DNA from: Vicugna vicugna | Lineage: Eukaryota | Length of the DNA: 64,000 nucleotides | Reading direction: 5' to 3' | Assembly (NCBI GenBank): GCA_013265495.1 | Contig: MU060767.1 | Span: 4,947,546 to 5,011,545 of the forward strand | Shown: positions 1 through 64,000 of the stretch, one piece after another | Layout: each line of letters starts with the position of its first letter | Position numbering within the stretch: position 1 is the first letter of the stretch | Made by a program: the position numbers and the translations under genes | The notes under the pieces: generated by a model | Told to the model about the DNA's origin: nothing | What the model saw: the letters and a program-made list of their open reading frames with translations, nothing else | The model's database searches: none

Positions 1-12
1 CAGCTCTTGGTG

Positions 13-225
13 CACATAGTGTGGTGGACTTTGGACTTTCACATCTGACTTTGAATCCCAGCCCCACCAATTACTGAATTGACAAGTTATTTAGTGCTTC
101 TGGGCCTTGGGTGCTTCATTTGATATATTAACAGCACTTATCTCACAAGGTTGTGAGATGTCAACAGGTTATTGCGTGTGAAACACTTCACTCAGCACCA
201 AGCACAGAGTAAATGCTAGGTAACT
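13..225 (+). mobile_element. MIR SINE remnant
   Basis: Degenerate match to recalled MIR consensus (tttgaatcccagccccacca..., caagttattt..., acttatctcacaaggttgtgag, gcacagagtaaatgct); ends approximate. Confidence 0.6.
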
Positions 226-1334
226 GTTAGCTCATTTTTGGTGTTATTTGCACTAGCCATTTCCTGTTTCCTTCTCATCCCCATGAAACCCAGTGATTCT
301 CAACTTTCAAGGCCCAGGCCCAATTCCATCCTACCTTAGAACCCCTTTGTGGCCATGCCAGGCTAGACTGTTGTCCTCTTCAACCCAATTGCAGCTCCTG
401 TGGGGTTTTTCTGTGCTGCTTTCCTAGAAGTTTCCCAACATAGAGTTTGAGTTTATTGGGACTCTATGCTCAGGACTCTCCAGCACCGAAGATAACTGGA
501 GGCAGGAAGGAGTGCCCAGAAACCCTACTTGTCCTCTACAGAAAGGCCTTCTCTGCTTCTGAAGGTGACACCAGAGGCCTGGCCTCCAGGCCTTTGTTGC
601 CAGGTGTTTTTGCCTCTTTATCTTTAGGAAAAAGGGAAAGAGGAGGTGGGAGGAGGAAGGAAGAGGAGACCAAAGAAGCCTGTGGTCCCTAGTGAGATCT
701 GGAGGTGTGTCCTGAGGTGATGAGATTTCCAAAGAGCATGTTTAAATGTGGGACAGTTTCCAGAAGATGCAGGGCATTGGGTGGAGGGTGTTTATTTGTT
801 CTGCAAGCTTGGGCAAGTACATATAGACCCTCCACCGCACCCTAGCCTTCCTTCCTGGATTCCACTCCATCAGGGCATCTGCTACTGACCTCTTCCGTTA
901 GAACTCAGTCTCTTAGGACCTCTGAAGTCCATGTGTCCTCCATGGTCCATCTTGCGTGATTATCTCTTCTCAGAGGTAGGAGAAAGAACCTGGAGAAGTC
1001 CTACCCCTTTGGTGAACTGAGGGGACAGAGCTGGGTGGTAACAAAAGCTCTTTCCGACCCCGAGTGTTTTGGGATGTGTTGAGTACCTTCTGGAAGCTGG
1101 GTCGTGTACTAGGGACTTGTGGGGAAGTGGAGTCAGAGATATACAAAGAGAAATCATACAGTGTTACTTTAAATGTTTTCATTCATTCTACATATACTTT
1201 TGGAGCACCTTTTTTTATGCTGGGCACTGCGATAGGATCTGAGATACTTCGTTGAATGATATTCTCTTGACCTTCACTGGAGGTGGAGGTCATTGGGGCC
1301 AGGGGACGGCATTAAGAGATCAGTTACAAACATG

Positions 1335-1530
1335 GGGTTCCTTCATGGCTCTGTGGCCATGTAACCTCTCCGTACTGAGTTTCATCATCTGTAAAATGGC
1401 AATAATAATAAATTAAATGATACATATTTTTTTTACTGGTGGGGTGATTATGAAAGTTAAACAGGATAATCCCTGTACAACACTTAGCATGAGCTTGGCA
1501 CATAGTGCTGACTCAGTGTGTTAGCTGCTG
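1335..1530 (+). mobile_element. MIR SINE remnant
   Basis: MIR core ctgagtttcatcatctgtaaaatggcaataataata and 3' part acacttagcatgagcttggcacatagtg. Confidence 0.7.
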
Positions 1531-2327
1531 TTCCTGTTATTTTAAAGCAAACGAAATAAATAATTACATATTAAGGGTGGTATCTGTGAAAGAGACAGTG
1601 GAGAAGTGATAGAGAATCACAGAGGAACTTTCTTTAGAGCATGGCTGGCTAAGGCCCTGCTGAGGAGAAAATGTTGGAGCTGAGGTGTGAACAACGAGGA
1701 GCCAGCTGTGTGGAGAGCTGGGGCCTGGGGTAGGGGTTGGAGGGTGGGGAGAGCATTTCTGGCAAAGACACCAGCATGCAAAAGCAATATTTGGGCCAGT
1801 CAGTGGGACCAAAAGGAGCCCCGAGTAGTAGAGTGTGAGGGATGAGAGTACAAATCTTCTGGGAACCCAGACCCTTGGTTTAAAAAAATCAGGCTGAGCC
1901 CAGGGGAGGAAGCCCCTGGCTCTGTAGCACTGGGTGTGGGGTCAGAGAGAGTGATGGTATGGATCATCCCCTTCACAAAGGCCTGACAGATTTGAGGTGG
2001 TTGGATGTGACTGAGTGAATATATTTCAGATCTCAAGGAACATATATAGGACTACTTCGATGTTCAAGCGTTCATTGCTCATTCAAAAAACACTTCCCCA
2101 AGGCCTACTGTGTGCCAACTCCTGTGCCTCATAAGAAAGCCAGGCAGGTATTTTCAAGGTATTACCATAGTTCTGAGCCTAACTTCAGTTTTGACCCTGA
2201 CTTCAGCCTAAAAGCACTGCTATTAATTTGTCTGACTGGCTGCTGGGAACTCAGGTGTGGGTGAGGCTCCATCTCTGTCCTCCAGAATTTCCTCCTTCCT
2301 GTTTTCTCTTTAAAACTGTTTATTATT

Positions 2328-2450
2328 GGGGGCAGGGATATACCTCAAGTGGTAGAGTGCATGCCTAGCATGCACAAGGTCCTGGGTTCAATCCCTAGTA
2401 CCTCTTCCAAAAATAAATAGATGAACCTAATTACTACCCCCCCCAAAAAA
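2328..2450 (+). mobile_element. Young tRNA-derived SINE, camelid (vic-1-like) type
   Basis: ggggcagggatatacctcaagtggtagag (A box) ... ggttcaatccc (B box), then aaaaataaatagatgaacctaattac-C-run-A tail; TSD ctgtttattat at 2316-2326 and 2453-2463. Confidence 0.85.
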
Positions 2451-2463
2451 CCCTGTTTATTAT

Positions 2464-3800
2464 GGAGTTCATTAAGCATATACAAATTAGAGGGAATAGT
2501 ATAATGAACCCAGAAATAGTCACCTAACTACAACAATAATCAATTCTTGTTATAATTATCAACCTTGTTTCAATAATTCCACTTATCTCCCCACTCTCAA
2601 ATTACTTTGAAGTAAATCGTAGACAGCATATCATTTCAGCTGTAAATGTTTTGATGTCTCTGAAAAAGATCCTGACTTTTTTACATAACCACAATACTGT
2701 TACTCCTTCTTTAAAAGAAACAATTTGTTGATGTCGTCAAATACCCATTTAGTGTTCAGATTTCTCTGATTGTCCCTAATGATTTTTTTATGAGATTGAC
2801 TCGCTGCCCACTGTGCTGAGAAGGCGTTCCTAATGATTTTTTAATATGATTTCCTAGTTTCAATCAGGATCCAGTTATGATCCATATATTTCAATTGATT
2901 GATGCTATTGCAAGTCTTTCAATTTATAGGTTGTTTGTCTCACTTTTCCTTTTATTTATTGATGAAGCTGGGTCATTTGATTGATAGATTTTCCCTCCAT
3001 CTCAATTTTGCTGATTATATCCCTGCTGTATAGTTTAACATGTTCCTCTGTCTCTTGTTTTTCCTGTAAACTGGTAGTTAGATATAGAGACTTCATTAGA
3101 TTCTGATTCCATTTTTTAAAAAAGAATATTTAATAGATGACCTTTGTACTTCTATTGGGAGTTGTTTCTGTCTAGTTGTTTCTCTTTTTATGACTTAGGA
3201 ATCATTGACATTTGTTGCCTAGAACCATTATGTTATTAGAAGTTGCAGAATGGTAATATTTTAATTTTATGTTTCCTTCTGCAATTGCTGGCTTGAAAAC
3301 TTCTATACCTGGAAATTACCAGTAATCAGCTACTTGGTTACCCTGAAATATAGTCTTTATAGGAGAGGCAGGATAAATGCTTGATTCCCGTATTTACTAG
3401 CTTTCAAAATAATGAGTTGGTATTCCATCATCCTTTAAAGTTGACTAATACAGTTTGTTCTTCTGTTTCTTTAGTATCATAATGCACTTGTGGGTTTTAA
3501 CTTATTTGTTGTGCTTCCACTTGTTAACTTTATTGTTGCTCAAATTGTCCCTTGGCTAGTGGTAGCTTATACAATAGGCTGCTGACTTTTTTTTTTTTAA
3601 CATAACCGTGTAGCCTTTCTTATTACTGAGATGACAGTATGTTCTAATCTCATCTTGTATATTTCCTGACCCAGATTTAAAGTCATCATTTCTCTTGGGG
3701 AATCTGGTTCTTTTTATTGGAAAATGATATTTAGAGACCATAATCTGAATCCAGGGGTTTCTCATTGTTGCTGAGTTGGTCTTTGTTTCTAGGATTTTTT
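2464..3800 (-). mobile_element. Old L1 (L1MC/MD-like) 3' region, antisense
   Basis: AT-rich; motifs gggaatagtataatgaaccc, cataaccacaatac, aatcaggatcca typical of reverse-complement old L1 3' UTRs; interrupted by the SINE. Confidence 0.65.
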
Positions 3801-4379
3801 TCTACGAATTAGCTCTCTTCCTGCTCAAAAACTTGGAAAATACAGAAAAGCATATGGCTTGCTAGATTATGTAGCTGCAAATCAACTGATGGGTACCAGA
3901 TGCCAGTTCCTAATTTGGAATGGGCGCTCTACCTGACACTTGGGCCATTCAGTACGTCTCCTTCCTGTTGTAAAGAACGATAATTAGCATTCAGGAGGAG
4001 GAGCCTTGTGATATTCTCAACTTCCACGTGAGCTCAATGGTCCCAAGGACTGTTTTCCTCAGCCAGTGAGTGAGATGTTCAGGGACCATGGTTGAAGAGC
4101 TCACATGTGTGATGTACTGATTGTCTTCCAGAACACTTTATTCCTCTCTATCTTGAATCACTTGTCTCCTGGTCATTACGACATTTCCTTCTGCATCTCA
4201 ACATTATTTCACAAGAGACAATCTCATATAGAAAGAGGAAAGTAAGACTCCAGGTTAGGCCTAGCCAATCACCAGTCACATGAAACTGCAAATGCAAATA
4301 TAGGTGGTGTCACCAGGAGTGGCATGTTATTCAGCACTAATTGTGAGGTGGCCAGGAATGTGGCTAGAACGAGATCAAC

Positions 4380-5150
4380 TTTGAAGGATTGCAAAAACCA
4401 CAGGAAGGGCTTTGTCCTGAATGCAGGGGATGGGAGGTTAAAACTACTGGGCTTGTACTTTAGAATGTACCTGCAGTTTGAATAGTGTTTTGGAGGTAGG
4501 GGCTACATTGGAGGTGGGAAGAACAGACTGCTGGGTTTTATAGTAATCCAGACCAGAGAATATGATGGCAACCTGTCTTCAGGCACTGGCAGGGAATACA
4601 ACATGGTGGGGGAATTATAGGTAGAGGAATTGATGGGTTGAATAAGGGGGCTGAGGAAGAATGAAGAGTCAAGGCTGACGTCTTCATCTGTGGCTTTGGC
4701 AACTGTGTAGGTAGCAGGGTGAAATAATAGTGGAATGTAGCAGGAACAGGTTGGGGAAAGAGTGAGAAGATGGGATTTGAGGGATCTGTGAGTCATTTAA
4801 ATAAAGATGTGGAGGCTGCTTTTGGTGCTCAGATGTGAGGTTTGAGCTTGGAGAATCAGGGTAGGGTAGAAGTGTGGCCACTGACCCCAAGGGAGAGCAT
4901 AGGGTCATAAGAGTAGAGGCCCGAGATGAGGCCCTCCTATAGGAAGAGCTTTTGTTAAACAGGGATAGGGCAAGAGATGGTCCTGCCAGAAGTCAAAGGC
5001 ATCCCCTGAGAAATGGGTAGCCCCAGGGAAGAACCTGAAAAAGAAGGGGGTGGTGAATGCCAAATGTGGCTAAGAGACTGAAATAAAGTCAGATGGCTGT
5101 CTGTTTGGTTTTGCCCTTCAGAGGTCCTTGGTGACCTTAATGAGAACAGA
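4380..5150 (-). mobile_element. L2 LINE remnant
   Basis: GA-rich degenerate L2 motifs (agagtcaaggctgac, ggcaactg, gagtagaggccc, ggtgaccttaatgaga). Confidence 0.6.
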
Positions 5151-5537
5151 GGAGACAGTGTACAGACAGAGCAGAGCTCACTGATGAACTCATCCCAGCT
5201 CAGCCACGTACTGGCTTTGCGATCTTGGGCAAGTGGTTTATCCTCAGGTGCACAGCGAGAGTGTTAATAGGATCTCCCTGAAAAGTTAGTGTAGTGTAAG
5301 CAGAGGGCCTGGTGCTGAGTGAGCAGTCAGAGAAGCCAGCTGCTCCCACTGTGGTCATTCGTTCCTGTCACTCTTGGGAGGCAGGCACCATGCTGGGTCT
5401 TGAGTGCGTAACGAAAACGTATCACACAGGCCTTGCTTGGGGGCACGTGTGCCTAATGGGCAGACTGGTGGACACCAAACAGCACTGAATGTCTAGTAGG
5501 CACAGGTTATATTTGGGGGCAATGGGAGCATGTGAGG

Positions 5538-5695
5538 AGTGAGTTAAAGGGTAGGCTTCTTTTTGGGGTGATGAAAATGTGCTAGAATTGATTGTGGTGA
5601 TGCTTGCACAACTCCGAATATACTAAAAACCATTGAATTGTACACTTCAGATGGACACATCGTATGGTGTATGAATTATATATCAGTAAAAAGCA
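5538..5695 (+). mobile_element. L1 3' terminal fragment (L1MB/MC-like)
   Basis: ttttggggtgatgaaaatgtgctagaattgattgtggtgatg...aatatactaaaaaccattgaattgtacactt, a diagnostic old-L1 3' end. Confidence 0.85.
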
Positions 5696-7379
5696 GTTAC
5701 ACACACAAAACTTAGCCAGGTCAAGGAGATGGGAAGAAGAACGGTGTTAGGAGTTTCAGAAACGTCAAACTACATAGCATCTCAAAGGAGTTTGGGCACT
5801 GGAAAGAGAGTGGTGCACAAGTCAGGGATGTGCAGGGCTAAGTGTGAACAGGTGCATAGGGCTGGTTCATGGAAGGCCCTGGAAGGATACGTAGCTTAGA
5901 AAGGATGAGAGTCATGATTAAAAGAGATTCTTGAGTTAGGTCAAGGTCTGTGTGTGGGAAATGTCTTGCTTAAGAGTTGCTATTTACACTCTTGCCTGGA
6001 AACATTTTGTATGTTTCGTTTCTCAGAGGAGAATACGCTGATTTAGTTAAATTAGGTGACTACAACTTGGATAGCAAGACGGGCTTACCTCAGTCCAGAA
6101 TTTCTCAGAGTCAGATGTAATCTGACGGTCAGAAGAGATGACACAGTTCTGGCAGTCCAGTGACCACAAGTAAGAGAGAGGAGCTTGGGAGGCACTGGGA
6201 GAAGGGCATCCAGAAGGTGGTAACCGGAGAGTTGCACTGTAAAACAAAGGGAACAGTTACTTGGGGTCTCTGAGCTATGAGAGCCTGGGCCCCATACACA
6301 CCTGAAGTTTTTCCCTCAATGTTTGAGGATCCACGTTGTCCCGCCTGCCCTGGGCAATGTCATTGCTGTGTGAGGAGGCCCTCCCAGTGCCCAGGATTGA
6401 TAAGCTGGCATGGATCACTGGTGGTGACTTGATTGTTCCTCTCCAGCTGGCTGTTGCTGCAGGAGGGTGGGGCCCCCAGAGCAGGGGTGGAGGCTAGGAG
6501 AGACTGGAGGGAGGGCTTGCTGCCATGTGCTGGCTTGGACTTGCTCTCAGTAGATGCAGAAGAAGGGGATCGTGGAGGGGTGGGGTTGGTGGCGTGATGC
6601 AATTAGAAGCTTGGTCTGGGGCTCTGGAGGATGCATTTAGGAGGAGCCAGGCTAGAGGCAGGCAGCTATTCCAGCTCTCCAGGTAGGAGAACATGGGCTG
6701 AACTGGGGCAGGAGTGGCATGAGGGCAGAAGGACTGGGTCAGCAGCCAGCTTAGGGGATGTGACCCATAAGATTGGGCCAGTTTTCCTTAGGTGTGAGGG
6801 TGAGAAGGGTTAGAAGGCAGGCTTCTGGCCTCATAAATGACTGAGTGGTGCTGGAATTGCTTCTAGGATGAGGCCCGCCAGAGGAGGAGAAGGTCTGGGG
6901 TGTGGACAGAGTGGTGGAGGAGGAGGTGTTCTGCCTCAGACATGCTAATTCAGAGTATCTGAGAGGTGGCTGTGTGGATCTGGGGGAAGTAGCACTAAAG
7001 ATACCAATCTGGAAGTCTTCAGCATGCTGGCGGGCGGTGCTCAGCCTATGTCCTGCCATCTGTCAGCTTGCAGCCAGGACAAGCTTCCTTAGAAGCCTAG
7101 TCCTGTTCACGAGTCCTGCCGGGAGGCTGGAGAGCAGCCTTAATGGCAGGCCAAGTGGACACAAGCGTGACCTGATGAGGATACCCGGCCTGGAGCCTAA
7201 TTTGGCAAGCAGAGCTGGGAAAGCAACAACCAGAGATTCCCGTCCAGATTCCCGTCATGCCTCCTCCTGCACAACTGGGTATGGTGGTTTCTTTCTTTCT
7301 TTTCTTCTTTTTTGATTTCCTTTTTAACTAAACATAATTTCTAAGAAAAATTCCAAAAATAGAGCTGGTGGAAGGGTGA

Positions 7380-7900
7380 CTTGGTGTAGATCCTTTGGGG
7401 GACAAGTTTTTACCACCTTGTTTAGACATTGCATGTATATGTACTGTGCAACCCTGCATACCCACTTACGGGATCGTAGCCCCTAAATTAGCAAAGGATG
7501 GCATGTACAGAGGTGTTCACACAGCCTAGTTGATAACAGCAACCTATTAGAACCAGCGGGGTATCCACTGACAGGGGTATGGTTAAAAAAATCATGGTCT
7601 GTGCTAGTAGTGGAATACTGTTCGAGTGCTCAAAAGTATAACGTTCCATAAACACTGATTTAGAAATATCTTGTTAGGTGAGAAGTTGCAAAGCATTGCA
7701 TGTATCATAGTCCCATTTTGGTAGAATGTCAGAGGAATGTGCACAGAGAAACATGTTTGGAAGTGTAGATACCAAGTTGTCTAGAGTGACTGTCTCTGTG
7801 GAGAGGGATTGAAGAGGCTGGGAGGGGGAATATGTGAGTTTTTAATTTTAAGTACTCTTCTATTATTTGAATGTATTATAGTGAACAAGTGTTTAATGAC
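7380..7900 (+). mobile_element. Old L1 (L1ME-like) ORF2 end/3' UTR
   Basis: gatgg-catgtacagaggtgttcac, gtatccactgacagggg-tatggttaaa, gtggaatac, taccaagttgt motifs. Confidence 0.6.
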
Positions 7901-8302
7901 TTAAACATGTGCTAAAGATATCTAAAATAAAGGAAATTAGAACATTCAGGCAAGCAAAGAGAAAGTACTCTTACCCCTCAGCTGTCCAAGTCAAGACCCC
8001 TGCTGCTGACCCTGAGGCGTTCCTCCACCTGTTGGTTCAAAGCATCGTAGGGTTAATCTGAGTCATAGGGAACCCCCACCAAACCCCTGGTCTTCACACA
8101 AAAAGACTCAGAGTCATGGATGCGTGAGGGCCCAGGCTAAGGCTGGACACTTCTTTTCATTCAGACCAGAGCCCCAAAGTCCCGTCCAGGTACAACTCAC
8201 CTGCTCACCTCTCACCTGCCCCTTCCCTCCTTCTTCCCCTCCCTACCTCTTGCTTTCCCTTCACCGATTACATCTTGTGCTGGTATATTCTCTAGCCTGA
8301 TC

Positions 8303-8413
8303 TTATCTGGGAAGCTATTTATGGTCAAGATAATCCACACAGGAACTGATAACCCCTGTTTCACAAGCCCTGCCCCAGGAGATTATGTCAAGACTTGCTC
8401 TGGTGAGTGATAA
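8303..8413. promoter_or_regulatory. Candidate intronic enhancer: four WGATAA sites
   Basis: TTATCT 8303-8308, AGATAA 8328-8333, TGATAA 8347-8352, TGATAA 8408-8413. Confidence 0.4.
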
Positions 8414-9029
8414 CATGTTTGTCTTTGGAATTACTCAGTGATTTCTTGGGCCTGCTTTCTGAGATGGAGCCAGTGCCTAAAGCTATGCTTATGGTCTTTT
8501 GAGGTGACCTCAGCACAGGCAAATGTCAGCCATCCAGGACCCTTGAAGATGAGACTTTCTGGATGGCAGAGTGGGAAAGACCGAAATTTGAAACATTTTG
8601 CATAGAACCCTTCTGGAATGTGTTAGTCTCACTTTCTTGCTTTCTTTGCAGCACACACTGAACATAGCAGAGCTTCTCCCAAATTAGGGCTGTAAGACTT
8701 GAAATGAGATGGAACCGAACCACTGTCCTTGAGGGCCCTGGTCTACCTCCAGTAGTTTGTCCCTGGCCCCCTGTGATCTGAGTGCCTGCTACAGCACCCT
8801 AGACTCCTTTTCTAACCTGCAGCTGTTCTTGTGCTTTGGACTCAGCTGTCAGATGCACTCCAGCTTGTTAGAAGGGTTGGCATCAAGAATGAACAGATGT
8901 GAGGACATGATGATCTGTCTTGTAAATCACCTGTGCCTGCTCAAGGTCCGGACCCTAGGGTGTCTTTGGGTCACCAGGACTTTTCTTGAGTTCTCTATGA
9001 GGCCAAGCATCAGGCAGACTGGGCTCCTT

Positions 9030-9190
9030 TTCTGACCAACTGTGTGACACTATGCATGTGATTTAATGCCTTGAAGCTGAGTTGCGCACCTATAAAATGA
9101 AACGGAAATCACTTGCTGGTTATTAGGACTCAACAGCACAGTGCCTAGCCAGAGTGAGTGCCCAATAGATATTTGTATGATTGGATGAGT
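9030..9190 (+). mobile_element. MIR SINE remnant
   Basis: accaactgtgtgac...ctataaaatg...acagtgcctagc...agtgcccaatagatatttg. Confidence 0.6.
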
Positions 9191-12100
9191 GACAACTCTT
9201 TATTAGTACTGGCAGGGGGCTCGTCTGTGGGGTCCTAGGGAGGAGAAGCTAAATGCCCCATCCTGGAGGGGTGCACCATGTCATAGATTGTCCAGTTTCT
9301 GTGTTATGAAGCACTTGCTTTTTAAAAAAGATACAGCATTAGGCATTAGAGACGGGGGATAAAGGAGTTTGGAGATTTGGGAGGGTCTAGCTGAACTAGA
9401 GAATAAGAATGTAGAGGGCTGAGGATGCCCATCCTCAGAAGGCTCTGTCTTCATTGATGCAGGACAGACCAGTCCCTCATGACTAGACTCAACCTCACCT
9501 TGTCTTCATTCTGGCTTTCCCAGGCTCACATCCACCTCAGGTCTATTCTTGTTCTTTATGACACATTCCTGCATGGCTCTGCAGGTGTCTGCAGCTTCTT
9601 CTTCCAAGGATCAATGACTGGGGGAATGCAGACCAGGAATCTGAGGCTGTGATTAAATCCTAGGAAGCCAGAGCAGAGCCTATGGTTGTTGACAGTGCCA
9701 TCCTCCCTTTGGCCACAAGAGGGTGCACCAGAACTATTCGGCTGCCTCAGAGCCAGGGTAGGGGGTGTGGCTAGACCAACTGGTGCATCTCTGCTTCTCG
9801 GCTCAGCACTGTCCCTTGGGATTCTGCCCTGGGCTCTACTTCCCTCACCCAAGTCCCAGTTGGCCTGCCCAGATTAAGTAGGGCTTCTGGCTCAGTGTCT
9901 CCCGTCTGTCCATCTCTTCCCACCTTCACTTTGCTGTGTCCTAGCTTCCTGGGTCAGGAAGGGGAAGGTCAGGGAACATTCCCTGATGCTCTCCATTTAG
10001 TGCCCAGTTCAGGCTGCTCCAGCCTTGACCACCACACTGTCCTCATTTACCCCCACCCGGGTCTTTTTGGCAGCTCTCAGACTTGGACCAGCAGCTACAG
10101 CACAATGTGCTAGCTATGAACCAAGGGTCTTGTGGGCTGCAGGTAGGAGCTTGAGGCTGCCCAGGGGATCAGGGCCATGCTTCCCAGGCTCCCAGAAGCA
10201 CCACCCTTCCCCAGGTGGTCTCCACTCTGGTCCTGCTGCTCTGGTCTCTTCAGGAGAGGGAAAATTCATCCTCAGGATAACCTCCTGTCCTCCCAACCTC
10301 CTTCAGCACTTTAGGGGTCATGTAAGGGTACATGTGGCACATATAGGCACGAGTGTGTCGGGTGACTCTGGGAGAGGCTCAAACTAGGCACCGCAAACTC
10401 TCTAGGCTGTAGATATACATGTTATCAGATAATTGACTGTTCTCTTCCTCTACCCTTCACCCCAATTTAGAGGAGTCTTTCCACTGACCTCCCTGGCTTC
10501 TGCCTAATTCCAACACCTACACCTTAGCTGACTAAAAAAAAAATCTATCCTGCCCAGGAATATTGGCCTTTGTCCTCTTTTAGAGGCACGAAAATCAGGA
10601 CCCTGAAGGGCCACTTGGTAGGCTCAGCTGCTGTTGTATAACCTGTTGTCTGCTCTGCCTGTCTGTATCCAGCACCCTGCAGCTTGAAGGGCTGGGGTGG
10701 GGCTGCCCCCATGTGAGTGTGGGTGGTCCTGAAGGGTGGCAGGCAGACTTGTGGCTGGGGGAGTGGTGTGTGGAGAAATAGCCCTGACTGGGTGCCGGGC
10801 ACTGCTTTCCTGGACAACTGTGGCCTGGCCCTACGCCAGACCTTGTCCCCCTCTTGGCCATTCAGGCAATGGTTTTCAGGCTTTGACCTCAGCTGAGGCT
10901 TCATGTTTGGCTGGCGGATGGGGCTTTCCCCTCTGAGGAGTCATCTGTGGTGTCTTCACTGCTGCAACTTGGCCTTTCCTGCCCGCCGCTGCTCCACAGC
11001 TCCGGGCCTCCCCTGCACCTGCTGTCAGTTCTGCCAGGGTTGCTTCATGGGTACCAAGGCCTCTGGACTCACCCAAGGCCCTGAGTGGCCCTCAGGGACT
11101 GGGGCTGCAGGGAGTCAATGTGATTCAGGCCTGACCAAGTAGGGAGTGTCAGAGCTGGTCAGGCCCCTGGAGGTAACCTTAGCCACCCTTCTTATTTTAC
11201 CTGGGAAACTGGGTCCAGGTGAAGCCCAAGGCCTTGCTTATGGTCTCCTGACACTCACGTTGCCTTCTACTGTTTAGTCACTCTACATATTTGGATTCTT
11301 TCTTTCATTTGTTCACTGAAGGAGGCCTATGCTGTTCTTCTGCATACCCAGCCCCCAACTCAGGAATGAGGAGACAGGTGAAAGAAGCCCTGTTTCTGGG
11401 GCCCTTGCCATTCCCCCAGGCCTTGTCCATGGTATCTAGCTTGGAAATTAAGGGTTGAGAGTTGAGGAATATGGGTGAGCTGCAACCCATGACCCAGCAG
11501 ACAAGGCCCCAAGGCTGACAGGTTATAGCTCACCCATTTCCCCCGACCCTCAATACTTTAAGCTCCAGGCTGGATCCATGTGGCAAGGTTTGGGGGAAAT
11601 CAGGGTCCTGGAATGTTATCCCTCAGGCCTGGCCCAGGCTTCCTGCCTCCCTGTCACCCCCATTCCTCCACCTAGCCTCTGCTTTGGGACTCCCTGAGCA
11701 GGTGACCACCCTCTCCCAGGGACTGACTCACATCCTCAGTGCTTATCACGCTCAGTCTGGCATATTACTGCTTTCCCTGCACGTGTCCCATCAGGCCCTT
11801 GAGCAGGGTGGGTGAGGGGGTCAGGGGTTCTATACAGGACCAGCTTGGATGCATGCTACTGCTCCTGCCACTTACTGCCTGGCCCAAGCCTCTTGGTTCT
11901 TCTGGGCATGGGTATAGAATGGATCAACTCTGCTCTTGGCCTGGGTTGCTTGGTCTTGTTTCTGTGAGCTGCAGGGAAATGAGGCTTTGTGCTGAGAACA
12001 GCACGGATCACAGCCCCAAATGAGGCATGATTGTGAGCCCATCCATAGGACAAAGGTATTTCCATAGCTTTGATTCTAGGTACCATGTAGCTGGCAAGAT

Positions 12101-15100
12101 GCTCCAGCCAGGATCCAGCCTGACCTGGCTTAATCTCACTGGGAACAGCAGCCTCTGGGGGTCTTAAAACTGCTTTCCTCCCATTGAAGTGAGCTCCAAC
12201 TTTTATTAGTGTCCTTCCTCCAGAGGCCTGTGCATGTGAAACAAAAGCTTAGCATCTGTGGCTGAGAGGATCACTCAGGTGGTGTGGGCCAGTGGACCTG
12301 GGAGCCAGACATGGGCATAGACCAGCTTTTCAGGAGCTCCTTGCCGTAGCTGGCCTTCTCTAGGTTGCCTGACTCCAGGCCACCCCACACCATTTCACCT
12401 CTCTCACTTAACACCCAGGCGAACTTATGCCTTTGGGAAAATGAAAAAAAGCTCTTCCCTTGCAGCCCCAGATCCACTCCATCCTGCAGGCGCTATAGCT
12501 ATGGTCGCAAACCTGGAGAAGAGAGAGCTTGCTTAAGGTTAAAGTACAAGGCAGCAGCAGAGGTGTGGCCCTGCCTCCCAGGGTGAGGCTGGCTCACTTG
12601 ATTCTCAACCTGGGCTGCAGCAGGGGAACAAGGGAAGCTGCCCTCCAAGCCCTACATCTCCTGAGGGACATGCCAGTCCCGTGGAGCCCTCGGGCCCTGG
12701 GTGGGGATGTCCTGGGGAGGGGCTATCCAGGCAGGTCTCCTTCTCCACCCAGTCAGAGGAGAGCTTCTTAGAACTTGCCCTGGGTGCAGCAGTAACTAGT
12801 TCTGCCCCTCCCTTTGGCACATGGGACCGTCACCTGCCTGGCACCCTCCTGATCATTGGCTGAACTGATTTCCTCATGGGCTGTGAGTGATGTATTCATT
12901 CTCCGAGCCATGGAGATGAGGTGTTTCTGAGAGCATGAGGGTAATTAAATGTGCTTCTGCTACCACCTGCCACCTGTCTTGGAGCATGGAGAAGGGTGGT
13001 AAACCTGAGTCAGACATCCTGCTGCCTCCTAGATAAGGGGCGTGACACTCCCGCTTATCAGATCCCTGTACCTGCTGGATGGTGCCACCGACCCTGGTGT
13101 CAGCTGGGTCACCTCTGGGGATCAGCCCCATCCCCCTTCTGGGAATGCCACACCTCACTGAAAGGCCTCCAGTGTGAAATAAAATGCCAGTCTAGGGACT
13201 GAGGAAGGAGAACTTGCTGTCCTTTCCCTGCAGAATCTCTGTTTCATGCCAGCTGAAACCCAGTAACTTGCATATGGCTGTGCCAGCAGTAGACTCCAGG
13301 TTCTTCCCGAGACTGCTGGCTCACCAGCCCAGGGGCTTCCCATGGAGCAAGAGCTGCCCTTGGCTGCACCACCTCCTGCCTGCTCCCGCGGGCCCCAGGG
13401 AAGCAGCTCACTGGGTGGTAGGTGGTGCAGAGCTGGGTCCTAGCCTCTGTTCCTTTCCCTGGGGCCTGGCTGTGCAGCAGCTGTCTATGATCCTGCTGGT
13501 AGGTGACGTGAGACATGGGCCTGAGGACAGGAGTCCCAGATTTTGAGCCAGCTCTGTTTGTCCTTCCCCAGGAGGTAGCAGAGTGGGGCCTGTGTGTGTG
13601 TGCGTGCCTGTGCTGCACAGGGGCCTCTGCAGCCTTTGTGATGTGGGGAGAGGACATGTGGAGCCCGGGTAGAAGGATCAGGGCCATGGGAAGGAAGGGC
13701 AGGGGCACCCTGTGGAGCGCTGAGTAGGACAGCCTGAGCAACAGCCTGGAGTCAGAACACAGACCGCCTGATTGGGGCTGAGCCTGTCAGTTGGGAGGCT
13801 CTGGTGGGACCCTCTCTGCCAGGAGAGAGAGACTGGTGTGCTGTGCTCAGTTTTCTCCATATAACCCTTCCTCTGTTCCGTATCTGTGGTGAGTACCCTG
13901 GAAAGCTGGTATTGCAGACCCTTTAATCAGGTTACTGGCCAGGGGCCTGAGTCCAGAGATTCTACAAGCTGCTTAGGGCCAAGCCATGGGATAGGATTTG
14001 AACCGGGGTCACGGTGGCCCCAAAGCCCAGGGTCTCTCTCTCCCCTGCTCCACTCAGCCACCTAAAGAGCCATGTTCTGAAACCAGTAATCTGGCAAATG
14101 GGGCTGCAGATGGGGGCTGTGGCTCTGCATGGACCAACTGATGGGTGATGGGTGGACTTGTACTGGGCTGGCAAGAGGCCATAGACGCCTCAGTTTGGGG
14201 AGGGGGCAATGCCAAGGGTCTGGATGGGGAATGCCAGGTGGCACCTGCAGGAGGAGAGGAAGAGCTGGCATTTGATAGGAAGAGTTGGAACCCAGGGTTA
14301 GATAGTTACATGAAGTTTGCAGGGAGCCTGTGATGGGCCCTGGCAGAGGCCTGGAGGTGAGAAGGATGCTTAGTCTGTGCTGCAGACCCCAGGTAAACCC
14401 AGGGTTAACGGTTTCCATGCTGTGGCTCCCACGCTGGGAGTTCCAGATGTGGCACTGTGACCCTGCAGAGCCAGCCGGCCAGTGTACACATCTGCTTTGG
14501 AGCTGATATGAAGAAGAGGTCTCCTCCACTCCCAGAGGCTGGGGGGAGACTCAGATACAGTACATTTGCTGAGCGGAGAGGGGGGTTTCTGACTCCATTG
14601 GGCCACCATCCTGGCCATCTGTCCATAGCTATCCATCTGTCTAAGCTTCCCTGCTTGGAGCCCCTGGATGATACAGCACTGGAGAGGCTCTGGAGCTGAA
14701 CGAGCACTGGACATAGAGCCCAGATCCAGGCCCTTCAAAGCAGCCCCTTCACCTGGGCCCAGGGAAGTGGTAGAACAGGCTCCAAGGCTCCACCACCCCT
14801 CAGGGAGTGGCAGGATGGGCACGCTAGGCTCTAGGGAGCATATTTTCACATCTGGTTTCACTCATCAGCCTCAATTCCTGAAAACCCCTGAGCTCCCCAG
14901 GAGAGCGTCGTTGAGTGACCTCTGGAAAAGCAGAAGTGAAGTCTGGGAACACAGTGTCCTCTCACGCTCTGCCGTGGCCAGCTGGCCAGCAGGGCCCCTC
15001 TGTGGGCCATGAGGCCATGGGTGAGTCTAGAGCAGGGGGCTGCCCTGCCTAGTGTACTGTGCCAGGGGCTGCCTCTGTGCCTGCTGGTCCCCTGGGGCAG

Positions 15101-18100
15101 CATGGGACCAACCCCTGGCATGGACTGAGATCTTCCCTTTCTGCCTCCCTGGGGACCTTGGGAAGGGACTGCAGAGGCCACGTGCTATCTGCCCTTGGGA
15201 GCCCTGGAGGGGCTGAAAGATCACTTCCAGGGCTGCCAGGATCTGAGAAAGGTTTCAGAAACTGGATGGGAGGCAGGGCTGCCCAGCTGCCACCTCTCAA
15301 GTCCTGGCTGGAGCTGGCTGCCAAACCCACACTTTGTCCCACAGAGAGGAGAGAGCGTTGGACAGGCTAGGGGTCCCCATGCCTACCTGCTAATCAGGAG
15401 CAAGGGTGGTAATCAGAGGTGCTAGTAGGGGCCATGGCTCTGCTGCTGAGGGGTCCTGGTCCAGAAGACCTGGGTTGGGGGTAGGCAGGCTGTGGAGGGA
15501 CAGGTGGAAGCTGTGGGGCCAGCTTGAGTCTGGTGCAGCCCTGTGAGCCCTGGGAGGAACAGCCATGCCAGATGGTGTCTGGCTGCAGCCTGCCCACGCA
15601 CCTTCACAGAGCTTAGCTGGATCCTGCTGGGGCTGGGGCAATGGCCTTTGACACAGGCAACCTCTAGGTGGACAGGGGTGCCCTCCCAACCCAGCCTCTC
15701 TGGCTGAGCCTGAGGAAGCAGCCCCGTTTCCTGAACTTCAAGGGCTTCCCGTGGACTTCCCTGGAGGATCCACTTGGGGCAGAGATCACAGGCAGGTTGC
15801 CCTAGCCAGAGGATAGTACCAGTAGAGCAGAGTCAAGGGCTAAGGCTGAGGCAGTTCTAGGACTGAGGGTGTGGGACTGGGGCCTCACAGGCTGTGCTAG
15901 GAGGCCAGGCTCCAGCTCTCCAGCTCTGGGGCCTTGGGGGCCACTGGGTGAAAGTGACAGCGACATGTTGGAGTTGGAGGACTTCACTCTGGTGACGGTA
16001 TGGAGAGAGGACTTGGGAGCAAGGAGCCAAGAAGTGAGGAGAAGGCCAGCAAAAGGGCACCATAGTGATGAGGGGGCTGGGCAGCCCCTGGGAGGTGAAG
16101 TTGAGGGGATAGTCTCACCAGAACATCAGGACAGGCAACACTGGGGAGCAGAAGAGATCTGAGAAGGTCCTGGGTGGGGTTGAGGGAGTAGGTCCAAGGT
16201 CCTTAGGGGAGGCTGGAGGCATTGGGAAATTGAGTTGATCAGCTTCCTCTGAGGAGGAGTTTAGATCGGACTGCAGAGAGAACTTCCTGACAGCAGCAGC
16301 ATCTTCTTGGACATGAGAAACCAGCCTCTGAGGAAGTCTTTTGCTGTGAGAGATCCCAAACTGGCCAGACATTCCTGGTGCCGGGCCATGGATGGGAGGA
16401 TTTGGGGTAGACAGCTGGGCTTGTGGGTAGACCAGAGCGGTCCCCTGAGTCTGTGCTAACCAGAACACTACTCATGCTTCAGCCCAAGCATGTCTGGGGC
16501 TCTCAGGGGCCATCACCGAGGCTTTCAGGCTGCTGAGCTCAGGGTGCAGAGCAGAATTAGCCCCTGCCTTCCCAGAGTCCTTGGCGTCCTTGGCTGCCCT
16601 CGGGGACTGGGCCAGGGCTGGGTGGCTGAGTCTCCCACGAAGCTCTCAACAAGTTCCAGGCCTCTCCTCCTGTGCTCAGAGCCCACCCCCAGTCACACCT
16701 CCTCCGCATCTCTCAGAGCAGGAAACTGGAGGGGGGGGGTGGTTTCTAATGGGTGTGTTCCAGCCTGAGGACTGTGTAAAGTGCTTGGGGCGGCTAGCCG
16801 CTGGGCCTGGGTGCCAGGTTTCTTGAACAGGGTCAGAGCTGGTTCAGAAGCCCTGTGTGGTCCGAGCTGAGAGATTGGCTAGTCTGGTTGCTTCCAAGTT
16901 GCCTTCTTGGCTGGTGGGCTGTCCCCGCTCCCTGGATCACAGAGAGAAGTGGGGGGTGGCCAGGGAAAGTGGTCTGCAGTGGCCCTTTGACATCGTCACT
17001 GGGGGGCTTTTAAAAATGAGTTTTCTGGTAAGGAAGACTCCTCAGGCCTTGGGCGGGATTCTCAGTAGAGTCTCCCGGGTTTGCTCTGATCCGACAAACG
17101 CCAGCAGAAACCACCCGGCCGTCTGCATTCCAGCAGCCAAGTCCCCAAATGCAGTGTCAGCAAAACTCAGCGGCCAAGGCACAGGGATGTTTGCTTTAAG
17201 GCCCATGCTAAGCCCCAGGAGTGGGGGGCGTGCAATGGAGAGCCCACCCCTCAGCTTTGCCCCTCTCATTCACATGCATGAGCTTCTCTAGGAATGGCTG
17301 ATGCCACAAGTAATGCCAAAGGGGCTTGCCCACGAGTCATGACAGCCTAGGGCCTCTGTCAGGTGGGCAGTGAGTGTCCAGGCTGCCTCCAAGGTCATGG
17401 AGGGGGTCTGCTCTGGCCCCTCTCACTGCTCTGCCACCTACCAGCTCTTCTGGGACTTAAGTCTGCATGCGCAGCAGGGTCTATATCTGAGAGGCTCGTC
17501 CTGGGCCTAGAGTTGTGGGAGAATGTGGTCAAAAATGTAAAGGACTGGGGAGGAGTGGAGACCAGAGCTGAGGATGGAGAGAATCCATGAGGCCTGATCC
17601 ATATCCTGGCCCCTCTATGCTTCACTGTGGGACTCTTGGACACGTTTAATGTTCCTTTTGATTTCTCTTTTCTGAATCTGTGAAATGGGAATGGCTGGGA
17701 GGTCTAGCACACAGTTTGCTCCTGGCATAGGGCTTGGTACTCAGCAGAGCCCCATCTGTTTCTAGCTAGAGTGGGTCTTGGTTCTCCCCTTTTGGGGGTG
17801 CTGACTTCCACCTGACCAGTGCCAGGTGAGACTGAGTTGGTGGGGGCTGAAGAGGGGGGAGGGTGCTTGGCAGTGAGGGAGTCATGGAGCGAGCCTTCCC
17901 AGGGAGAAAACCACATGGAGCAAAGACAAGGCTGGGACAGAGAAGTTCCCCACTGCTGGAGAGCTTATGCGGCTAGAGTGGAGGTGACTGCATAGCACTT
18001 GGGGAAGCCTCCCAGCAGCATGTGCAAGGGTGCCTGTGGGGGCCTGGTCCCTGACTGCTTTGGAGGGTAGGAATCAGGAGGCTGGACTGCAGTCCAGGGC

Positions 18101-18431
18101 CAGAACTCACTGTCCTAGAGAATAGTGGGGCCACTGGCATGAGGGGCCCTGCCAGGAGCACTGGGTTTTGCCCTATGCACCTGGCCTAGCTTCCAGGCCC
18201 AGGCTATGACCTGGAGAGGAAGGAGTCTCACCGCCTAAGAAGGGCTCTTTTCCGGCTGTGGTGGCTGGATGGATAAACAGACAGGTTTGGGCTGAGAGCT
18301 GTTGCGCCAGACCATCTAACCCAGAATACCACATCCCCACCTGGGCTTTCAGTGGCTGTCCACCCTGCGGCTTCCCCTAGTGGCGCTTGGAGCACCTGCT
18401 GTTCCCAGGCCAGAACTCCCTGCCTGCTTGC

Positions 18432-18860
18432 TTTTTCAAGTTTCACAATGTTTATTGATAGATAAAAGTATATTAAAATCCAGGCATGAATATGACTTGA
18501 TAAATTAAGTAGACTTAATTTCAGTGTGAAAATAAGAGGGAACAATTCATATTCTCACCATTTGTTTCATACCCACAAAAATCACTTCAGGGGCATTGAG
18601 GATCTCTCAAAACTGATCAGTTTTGTGCAAGTAAACCATGTTGTTGTTTTCTTTTAACTTGTGCACTTATCCAGAGTCAAAGATATTAAAATCTAGCACA
18701 TAAAACCCATTACTAGAGGTAGAAATACAGGCGTATGCTGTTACAGGGAAACCCTTCAATTACAATTACAGATTTTTCTGTAACAACCAAATGCATAATC
18801 AAATATTGCAACAACTTGAGTATTACTGAGCAAAGGCACCTTCTCTTAGCTATGTCTTAT
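18432..18860 (-). pseudogene. Probable processed-mRNA 3'-UTR retrocopy fragment (parent not identified)
   Basis: Abrupt AT-rich island in GC-rich DNA; the minus strand ends ...tatcAATAAAcattgtgaaacttg-AAAAA (signal 18451-18456, residual tail 18432-18436); no repeat-consensus motif recognised. Confidence 0.55.
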
Positions 18861-20878
18861 TCCTGGCATAGGTGGTCCTTGGCTGGACTAGTGAGGATGG
18901 GGAGGAACAGAGCCCAGGGCAGGGGCTCATGGCAGATAGCCTGGGGCAAGGACATAGGTGTGCACACACCTCCTGGGCAAAAAGACAGCAGGTTCTATGG
19001 GGCAGAGCAGGGGGCTGGTGGCTTCTCCCTTCCCCACCTTTTATTCTGTCCCTCTTTTGAGTGGCCATGGGGAAAAAGGTGTGAATGGTAGAGTGATGGT
19101 AAAAGCAGCAAATGATGACAGCCTTCTGCAGGCCTCATGAGGTTAAAATCTACTCTGAGTCCCCAGGAGCCACAATGCTACCTGCCACCCAGGTGCCACC
19201 AAGAGATCCAGATGGAAAGTATCCACCCCAGTGGTGTGCACACCCCTCCTTCCCATACATTCGTCCATCTCTTCTTTGGCACAGCTGACTTCAAGCTGGG
19301 AGCATTCTTCTCCTGATGAGGTACAGGAGAAGGGTCATCACAGGGATCCCCTAAGTCTGTAGAGCAATGATGTGCACCACTCATGTTTCCTTTTTGACCA
19401 GGATAGCATGGACCACTTTTCCTTTCAGCCCAGGATAGCATGGACCACAGACGCTCGGGGATGCCTTAACCAAGTGGTGGGACAGGTGCTTGTGGAAATG
19501 TTCACACATGTGATCCTTCCTGTCATTCTCTGAGCAGCCTTCCCAGGAGACAGAAAGCATGCGGTCCTCAATCAGCAGAAGCTAGCTTCCGTTGTTGAGC
19601 CTTAATACACACATGCATGCACTTGCACACGCAGGGCCCTCCTCAGCCACTGTTCTTGGCACTGCCATCACTACCACAGTGTACCCTGTTTGAAAATCCA
19701 GGTGTAAACCCTCCTGCTATCTTCACAACTCTCCCCAGTCTTTCATTCATTACACAGTTAGTTAAAATGCACCAGAACATACTCTGTTCTAAGCTCTAGG
19801 GTACTGCAGTGACCCAAAGTCCCTGCTATTGTGGTTTATGTGACGTGTGCCACGTGGGATGTGTTACAAAGAAGAGTGGCACAAGTGAAGGGACAGAGGG
19901 GTGGGGCTGCAGGAGAGGCCTCTGAAGAGGAACATTTGAAGAGAGCTCATCACTCTCCAGACAAGGGGACAGGGAAAGGCCCTGAGGGGGATGTGCAGAT
20001 GAGTGATGGAGTCTGCCTGGTGTTTTAAGACCACTCTAACTGCTGGGTGGAGAATAGACTGGGGTGGGTGGGCAAAAGCTGAGAGACTGTTAGGTTGTTG
20101 CCATGATCCCCCTGAGGCTCACCTGTCCTGCCTCCCCAGGGCCCTTCTGCTCTGCCCTCTCCTCCCTTTTTCCTCACGCCTGCTCTTAAGAGCTCAGGAG
20201 AGCCCGTGGGATTGGTTTGCCTGCTTTCAGTCAATCTAGAGAAAAGCCAATCTTTCTTCCCAGCTTTCACACCACTCAGTTACTCTCTAGGCCACTTGTC
20301 AGTCATGCCAGCTGTTTCCTTTGTACTTTCCTGTCCCTGCCCTTTGCCTGGCCTGGCCTGCCTTTCATCCTTTCAGTCTTATCTTGGTGCCATCTCCACT
20401 TTACTCCAGTGGCTCAGGACAGCTCCTTCATTTCATATGCATGTTTCTGCCTGGGAGTATGATGGCTTGCTTCTCTAACCCTGAGGCTCCTGAGGGTAGG
20501 CAGCATGTCTTATTCTGCTCTAAGTTAGGGCCATCCTGGAGCCCACCATGCAGAAGAGCCTCAAAGGCTGTGGGTTGTGAATGACATCTTGGGTTGGAGT
20601 TTCCCAGACGTTCTTGTCTCATTTGGGGGAACAATGGTTCTACTTGTATTTGGACTCTGGGGCCCAGTGTCCTGGCTCATGGCCCAGGGGTCTGGGGCAT
20701 CTCCAGGGCCTTGGCCTGACTTCCCTGGAGTGGGCTCTGAGCCAACAGAGAGGTTGCGGTGGAGACAGGTCAGGGTAGCAGCAGGACACAATTGCAGGGG
20801 AACAGGGTCGATGGGGACTTAGGGTCCTGGGGAAGAGGCTCAGCACTACTGGCTCTCACTCCCACCCTTGGGTTTCAG

Positions 20879-21050
20879 ACCTGAAGCTGCACCTGCAGAG
20901 CACTGACTATGGCAACTTCCTGGCTAATGAGGCATCACCGCTGACAGTGTCCGTCATTGACGACCGGCTCAAGGAGAAGATGGTGGTGGAGTTCCGGCAC
21001 ATGAGGAACCATGCCTATGAGCCGCTCGCCAGCTTCCTGGACTTCATTAC
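20879..21050 (+). CDS. ATP6V0D1: V-type proton ATPase subunit d1, exon 2 (172 nt)
   Basis: tttcag|AC...TTAC|gtgagc; encodes [58 protein letters not shown]. Confidence 0.98.
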
Positions 21051-21255
21051 GTGAGCGCCCTCTGATGCCTTTTCCTCCTGCTGGGCAGGACAGCTACCCT
21101 GCCTTCAGGGTTCTCCTAGGTTGTGTGGATGGGCTGGTCATTCAACAACCCTGGGCCTCTGGGCCACCACCCATAAAGTGGGGTCATCAGCCCACCAGGA
21201 ATCTGGTGAGCAGGCAGGAGTGTCCCACACTGTAGTGTTGGATGAAGCCCCCTTT

Positions 21256-21865
21256 GTTGTTGTTGTTGTTGTTTATCTATTTTATATACAGTAGTTTGTA
21301 TCTGTTCATTGCAAAATCCCAGTTTATTCTTCCACACAACCTTTCCCTTTTAGTAACCATCAGCTTGTTTTCTATGTCTGTGAGTCTGATTCTGTTTAGA
21401 AAATAAGTTCATTTGTATAATTGTTTAGATTCCACATGTAAGTGATTTCATATATTTGTCTTTCTCTGGCTGACTTTAGTTATATGATAATCTCTAGGTC
21501 CATCCACATTGCTATGAGTGGCATCATTTCATTATTTTTTATGGCTGAGTAGTATTCCATTGTGTGTATAGACTATGTCTTCTTTATCTATTCATCTGGA
21601 TAAATGGACATTTAGGTTGCTTCCATGTCTTGACTGTTGTAAATAGTGCTGCTGTAAAAACTGAGGTTCATGTGTCTTTTTGAATTAGAGTTTTAATCTT
21701 TTCTGAATATATGTCCAGAAGGGGGAATGCTGGATCATATGGTAACTCTATTTTTAATGTTTTAAGGAACTTCCATGCTGTTCTCCATAGTGGCCGCACC
21801 AATTTACATTCCCACCAGCAGTGTGGGAGGGGTCCCTTTTCTCTGCACCCTCTCCAGCATTTACT
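21256..21865 (-). mobile_element. 5'-truncated L1 insertion with TSDs
   Basis: Minus frame gives the L1 ORF2 C-terminus (CWWECKLVRPLWRTAWKFLKTLKIELPYDPA); tail decayed to (TTG)n; TSD ggatgaagcccccttt 21240-21255 / ggtgaagccccttt 21867-21880. Confidence 0.92.
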
Positions 21866-24800
21866 GGGTGAAGCCCCTTTCCTTGCACCTCTGGTGTTAC
21901 AGAGATTGGGGTGGGGAGACCAGGGATGACAGGAGCCCTTTCCCTCATTCTCGCTAAAGCACTCACACTGAACACTCATCAGGCCCCTACCTCCCATGAT
22001 GGGGTCAGGGGGTGGGCAGAGCTCTGAAGAGCTAAGTTCTTGGGATGGACCACTCAGGCCCTTTGGCGCTGTCTGGGCTGAGGCCCATCTGTCATCTCTG
22101 ACCATGGCCCCTGGGTCTCAGGGAGAAGTGGGGCAAGGAGGGTGCTGAACACCTGGCTGCCTTTCCCAGTTCTGGGCCAGGCCCCCATACTTTTGACCCT
22201 TATCTTCCCAGCTTTCTCACTGTCTAACCCTTGGGTGCAGCCTTGCCTCCACTAACCTTCTGGAAAAGCTGAGCAGGGGAAAGAACCCTGGGACCTGGAG
22301 GCTGAGGCGGGCACTTGAATGAGGCAATCTCTGCTTCCCAGGTGTGCCTATGGAAACACGGATGTAGAGAGGCCCCTTCTGCCATCATGGCCCAGGAGCC
22401 ATGAGCCAGGGCCTGGTGGACAAAGAGCTGGCTGTTGCCAAGGTGGCTGGCCTGCAGAGGTAGTGGACAGAGGCATGACCGTGACTGGCTTACACAAGCG
22501 TGCTCTGCGTTGTTGGAGTGTGAGAGTGTGTCGTGGGGAAGTGTTTATGGGTCCTCTACTGGGTATTGTCTAGCTTTGACCACTCCCTGATGGCAGCACC
22601 CCCACCTTCCTCCTTGGGGTCTGGCACACCTGCCCTACTTATCCTTGCAGGGATAGAGCTGGTTGCCTGCTGCCTGGCCTGCTTCCCACCCCAGCCAGGA
22701 GCAGCCATTTACTTGAGATCCACTTGCTCAGGTAGGGGCTACAACCAGAATTTGGACGGGGGCCACAGGCTGGGACACCTGAAGGACTCAGGCTAGGAAG
22801 CAGGCTCTCTCCTGGCCACAGGCCTCCTTCCCAAGGGCCTCCCTGCTGTCCTGGCTGGATCTATAATCACATTGCCCTGGCCCCGGTCAAAGCATAACAA
22901 CATGGTCCTGCTGGGGCAGAGGCCACAGATGCAGTATGTCTCTTGCTGCTGCACTGGGGCGGGGGTCACACTGTAGCACCTGTCTGTCAGCCAACCCCTA
23001 GCCTGGGCCTGTGTGTCCCTTACCCCAAGGCCAGAGCTGAAGGACATACCAGGAAGCAGTCCGTTTATTGCCAGAGCCCGGCCTTGATCTTGTTTGCACA
23101 AGGCTCCTTCAGCTTCCTGGTGAATGTTCTGGCCTTGCCAGCTAGGCTGGACAGAGGAGGCCAGCCCTATGCCAGTGACTGGAGGGCAGATGTCATCCCT
23201 CCTGCTGCCCACTTGGCCACCTGCCTGTGCAGCCAGCCCCTGGCCTGTCTTGGTGCCCTCAGCGACTTGGTCTTAGCCTGCCAGGCCATGAAACTGGAGA
23301 GGGCTCTGAGCGTGACTGAGGCCACACAGCTGCCAGCTCTTTGCTGGAGGTTGGCGGCAAGCACCAAGCATGCTTGAAGCAGCCAAGTGCTATTCTGTGG
23401 CCGGCTTTCACTTCCCCGCCCCTTCCATTCACGGGCGATTGTAGCTCACAGTCTACCCATCCCCTCACTCCTGCTCTCTCTCAGAAAGTGCGCAGCAGCC
23501 ACGTGTCAGCCTGTCTAAGCCTGTGGCTGCTCGTTCCACGACCTTGTCATCTCCAGTGACCTGCTCCTCTGCTCTCTGCCTCAGCCACCCCCATCGATGG
23601 CTGCCCAAGACCATGTCATCACCTGGAACTGTTCCACCCCTGATATCGCTGAGTCAGGCACCCCTTCTCTACCCACAGCCTCAGGCCTCCCAGCCCACTC
23701 TCAGTCCCTTGTGGGACACGGGTTCCGGACTCAGCAGGACTCTGGACCTTGCTTCCTCCTCTGCCGCCCCTTCTGTCTTCATTCTCCTCCCTCCCCAGCT
23801 GAGGTTCCCTGGTCCATCACTCAAGCACTGTCTGCCAACATCCGCAGCTCTCTTGGCCGCCCATCTCATGGTCCCGCCCAGCTGGCAGCTCCCCAGCCCT
23901 GGAGGAAGCCCAGCAACCTCCAGCCTGGAGGCGCCCTCCCCCACCTCCACGGCTGGGAGCAAAGCCGGGGAAGCCAGTGTTGGGTGGATATTCCCTGCTG
24001 CCAGGCATGCATGCTCACCAGTTCAGTTGGCTTTGGCTTGTCCCTACCGGGCGGGCCACTTGTTCTCCCTACTTAGCACCATAGAGCTCCCCACCGAGGG
24101 TGGGAAGACCACCTCCGCATCTTAAACATCATCTGTCTCCTGCCCTCAGTGTGCTCTCAAGGTAGATGGCCCACATTTTCCTCCACAGAGACTGTAGAAG
24201 CCAGTCTGCCTCCCAGCACTGCATCTGTACCACCCTCAACCTCGTTCAATGGCAGAGTCACCCTCCTCTTCTCTTGGGACCTTCTGCCAATATCCTGAGT
24301 CCCCTCACCCCACTCCCTGGACCCTGAGTGGCCACGTATCTGCACTCCTGTCTGTGCAGCTCCTTCCCTTCCAGATCTAAACAAGCTCAGATCTCTCACA
24401 CCATTAAAAACGCATCTGGTATGGCTTAAACTTTTACATTCACTCTGTTCTCTCAACTCCTCTGTCCTTCAAGCCTCCAGTCAGCTTCCAGCCATCCGAT
24501 CACTCTACCACAGGGCCCTGGCTAAGGTCACCACTGACCTTCATGTGGCCAAGGTCTCCAGGCTTAATTAGGAGCCACACCCCTGTTACCTCCTTCCAGC
24601 CATCTCCTTCCTCTCACAGTGTCTCTCTGGCCTGAGGGTTCCCAGCCCTTAAGCCTACAGGCTGTTGGGTGGGGCTGGGTCTTGGTGTTATTAATCCAAT
24701 CAAGATGTCAGCCTCCAGGGAAGCTCATGCAGATGAATACTCCCAGAATGTCTGTCACCAGCTTCTATGTCCCCTGGGTAAACTGCAGCAGTCTCCTAAC

Positions 24801-24884
24801 TCGCAGGAGAACTTCTAAAACCAGCAGGCTGGTCTGGCCCAGTTTCCTATGCAATCACTGTCTCTGCCGCTGGACCTGGTGCAC

Positions 24885-25310
24885 TTGTGATCCTGTGCGT
24901 GTCTCCCAAGAGAGTTAAGTCTCTGTCTCTCAGGCCTGTGGGGCTCCTGAAGTTAAGCCCCACTGGCCTTCAAAACCAGATGTCCTGGGGTCTCCTCCTC
25001 CCACTGCTGGAACCCTGGTCCTGGGAGTCTGACGTGGGGCTCAGAACTTTCATTCCTGTGGGAGCTCCTCTATGACTTAATTGTTCTTCAGCTTGTGGGT
25101 TGCCCACCCAGAGGGTATGGGGCCTGACTTTATCGTGAGCTCACCCCTCCTACCTTCCTGTTGTGGTTCTGTTTCATTGTTTCCAGTTGAAGCAGATCCT
25201 TTTTGTTAGACTCCTTTTTTCTCGGTGGCTGTTCAGAAATTGGTTATGGTTTTGTTGTAGTTGCAAGGAGAGGTGAGTTCGTGGTCCTTCTACTCCCTCA
25301 TGATGTCTGT
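24885..25310 (-). mobile_element. L1 5'-end (5' UTR) fragment, antisense
   Basis: ctgacgtggggctcagaact, tgtgggttgcccaccc, ggaga-ggtgag...gtccttctactcc; the last is the reverse complement of the L1 5' start. Confidence 0.7.
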
Positions 25311-25338
25311 CTGATTTAACTCCTGCCTCCCTGGTGGC

Positions 25339-25383
25339 TCCTCCTCCTCTTCCTCCTCCTTCTTCACCTCTTCTACCTCCTCC
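25339..25383. repeat. (CCT)n-like low-complexity repeat
   Basis: ctcctcctcctcttcctcctccttcttcacctcttctacctcctcc. Confidence 0.8.
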
Positions 25384-28300
25384 ATGCTGGGTCATCCTAG
25401 GAGTAAGGAGTGTTGAAGAAAGGGGTGAAGTCTTCCATAGGGGACTGTCCAGGGGACCTCCCCAGGCTGGGGCCTCACGACTGGCTTCCCTGAGGAGGCG
25501 GCTATTTGACTGAGGGGAGGACCGTCTGAAGGAAGAATTGGGAGAGGGCAGCCCTAGGTTGAGGGAACCATATGTGTCCTAAGCAGCTGGAACATGGAGA
25601 CCCTGTTCTGTGACCCAATGGGAAGGAGAATGATACCCTAGTGATATCCAGAGGAATGTTACCAGTGAGGAGAGTGCCATCCCCCAGGTGGTGGACATGT
25701 CAGCTAGATACCCCATCCCGGTGTGGGGACTTGAGGGAACAACGCCATTGCTGCCCACAGACAAAGCCAGCCCAGCTGGGGCGGAGGCTGGGACCACTGC
25801 AGAGGTTACCTTAGCTCCAGCCCTCAGAGTCTCTTAGTTGCCTTCAGAGCTGCCCCAGGATGGCTGGAACAGTCTTCTGCAGGAGGCAGTGAGATCCTCG
25901 TCACTGAAGTTGTACAAACAGAAGCTGGTCAAGGCCTCCCCTGCCCTTCCATGATGAGAGACAGTGTCCAGTGGTTTTGTAGATCCCAGCCAGCCTTCAG
26001 CCAACGTACACACATGACCAGTGTCAGCTCTGGGCCAGGCTCAGTGCCAGAAGGGAGGGAGATGTATGGATGCGATAGGGTGGGTGCCAGTGCCGGTGCA
26101 GGTAGCTCCTGGGGAGGCCTGTGGGCAGGTGCCATAAATGGAGCCAGGGGTCCCAGGAGCCAGAGGACTCCAGGGTCAGATGGAGTTAGAGGGGCCACTC
26201 AGGGAGTGGGTGGCCAGAGTGGAGGTAGCGTCCTTGTGTGGGGCAGACAGGCCCTGAGTAAGAGAGGTCCCCCAGAAGTAGACTGTCATCAGTCGTGTGG
26301 TTTTGAGATGATTCAGCTCAATATCATGGTAATAACATGTAATATGTCACTGTACTGAGGGCTCCTTCCAGGCCCAGCCATTCACTTGCTGTGTGATGTG
26401 GATAGAGCCTCTTATTAGAGTTTTTTGGCGTTGCAGGGGACCTTGATCTGGGCCATCCCATGATGGCTTCCCATAGGAGAGTAGGCCCCAGAAGGGAAGC
26501 TGGGAGAACTAAGTGTGGTCTCTGGGGATTCCCAGGTGGGCTCCAAAGGCCTTTGTCCTTAGATGAGTGAACTTCCCCAGTGGGGGCCGTGTCCATGTGT
26601 GCAGCACCTGCCTGCAGCCCTGCAGAACTTGGGCATGGTGACCTGCACCATCTGGGGGAGGTGAGATCTCATATTCTCCTGTGCCAGGAGCCTCAGTGCC
26701 GCCAGCCTGGAGTGGGCAGCTGGAAAGAAGCTTTGTCCCAGGACCATGGCCTCAAGTGCCCACTGGGCTTGTCAGCACACCTACCACACTCCCAGGTCAC
26801 ATTGCTCAAACCTTGGGCCCTGCTGGGTCACAGAGGGCATCTGGTATCCTTAGGCCTCCCTATCCTGACCCTCTAGCTCTTGCAGTCCACAACCACTATT
26901 TCTGGATTGATGGCAGGGTCTTTCTAGGCTGGGTCTCCAGCCTGCTGTAGTTTCTGGGTCCTGGGCTAGACCTGACTCCTGGGAAAGCCAGCACTGACAC
27001 TGTTCCCCTGAGCCTGAAGGAGCTCACACAAGAAATCTTTGAGGCCCAAAAGGTTCAGGTCACATGGGAAGACCCAACTGGACCTCTGGAGAGGGGCAGG
27101 ATTTTAATGAGGAGTAGGTCAGGGCCTCACTAGCTCTGCTATGGGCTGTATTTCAGTCATCCTGACTGCAGACGGAAAACTGAAGCTTGACAGGTCATGA
27201 GCCTAAGCCATAGCTTGATATCTCTCTTTCCCTTCCACCCAGGCATGGCTCTGCAGGACTCAGATATGACTGAACACAGGTGCAGTTACTAGCAGCTCCT
27301 GCTGGGGGCTGTAGATGGGCAGACTGGCAGGGGTACCTAGTCGTCATGGCCTCCTAACCAGCGTCAGGCCCGGCCCTCAGGGCCAAGGTGAGAACCATGG
27401 AAGCAAGCCATGATGCTCCAGCAGGTGGCGCCAAAGGGCACAGGCAGAGGGATGGGGCTTGGCTAGGGGCTCTGAAGACTTCTTGGAGGAAGTGGCTTTC
27501 TAAACTCTGACCCGAGACTTTTGTGGGCCCAAGCCGAGTCTTGAAGGCACAGAGTGAGTGTGGGCCTCTGGGCAGAGGAATACAAACTGCCCCACTCCCA
27601 CCCCACGAGGGCCTCTTTGTCCTGGCGGGCAGACGCCTGTCCACTCCCCAGCTGTCTTCCTCTGGAGGGAGATGCTGACCAGCTGGAACCTCATTCTCTC
27701 CTATTAAGGCCAAATGAGGGGAGGACTGGTGGAGTGGCTTTCTGGGGGCAGGGAGGCAGCTGCTGAAGCCAGGCAAGGAGAATGAGGATTTCCCTGCCTG
27801 CTGCAGGCCTTTGCCTTGGGAGAAAAGCAGATAGCTGGGCCAGCATCATCTCTGCCATGCTCTGCCTCCTTTCATCCCAGGAAAGGAGATTCTAGCTCTC
27901 ATTGGGCAAGGGAGAAAAATAGGGGCTGCAACCGTAGCAACCTTGTAGTTGACCCAGGGGGAGGGAGGTGCTGAGCCTGGCACGGGATCATCCAAGGCTG
28001 GCCTAGCCTGGGTTAGAAGGAGGCCTCGCAAGGGGCTGGGGAGCTTTACTTGGCTTAGCATTTCCCTTGGTGCTCAGCCAGGACTCCTAGCAGGAGAGTC
28101 TGGGGACAGCCAAGGGGGTGCTACCACCAGCCCCCACATCTGCTGTCAGGGCTAAAAAAGTGAATCATAGCTGGCCTGTTCCACATCACTGGAGGGACAG
28201 CAGCAAAGCCAGACAGTGGAGTCGTCCCACAGGGCTCTCCTCCGAGGCTGGTTGGGACTCTGAGGAGGGCCTAGGCACCTCCCTTGGGCCCTGACCCCAA

Positions 28301-30559
28301 CCCTCCCCTCCAACATAAGCGAATACCCTGTGGTGCAAGGAGTGATGAGGTTTAGAAAAAGGAAATGGACTTGTGGGGATCCCTCTGAGAAGACAAGGCT
28401 GGATGAGGAATGTTGAGTCAGGGCATGGGAACCTGGATGTGGGTGGAGGTGTGAGGACACTGGCCAAGGGGACACAGTACTCCTCTGCTTTATGGTGTTG
28501 CAGGGCCTGGGGCCTGCACGCTCTGTGCCTTGAATCCTCTGACAGTGGGGCTGGTTATGCAGGTGGTTGTGATCAGTTGGATAGTACAGCTGTAATATAT
28601 AGTGTTCTCCTCCTGCTCCCCTTACCATCCAAAGTCTTGTGAGAATATAAAAGAGTATCCTTCAGGTTCAGGGGTCAAGTCTTTGTGGCTGTCTCAGTGC
28701 TGGAGTGGGGCTGAATGGGGTACGAGTGGAGTGTTATGAGAGGTGACATATAGCAGGTCCTGGGGTACATAAGATTCTAGAGGAGTCATGGTCAAGAGGG
28801 ATGTGCTACCCAGGGTAGAGACAGTGCAGGCTGGTGTTGGAGACCAAGGCACAAGCTCTGGCGGACTCTCTCTGAGGTCCCTCTGCTCTCCCAGCTCTGT
28901 CAGTTCGGGGGTGAAAGGGTGGCCATTTGGGCCCCTTGGCTTGCGGCTGCAAATGGGCCCTGCCTGAAGTCCTCAGTTTGAGAAGGCGGGCTTGTCCCTT
29001 CTCAGCACACATCCTGTAGTTGACTGAGCCAGATTGGAGGTGGAGAGAGGGCAGCTGCCTGGGCCCAAACCCAGGAGAGCAGAGGTCATAGCAGGGTGCT
29101 GGTCTGGGTGTGAACTTGGGGAGTATGCAGCAAGCAGTGGGGACGAGGGTGGGGGTGGGAGTGTAGGGGTCAGGCCAGGACAGGAACTGTGGCTTCTTCC
29201 TCTTGCTGTCTTCCTAGCGGGCCCTGTGGGAGCTCCCCCAATCACCAGCCCTCTAAGTTGAGGCCTAGCTGTGGCCCACCCAGAAGCTATGGCAGGGCTG
29301 TGCTCAGTGCCCAGTTTAGGGAGCAGCCTCCAGCCCAACTCATACCCTTCAATGGGTGTCTCGCTCTGGTCTTGAAGCTCTTTTCCCCGGGCCTCATCCA
29401 GCTGCCTTATACCGGATTTCATCACTGGTGACATGCTGGTGGAACACTATGGCTACTGTAGCATGACTGTGGCCTGGGGCCCTCTCTCCCTTTTCACCCC
29501 ATCTCCACACAGGTGACTACACAGAACTCAACCCCAGCTCCTTTGAGGCATTGTCTTAATGGATGGAGGTAGGGCTTGCCCCTTGTCAAGTGTGAACTGG
29601 GCAGCCCCAGCCCTTCCCGGCTCCACAGCCCCCCCACTGCTGCCTATGCACCATGCAGAGCTGTCCTCTTGTGCCAGAGGGGACCTCTGAGCCCAGGATC
29701 CCGTCCAGTTCTCTGGGTCTCCTCCCAGAATTCCTGGGTGGATGTCTGGCCCGGGCCTCAGGCCCTAAAGGTGGAGGCAGTGCCCTGTTTTTGGTGTGGG
29801 CTGCACAGGGCAGCTGTCTGCCTACTCATCTCAGCCTGACCTGGGTCCTTACTCCAGAGGGGCCTTCCCATTGGGTCCTCTCTGGCCTTCCCTAGAGCAG
29901 CTTCTTACCCCACTCCTCTTCTTTCTGTCTCCCCCTCCCTCTCTGTCCCCACCCAGCAGCCAGCGTGACCCTAACTGGGCTGTGATACTCCTTGTTTATA
30001 CCTTGCATATGGACCTCTCACGCTCAAAAAGAAGTCGGGACCCTCAGTTGGGCCCACAGGACCTGCCTCCAGGCTCCAGTCTGCTGGCAGCACTGCCCCG
30101 GTTCCCTTCTCTCTGCCAACCCAGACCATGCTCAGTTCCCTCGAATGCGTCTGCCATTCAGCAGATGCCTCCAGGTCTTTGCACACACTATTCCCTCTAC
30201 CCAGAACACACCTTCATCTCCTAGTCCTCTTGTCCCCCAGGGCCTGGGGGACATACCTCTGTGTGCCTCTGCTGCCTGTGTCCTGCCACTGTGCACAGCT
30301 GTGGGGGTATTTACTCCCTTTTTCCTGATCACTTGTGGGGCATGAATTCTGCCCCACCTTGACCACTAGGGAGGTGCCATGTCTATCCTGTGCTCCTGAT
30401 GCCAGCGGACGGGCACACTTGGGGAGGGAGAGGTCCCTGAGGCATAGCTCACCATTGAGGGGTTGGTGGTCTGTGTGGGTTTGGGGCAGGGGTGTGGTGC
30501 TATGCCAGGACTCCCACAGCTCCACTCAAGGGTTGCCCTGCTGTTGTTGCCTCCCGCAG

Positions 30560-30738
30560 TTACAGCTACATGATTGACAACGTAATCCTGCTCATCACGG
30601 GCACGCTGCACCAGCGCTCTATCTCCGAGCTTGTGCCCAAGTGCCACCCACTAGGCAGCTTTGAGCAGATGGAGGCCGTGAACATCGCACAGACACCCGC
30701 TGAGCTCTACAATGCCATTCTGGTGGACACGCCCCTGG
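30560..30738 (+). CDS. ATP6V0D1: ATP6V0D1 exon 3 (179 nt)
   Basis: cgcag|T...CTGG|gtgagc; [59 protein letters not shown]. Confidence 0.98.
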
Positions 30739-32115
30739 GTGAGCTGCCGTGGTGGAGGAGGGAGGAGGCATGGGCAGTGGCATCAGTATCAGAGCCTCTC
30801 TGTGGGGTTTGCAGACCCCTGGCAGGCGGCCCTGAGCTAGAAAGCGAGGCCTGCCCACTGCTGTTTACCTTTCTCTTTCCTTCCACTTCGCCTCCCGTTC
30901 TCTCCTCTTTACCCTGCCTTCTGTTCCCTTCATATTGCTTTTGCTGGGCCAAGCAGGCTGACTCGGACCATTTAACTTTGTGAAACTGGTTGATTTCTCA
31001 GAATGCAGAGCAGGGCTGAGTTCACGGATAGTAGAAACAGGGGCCTATGTCCCTTGGAGTCTTGGGAGCTCTAACAGACTGTGGGCCTAAGCTGGACTGG
31101 AGTGGTTGGCTGCCCATGAGGCAAAGGAGAAGCAAACAGTTTCACTTGCCTCCACTGAGCAGGTCCCAGGGGCCAAGTCAGGCAGTGTCCGGCAGGATGC
31201 AGACTTTATGTCAGAGGCCAAGGAAGGAAGAGAAACTGGGAGCTTCCTGCATGGCTCCGCCTAGGCAGCACTGGCTCCTACTTGCCTTGGAAGGAGACTG
31301 GGGAGAAGCCAGTAAGGCAGTTACCAGCTAATGCCCTCATGGCCAGAGTCCTAGTCCCCAGGCACCACCTCCAGGAAGTCGCCAGGGTTGAGTTACTGGG
31401 CCATAAGCTGCACTTGGTCCTGCACTAAGAGGCCTGAGCCCTACCTGCTGGTCTTACCTGCCATAAACTCGCACAATAACTCTGAGCTAATTCTGGGCTG
31501 TTTGTGGCATCTTCAGTTTCGCCATCAGTAAAGAAGAAACAGACCAGTGAGTCCATGGGCCCCCTTGGGATCAGGGGGATCTATCCTGCTCTGGTCTCTA
31601 ATTCCAGCCCTACAGTGACACCGGGGGTCACTGGTCCATGCTCACCCAGCTTTCATACTCATTCCTTGTCCTAAGAGAAGGATAGTTTTTCAGATGTGGG
31701 CCCCAGGCCCTCCTGGGAGATGCAGAGAAGTGGGCGTCAGGCCCCGAATCCACAGCTGTCCCTCGAGAAGGGAGGATGTCACAGCCTCTTATGCAAGCCT
31801 TTCTTTGGCATGGTCTGAGCTTGGGTCTGCCCCAGAGGTGATTAGATCATGTTGTGGCTGGCCGCCTCTTTTATAAATCAATTTTAGGAGCGAGAAAGCA
31901 AGAGAAGCTCAGGTCAGTGCACATGGCCTGGAGTATTGCTTCTGCCACTTCTAAGGCAATAGTCCAGGCTGGGTTGGGGGCCCGCCCGTACCCAGTCAGA
32001 TGGGCCTTGTAGCAGGGATCCTCTGTGCCCTGCAGCTGTGGTTGAACAACAGCAGGATTGTTGCCTAGGCTAAGTCCACTTGCCCACTCGTCACAGCCTG
32101 GTCTTTCCTCCCTAG

Positions 32116-32195
32116 CGGCTTTTTTCCAGGACTGCATCTCAGAACAGGACCTTGATGAGATGAACATCGAGATCATCCGCAACACTCTCTACAAG
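32116..32195 (+). CDS. ATP6V0D1: ATP6V0D1 exon 4 (80 nt)
   Basis: cctag|CG...AAG|gtagcc; [27 protein letters not shown]. Confidence 0.98.
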
Positions 32196-33414
32196 GTAGC
32201 CCCCCCAACCCAGTGGGCGTGAAGGAAGTGGGTAGGGCCATGGGCGTGGTGGGCTGGTGATTTCTGTGGGGTGCTGGGACAGGATGCAGCTGTACCAGGC
32301 TCCTATCCTCGGGGCTTATCCACTCACTTTCTGGCTCCTGTGACTGGCGCAAGACTGCATGGAACAGGTTCTCCATCCCTCAGGCCCGGATAAGATCAGC
32401 AAGAGTGGCTGATGTTCCACAGCTTGGTCTGTCAGAGCTGGCTCCTGGATGGCCACTCCCCCTGCATCCAGGAGGGTTATGGGCCACCACCTAGGCTGTA
32501 GCTCTCAGGCTCACCCCACCTGGACTGTCGCCAGCAAGGACAGGCACCTGAGCATGGTAGGGGGAAGGGCACAGCCAGACATTACCAGGTCCCTGTGTGC
32601 CCCCCGGGTTCTCGGTCTACAGCCAGTGTCACGTCCCACCATCTTCGACCCCACCCACCTTCTGCTTCCCACCAGGCTGTGGCACAAGCTAGTGGCCCCT
32701 GGAAATAGAGTGGGCTTGGGATTCCAGGGTCAGTACTGCCCCTGCCTAAAGAATTTAGAAGCAGGACTGGAAGCCAAGAAAGGGGGCTAGCCAGGGACCA
32801 TTGAGGAACATTTGGAGCAGACTGGGCTCTGGCTGTGGTGAGGACCTCTGATGGGTTAGAAGTGGGCAGGCACTAAAGGGGGCCTGAAGATAGTGCTGGC
32901 CAACACAGCAGCCTTGCTGACCTAACCCTGGGAATATCTGTCTCTTGAATCTTTACAGTGAGACTCCTCTCCTGCCCTGGTTGGAGCTAGGTGGCCAATA
33001 TAGCGGCAACCTGAGCCTAGGCCCTCTAGTCTCCCTGCAGGGGTCTGGGCCAGAGTGCAGGGAGGGTCTGGTGGCAGGTGAAGGGCCTACCTGGAGGTTG
33101 TAGTAGTGTAGGCAGGGGACAGCACATACAGAAGCAAGTGTGGAACACAGGCCAAGTGGCAGGCAGTTTGCTGTGGAAGTACCAGATAGATAGCAGGGGA
33201 CAGGTCTGGGAAAAAAAGGCACAGGATCAAGTCACCCAGGGTTTGAATGCCAGGCCAGAAGTTTGAATTTTATTCTGTGGGCAGGGTCAGCCAAGGAAGG
33301 TTTCCAACAGGGCACAGTATCAGAATGTGGAGGATGGACTAGAAGGGACAAGACTAGAGGTAGGAAAATTATGGAGTTCTCTACTCCTCAGGACTGCCCT
33401 GGGAGCTAGGTGGG

Positions 33415-33530
33415 CATCAGTATCCCCACTTGTAAAGTGAGGAAACTGAGGGCTTAGAGAAGTAGTGTGGGTCACCTGAAGCCACTTGCTAGACACTGGC
33501 AGCACTGGGCATCACACCTGGCTGTGAGCA
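33415..33530 (-). mobile_element. MIR SINE remnant
   Basis: atccccacttgtaaagtgaggaaactgaggg-cttagagaag. Confidence 0.7.
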
Positions 33531-35520
33531 AAGCAAGTGCCCTTATCTACACACTAATAGGGAGAGAAAGAGGGAGATGGGGACAAAGAGGCAAGGGGGG
33601 CAGGGGGGTGAAGCAGTGAGAGCCAGCGCGCGTGTGCTAGTGCTCACGCTCGGTCTCTCTCTTTGCCTCTCCCCTGCTAGTGCTCCTGCCTGCCCAGCTG
33701 GCCCGTTGCCGGTTTCCCTGCCCTGAGGCAGGGTGAGGGGTGTGGCTGTCCCCCAGCCTTACCCACACCCTCACCGGGCCTGACTGGTTCTAACTGGAGT
33801 CACTGGCGAGGGCTGCTTGGGCACCAGCTTGTAAACATCGATTGAATGCCGCAGGCACCATGCCAGGACTGCCTGTCAGGCGATGTCCCAGCCCAGTGGC
33901 CACAGATGGGAGATTAGGTGGACCCCCACTGGTGGGTGGGAACTGTAGGCAGCTGGTGCAGCAGCCATGGGCTGACAGACTCCAGGGGACAGGGTGGGGG
34001 TGGGAAGGTGACCTTGGTTCCTGGGCCTTTGGGGTCTTGCCATCCAGTTTCTTCAGCTGCCCTAGCCTCCAGAAGAGAGTCCAGGCCTATTCCACTAGCC
34101 TCCACCACCCTGGGGTCAGCCTCTCCAGGAATCAGTCCAACTCAGTGAGGGCTGGTGGCTTCCCCAACAGATAGGAACTGCAGGCCCCACTGGGGCAGAC
34201 CTGGAGACTTGGACACAGCCAGCTTGACTGGCCACAGGTAAGGAGGTTGCTGGGGACAGTCCCAGAGGACTAAACAGTACCACCAAGCCAAGGGAGTATC
34301 GGCAGCTGTTTCTGCCACCCAAGCCCTCTGACTCCTAGGATTCACTGAGATGTGGTCTACTCTCCCCTTCCAGGCTTCTTACTCTCTGACCTGTCCTAGA
34401 CTTTTGTTTCTTGCGACCCCAGTGGTTACCTCAGGTCTTCCCCTGGGCCCAGCTTGCCCAGTGCTGCTGCCTAGGCTTGGCCTGGGCTCATGGACTCCCA
34501 GGCCCCATCTCACCTCTGCTCTTAGGGCAGTAGAACCAGTGGCTCACATCAACAAGTGGTGGAAGGAAAGTTCTCTGCACGTTGGAGGGCAGACCTTGGC
34601 ATAGAAAGCTTTCCCTGTCTCCTAGCTCTCACTCCCAGCTCAGAAGAATAGTCTCCAGCCTGTGGAGCTAGAGTCCCCATGGCTTGTGGTACCCAGGAGG
34701 GTCTGAGTAAAAGCAACTCCCCCGGGGCCATGAGCCTGTCACCACTTCCTTGACATGGAGAGGTTCTGGGACAGAAGACTGGCCCAGCTGGTTTCAAGAG
34801 TGAGTCCTGGGAGGAAACTGAGGCCTGGGCTGACCTGGCTTCTCCTCATGCCCGGCAGATCCAATTTGCCTGGGCAGGAAGTGCTTGTTCCTGCCAGCAG
34901 TCCGCATGTCTAGCCATTGCACTGCAGGGCTGACGTCCATGCGGGCAATAACCATCCCTCAGCGGGAACTGTGCTGACAGTTTGGTTCCTGCTGTGTGAT
35001 GCCTGGGAACTACCTGGGGGATGGGAGAAGGAGGAGGTGCTCTTTAAGGTGGGCTACTGAGAGGGGCCAGGGCACCCAGTCCAGGCCATCTCCTTGAACT
35101 CTCTGGAATAACCATTCCTCACTAGCCCATTATCACATGGTTTTCTGAGGCTGAAGAGAAATTTGGGGGAAAGGCAGGCAGAGCAGCAGGGGGAAGACAG
35201 AATCCTTCTCTGAGCCTGGTCCTCTGTGGGATGAGGGTGTGAGGGACACCATACCACTAAGCAGACTATTGACCAGAAATTGCTCTGTCACTGCTGGGTC
35301 AAGGGAGGCAGCAGGCCACTGCTGCTTGGCTGATTAACAGTTGGAAATCTGTGGATGTTCGGGGCTTTGACATGGGTGCTGCCCTGGTCAATCTATGGGT
35401 GTAATGTTTGGATTCACCATGAAAGGGGCCAGGGAGGGAAGGAGGAACTGTGTGGAGGATGCCTGACAAGCCCCCCCAAGCCTCCCTACCCAGACTGAGC
35501 AAGTCCAATGCTCTGCACAG

Positions 35521-35598
35521 GCCTACCTGGAGTCCTTCTACAAGTTCTGCACCCTACTGGGAGGGACCACAGCTGATGCTATGTGCCCCATCCTGGAG
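35521..35598 (+). CDS. ATP6V0D1: ATP6V0D1 exon 5 (78 nt)
   Basis: cacag|GCC...GAG|gtgagt; [26 protein letters not shown]. Confidence 0.98.
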
Positions 35599-35725
35599 GT
35601 GAGTGTCTGTTCACCCTTCCGCCTGCTAGTCCCCTGTAGCCCTGACCTGGGAGAAGCCCTGCCAACTGACTGGCTACTGCATCCCTCCCTGTCCCTCTCT
35701 CCTTGCCTGTGCACTGGCGCCACAG

Positions 35726-35902
35726 TTTGAAGCAGATCGCCGCGCCTTCATCATCACCATCAACTCCTTCGGCACAGAGCTGTCCAAGGAGGACCGTGCC
35801 AAGCTCTTTCCGCACTGCGGACGGCTCTACCCTGAGGGCCTGGCCCAGCTGGCTCGGGCTGACGACTACGAGCAGGTCAAGAACGTGGCTGACTACTACC
35901 CG
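35726..35902 (+). CDS. ATP6V0D1: ATP6V0D1 exon 6 (177 nt)
   Basis: cacag|TTT...CCG|gtgagt; [59 protein letters not shown]. Confidence 0.98.
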
Positions 35903-36010
35903 GTGAGTGCCCTAGCTGTAGGAGATGGGCAGGCATGTTGGCATCAACATCCCCACCCCATACCTAACAGCACCCTCGTACTCATGCTTCCCCCGACTCC
36001 CCTGGGCCAG

Positions 36011-36088
36011 GAGTACAAGCTGCTCTTCGAGGGCGCAGGCAGCAACCCTGGAGACAAGACCCTGGAGGACCGATTCTTTGAGCACGAG
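36011..36088 (+). CDS. ATP6V0D1: ATP6V0D1 exon 7 (78 nt)
   Basis: gccag|GAG...GAG|gtgagt; [26 protein letters not shown]. Confidence 0.98.
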
Positions 36089-36180
36089 GTGAGTGCCAGG
36101 CCTGTCATAGGGAGGGGTTGGTGGCTTAGGCCTGACTTTGGTCACGGCCACCTACACACCACTCCTGCCTCTGTCCGCAG

Positions 36181-36342
36181 GTGAAACTGAACAAGTTGGC
36201 CTTCCTGAACCAGTTCCACTTTGGTGTTTTCTATGCCTTTGTGAAGCTCAAGGAGCAGGAGTGTCGCAACATTGTATGGATTGCCGAGTGCATCGCCCAG
36301 CGCCACCGCGCCAAGATCGACAACTACATCCCCATCTTCTAG
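36181..36342 (+). CDS. ATP6V0D1: ATP6V0D1 exon 8, terminal coding part (162 nt incl. TAG)
   Basis: cgcag|GTG...TTC TAG; [53 protein letters not shown]. Exons 2-8 sum to 926 nt, which with a 130-nt exon 1 gives the known 351 aa. Confidence 0.98.
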
Positions 36343-36753
36343 CACCCTGGCCCATGGCTCCCCACATGTGTGTGTCTGTGTGCTGTGACAAAGCTCATGG
36401 CTCACCTACCTGCCTGGGGGGGTAGCACACTGTCCTGGCGGCTTCCTGGCTTCCCTGACCCTCTCTGAGACTGCTCTTGGGCCTGAAAAGGGGCTGGGCA
36501 CCTGTTCCCCCTACCAAGGATGGACCAAGTCCCTCACCTCCAGAGCAAGGAGGCCCCCTCAGCCCTATGTTTACAGCCGCTGACATGTCTGAGAAGCATG
36601 TGGTCACTTTTGTGTCCTTCCCTAACCTGAGAACCCCTGGGGGCAGCGTGAGCTTCCTCTCCCCTCAGTGGGTCCCCCTAGAGCCATGGCCCAGGGGCAG
36701 GATAGTGTGTGTGTCCTTGGGGTGTAGGGGAAGTAGCTCTGCCCCTCAGAGAC

Positions 36754-36759
36754 AATAAA
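36754..36759 (+). terminator. ATP6V0D1: Poly(A) signal of ATP6V0D1
   Basis: AATAAA about 410 nt after the stop codon. Confidence 0.8.
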
Positions 36760-37073
36760 AACTGCCCTCTGTAAGCCCAGCTGTCTTCTGTCTCCTTTGG
36801 GTCCGAGTCCTCCCAGATCCCCAGCTATGCTCAGGCCCCACTCTTGCTGAGCCCATCCCCATCTAAGCCTTCTACCTCCCTTCCTCAGTTGGCAGCTCCA
36901 GGCTGGCCCTCTCCCCGTGCGGCCAGATTCCGCAGGGTGGGGGAAGTCAGGCGAAGATAGCCTCTTCCTCTGCTGGAGGCTCTGACAGGCCTGTGTAGCT
37001 GGGTCCTGACCCCTGGAGAGCCCCCAGACCTCCCTGTTTGCTTCCCTGAGCTCCACAACTCCCTTGGCCAGGG

Positions 37074-37190
37074 TTATTGTCCCCATTTCACTGTGAGGAA
37101 ACCCAAACCATGGATACACGATCGGCCCAAAGTAGCTGAAGGGGTTAGGTGTAAACTGGAATCTGTGTCCAGAGCTTCAGCCTCTGTGCT
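37074..37190 (-). mobile_element. MIR remnant between the convergent 3' ends
   Basis: ttattgtccccatttcactgtgaggaaac. Confidence 0.6.
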
Positions 37191-37302
37191 CAGTGGTTCC
37201 CCAGGCAGTTTCCAGGCTGTCACACAGCCACAGCATGTTACGTAGGCAGTCACCTCCTCCAAACATAGCATCTCCCCATTCTAGGAGAAATAAAAATTTG
37301 TC

Positions 37303-37308
37303 TTTATT
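37303..37308 (-). terminator. HSD11B2: Poly(A) signal of HSD11B2
   Basis: TTTATT on + (AATAAA on -) about 510 nt past the stop codon. Confidence 0.75.
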
Positions 37309-37817
37309 CCAAAAGTGGCGATCAGGCAAGTAGGGTATGCAGCCTCCCTGTGGCTTTGGGGGCTTGGGTGGGTGGTCAGGGCCCTAATTCTTGAGCCAGT
37401 CAAGAAACAGTTAGGATTCACCCTTTGAATCACGGCATGAGGCACTGGTGTTGAGAAATAATCCTGAGGGAGTCCCCAACCTACCCAATTACTCCTTAGT
37501 TTGCAGAGCACTGTCTGCAGGATCCTGTCAAAGGCTACAGTTAAGTCTTGCACAAAACTCCCCATCCAGCTGGGTTCTCCAAGCTGTGTAGTGGAGCCTT
37601 GTGCCTAGGAGGGTCTGTTTGGGCTCATGAAGCAGAAGAGGCCCAGAGGTTCACTGGGAGGCCTCACCTCACCAGGCCTGCCCTGTGACATCAGCAGTGG
37701 GTGGGACTTCGGTCTCTTAGGTCAGGATCTAGGATAGACCTGGGGGTCAGAATGCCCAGGGGAGGACTAAGGGCAGATGGGACCTCCTTTGCTGGAGCAG
37801 CTATGAACACACACTGC

Positions 37818-38230
37818 TCATTGGGCAGTGGGGGAAGGGCCGGGGTTTGGGTCTGGGCTGTGAGCTACATCCTGGGCAGAGGTAAGGCTGGGCTGGCCAG
37901 GCTGCAGTGCTCTTGGCACAGAGGGACTGATGAAGAAGGACTGCAGGAAACGGCGCCGCAGGCCCTCAGGCAGGTAGTAGTGGATGAAGTACATGATTCC
38001 CAGGCCATGGCCTGGGTAATAGCGGTGGTGTGGCTGAACCGCCAGCAGTGCATCGGTGATGGCATCTACAACCGGGCTGAGGTCTGGCAGTGCCTGGCTC
38101 AGACTATGCAGGAACTGCCCACTCAAGTGCTCAACATAGTCCTCACCGTAGGCCTGCAGCAGCTCTCGGGGCAGGTTGGCCAGCAGTTGCCGCTTGCGCT
38201 CTTCCCACTGGTCCACATTTTGCACTGACT
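37818..38230 (-). CDS. HSD11B2: 11-beta-hydroxysteroid dehydrogenase type 2, exon 5 (413 nt incl. TGA)
   Basis: Minus ccag|AG TCA...CAA TGA; [21 protein letters not shown]...[27 protein letters not shown]...PTAQ*. Confidence 0.97.
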
Positions 38231-38445
38231 CTGGGGAAGGAGTGGCAAGGCCAGAGTGGGATCAGTTAGGGAAGCCAAAGCCAGACCCAGGTATCTCTAA
38301 CTCACAACCTGAGACCTGTCCCTAGCCAAAGCTACGGCCATTCCTCAGACCCAGCCTCACTCCAGATAGGACCATGCTCATCCCCACTTTCCCCCTCTCC
38401 CCAACAACCCCACCCAGGCCCCACCCCAAAATCCCCAAACCTCAC

Positions 38446-38583
38446 CTGTCTTGAAGCAGGCAGGCTGGATGATGCTGACTTTGATCCCCCAGGGCAGAAG
38501 TTCACAGCTGAATGTGTCCATGAGTAATGCCAGGGCCGCTTTGGAGGTTCCATAGGTAGCCAAGCATGGAAATGGCATGTCTC
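38446..38583 (-). CDS. HSD11B2: HSD11B2 exon 4 (138 nt), catalytic YxxxK
   Basis: Minus ctag|GA GAC ATG...ACA G|gtgagg; [46 protein letters not shown]. Confidence 0.98.
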
Positions 38584-38690
38584 CTAGGGATGGATTGGGA
38601 GTGGGGCAGCTCAGCCTGGGCCAGGGTCTTCAGCATCTCTCCCCACCCTGCTGGGGCACCTTTTCTGCTCCAGTGTGGGAGGGCACTCAC

Positions 38691-38876
38691 CTGCTGGGCT
38701 GCTCACAGTCACGATGCGACCTCTCGAACGGCGTAGCAGTGGCAAGAGGCCCTTGGTCAGCTCAAGCGCACCGAAGAAGTTCACCTCCATGCTGTTGCGG
38801 AACGTGGCCACTGGAGACAGCTCCGCATCGGCCACAAGGATGTTCTGGCCCGCATTGTTGACCAGGCCCCACAGAC
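38691..38876 (-). CDS. HSD11B2: HSD11B2 exon 3 (186 nt), NNAG motif
   Basis: Minus tcag|GT CTG...GCA G|gtgagt; [62 protein letters not shown]. Confidence 0.98.
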
Positions 38877-38994
38877 CTGAGGGCATGGAGCCAGGAGGGA
38901 AGCTGTGGATCAGCCCAGCAGCAAACCTTCAAACCCTGACTTTTCTCACACCCACCGAGCCACACCCTTTCCTGGTGGAGCTGAGCCTCCTGAC

Positions 38995-39207
38995 CTGTGC
39001 TAGCAGTGTGGGTCTTGGTGAACTCCAGTGTGCGGCTAATGTCCGCTGGCTTGGTCAGGTCCATCTGCAGCAGCTTTAGACGAGGGGAACAGCAGGCTCG
39101 CAGCTCTAGGGCACCAGGGCTATCCAACTTCAGCACGGTGGCCAGTACTGTGAAGCCCATGGCGTCTAGCTTCTTGGCTGTCGCCTTGCCGAAACCAGAG
39201 TCACAAC
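38995..39207 (-). CDS. HSD11B2: HSD11B2 exon 2 (213 nt), Rossmann fold
   Basis: Minus ccag|GT TGT...ACA G|gtcagg; [71 protein letters not shown]. Confidence 0.98.
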
Positions 39208-39439
39208 CTGGCCAGGGAAGGACAGCAAGTGAACTCCCACTGTGGCTTAGTCCAGCCCCAGTGGTCACAATGGTCTGGATGGGATCCAGGCCTCTGACAC
39301 CCAACCCCATTAGCCGTCAGCAGCCATCCCTTCTTTCCTAGGCCCATCTCGGGCAGGCTTTGTCCCTTTGGCTGAGCACCTTAATACCAACACTTTCACA
39401 ATTGTCATCTCCTGACTCCTCGTAGCTACCCCACCAAAC

Positions 39440-39960
39440 CTGGCTAACGATCCCCACTACAGCTGAGGAAGCTGAGACCTAGTAGTGCTAAGTTGCTTCC
39501 CAAAGTCACTCAGCCAGCACAGAGTAAGGTCAGGACTGTGTCATACATCAGCTTGAGACCCAGTTCCAGCCCTGATGTCCTTCTGCCTGCTTGATATCAG
39601 GCCTCAGCTCACATGCAGTATTACTACACAGCCTCCCTTCTTTTCTCACTGCCCTTGCCCAGGCTGCTTCCTCTTACCTGGACACTGAAGCTGCCTCTTT
39701 TATAGTTCAGTCCCATCTTGCCCCCTGGAATCCATTCTCTACCTAAGCAGCCAGAGGGATCCTTCCAAAAATGACAATATCACTCTGCTGGTGAAAACCT
39801 CTCCAAGGCTCCCCACAGCCTTTAGGATGAAGCTGAAGTCTCTGCTCCAATCATCCAGGCCCTGTACAATCTGAGCCTGACCCTTCTTTCCAGCCTCAAC
39901 ACCCTCTACTATTGTTCCAGGCTCTAGGCAAGCTGGAGGCCCATCCCCACCTCACCCTTG
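39440..39960. mobile_element. MIR (-, ~39440-39580) followed by L2 (+, ~39620-39960) in HSD11B2 intron 1
   Basis: gaggaagctgagacc...gttgcttcccaaagtcactcagc (MIR); aatccattctc...gcagccagagggatcctt, aaaacctctccaaggctcccca (L2). Confidence 0.6.
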
Positions 39961-42449
39961 ACCACAACCCTTGGAATTCCAATCAGTGGCAACACTGGGG
40001 CAGTCTCTGAGCCCCACACCATTTGCCCCTAGGACAGGGACATGATGGATGAAGATGAGAACAGACCTGTGTTAGAATCCTTTCCTACACCCATCAAATG
40101 TGACCTAAGGTCAGTTACCACTCTGGGATGTATAACTTCCTGTCTTAGATATATAGAGAGATGAACCACCAGGCAAAGCCCAAGTAGGAGTCTGATAAGC
40201 CTCTGCTTCCTAGATTGTTCCCATTCTGATGCTGACTCCATGGTAGACCAGCTAAGGGAGGGGGAGGACCAGTGAGGGAGGAGGCTCTCTGGAGCCTGCC
40301 TCTGTGGTGATCCTGCTGAGCAGAAGCTGCAAAGTGATTCTGCACAACCAGTTTCTCCCATCTCAGCCCTGTCCCCCTCTGCTAAGGCAGAAAACAAAAC
40401 TGGGGGGGGGGGGCGGCGAGCTGCAAGCTTGGCTTTGTGTGACTGGGGACTCACCAGTCAGACCCAACTGAGGAGTCCTTCCTGGGCAAGTCTGGTTGGG
40501 GGAGAGGAAATGAGCACGTGCGTGTGTGTCCATTTGCCTAAGCTCCCTCCCAGAGCAGACAGGCTCTTCACAGGAAAACTGAAACTGCCTCCTACAACTT
40601 TAGCTCTGCAGTTCCAATACAGTCACCCACACCTTGCACACCCTCTTGCTCACCTGCAAACTCAGACACCTGTATACACCTCTAACCTACCTGCAGTGAG
40701 CCATGAACAACAACGGGTCTCTCTCATGAGACCCCTGCCGCTCAGCAGTACACAGACTTGTGCACAAGTCACCCAGCCACTCAACCTAAACCCTGACCCC
40801 AGGGCTGAGCTCCAGGAGTAGCCTTGGCCAGTGGTTCTCAGGGGCATTCTCAGGGAGGGGTGGGGGCAGCTCTGGCAGGCTTAAGACAGTGTTCCTAGCA
40901 GGTGAGGCAGGGCCTGATTACCTACGTGTCTTGCAGTCAAGTGGTGAGAGAGGAAACCTGAGTTTTGGGGCATTGGGAAGCTTGGAGACCTACCCCTGAA
41001 GCTTAGATAAAGTGGGCTGGGCAGTTTTCTCCTCCTCCTCCTGTGGGGCTTTGCAACCACAGCTGGAGGAAGCCCAAGTCACAGAAGGCATCCCTCCTCT
41101 CACTTCACTCTCAGGCTCAAGGTTAGGAGATGTAACAGCAGCAACACAAAGGCCTGAGGTGAGATTTCAGGAAAGACTGCCCTGGACCACTAGTATCTAC
41201 AGATGGCCTGGTTCCTGTTGAGACAGCTCATTAATTAGAAGGCAGGGGAGGAGATGCCCTGTCCCTGGGAGCAGAGCTCACAACCTAGTCCCTGCTTCGT
41301 ACCAGGAGGTCTGTCATCTTTCCTTTCTCAGACTCCTAAAACTGGGGTCCCTTGAAGCTTCTCACTGCACCCTGAACTTAGGTCTCTCCCATCCAGCCTG
41401 AGCCCTGCTCTGTCTCTGCCATCTTTCCCAAAGCCCAAACCTTGATTGCACCCTCACCCTGCCTTAGCACATTCTGGCTACTTGCCTAGCATTCAAGGCC
41501 CCTTCCAAGGAAACAACCTCACATCCCACCACACCCCAGAAGCCAGATTGGTTACTGACTGCCCCCTACCCAGGCCAACCTCATTCTTGCTTCAAGCCTT
41601 TGTCCCACATCTTTCATCTGATCTAAAACATCTTCCACACTCCACCTGTCTCTGCTTATCCTCTGAGGCCCAGCTCAAGGATGGCCTCCTCTGGGAAGTT
41701 CTCCCAGCTCCATCTGATCATGCAGGGCCTCAGTCTACTGGACTGAGATTTCTAAGAAGCCAGTCTGGTGCCCCCAGCCCAGGCCCAGTGCAAGGGGCCA
41801 AAGCACCTGTCCAAAGGCATAGGGGTTAGAGGAGAGACTATACTGCCCCTTCCCAATACAATGGAGCCAGTGCCCCCTAATCTTTCTCCCTTTCCCCACT
41901 TCTGGCTGGGCCTCAGCTCCCCCTTCCCTCCTTCTGCTGACAGATTTATTCCTTGCTCCAGACAAAGGGAGCTCAGTCAGGCAGGCAGAGGTACCTGAGT
42001 TCAACTCTCTAAGACCTCGGCACAGAGGACCAGGAGGGATGGTCCTAGGTGCAGACTCTGGACAGCTACTTCAGCAGTTCAACGGTTGGGGGTGGGATCT
42101 GAGAGGCAGCTTAATGTCCAGCTGTCCCTCATGATGATTTCAAGCTTTTCTGGACTCCAAGGAGCCCAGCCAGTTAGGGGGAAGGAGTCCCAACTCTCCA
42201 TCGAAGCCTCTTCCTCCCATCCCAGGGAAGAGGAGAAGGGACCTCCCACGTGGGGATGTTAGGAAGACTTCAAGGAGTGATCATCCTCTAAAAGTCCCTC
42301 AGAGCAGTATTCCCTGTCCAAAGACTGCTCTCTTGGAGAGGGGCATAGCATAAACCCCAGGAGGCTCCTACTTTCTCAGCCACCAGTTTCCCCTGCGCAC
42401 CCGCCCACTCTCTACCTCATTTTCCTCTAACACCCTTGAAGCCTCAGGT

Positions 42450-43520
42450 AGTTAACCCGGATTTAGGGAGGTGCCCTGCGCTTCCCACTTGGCTCACTTC
42501 CTGCACCCAGGGGAGGGGGACTCTTCCACTCCTGCGCTAGAGGTCCCGCCTTGCCTTGGTATCCCCACGGGGAGCCCTCTAGGTGTCCGGTCCCGCCCTC
42601 GAACCTGGAGTCTCGCTGCTCCGCGCCCTGCGCACTCACCGGTGATGAGCACCGCGCGAGTCGCCACCGGCAGGCGCGGCGAGCGCGCCAGGCGGGACAA
42701 CACGATCCAGCCGGTGGCGGCCAGCACGGCAAGTGCGGCCAGCGGGGGCAGCAGGCGCTGGCACAGCCAGTCGAGCGCGGCCAGCAACGCCAGCGCAGCC
42801 AGCAGCGGGCGGCCCAGACGCAGGTCTGCGCGCAGCAGCTGCAGCAGGGCACGGGCGGCCACGAGCAGCCAGGCGCCGCCCGACGGCCAAGGCCAGCTCT
42901 CCATGGCGGCTGGGACGGGCTGGGCCGGGGTGGGGCAGGGGGCGGGCCAGAGAGCAGGGACTGGAACTCGGGGCCGAGACGAGGGGCACGGGGTCGCAGC
43001 AGAGGACCAGCCAGGGGCAGGAGGGATACTCGCTTTCTCTGTTCGCCCTCGGGCCGAGCTTATAAGGAGTCCGGGGGCGGGGAGAGGGCGGAGCGGAGGC
43101 GGGGAAAGGGCGAGGCTTTCCTTTACTTCTCACCCTGCACCTCTGCCCGACAGGTGCCCCCCACCTCTACTCCCCCGCCCTCTGCTCCGCTCACGCGGCC
43201 AGATCCGCTTTCGAAGAAGCCGGAACCAAGTCGCGAAGTTACTGCTGGAGGAGCAGCCGCCTGCCGCCGGCCTCTAACCCTGGTGCCCTGCATCCGCTCA
43301 CCCCTGCGCCCCGACACACGCGCCCTGAGCTGCTGAACCGCCTTTCCTAGGTGAGCACATCCAGCTCACACTTGCTCGGGACACCTGAGGACACGCACAG
43401 CCTCCATCCAAGCTCCCCATGCTGACAGCACAGCCGTGGCCGAGGGGAACCAACCAGCCCTCACCCGGCAGCCGCCGCCAACGCCGGCACATGCACTATA
43501 CTCCCACGCCTTGCACAGCT
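42450..43520 (-). promoter_or_regulatory. HSD11B2: CpG island / promoter of HSD11B2
   Basis: Dense CpG; TTATAA TATA-like element 43060-43065; GC boxes GGGGCGGG 43074-43081 and CCCCGCCC 43173-43180; TSS inferred near 43030-43045. Confidence 0.9.
42640..42904 (-). CDS. HSD11B2: HSD11B2 exon 1 coding part (265 nt)
   Basis: Kozak gccgccATGG; [33 protein letters not shown]...RAVLITG|gtgagt. The five exons total 1215 nt = 404 aa + stop. Confidence 0.99.
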
Positions 43521-44542
43521 GCAGGTCCCTAGCACACACGTCCTGACACGTGCTTACACCTAAGCTGCCTGCAGCCACCAAATGAGGCTGTGGGGAGCAG
43601 GATGACCGCCTGGGTTCTTGGGCGTCTTTGACCTTCCTTTCCCCTTCCTTCCACTTTCCAGCTCTGGGGTTGCACCAACCCCACCTGCTCCTGCCACACA
43701 AGCGTATGTGTGTGGGTGTGTGTGCTGTGAGGGGAGAGTGGGGTCCGTGGAAGCATCTAGGCCTCCCATTAACTCCAGCCCACCCTTCAACCCCAGGGAC
43801 TCCAAGAGGCAGGCCATTGGGGACACCTGTGGAGTCAGCGAGGGCAACCTCTAGGAGATCCTTAACCTGCTTCCAGGATTCCCCTGGGTATAAAATAAAT
43901 GAATGTGAGTGCATTTCCCTGCCTGTGTGTATGAAGGTCTGTGTTTGTGTGTGGCCTGGTGGCCCCCCCCACTCTGCCCACCCCCGTGTCTGGCACCCTG
44001 TGCTTGGCATCTATGCCAGGAGTTGGTGCCAGTACCTGGCTTCCAGGCTCTATGCTGAAGTCAGTAGGTGCAGCTCATGGCAGAGGAGGTCCCTACTTCA
44101 TATGGACCCTTGCCTGGTGCCTCATCCATGCCTACACTAGGACTCCTCCCAGCCCTTTTGCCCTTTCTCTATCTTAGATGCTCAGGCTCTGTGCCAGGGC
44201 TTCAAGGCAATGCCTCCTCCAAAGCCTTCTCTGCCACCCAGGCATGGCCCCCTGGTGGGCCAGGGGAATCTCAGGGAGGGACTGGGAGTCAGACCCACTT
44301 AAGGGGAGAGGATCTGGGTGGAGGATCCAAGTCCTTCCCAGAGCCACTTCTGTGCTTCCACCTATTCCTCCCCCTGCAAGTACAGATGACAGGTCAGCCC
44401 TGGTCCTGGGAGGCCGGACTTCCCTGGGGAGGGTGTGTGTGCCTGACCTTGGGTACATGACCTTGTGTGCCTATGTATGCCTGTATTTGTATACATTCGT
44501 GTCCATGGGCTCCATAGCTTGTCCATGTACATATGATGTATC

Positions 44543-44703
44543 TCTCCCTGTGCCATGTAAATTTGTGTGTGTGTGTGTGTGTGGTGTGTTTTTCGTGACT
44601 TTCTCCCTTGGTCTGTATCATTATCTCCCTGTGGTAAATTTGTGTGTGTGTGTGTGTGTGTGTGGTGTGTTTTTCGTGACTTTCTCCCTTGGTCTGTATC
44701 ATT
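44543..44703. repeat. Two-copy tandem duplication (~80 bp), each copy containing a TG microsatellite
   Basis: gtaaatt(TG)10gtgtgtttttcgtgactttctcccttggtctgtatcatt 44557-44622 and the same with (TG)12 at 44634-44703. Confidence 0.95.
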
Positions 44704-46219
44704 CTTTGGAAACTCAGGGTAACGCTGATTTTCCAAAACCTGCTGATTGCTGTTGTCCCAAATCTGTGGCTCAGTCTCAGAAGTGGACACAGTACCCTTG
44801 ACCTGGCTTCCTGATCTAAGCTGTAGAACCTGGATAGGTGGGTCCCCCCTAGCTCTAGTCATCCTACTGAGAGTCTGGCTGTGGTTTCTCCAGCTTCATC
44901 CATTAAGGGCTTCCTTTTGTAACTGTGGAGGGGATGCAGAAGGGGTGGTGAGGTGGGGATCCCAGACAGCCTTCAATTTGGTCAAGGCCACACAGGTATA
45001 CCAGCAATTGTCAGAGCAGGAGTCCAAGTGTAGGGAGGTGGAAGTGGGAAAGTAGGGTGAAAACAGAGTCTGGGAAACAGGATCTTACACTGTCCTGGGA
45101 AGGAAACATGAAGGATCCTGACTCACTGGGAAGCCCAAGATGGGGAGAGAGTCTTGCTGAGAGGGGTTGTAGGGAATGAGTGGGGGAATATAGGATGGCT
45201 AGGATGGGCATGGGGTGTTTCCAGTGGGACTGGATGATCTGCCACAGTTTTATTTAACACCCCCTATGGCCTGAAATTCATCCAACTTCCTAGGCCAGGA
45301 GGCTAGGAGGCCAGGCCTCCTTCCCAGGATCTATGCTCTAGCCTCCTGTAGCCTCCTCAGCAGCTGACCCCTTGCTTCTCATCAGGTGGAGACATTCTGG
45401 AAGTAGAAAGGAGGTGGTTCAGGCAGTCATGGCTGGGAGGGGCTGGCCCAGCCCTGTCTGAGGCCTGGTGCCAGGTTGTGCCTGCCCAAGGGCAGAGAAC
45501 CAGCCTCTGCCAGAACCAGAAGTCTGGGCTGGCAGGGGCCTCCAGAGAAAAGAAGGGAGGGGGGCAGAGGGTAGGAGCCCCAGCAGATAAGACAGGGCCT
45601 CGCAGGGGTAGAGGAATGAAGGGCAACCAGAAGGAGCAGAACCCCTGAACCACCCCACCCCGAAGCCCAAAGCCCATAGTCTCCTTTAGTCCTTAGTCCT
45701 GCTCCCTCAACCCCCTTAGTCAGGAACCTAGGGAGTCAAACCTTTAGCATGCCCCAGGCTCTGGGAGGCCATGGGGTGCGTGGGGTCTGGCAGGCCGACT
45801 CTTCTGCTCCATCTGAGTCCAGCAGCTCACTGGCACCATCTGCTGGCCTTTGGGGAGGGCATGGCTCTGAAGGGGATAAAGTGAAGGTAACAGCTGGATT
45901 TGATGATGCTGGGAACAGAAATAGGGGTATTGGGGAGAGAGTTGCCAAGTAGCACTCTCCAAAAGTTCATGCTCTGTTCCCTGACCACATTGGGGTTTCT
46001 TGAGCCAAACACTCTCTTATCACTTCTTCCTTTCTCTGTGGTCAGGCTCAGAAGCAGCAGAGGCCCAAGGAGGCCCTGGCCTGCACTCTGCTCACCCCTG
46101 GCACCCCGACCATCCCTCCCTCCTGGCACAATGGCAGAAGGGAACCTCTTCCTGACAATGACCAGTACCTCCACCCCAAGTTCCAGACCCCATCCTTCCC
46201 CATCCTCAAAGACAACAAG

Positions 46220-47460
46220 ATTTTATTGAGTTCCTACTGCATGCCAGGCCCTGTGCTGGGCACCTTGGATATAATAACTAAACATTGGCTCCTTCCCAGC
46301 AGCATTCACAACAGCTCTGGCCTCTCCTTCTGGTAATCATAATAAAGAACTTCTCCTACCTCAATCCTATATCTCTTTCCTCAAGCATTGTTCTCATGTT
46401 CTCCCCCGCCCCCATTCTCAGCCACATTTCTCTAAAACTGTCAGCAGTCACCATCTCTACTCTCTTCTCCACAACTCCAGCTCTGAGTTTGTTCCCACTC
46501 CCGACCACACCAAAGATTACCAGTGAATGACATCCTAGTCCCTGAATACCATGGACACATCTTTGCTTTCAGTTAACATGGCTTCCTGGATGTCTCTGAA
46601 CTTCTGGCTATTCCTCACTACCCTACGCCCTTTCTCCCTTTGTGTCTGCAAAGCCACTGCTGCTGGATTTCTTCCTACCTCTCTGGCTCTTCCTCTCTGC
46701 CTCTTTCGTGAGCTTCTGTTCCTTGTGGGTGAACCTCTGACTGTGGAGGCCTCATGCTCAGTCTCTCCCTCACCATGACCTCATTTTTCTCCTCACATGC
46801 TGGTGACTCCCACACTATTTTCCAGCCAAGCCTTGCTCTTAACTCCAAGCCCATGTGTCCAGCTGCCCCTGGATGCCTCTCTGGGACACCCATAGGCCCC
46901 TTACACTTGGCATGTCCAAAGATGGTTCTCATCATCTTCCCTAGTTCTGGCAGCCACCCCTTCCCCACCTCATCCTCAATCTTTATTCCACGCACTGGCC
47001 TCCAAGCCTCTTGCTCTGTCCCAAGCCCTGGGTTGTTTATAGAGGACTTACAATAGCCTTTTGTAGTAGGTACCATCATTACTATTTTATATTCAAGGAA
47101 ACTGAGGCTTCCAGAGGCTAAGAAAATTGTTCAAGGTCTCAGACTCAGGTGTACCAGAGCCCAAAATCTGGGCTCTTGAGAACTGTGTTAATGTAGCGCT
47201 ATGTTTGCCACATGTGGCCTCTTAGACTTCATTCTGAGGGCAAAGAAGAGCTGGTAATGGTCTTGAACAAATAAGACCCCTGTCTGGTTTGGGGATGGGA
47301 GAAGAGGGGAGGCTGGGAGTCCTGTTGGAGCATCCACATGAGGGACAAAAGCAGAGGTCTGTTTTGTATAAACTGAGCCCAGAGTGCTTGTGGACATGCG
47401 AGGGCTGAGCCCAGAGGCAGCTGAGTGCCTGTGGTCTCCAGCACATCACTCATGTGACAC
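46220..47460. mobile_element. L2 fragments with a MIR (~47060-47175)
   Basis: ttttattgagttcctactgcatgccaggccctgtgctggg (L2 tail); CT-rich L2 body; ggaaactgaggcttccagagg (MIR). Confidence 0.6.
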
Positions 47461-47829
47461 AGAAGCCTGGGAGACTGCTGACTCCTGGGCATGAACTGAG
47501 TAACCCCTCCCTCTCATCTAGGCTGTGCACCTGGGAGTCAGGCCCCTCAGTTACCAGGGATGGGGGTAGGGAGATGCAGGAAGCCAAGAGTATCACTGAT
47601 ATTTTCAAACTGGCTGGCACCCTCCTCTGAACTTCTTTTCTTTTGCCTCCAAGATTGAAGGCAGATATTTGGGGATTAGGGCCCTGGAGTTTGGAAAACA
47701 CTTAGCAAATTCGCTCTGAAGGTTTTTCTTGACCAGCCCCAGGGGAAAGGCAAGCCCCAGCTGAAAACACTTGCTGGGAGAGCTTGGCTGACTCCAGGTG
47801 AAACTGGTCTTCTTGCGTCCTGCAATTCG

Positions 47830-48050
47830 GTTTTGAGTTATTCATAATCATTTGTCACATTTACTGTGTGCTTGCTGTATGCCAGTCCTTTGTGTTTGGC
47901 CTGCTTGTACTTAATTTTATTTACTATCCTCATATCATCCCTATGAAGCAGGTGTTACCATTTTATACATAAGAAACAGACTCTGAGAGGTAAAGTGACA
48001 TGCCCTAGGTAACTCAGCCTTCCAGACACTCTGCTCCTGACTATTAGGCA
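47830..48050 (-). mobile_element. MIR SINE
   Basis: catttactgtgtgcttgctgtatgcca...ccctatgaagcaggtg...gaaacagactctgagaggtaaagtgacatgcc. Confidence 0.75.
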
Positions 48051-50176
48051 GCACTGTCCCCTGGCCTTCAGCCTAGGAGGTTGGCAATACCTAGGCAAAG
48101 GACTATCAATCTTTTAAAATTTGCTTCTGGATTAGAATTAAGGCAAGTTGTTAAAACCAATACCAAAACTTGCTTCCTTACAGCTTCAGTCACCCCGATT
48201 CAGACCTTTTCTTCGCAGAACAACTGCCAAGAAAAGATACAAAATTTAGTTGCTGTTGGCTGACTGATTTAATTTATTTGCATATACATAATTCAGCCCC
48301 ACCCCTAGTGGCTAATACACCCCCTGGGGAAGCTGTGGCTGCTTTCTGATTGCTGGTGGGGAGGCCTGTGTGTGTTGTTTTTTTAAATAAACTGAAACCA
48401 GATGGAGGAGGGGTGGGGGTTGTTCCCTGCCTTGCCTACAATTTTCTCCAGCGAATTCCTTGAAAAGCCAACCACCTATGAGTGGTGCCTATTCTCCTTG
48501 GAGGTCCCTCACCGCTGGTATGCAAATAGAGAGTGGAGCTGGGATTTCTAAAAATGAAAACAAAAAGAGGAGAAAGCAGCGTCTTGGCAAAAGGGCTTTT
48601 GGAAACAAGGGGTCATCTCCCGGTAGAGCCCCGGTTTTAAGTCTCCACTTACAGTTTGTGTCCTCACTCTCCTTCCTTCTCCCTTGAATTGGAGATTGAG
48701 CTGGGCTTGAGTCAGAATCACCTGGACCAACCACTTGGTGAAAATATGGATTCCAGACATCCTCCTACCCCGCAGGCCCCTTGCAGTGCTAACTGCTGGC
48801 GTGAGACCCCAGCTCTCAGGATGGGTTGATTTTTGAGTCAGTGGAGAGGGTTCTCCCCTGGAAGGGGCCCAAGTGCTCTTGCTTTCATCCTGGGAAGACC
48901 AGTTTCTCAAGGTGGTTATAGAAATATTTTTAACCGCCAGCCAGGTCTAAGGCTTTGTAATGCCCCTCAAGCACCTCATCAAGAGATTCCTTGTTCAGAG
49001 AGATAAGCAAGTATACTACCCACCGGTCACAGTGCCAGGAGGTTAACATATTTCTTTGGTGCGTGAATTAAGCACTGTCATGGTGAAGCATGACCTAGTC
49101 CCCAGGCAGGGGAGAACACTTCTTTCCCAGTTCCGACCTTCATTCCTAGCTCAGAACTCTGTTCTTTTGGATTACAAGGCTTTTTAGATAATTGTGTCAG
49201 GTTACACAAGCTTTTGCGATATGAACACTCAAAGGAAATTCCTCTGGGAGCAGGCATGAAAGGTTCCAGCGTATAATTTGCTTTAAAGTATTCAAGGAAA
49301 AATTCAGGTGCCTCAGCCCTGTACAATTCCTGAAATAAAGTAGGAACAGCCAACAACTTTGCATGCATGTACTATTCCCCATAGAAATGAGCAAGCAAAA
49401 AGATTTCATGCTGAATAGAAATACCCCTCCCCCAGGGATCATGTGCAAGGCTAGGTGGAGGCCAGTTGCAAAGAGGGTGGCTTTGACCAGGCTGCCATGA
49501 AAATCCTTACCAGCGCAGGGTACCTTGTCATCCCCTTTCTGCATCTTAGGTAACACATGTGGTAAATACAAGCCTTCGGTTTTCCAAGAAACATAAAATA
49601 AAAACTGTATTACTGGCAGAGAAGCTTTAAAATCTTTGGTTCCTAGGACACTGAGGGTGCATTTTCCACACACCATGATTTTTATTTCATTTGCCTCTGA
49701 GGGATGGCCCAGAACCAGCTCTGTTGCATAAGGTACTGTTTCCGAGCACCTTGTCCCCAACTGGAGACACAAAATAAGTTTTATCTAGGTCTGAGAGAGT
49801 TCTGAAAGGGTGACATCGTGTTCCAAGCTGCTCTGATTATAGTCAACAGTGAAAGCTGCCAGAGTCTTCTCACCAACAAAGCTGAGATAATATTCTAAAT
49901 ACCGAACTTTACGCTTTCTTAAAGCACAAAGTAGTCATAAAAGATGTTTAACAAGGAAAAGTTAATGGGAGGAAAATGTCTTAAATGTAGCAAATAAAAA
50001 CAATCTTTACAAGTGACATGGGAAAAATAGATTTACTATTATGAAGGGATAATAATGTAGGAAAGTCAATTTTTACACCAAAAATAATTCAACAAGTATT
50101 ATTTACTTTACAAAAGGCTTCACAAAAGAATTCCTATTAAATAGTTTGATACTTTCATTTGTTTGTCCCATTCTTT

Positions 50177-50900
50177 ATTCATTCAACAAACATCTGTTGA
50201 ATGATTACTGTGTTCCAGGCTCTGTGCTTAGGGAAGTGGTGGTGAGCTAAATAAATATTCCTCCCCTTGTGGTCTCTCCATCTGGCTGGAGAACAGCCCC
50301 TAATCAGATCACTATATAATTAGGAAGCCACTACTGATAGAAGGAACTAGAAAGCAGAGCCTCACAGTGCTGTGGGAGTGATGACTTCTATTCTGAGGGT
50401 CAGAAAAAGCTTTCCCGGAGGAAGTGATGTTTCAGGTAGCAACAGCATCACGTGCAATGGTCCCTAGTTTATGAGGGAGCCTAGTCCTTTGAGGAAAAGG
50501 AGGCTATCAGGCTGTAGAGATCAGATGGAGCCAGGGGACAAAGGAGGTCTTGGAGGCTACAGTGAGGAGAAGGTTTTGATTCTAATTTCATAGTATATCA
50601 AAATACCAGTCCCTGAGGAGCAGGGAGAGTCACTGAAGGTTGTAGCAGGAAGTAAAATAATGTTTGACTTTTTTTTTTTCATTTTAAAGAGAGTCTCGAG
50701 CTGTGGGGATAATAGGCTGATGGGAGTGGGGAGCCCACAGTAGAAGCAGAAAGACCAGTCAGGAGTCTGCTGCATTTGCCAGAACAAGAGATGCTGCTGG
50801 CCATGGGGACAAGCCAAGTGGATGGGCTGAATCATCCAGGGCCCACTGGAAATGGTACTGTGACCCAGACTAAATGGACTCAGAGAGCAAGAGCTGTGGC
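50177..50900 (-). mobile_element. L2 LINE 3' fragment
   Basis: attcattcaacaaacatctgttgaatgattactgtgttccaggc; aaagctttcccggaggaagtgatgttt. Confidence 0.8.
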
Positions 50901-51039
50901 TAACCAATCCCACCAGGCTAACTTGATAATTAAAATTTAATTCTCTTATTTAATGAAATGGGGAGCATCACTTCCTGGTAGAAAGACAAGTAGACTCTAG
51001 ATTATATGTATCAATGTCCACTACCAGTGGAACACTCTG

Positions 51040-51215
51040 TGTGCTTCATATGCAGGACCATGTTTTCAGACCTCATCATGGCCCTATGCAGTAACTACTG
51101 TTACTCCCACTTCACAAAGGAGTAAACTGAGACTTAGAGAGGTTAAGGAATTTGCCCAACTGGTGACTGGCAGAGCTGGGACTGAAACAGGTAACCACTG
51201 ACATGCCCTGGGACA
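51040..51215 (-). mobile_element. MIR SINE
   Basis: actcccacttcacaaaggagtaaactgagacttagagaggttaaggaatttgccc. Confidence 0.8.
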
Positions 51216-52055
51216 AGTGACAAGTCCCAGGAAGGCTGGGCATACATTAGCTCTAATTAAGGATAGGTTGCTGCATCCAGCCCAGGGTAAGATAAGCCAC
51301 CCAGGAGTCTCTTCTGGCAACTAAGAGTCACGTAAGCTAGCCTGGAACCTTCTCACACTCATGTGCACAGGTTCTTTAAACCACAGTTGGGTTTTTTGTC
51401 CTCACAGCCTGGGCTGTTCACCCTGGGCAGACCTGCCTTGCTGGTCAGGGGCAGCTGCTCTGGGCAGGAACAAGTCCTGCCTGAGGGGCCGACTTCTATC
51501 GCAGAAAAACGTGCCTCATGTTTTCATAGAAACTGGCCAGAGGGGGCAAGAGGGGCTGAAACTATACTGCAAGTAAACAGGACCCTGTAGAAAAAGGCCT
51601 AGGGGTGGGAGGGAATGCTTTGGGTTCCAGGAGATGTACAATCCTATCAGAGGACAGGGACAAGGAGGCGGACAGGAGCTTGCTGAGCTGGGCTTTGAAA
51701 ACCATACTTTGGCATTTCAATTGATCCTAAAGGCAAAAAGAAGCCCTGGAAGTATCTTAAACAGAAGGCTGATGAGGTGGTATTAGCAGTGTGTGGCCTG
51801 ATTCCTCAGTAGGTGATGCCCTGGGTAGTGTCAGGTTCTGGATTGGGAACCACACCACAATGACAGACTCAGAACACCATCAAACTGCCTGTGCTGTTAA
51901 GAAGCAGATTTGGCCAGAGGGAGTCTTCTTTTCAGACAGTTTGGCCCAAAGTCACTCAGACAGACATCTAAGGAATCTAAGCAGTCATTTTTGTTTCAAA
52001 TGAAACAGCTTTAATTGGTTAAATGCGTGTGTGCTTAGCCCTATTTGAAACCCAC

Positions 52056-52553
52056 TGTATTAGTTTCCTATTGCTGATACGACAAAGTGCTGCAAATTCA
52101 GTGGCTTAAAATAATACAAATTTATTATGTTACAGTTCTGGCAGTCAGAAGTTTGAAATGGATCTCACTGGGCTAAAGTCAAAGTGTCAGCAGACTGGTT
52201 CCTTCTGGGGACTCTAGGGGTAAATCTGTTTCCTTGCTTTTTCCAGGTTCTACAGGACACCTTTTGGCTCATGGCTTCTTCCTCCATCTTCAAAGCCAGA
52301 ATTATAGTGTCTTCAAATCTCTCTGGCCTCTGCTTTCATCATCACATCTCCTCCCACTTTGCTCCTTATGACTCCCTCTTATAAGGGCCCTGTGATTACA
52401 CTGAGCCCACCCAGATAATCCAGGATAATCTCCCACATCTCAAGGTCCTTATCATATCTGCAGGTTACACTTTGCCATGTTAAGGTAACATATTCATTGG
52501 TTCCAGAGACTGGGACACGGACATCTTTGGGAGGCCATTATTCAGACTATCAC
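52056..52553 (-). mobile_element. MaLR solo LTR (MLT1D-like)
   Basis: Starts tgtattagtttcctattgctg; contains ggcttaaa, tacagttctgg, cccacccagataatccaggataatctc; ends gccattattcagactatcac. Confidence 0.88.
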
Positions 52554-53132
52554 TCACTTTAACAAAGAGAAAGAATAAGCTTGGCATCTAGGAGGAGAAC
52601 GGACTGGAGGCAGACAGGCTGATGTTAGGGAGAAAAGAGGCTTCTGCAGGGTCAGCAAGGAAGATGCTGGTGATCTGGGCTGGAGTGAAGCGGGAAGAAC
52701 ACGTTTCAGAGTGAGGATTGCATGATCTTGGGGACTGTCTGGGTTAAATGGGCAAGGACTAGTCAGAGACTGGGTAGGTAATGGTGCCCTTCAGAGGGCC
52801 TGAGGGGAGGAGCAGTTTTGTGGAAAGGACATATAGGGATATATAAATTCCCATGGGACATCTAAGAGAAGTAGCTGGGAGGAGAGTGGACCCAAGGTCT
52901 AGATGGCTGTGACTCTCAGATCCCTTCCCTCCCTGTCAGCATACATGGGCTCAACCTCCACCTTGATTTCTAGGTAACCATCTCTTTTTGACCCTGAGTT
53001 CTGTAATTCAGATAAGATCTGAGCAATCATCTTGTATTTCTGAGTAGTATTGATATTTATTCTATATTGAGTTTGAGTTTATCAGTCCTGGAAACAAGAA
53101 TTTGTATGGTAGAGAGATCAAGTCACTTGCAT

Positions 53133-53172
53133 AGATGAGATTGGGCGTGTTCAGGGTGGTATGGCCGTAGAC
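53133..53172 (-). pseudogene. 3'-truncated 5S rRNA retropseudogene (nt 1-40), tailless, with 15-bp TSDs
   Basis: Minus strand GTCTACGGCCATACCACCCTGAACACGCCCAATCTCATCT vs 5S GTCTACGGCCATACCACCCTGAACGCGCCCGATCTCGTCT (three CpG transitions); TSD aagtcacttgcatag 53120-53134 and 53175-53189. Confidence 0.93.
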
Positions 53173-54139
53173 TTAAGTCACTTGCATAGGACTTATAATT
53201 GGCATGTGATAGAGCAGGAGTTTCTCTGTTGCTTTTGTTGTATGGTTGTGGCTGATACCTTTTAGAGATAGGGATGTTTTCTGTCCAGCCCATTCTGAGC
53301 AGGTAGCCAGCCAACTTCTCACATTTTCAGGGCCTTAGATATATGGATAGGTCAGCTGGTAGAAGACAAAGCTTATTCTTGTTTTGGGGGAAGGGCTGAG
53401 CTCATGGGAGGGTCCATCCTGAGTGTTCCCAAGAAGAAGCAGAGAGGGGGCTTTCAGGGAAGCCAGGTCCAGCAGGGAGGTCCCCCAGGCAGGGAAAGGG
53501 AAGACACTCCACACACCCTGGAACAGAGGAAGCAGGTGCCTGTTTCCTGGCAGCCCTGGAGCAGCAGGCATGGCCCCACAAAGGCCAAATATAAGAGTAC
53601 CATGGATGGGACAATGGTTGTGGCCTCAGTACCAGAGAGGGCCCATGACCAGAGAGTGCTTCTCAAACTGTCTACTATTGCAGGAGATCCTGAGCCCTGG
53701 GAATAACCTGGGTAAAGAGGAGCCTAGTGGAGACCAAGACTGAATTTTTCACCAGCCTGGAAGATGGGAGCTCCCAGTAGGATTTATGCTATATTTAAAG
53801 GAAATAAAGAAAGGAAATATTTTGTGTTCTTACAGTTCACACTTTAAATTATAGGGCACCTGAATATTTATTTGTATATTTATTTGTCTAGATCTGCCTT
53901 CCCCTTAGCCTGTAATCTCCCTGAAGGGCAGGGATTTCGTGGGTGTTCCCCATGGTACGTCCAGTGCCCAGCACATACTCATTTAAGTGTGTGGGCTAAC
54001 TGGGGGTCTACCTGAGAGCGGTGGGCTCATTAGAGAAACTGGAGCACGTCTGGGACAAATTAGTATTTCCAGAAGACAAGCTGTGCATTGAGGGTGGGGG
54101 AAGTGGGTTTTCTAGGAGAAAGGTTGGAAAGAAACGTGA

Positions 54140-54570
54140 ACCTGTCGGCCTAGGGCTGAGGGGGCCCTTGGCGAGCCCCGCCCGGAGCCGGGGTGCCAGC
54201 GCGACGTGACGCAGCGCGGTTTGGCCGCTGTGGGGCGCCGTAGCCCGCGTCGTTGCCAGGGGAACGGGCCCAGCGCCGGACGAGGCCCAGCCCGCCTCGG
54301 CCTGGCCCCGCGATACAGCCAGCCGGCTCCAGCCGGAGCTGGAGAACTTGCGAGTCCAACCTCTGCCGCGCGGCCCGGTATGGGTCCGCGCTCCAGGGCA
54401 CGCCTCCACCCTGTCCCAGGGACCGTCTCCGCTGCGAGGGTCTGAAGAGCCTCCGTCCTGGGGAAGGGTGGACGGCCAGGCGCGGTGACTGAACCGCTGA
54501 GTGACCTTGGCAGGGCCTATCTGGCTCCACCGCCACGACGCGCAGGTGAGGAGCCCCCGCCGCAGTTCTC
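54140..54570 (+). promoter_or_regulatory. ZDHHC1: CpG-island promoter and non-coding first exon of ZDHHC1
   Basis: Dense CpG; GC box gccccgccc 54175-54183; TGACG 54207-54211; X-box-like 54252-54265; candidate donors CCG|GTATGG (54377) and CAG|GTGAGG (54545); upstream of the ZDHHC1 coding exons. Confidence 0.75.
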
Positions 54571-54659
54571 TCCTCGAAGCCTGACCTGAACCGCTGGGAC
54601 AGAGCTTCTGCCGCCCAGCCAAACTCCAGGTACCGGACAGAGCGCCAGGCTTCCGTCTA

Positions 54660-55200
54660 GCATTCATCAGGCGCACAGACCTGCATTGAGCGCCTACTGT
54701 GTGCTAGGCTGTTTGCCAGGCGCAGGGCCACAGAGAGCCACGGAGGGCTCCAAAGAGGACGCGGCTGGTTTCCAGAACCCACAGTGTAAAGAGAGGCGGG
54801 GCAGGGGTTGGGGTGCGGGAAGCAGGCGCCAGATGGATGACTAAAGTGCTTTCGGGCTGGGTTAAATGCTCTCGTGATGAAATGGAGGGAGGTGGTCAGG
54901 GAGAGTCTGCTCTAACATGTGACTTTTAAGCCAAGACCTGAAGGTTGAAAAGGAGCCAGCATTGTGATCAGGGTAAGGGTCATTCTTGAAGAGACAAAAG
55001 CAAATACAAAGGTCTGGAGGCAGCAGGTACAGGGGAGCAGAAAGGATGAGGGGAACCTTGAAGGAGGTGGTGGGGGTTTCAACTTTATCCTAGCAGCAGG
55101 AGGAAACCACTGAGGAGTTTTGATGACTTTGAAGTTTTGAAAAGCTCACCTCACTCTGGCTGTTGTGAGCAGTGTGGTTGTGACAGGGCACACCAGGAAG
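54660..55200 (-). mobile_element. L2 LINE fragment
   Basis: cattcatc...cattgagcgcctactgtgtgctaggc; aagccaagacctgaagg; ttttgaaaagctcacc. Confidence 0.7.
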
Positions 55201-56839
55201 TCAGCTGAGGGCCATCCTAGTTCTGCCAGTTTAGCTGTGCCTCTTACAACTTAGTCTCTCTGAGCCTCAGTGTTCTCATCTGTGAAAGGGGCATATTGTT
55301 CTGTATGTTGTTTATGAGAAAGAAAATGAGGGGCCAACCACATCCGAGACCAATGACTAGAGAGTTCTATGAGAACAATTTGAAATGATAGGACCTACTC
55401 AGAGAATTGTAAGGGTTTAATAAGTGAATTTCATCTAAGTATTTAAAGCAATGCCTGGCACAGAATAAGTGCCCTTTAAATGCTAATGATGGTCATTATT
55501 ATTGAAACATTGTAGGGGAGCAAAGATTGGGGCTTGGATTAAGATGATGGCAGCAGAGACAGTAAGAAGTTTCTGGCTTAATTTCCCTTCTTGAAGGAGA
55601 GCTGTATTCAGAGGTGGGTGAGGGGTGGTCCCTGTTTTTGTGGAACTGGTGGTTCACTGTGGGAGACAGGTTTGTAAACAGATAATCACCATAAGATGCG
55701 ATAAAAGCAACACTGGTACTTAATTAGCCAGAGTTTTTTTTCTTTTGTTTTTCTTACTTTATTCTGTCACAACTTTGTTCTTAATGACTGTTTCTTGGTG
55801 GGTGTTCCTCAAGGCTTGCTCCTTTGATCATGGGAGTTGGTTTCCTGGTTAAAATCAACAACTTTTGCCTCTACTCATTGGCTTTGTTTCAGCTCCCTCC
55901 TCTTGTCTTCTTTCCTTGGCTTAACTTGAATCCTAAACAGTTTGCATTGGTTGCTTCAGGAGGAGAATGGCACAGAAAATGTTTGCAGACCATGTCAATT
56001 CAGGAATGACTGAGGTTTCAAGCTTTTCCTGCCCTAGCATCAGACTTCTGCATGTTGTTGATATGAAGAATCCAGCCACATCTGTGACCAACAACTTGGA
56101 GAGGTTTATGAGAATGGCTTGAAGCTCCAATTTATTTTCTGGGAATTGTGATGGGCATCTCTTAGTCAAACTGTAGCCACTCCCCAGAATTTTAAGGCCA
56201 GCAACTTCTCTGGCACTTGTGGGGAATTCTGATAAAGTACTTGCTCCTTAAAAGTTCTTTTATAAATGACGTTTTACGGTGTAAAACATATGCACCATGC
56301 AGCATTTTGTTTCCACACCCCCTTTATGTGGCTAAATAAGGCATATGTTAAATCAGTGAAAATGGGTTTAAAAGCAGATCCTGGGGAAAAAACGGAAAAC
56401 TTGTTTCAAAATACCTGTAGAATCACTCATACAGCAACCATAAATCTTCTAGCAAAAAGAAAAGATGGTTGAGAGTGAAACCTTCCTTCCCTTTGGGTTC
56501 TGGAGTCACAAGAGCTGAGCTGAACTTCAGCTGAGGACTGGAACAAGGTCCTGCCCAGCGGCTCCTGTGTTGTGCTGCCTGGTTGTCTGATTCCAGCTTT
56601 GATGAAACCCTCAATAGCTCATAGGGAGCTCTTCAGCTGAACAACTCAGAATTGCTTTTGAGAGTGAGAAAGCATTGAACTAAAACTGAGTGCTCTTTTG
56701 TTGCATGGTAGGATTTCTTTGTCTGGCACAGTACAGGGCTCTGGATCATATGAGCACATTTGGTCCACATGGCAGCCCAGTGGGTCAAGGAGGATAAGAG
56801 ATGACATCCTCAATTATTTATTTGACCTAGTTTTTTTTT

Positions 56840-57560
56840 TAAAGCAGTACATGCACATGGTTAAGAAAAAAAAGATTCCAGATAGCACCAAGGAGTACAT
56901 AGTAAAGGCAAATCTCTCTCACCCCCAACTACTAGATCTCCATCTCAGAGGCTGCCTTCTTTGCTTCCTTGCATTTCTTTCCAGAGAGACTCTGTGCATA
57001 TAGAAACATTAATGTCTATCCATCCCCCTTTGTTTTTACACACTCGTAGGGTAGGCTACAACAGTCCCATGTCTTGCTTTTCTGCTTAACTGTGTATCAA
57101 AAGCTACTTCATCCCTCATTGGTTTTTTTTTTTTTTTGAGTAAAGGTAGATTTATTTAGAGAGATACATAGGCTGTTTCAGAAGGCAAAAGAAAGGTCAT
57201 GAGGTTTTGGGGTTGAGTACTCAGGTTAAACTAAAAGTAGATACACACTCCATAGATAGAGTGCGGGCTGTCTCCAAAGATGAAGGGAGCAAGAGAGGCA
57301 GCCCCTCATTGTTTTTTATGTTGTATGGCATTACAATATGTGGATGTTCATATATTTGTTTATATTGTTTTTTTGTCCTTTATTATTACAAACAAGACTG
57401 CAATGAAGCTTTGTGCACTTTATGAGCATAAGTATAAGATAAATAAATACCTAGAAATGGAATGTCTCGGCCCAAGGGTGTATGTGTTATGAAGTTTGGT
57501 AGACATTGCCAAATTGCCTTCCAGCTAACTTTTTTGAAAAATAAATAAAGGAGAGATCCA
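56840..57560 (-). mobile_element. Old L1 (L1ME-like) antisense, interrupted by a younger insert
   Basis: gtacatgcacatgg, ctagaaatggaatg, tttggtagacattgccaaattgccttcca. Confidence 0.65.
57122..57302 (-). mobile_element. Polyadenylated retrocopy of an ERV-LTR-like transcript end
   Basis: T15 at 57123-57137; minus AATAAA 57151-57156; TSD ccctcattg 57113-57121 and 57303-57311; body (cactctatctatggagtgtgtatct) resembles an ERV1 LTR R region. Confidence 0.7.
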
Positions 57561-58670
57561 AAGAGGTGGCTTTGTGAAATTTGCCCACCGTGTTCCTCAA
57601 TCTGTGAGCAGCAATGCAGGGACTGGAACCAGGTTCTGTCTCCAGCCCTAGCCCATTTCCCTGGCTCCAAGCTGTCTCTCCCCAGTGGTAGCGCAGATCC
57701 CCAGGCCCTTAAAACCCTCACGTCAGCCCTGTCACCTCTCTTCTGACCCTTTCACTCTACCCTCTCAGTTCTGTGGCCTCCCTCAACAAACCCTCTTTAG
57801 TAATTAAGTTCATTCTTTCCTAAAATCCTCAGACATCTTGCAGGAATGCAGGGATGCCCACAGCCTCTCCAGGGCTAGTACTTTTCACGTCAGTCTAGTT
57901 CTTTTGACAGTGCCATTCACAAATCTCAGAATAACATTCCTAAATATTTCTTTGGTGGGAGCAGAAGTGGGCAAGAGGGAAATGGATCAGTCATGTAACT
58001 GTTCTACAGCTCATAATGAGAACTTATTCAACACAACATAATGAGGTAAGATTTTCCTCGCTTAAATTAGGCATATAAATTAAGGTAGCCTAACCTTAGT
58101 TTGAAAATGCAGCTTTTAGCAAGTGAATGTTAACATAGATTATTATCATTCCAGCAGTGGCCTTCATCTTGTTGGGACATGGGGGTGGGGGGCCTGCACA
58201 GCCCCTTCAGCCTGCCTCAGAAGCCAGGTGGGGCTTTGACTTACCAAAGCAGCAGCTACCTTTGGCCATAACATCCATGCGACCTCTTCACTCTTGTCTT
58301 CCCTTGGTCCCATAAGTTTAACTCTGTGGTTTGTTCTGAAGCAAAATAATGTACTTGAAGAACCTTTTATCAAAATCCACCTACCTCTCAGCCCACCAAA
58401 GATGCAGTGGGGGCATTAGGTGTGCAGGAAGGAGCTTGTGGGCTTGACCTCCGCCTCCCAACCAACTCCTCCCAAGGCCAGCCTGCTGTGGCATCACCTC
58501 TCCCCAAGCCATTTCCCTTCTTGCTCATGCCCTCCTTTCCACTGTGACTAGAAATCTTTCTAAAACATCCATCACCTTTATGTCATTTCCCCTGCTCTAA
58601 ACTTCCTGTGACTCCCTGTGGCTCTTTCAATGGTGCCTAAGTTTACTGACCTGGCTTCCTAGGATCACCT

Positions 58671-59224
58671 TGTTACCAAACCAAAGTCAAGTCTGCTTGC
58701 CCAATGCTCAGCAAAGCCAATCTACTGACACTGAGCTGTGGTGAAGTAAAGTACAGTGTTTATTGCAGGGTACCAAGCAAGGGAGTGGGAAATAAGCCTC
58801 TGATCCACTCCAACTTGGTCTTTGAGTTATGGGCTTTTTTTTTTTTTAAGGGGAAGAACAGTGAGGCTGAGATTAATCATTATTTTGTGACGTTTTTGTT
58901 ATACTTTGTAATCATAGTTTTTGGTGTCAGAATGTCTCTGATTTATGACTCTCTGGCCAGGTGGTCCATGGCTTATGGATCTGTTAGCTCATCTTGCTTG
59001 GGAGAAACAACCTGAGTTTGTATGTTAATGATAAAATCTATAGTCCCAATTTTAGTACATTAATGATGTTATCAACAACAGCAGTTTTAGTCAGCTGACT
59101 TTGGTTGTTTAGTGTTCAGTTCGCACAGGATTGCGGTCAGAGGGGACAAGAAAGCGGATAGAGTTTTGGACAGATTAATCATAATTTTGGTAAGGGAACT
59201 CAGTCTTAGGGGAACTCAGTTTCC
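58671..59224 (-). mobile_element. ERV1-type solo LTR (~554 bp) inserted in an L2
   Basis: Begins TGTTACC; ends ...ggaactcagtttcc; TSD (c)acct 58667-58670 / 59225-59228; minus AATAAA near 58760; flanks join into a continuous L2. Confidence 0.8.
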
Positions 59225-61075
59225 ACCTGGGATCTAACCCTGTAGCTCCCCGGGGCTCATCTCTTTCTTCCTGGACCTTGCTCTCTAACCCCAAAACCAT
59301 CTACCCTGTGTTCTGTCACAGGGCCTTGCAAGGCTGCTTAAATACCCATTCATCCACTGCCCTGATATCTGTCTAGGTCTGTCTGGGTCCCCACATAGCA
59401 AGACCTTGAGGGCAGGAACCTGGTCTCATCTGTGTTTGCATCTTTAGTGCACACAGGGGGCTAGGCCCCATAAGCACTGACTGGGCCAAGGTGAGTACAC
59501 AAGCTGGCTGAGTTGTCTGGGAGCAGAACCATGCATCTTTCAATCTAGTCTCCTAGGGAAGTGCTGAGAGAAGAGGGGCAGCCAGAGAAGTTCCATCTAT
59601 GCTTGAGGCCCCATCTTGAATTCTCTCCTTCCTCCCAGCCCTTTTAATAAAAAATCTGGGGGCCAAAAGAATTTGTGGCAGCCAACTCTGCAATGGAAAA
59701 TTTATCAGTTAAGAGTTGATTGGCCCAGGCTTTTGGTGCAGGTGGCATGCCTCCTGGCCAGCTTGGCTATCTAGTCTGGAGTGCTGCCGCTGCTGCAAGG
59801 GACCTAGACCCAGTGGCACCATCCCTTCATCCACGGTTCATACAAGTGGTACGTCTCTGGGCCAAGGGTGCTGTGGTTTGGAATCAGAACCACCCTTCAG
59901 GCTGTTTGTGGTAGGCCCCTGGCCTTAGATGGCAACTCCTCTTGCCTCAGATATCAGGGTTAGTGCAGCAGCACTGGGGGTGCCTGTGGCCACTGCCCGC
60001 CCATTCCAGCAGCAGGGACATGTCAGCCATGTGCCTCTGCTTCTTTCTTTAGAAACTACCTCAAGGTGCAGGGTTATTCAGGCGTGAGGATGGCAAAAAT
60101 AAAACTAGAACTTAGGGATCCCAATTAATGGGTTCCCTTCGAAGGAATTGCCTTGTTGATGGTGTCACTGAAGAATCTGTGTGCAAATCACAGGCAGTTC
60201 TGAACAGAACCACCCAGCTCCGTATTCACAGAGCTTGACTTGATGACCTTTGTTTCTAAAAGCAAGAACAAAGATTTGCTGCTTCTGGGGACATTCAAAA
60301 TAAAGTGATGCCAGATTTTTAAAAATCACTTTTGTCATTTTTGACCAAAGCTGAGAAGGTTAGGATGACAATCCAGTGGCCCAGCTCTTATGACAGTGTG
60401 TTCCTTGGGACTACTGACTAAGAAAGCAACTTCAACCAACCCCATCACTTTGGGTATAAACCTCATAAAATCTCATAGAATGTCAGACGCAGTAACCGCC
60501 TCAGTTTGAAAAGATGAGGCCACCCCAGAGGGCTATTTTAAGGGTAATCATAATGTCTACCACTTAGAAAGCATTTGTGTCAAGGCTTTACCTACAGTGC
60601 TGTTGATCAATGCGTAGTCCTAAATAGGCATCCCTACCTGTTTTTCAGATGAAACTCAGGCCACTCAGCGAGCAAGTACAGAACTAGGACTTGAACCTAG
60701 ATCTGATTTCTCCAAAGCTGGGACTCTTTTCACTTTCCACTGCTTTTTACTGAAGACAAAGCAAATGACCAAAGGATTCCAGGGGAGTCCCTGGGAAAAA
60801 ACTAGGGTCACTCCATTTAGCTTTGAGATTAGGCTACAGATACGCCAGGTTTGGTTTACAAGAGGCTCTGAGTCTCGGGTGGGATGAAGGGCAGAGTGGC
60901 TGAATGCGAATGTCTGGCAGTGAGGGTAATAGCCAGTGGGCAGGGGGATCTGGGGATGGTGGGTATGGGTGCTTGGTGGCTGTGCAGACTGAAGGCAGGG
61001 CAAAATGGGTCAGAAGGCTTTGGGTGGATCAGGATTCCATACCATTTACTGTGCCCACATTTCCTTTTATTTCAG

Positions 61076-61122
61076 ATGTTTTCAAGTCAGCAGACATTTA
61101 CTGAGCACCTACTATGTACAAG
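61076..61122 (+). CDS. ZDHHC1: ZDHHC1 exon 2 (47 nt; 38 nt UTR + ATG TAC AAG at 61114-61122)
   Basis: ttccttttatttcag|ATG...ATGTACAAG|gtatgt; supplies MYK, which precedes MNICN in recalled human ZDHHC1; phase 0 join. Confidence 0.85.
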
Positions 61123-61400
61123 GTATGTTCTGGGTACTTGGGGGAGGGAATATGGGGAACAGAGGTGAATGAATTACAGTACCTTTGCTGCCCTTAGGGG
61201 AAGCTGGCACAATAGGAGGAAAGACATGGAGATGGCAAAGTGTTCCAAATGGCAAAGTGACTTGCTCAATAAAGACTGAGCACAAAGGCCCCCTGACCTA
61301 CTTGGGGCATCAGGGAAGGCTTCCTGGATGAGGTGATGCTTGCTTGGATTCTGAAGTTCAAGTTACATTTTGTTGAGTTGAGAAGTGAGGAAGGTGTTCC
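61085..61400 (-). mobile_element. L2 3' fragment overlapping ZDHHC1 exon 2
   Basis: cagacatttactgagcacctactatgtacaaggtatgttctgggtacttgggga and catcagggaaggcttcctggatgaggtgatg match the antisense L2 terminus. Confidence 0.8.
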
Positions 61401-62483
61401 AGGAAGATGTGCTGAGGGGAGTCTGCCATACCTCTTGTCTTAGACTCCCTAGCCCATAGGCATGGGCTCCTGAAAGGAGAGTCCAGCTGCCAGGGCTTTG
61501 CCCCTGCTCCTGACTTTCCCATCAAGAGCTTCAAGTTGGCCTCTCTACCCAGGTAGGGCACGCCTGCCCAAGCTCTGGTCCCACCTCAGGCCCGGAAGAT
61601 ACCAAGGATTGGGCTCTTTTTCCTGTTCTGATAGGCCCACCCTGCCTGCCCTGCATGTAACTTTGACCACCAGGTCAGCTCTTGGGCTGAGGATGGTGAG
61701 ATGGGGGTGGAGTAGTGCTGCCATCTGGTGTTTTGGCTCTGGCCAAGGCAGGTCTTTCCCTGAGCTCCCTCAGTTGAGTCCAAGGCATCAGTGCACCTTT
61801 CTGTTCTTACTGCACCAGGCTCAGCTTTACTTAGAGAAACATGGTCATTTCTGCTGCTGGAATCACAGAGTCCTCCCCCTTCTCTTGTATGCTGGCTTCT
61901 CCCCAGCCAAGAGGCCCAGGCAGCTCATCTGAGGCACAGGGGAGATGGTTCAGGGTCCCCTAGTCCTTAAAGGGATTATGTGCTTGCTGAAGGGCAGAGG
62001 CCAGATCCCTCTTCTGAGCACCCCCCATTCCCTGTTTTCCTTGCATTGGGGCCTCAGGACAGAGGTGACTAATCCTAACAGAATCAGTGTGTGTTCTCAT
62101 CACTCTGGCCCCAGCCTGATATTATTACCAGATGAGAACATGTCTTACTGAGTTTAACTTTGATGGCTGTGGAGACAGAGCGCTTTGAGTAATAGGCAGT
62201 CACACTGTGTCCTGAATAAACCCTAGACCCTCCTACCTTGTCCTGGCTAGGGCTAGGGCCAGAGCTTACTCTGGGGCTTTGAGACCAGCACTCTGCTGCT
62301 ATCCATCCTCACTGCAGGCTTCCTCATGCTAGGGCCTTGGATTCCCCTGCAGAGTAGCTGGGAGATGGCTTCACATCCCAGTCTGCTCCCCCCTTGCTGA
62401 AACCTGGCTGTAGGCATGAGGCTCTGGGCTCCAGCCCAGGCCTCCTCAGGCTAATGCTCTCTCTACTCTTTCTCCCTCTGGAG

Positions 62484-62726
62484 ATGAACATCTGCAACAA
62501 GCCCTCCAACAAGACAGCTCCCGAGAAGAGTGTGTGGACAGGATCTGCGCAGGCCAGCAGACCCTCTCCAGAGCTGCAGGGCCAACGGTCCCGCCGGAAT
62601 GGGTGGAGCTGGCCCCCTCACCCGCTCCAGATTGTGGCCTGGCTGCTGTACCTCTTCTTTGCTGTGATTGGCTTTGGGGTCCTCGTTCCCCTCCTGCCTC
62701 ACCACTGGGTGCCTGCTGGCTATGCT
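62484..62726 (+). CDS. ZDHHC1: Palmitoyltransferase ZDHHC1 exon 3 (243 nt); the gene continues beyond the window
   Basis: ctctggag|ATG (uncommon GAG acceptor)...GCT|gtatcctt; MNICNKPSNKTAPEKSVWT...RSRRNGWSWPPHPLQIVAWLLYLFFAVIGFGVLVPLLPHHWVPAGYA. Confidence 0.96.
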
Positions 62727-64000
62727 GTATCCTTGGGAAAGTGTGGGACTGGTACATGGAAGAGTGGGGGCAAAGGATGGAGGGACATGGGAGAGATCTG
62801 AAGCTGGGCTCCAAAGACTCAAGAGTGCAGAGCCCTGTCTCTGCCCTGGGTGGGGGGTGGGGGGACCACCTGCCTACCTGCCTGGCCTCCAACTTCCATC
62901 TGATCCATCTGCCTGATGGGGTGAGGGAACAGACCTAACAAACCTTGGAGCATTGAAAGCCCCCACACAGATGGGAACCTCATCAACTTAGGTACCACAA
63001 GAGCAATTACAGAAGAGAACTTTAAAGTTCTCTTTAAACTAATAGTGTACATTGCTCAACAAGGGATAAAATAGAGTAATTGGTCCATTTATGAAATAGT
63101 TTTTCACTTTTTGAAAATAATCATGGTAGAATTCCTTTACATAGTAAGTTTGCTGGTACATTTAAAATGTGATTTTATTTAGAGAGGTTATTATGCTGTA
63201 CCCAAGACTGTTTAGGAGCTCATTGGTTTTATAAATCAGACCCTTTAAGGGTAAGGTTGAATTGACAAGAGGAGGGATAAAGATGCCCTGAAGGTTCCTG
63301 GGAACAGTGACAAATATGAACATGCCTGAGCCCACTGGTATGACTGCCCCAGCCCTGGCCATAACCCCCAGGAACAGAGGACATGGCTGCAAGGCTGGGA
63401 GATTGGGGTATAGCATGTGGCCATGTGCCCCTGTCCAGAGGGTGCCCATGAGAATGTACCCTGGCATGTATGCTTCATGGAGATGATTCCTTGGACTAGG
63501 GTGAGCTAAGGGAATTAGCATGGATGAATTTGAAAGACTCAGGCATAGAGCCAGCTCCTGAGCTTGGTCCCAACTCAGCCTTTTCAGGGCTGCACAAGGC
63601 TGAGCAGCTTCTCCCAGCTTACCACACGTCAGCCCCCTCCTCTGTCTGACAGGAAGAGTCCTACCTGCTTCCCAAGGTGGGGACAAGGAGCACACAAGGA
63701 AGTGTGTGTGAGCACCAGAATATATGAGCCATGAATGTGAGCATGCTCTCTTGGGAAACTGTAAAGCCCTGAGCTGGTGGGTGACAAAGGTAGGTGGGTA
63801 GAGAAAGACTCTAGAGAAGGTTGTCGGCCTCAGACACCAGCAATGTCATTGGGGGATGTCCTGTTTCACTAGGGCCCAGGGCCTAGTCATCAACTCTGTA
63901 AATTAAAACTAGAGTTTCTTTGAGGTGACCAACAGGGCTTAGTCAGTGCTATTAAGTAGAATGCTTCATGGAACATTCCTTCCATGGTCCTGAATGGGGA

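Follow-up and report, generated by a model that had tools for sequence, protein, structure and literature searches.

An antisense L2 3′ end as the probable source of the 47-nt leader exon carrying the first in-frame ATG of ZDHHC1 in Vicugna vicugna

Transposable elements have contributed 1824 exons to a human catalogue in which the MIR and L2 classes are included (PMC2231382), and the exonisation of Alu elements has been documented as well (PMC3629564). A literature search for ZDHHC1 together with exonization returned no paper naming ZDHHC1 in that context, and a full-text search for the consensus strings described below returned unrelated primer sequences only. The locus reported here was studied in a 64,000-nt stretch of Vicugna vicugna DNA (contig MU060767.1, assembly GCA_013265495.1), referred to as the window. 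Like the catalogued MIR and L2 exons, exon 2 of its ZDHHC1 gene appears to be an intronic ancient repeat that supplied splice sites and became an internal exon shared among orders; unlike them, it belongs to the 5′ leader and provides the mRNA with its first in-frame ATG.

The gene was identified by an exhaustive HMMER search with an 81-codon exon, which gave 251 relatives, the named ones all being palmitoyltransferase ZDHHC1; the exon was 94–98% identical to the named mammalian ZDHHC1 models. The elements of the gene that are relevant here are the following:

54270 to 54545 (5′ end approximate), + strand: ZDHHC1 exon 1, non-coding 5′ leader, from the bat cDNA alignment
61060 to 61075, + strand: exon 2 acceptor, pyrimidine tract and AG, tttccttttatttcag, from the sequence, with cDNA junctions directly after it
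61076 to 61122, + strand: ZDHHC1 exon 2, 47 nt, the same 47-nt exon being present in bat and cricetid cDNAs
61114 to 61116, + strand: annotated in-frame start codon (MYK), context cctactATGt, from 71 listed mammalian models with N-terminal MYKMNIC
61123 to 61128, + strand: exon 2 splice donor gtatgt, from the sequence
62484 to 62726, + strand: ZDHHC1 exon 3, 81 codons, with the ancestral start MNICNKPSNK, 98% identical to mammalian ZDHHC1 N-termini

Exon 1 is followed by the donor gtgagg at 54546. The acceptor context of exon 2, ttccttttatttcag (ending in tttatttcag), directly precedes the first exon base at 61076, and the exon then runs from ATGTTTTCAAG to CCTACTATGTACAAG, where gtatgt begins; the string catttactgagcacctactATGTACAAGgtatgt was found at 61095–61128 on the + strand. 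The last nine bases of the exon (61114–61122) are ATG TAC AAG, coding for Met-Tyr-Lys. Exon 3, about 1.36 kb further on and flanked by the acceptor ctctggag and the donor gtatcc, opens with ATG AAC ATC in its reading frame and encodes MNICNKPSNKTAPEK. The junction of 61122 to 62484 is in phase 0 and gives MYK-MNIC, the MNIC ATG lying after splicing 9 nt 3′ of the ATG at 61114 in the same frame. The nine bases at the donor 3′ of exon 3 (62727–62735, gtatccttg) resemble the U12-type 5′ splice-site consensus.

Transcript evidence was taken from Logan contigs of other mammals, one from a bat (L001) and ten from cricetids (L002–L011; nearest named model, Phodopus). The bat contig is a 1.87-kb cDNA whose product is 98% identical to a Myotis lucifugus model. 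It showed, in order, a GC-rich leader ending in gacgcgcag, the segment from ATGTTCTCAAG to TTCCTATGTACAAG, and ATGAACATC. Its nt 1–294 mapped to 54270–54545 of the window with the switch to exon 2 exactly after gacgcgcag, the next 47 nt mapped to 61076–61122, and the remainder from 62484 onward. These alignment blocks define exon 1 at about 54270–54545, an exon 2 that is the one given in the preliminary description, and an exon 3 that holds MNIC. Exon 2 is present in all ten cricetid contigs, joined at its 3′ end in the same way. Identity of the window exon was 42/47 to the bat cDNA and 40/47 to the cricetid cDNAs. The exon that ends before the gtatgt donor, as originally described from the sequence, is thus present with the same boundaries in transcripts of both groups, and from its intact splice sites exon 2 should also be included in Vicugna transcripts.

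Two further observations concern the neighbourhood of this exon. In the cricetid contigs a different exon of about 64 nt, from cctgtcatcctggccctgaggagg to ccagctatggctacata, lies directly 5′ of exon 2 in the cDNA; we take it to resemble a B1/Alu-type SINE, and it is possibly a second repeat-derived leader exon. In addition, the first 46 residues of a mammalian fragment, P0002, mapped to 61648–61779 with 70% identity and are joined in the fragment straight to MNIC, so that an alternative exon within intron 2 may be used in some species; the window site matching the donor of the P0002 exon reads cag|ttgagt, without GT.

Among the matches listed for the human N-terminus, 71 of 117 clusters start with MYKMNIC. 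Human ZDHHC1 models do so, as stated in the preliminary description, together with models from apes, lemurs, murid, sciurid and castorid rodents, deer, bovids, whales, bats, bears, mustelids, equids, pangolin and the golden mole Chrysochloris, so that MYK is found in at least nine placental orders among the models listed. A Jaculus model extends further upstream through the same exon (QADIHSASTMYK). MYK was also sought in non-mammalian orthologs, among them those of birds, for which a start at MNIC had been expected: the eight full-length models begin at the equivalent methionine (MNIC, MDIC or MSIC), and they include hummingbird, guineafowl, caecilian, frog, coelacanth, sturgeon and characin. 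Since MYK is distributed across placental orders and non-mammals start at MNIC, the exonisation should predate the placental radiation. A turtle fragment (P0014, Chrysemys picta) begins with LYKFL directly before MNIC; its YK was rejected as a counterpart of MYK and regarded as a coincidence, the C-terminus of the fragment running through the exon 3 donor into the intron, and the fragment is probably an unspliced model.

The start codon has been kept less faithfully than the exon. In the cricetid cDNAs GTA replaces the MYK codon ATG and ATA the first ATG of the exon, and the called protein begins at MNIC. Pig and Rhinopithecus models have VYK in place of MYK, and the models of warthog, Mus, Arvicanthis, cricetids, Aotus, Cebus, Ictidomys, Heterocephalus and Rhynchocyon start at MNIC. 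Variants were also seen after the initial methionine (MSK in panda, MHK in goat, MGTK in heteromyids). The proposal of an origin before the human–artiodactyl split is in agreement with the occurrence of MYK across placental orders, and retention holds for the exon; the ATG itself was lost in several lineages. Given these absences, the MYK start codon is not essential to the gene, and the three extra residues seem to be dispensable.

Conservation of the exon sequence was assessed with L014, a 6.8-kb orthologous genomic contig whose exon 3 peptide does not differ from bear, mustelid and horse models and which is the sole deep genomic comparison. Window and contig, which represent two orders, were identical at 45/47 positions of exon 2, with values of 70% and 76% for its 200-nt flanks, 75% for the 3.5-kb alignment and 93% for exon 3; the acceptor of exon 2 is almost unchanged. 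Four intronic 47-nt blocks (62129–62175, 62359–62405, 62957–63003 and 63255–63301) were 91–96% identical to L014 against the 75% background, and these are possibly regulatory elements, or exons that lack annotation.

The leader contains two upstream reading frames. In exon 1 a uORF of 21 codons (54380–54445) has its ATG in the context cccggtATGg and ends in TGA, and in the bat cDNA both an ATG and a TGA stand at the equivalent positions. In exon 2 the first base, 61076, begins an out-of-frame ATG which, with the exon joined to 62484–62487, opens a 16-codon uORF (MFSSQQTFTEHLLCTR) that runs across the MYK ATG and is closed by a TGA overlapping the MNIC ATG (AAG|ATGA). The ATG at 61076 is kept in the bat cDNA and in L014 and is ATA in the cricetid cDNAs. 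The MYK ATG, with A at position −3, is the first in-frame ATG of the spliced mRNA, and under the scanning model ribosomes that reach it should use it.

These features bear on the strongest alternative, according to which exon 2 is in practice a 5′-leader exon, the working start is the ancestral MNIC ATG, and MYK is a by-product of annotation convention, with the corollary that something other than the tripeptide maintains the conservation of the exon. This reading is plausible, if the less probable of the two. It is consistent with the cricetid transcripts, which keep exon 2 although the ATG became GTA, with the absence of the ATG in several unrelated lineages and the variability of residue 2, with the MNIC start of all the non-mammalian models, and with the 16-codon uORF that crosses the MYK ATG and ends over the MNIC ATG. 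The A at −3 and the first in-frame position of the MYK ATG, for which use by scanning ribosomes is expected, argue against it, as does the preservation of this ATG in most of the placental orders sampled. In the reading adopted here the tripeptide would be translated. The conservation of exon 2 may nevertheless reflect a leader function rather than the tripeptide. A stronger form of this idea, that the exon is under purifying selection as a translational control module and not for MYK, is rather doubtful; ribosomes would then be divided between initiation at MYK and termination followed by reinitiation at MNIC, and the repeat would have installed both a choice of start site and a dosage control on a palmitoyltransferase.

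The preliminary description had assigned the exon to the terminus of an antisense L2 element. The repeat features found at the locus, and the two copies elsewhere in the window that served as references, are:

61082 to 61139, − strand: MIR/L2-type 3′ tail, antisense to the gene, from a six-copy profile with the locus left out
61303 to 61354, − strand: second repeat segment, read as L2 3′ UTR body, from a four-copy profile, E 6e-4 to 7e-4
50183 to 50500, − strand: reference L2-like copy with ttcattca tail, tail motif and second segment, from profile matches
53652 to 54005, + strand: reference L2-like copy, element sense on the window + strand, tail at about 53962–54005 and internal segment at 53905–53934

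The tail profile was built from six copies (46213–46261, 50183–50233, 54674–54722, 9134–9177, 184–233 and 55443–55487) on the window with 61000–61400 masked. With the locus thus excluded from training, the profile scored 61088–61134 at 21.9 bits (E 8e-6). In leave-one-out runs the locus reached 25.6 bits (E 4e-7), compared with 9–22 bits for the true members and about 9 bits for the best unrelated site; the orthologous site in L014 gave E 2.7e-6. The alignment takes in the greater part of exon 2 together with the ATG, the donor and 12–17 nt of intron 2. The exon lies inside the repeat, is bounded by AG and GT sites and is internal in both the bat and the cricetid cDNA contigs. The copies, which were weak matches in nhmmer with the locus as query, share the pattern ACAAACATTTATTGAGCAC.TACT.TGTGC.AGGC.CTGTGCT.

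As the seeds had been picked by similarity to the locus, and 2 of 100 shuffled queries reached the real score when the whole seed-picking procedure was repeated on them, this circular route taken alone corresponds to p ~0.02. The 34-mer given in the preliminary description as the L2 terminus was used as an independent seed. Applied alone to the masked window it recovered the same dispersed copies, and it agreed with the six-copy consensus at 31/34 positions; the tail family is therefore a genuine one whose definition does not depend on the locus. When the 34-mer was used as nhmmer query, its best match in the whole window was the site at 61096–61128 (E 0.0019; 29 matches, 4 mismatches, 1 gap). 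The independently seeded route makes the repeat-tail match solid, and a MIR/L2-type tail over the exon, antisense to the gene as originally proposed, was recovered with E 4e-7 to 8e-6 for the locus-excluded profile. Blastn of 61000–61400 against the window gave no paralogous copies, pattern searches with up to three mismatches within the window gave no further ones, and Rfam, which holds no such model, gave sub-threshold noise only; repeat copies this old need profile methods. A tail of the same type and orientation as the exonised one (54674–54722) lies only about 130 nt 3′ of the exon 1 donor; with GTG in place of the ATG and GC in place of the donor GT, it provides a natural un-exonised comparison.

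MIR and L2 elements have a 3′ tail of about 50 nt in common, and the assignment to one or the other is therefore decided by the body of the repeat. A second-segment profile was seeded with 27463–27580, 25467–25591, 41595–41717 and 50392–50500, which are only weakly alike (leave-one-out E 0.2–3.7). Its match at 61303–61354 was far above any other site, and the real score was higher than in any of the 100 shuffle controls, for which the complete procedure was repeated. The distance from tail to second segment is 215 nt at the locus and 209 nt in the copy with its tail at 50183–50233 and its second segment at 50392–50500, where strand and order are the same. Both profiles also matched L014, in the same colinear arrangement as at the locus. 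The extension of the repeat into the intron, which had been claimed at the outset, is seen both in the tail alignment, to about 61139, and in this colinear segment.

The copy with its tail at 53962–54005, the clearest of the L2-like ones, is the reciprocal best match of the locus (E 0.08–0.36); it has a weak second-segment match at 53652–53697, colinear with the 54005 tail, and a short internal L2 probe matched it at 53905–53934. This probe gave no match at the exon 2 locus, nor did a downstream L2 profile made from three copies, and local alignment of 61140–61260 with 53830–53960 was no better than for shuffled sequences (p 0.16), the L014 orthologue behaving likewise. A MIR-like profile, which with three sequences only is a weak test, matched the locus over the tail alone (hmm 9–62, E 0.015) and recruited no further copies; the MIR core region in this profile of three sequences found no match beside the tail. 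The motif ctgggYac after the tail is common to the locus and two L2-like copies and is absent from the MIR-like ones. L2 elements end at the 3′ terminus in a microsatellite of the (TGAA)n type, which appears as ttca repeats on the opposite strand; 61066–61090 reads tttatttcagatgttttcaagtcag and is only loosely ttca-like, and the 50183 copy has a clear ttcattca at 50170–50185.

On the colinearity observed within the window, the region from 61080 to at least 61354 is very probably one antisense L2 3′ end rather than a MIR, and the support for an L2-specific body at 61303–61354 may be called moderate. That the exon came instead from the tail of a MIR-type SINE, 61303–61354 being an unrelated neighbouring repeat, is unlikely. 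Such an origin would fit the restriction of the significant tail-profile match to 61082–61139, which is common to both families, the MIR-like sequence downstream of 3/6 training copies, and the non-significant L2-specific similarity across 61140–61260. Against it stand the MIR-like profile itself, which matched the tail and nothing over the body, the ctgggYac motif, and the second segment, which surpassed its 100 controls and has the distance, order and strand found in a copy with a ttcattca terminus. A chance resemblance to a repeat tail, with an exon 2 not derived from a repeat at all, could appeal to the 2 of 100 shuffles that reached the real score with query-similarity seeds and to the lack of other copies in the blastn and three-mismatch searches, but is highly improbable given the independently seeded model (E ~1e-6 at the locus, above every left-out true member), the orthologous L014 site at E 2.7e-6 and the colinear second segment.

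The antisense L2 tail could then be compared base by base with its six other copies in the window. The T of the donor GT (61124) is C in five of the six, in register, and the donor would for this reason have arisen by C>T; the change most likely turned GGC into GGT and gave AAG|GTATGT, as in the earlier suggestion that an L2 'gc' had become the GT donor. The parallel suggestion that an L2 'atg' became the initiator stands as regards position, the ATG being inside the repeat tail, and is less clear as regards origin. Where the start codon begins, the six copies have G, G, G, C, C and C, A occurring in none of them, and the 34-mer given for the L2 terminus has A there; the ATG accordingly came either from the element or by G>A, and a later G>A transition rather than the element's own ATG may have been responsible. 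The acceptor falls 6–10 nt beyond the stretch aligned to the profile, close to where the L2 terminus is expected, and would derive from this terminus; a source in the ttca-type microsatellite is only a guess.

A history of the exon may be proposed from these comparisons, in which an antisense L2 3′ end in intron 1 probably became the 47-nt leader exon with the first in-frame ATG. The L2, or its 3′ end, would have been inserted in antisense orientation between the non-coding exon 1 and the exon with the original MNIC start, before the placental orders diverged. On the strand of the gene, an L2 tail would offer a T-rich stretch and an AG at its terminus and, about 47 nt past this AG, would carry CCAGGCAC. 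The C>T change from GGC to GGT would then yield the strong donor AAG|GTATGT, and the intervening 47 nt would be spliced into the 5′ leader. Because the new exon was upstream of the coding sequence, its length was irrelevant to the reading frame, and fixation was possible without cost. The terminal ATG TAC AAG would join ATG AAC ATC in phase 0, and the annotated protein would gain Met-Tyr-Lys; with this in-phase junction, the first in-frame ATG of the mRNA would be repeat-derived.

The locus would thus be an example of an ancient LINE-2 tail turned into a constitutive 5′ exon that provides a conserved enzyme gene with its annotated initiator, with a single C>T as the likely donor-making step. 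The annotated N-terminus MYK of ZDHHC1 appears as a placental addition that was lost again in several lineages, and this history matters for the comparison of ZDHHC1 models across species and for the design of N-terminal tags and antibodies. As an instance of repeat exonisation ZDHHC1 exon 2 is clean but ordinary, and it leaves the knowledge of that process unchanged. With the antisense Alu exonisations it has in common an antisense element, a pyrimidine-rich acceptor stretch near the end of the element and a splice-site point mutation. Alu exons are confined to primates, are for the most part alternative and are often harmful, whereas ZDHHC1 exon 2 occurs across the placentals, is flanked by strong splice sites and exceeds its introns in conservation. 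As in repeat-derived N-terminal extensions, an upstream in-frame ATG in repeat sequence lengthens the annotated protein; in contrast to them, the addition here amounts to three residues only, without a recognisable signal, and has been lost repeatedly without loss of the exon.
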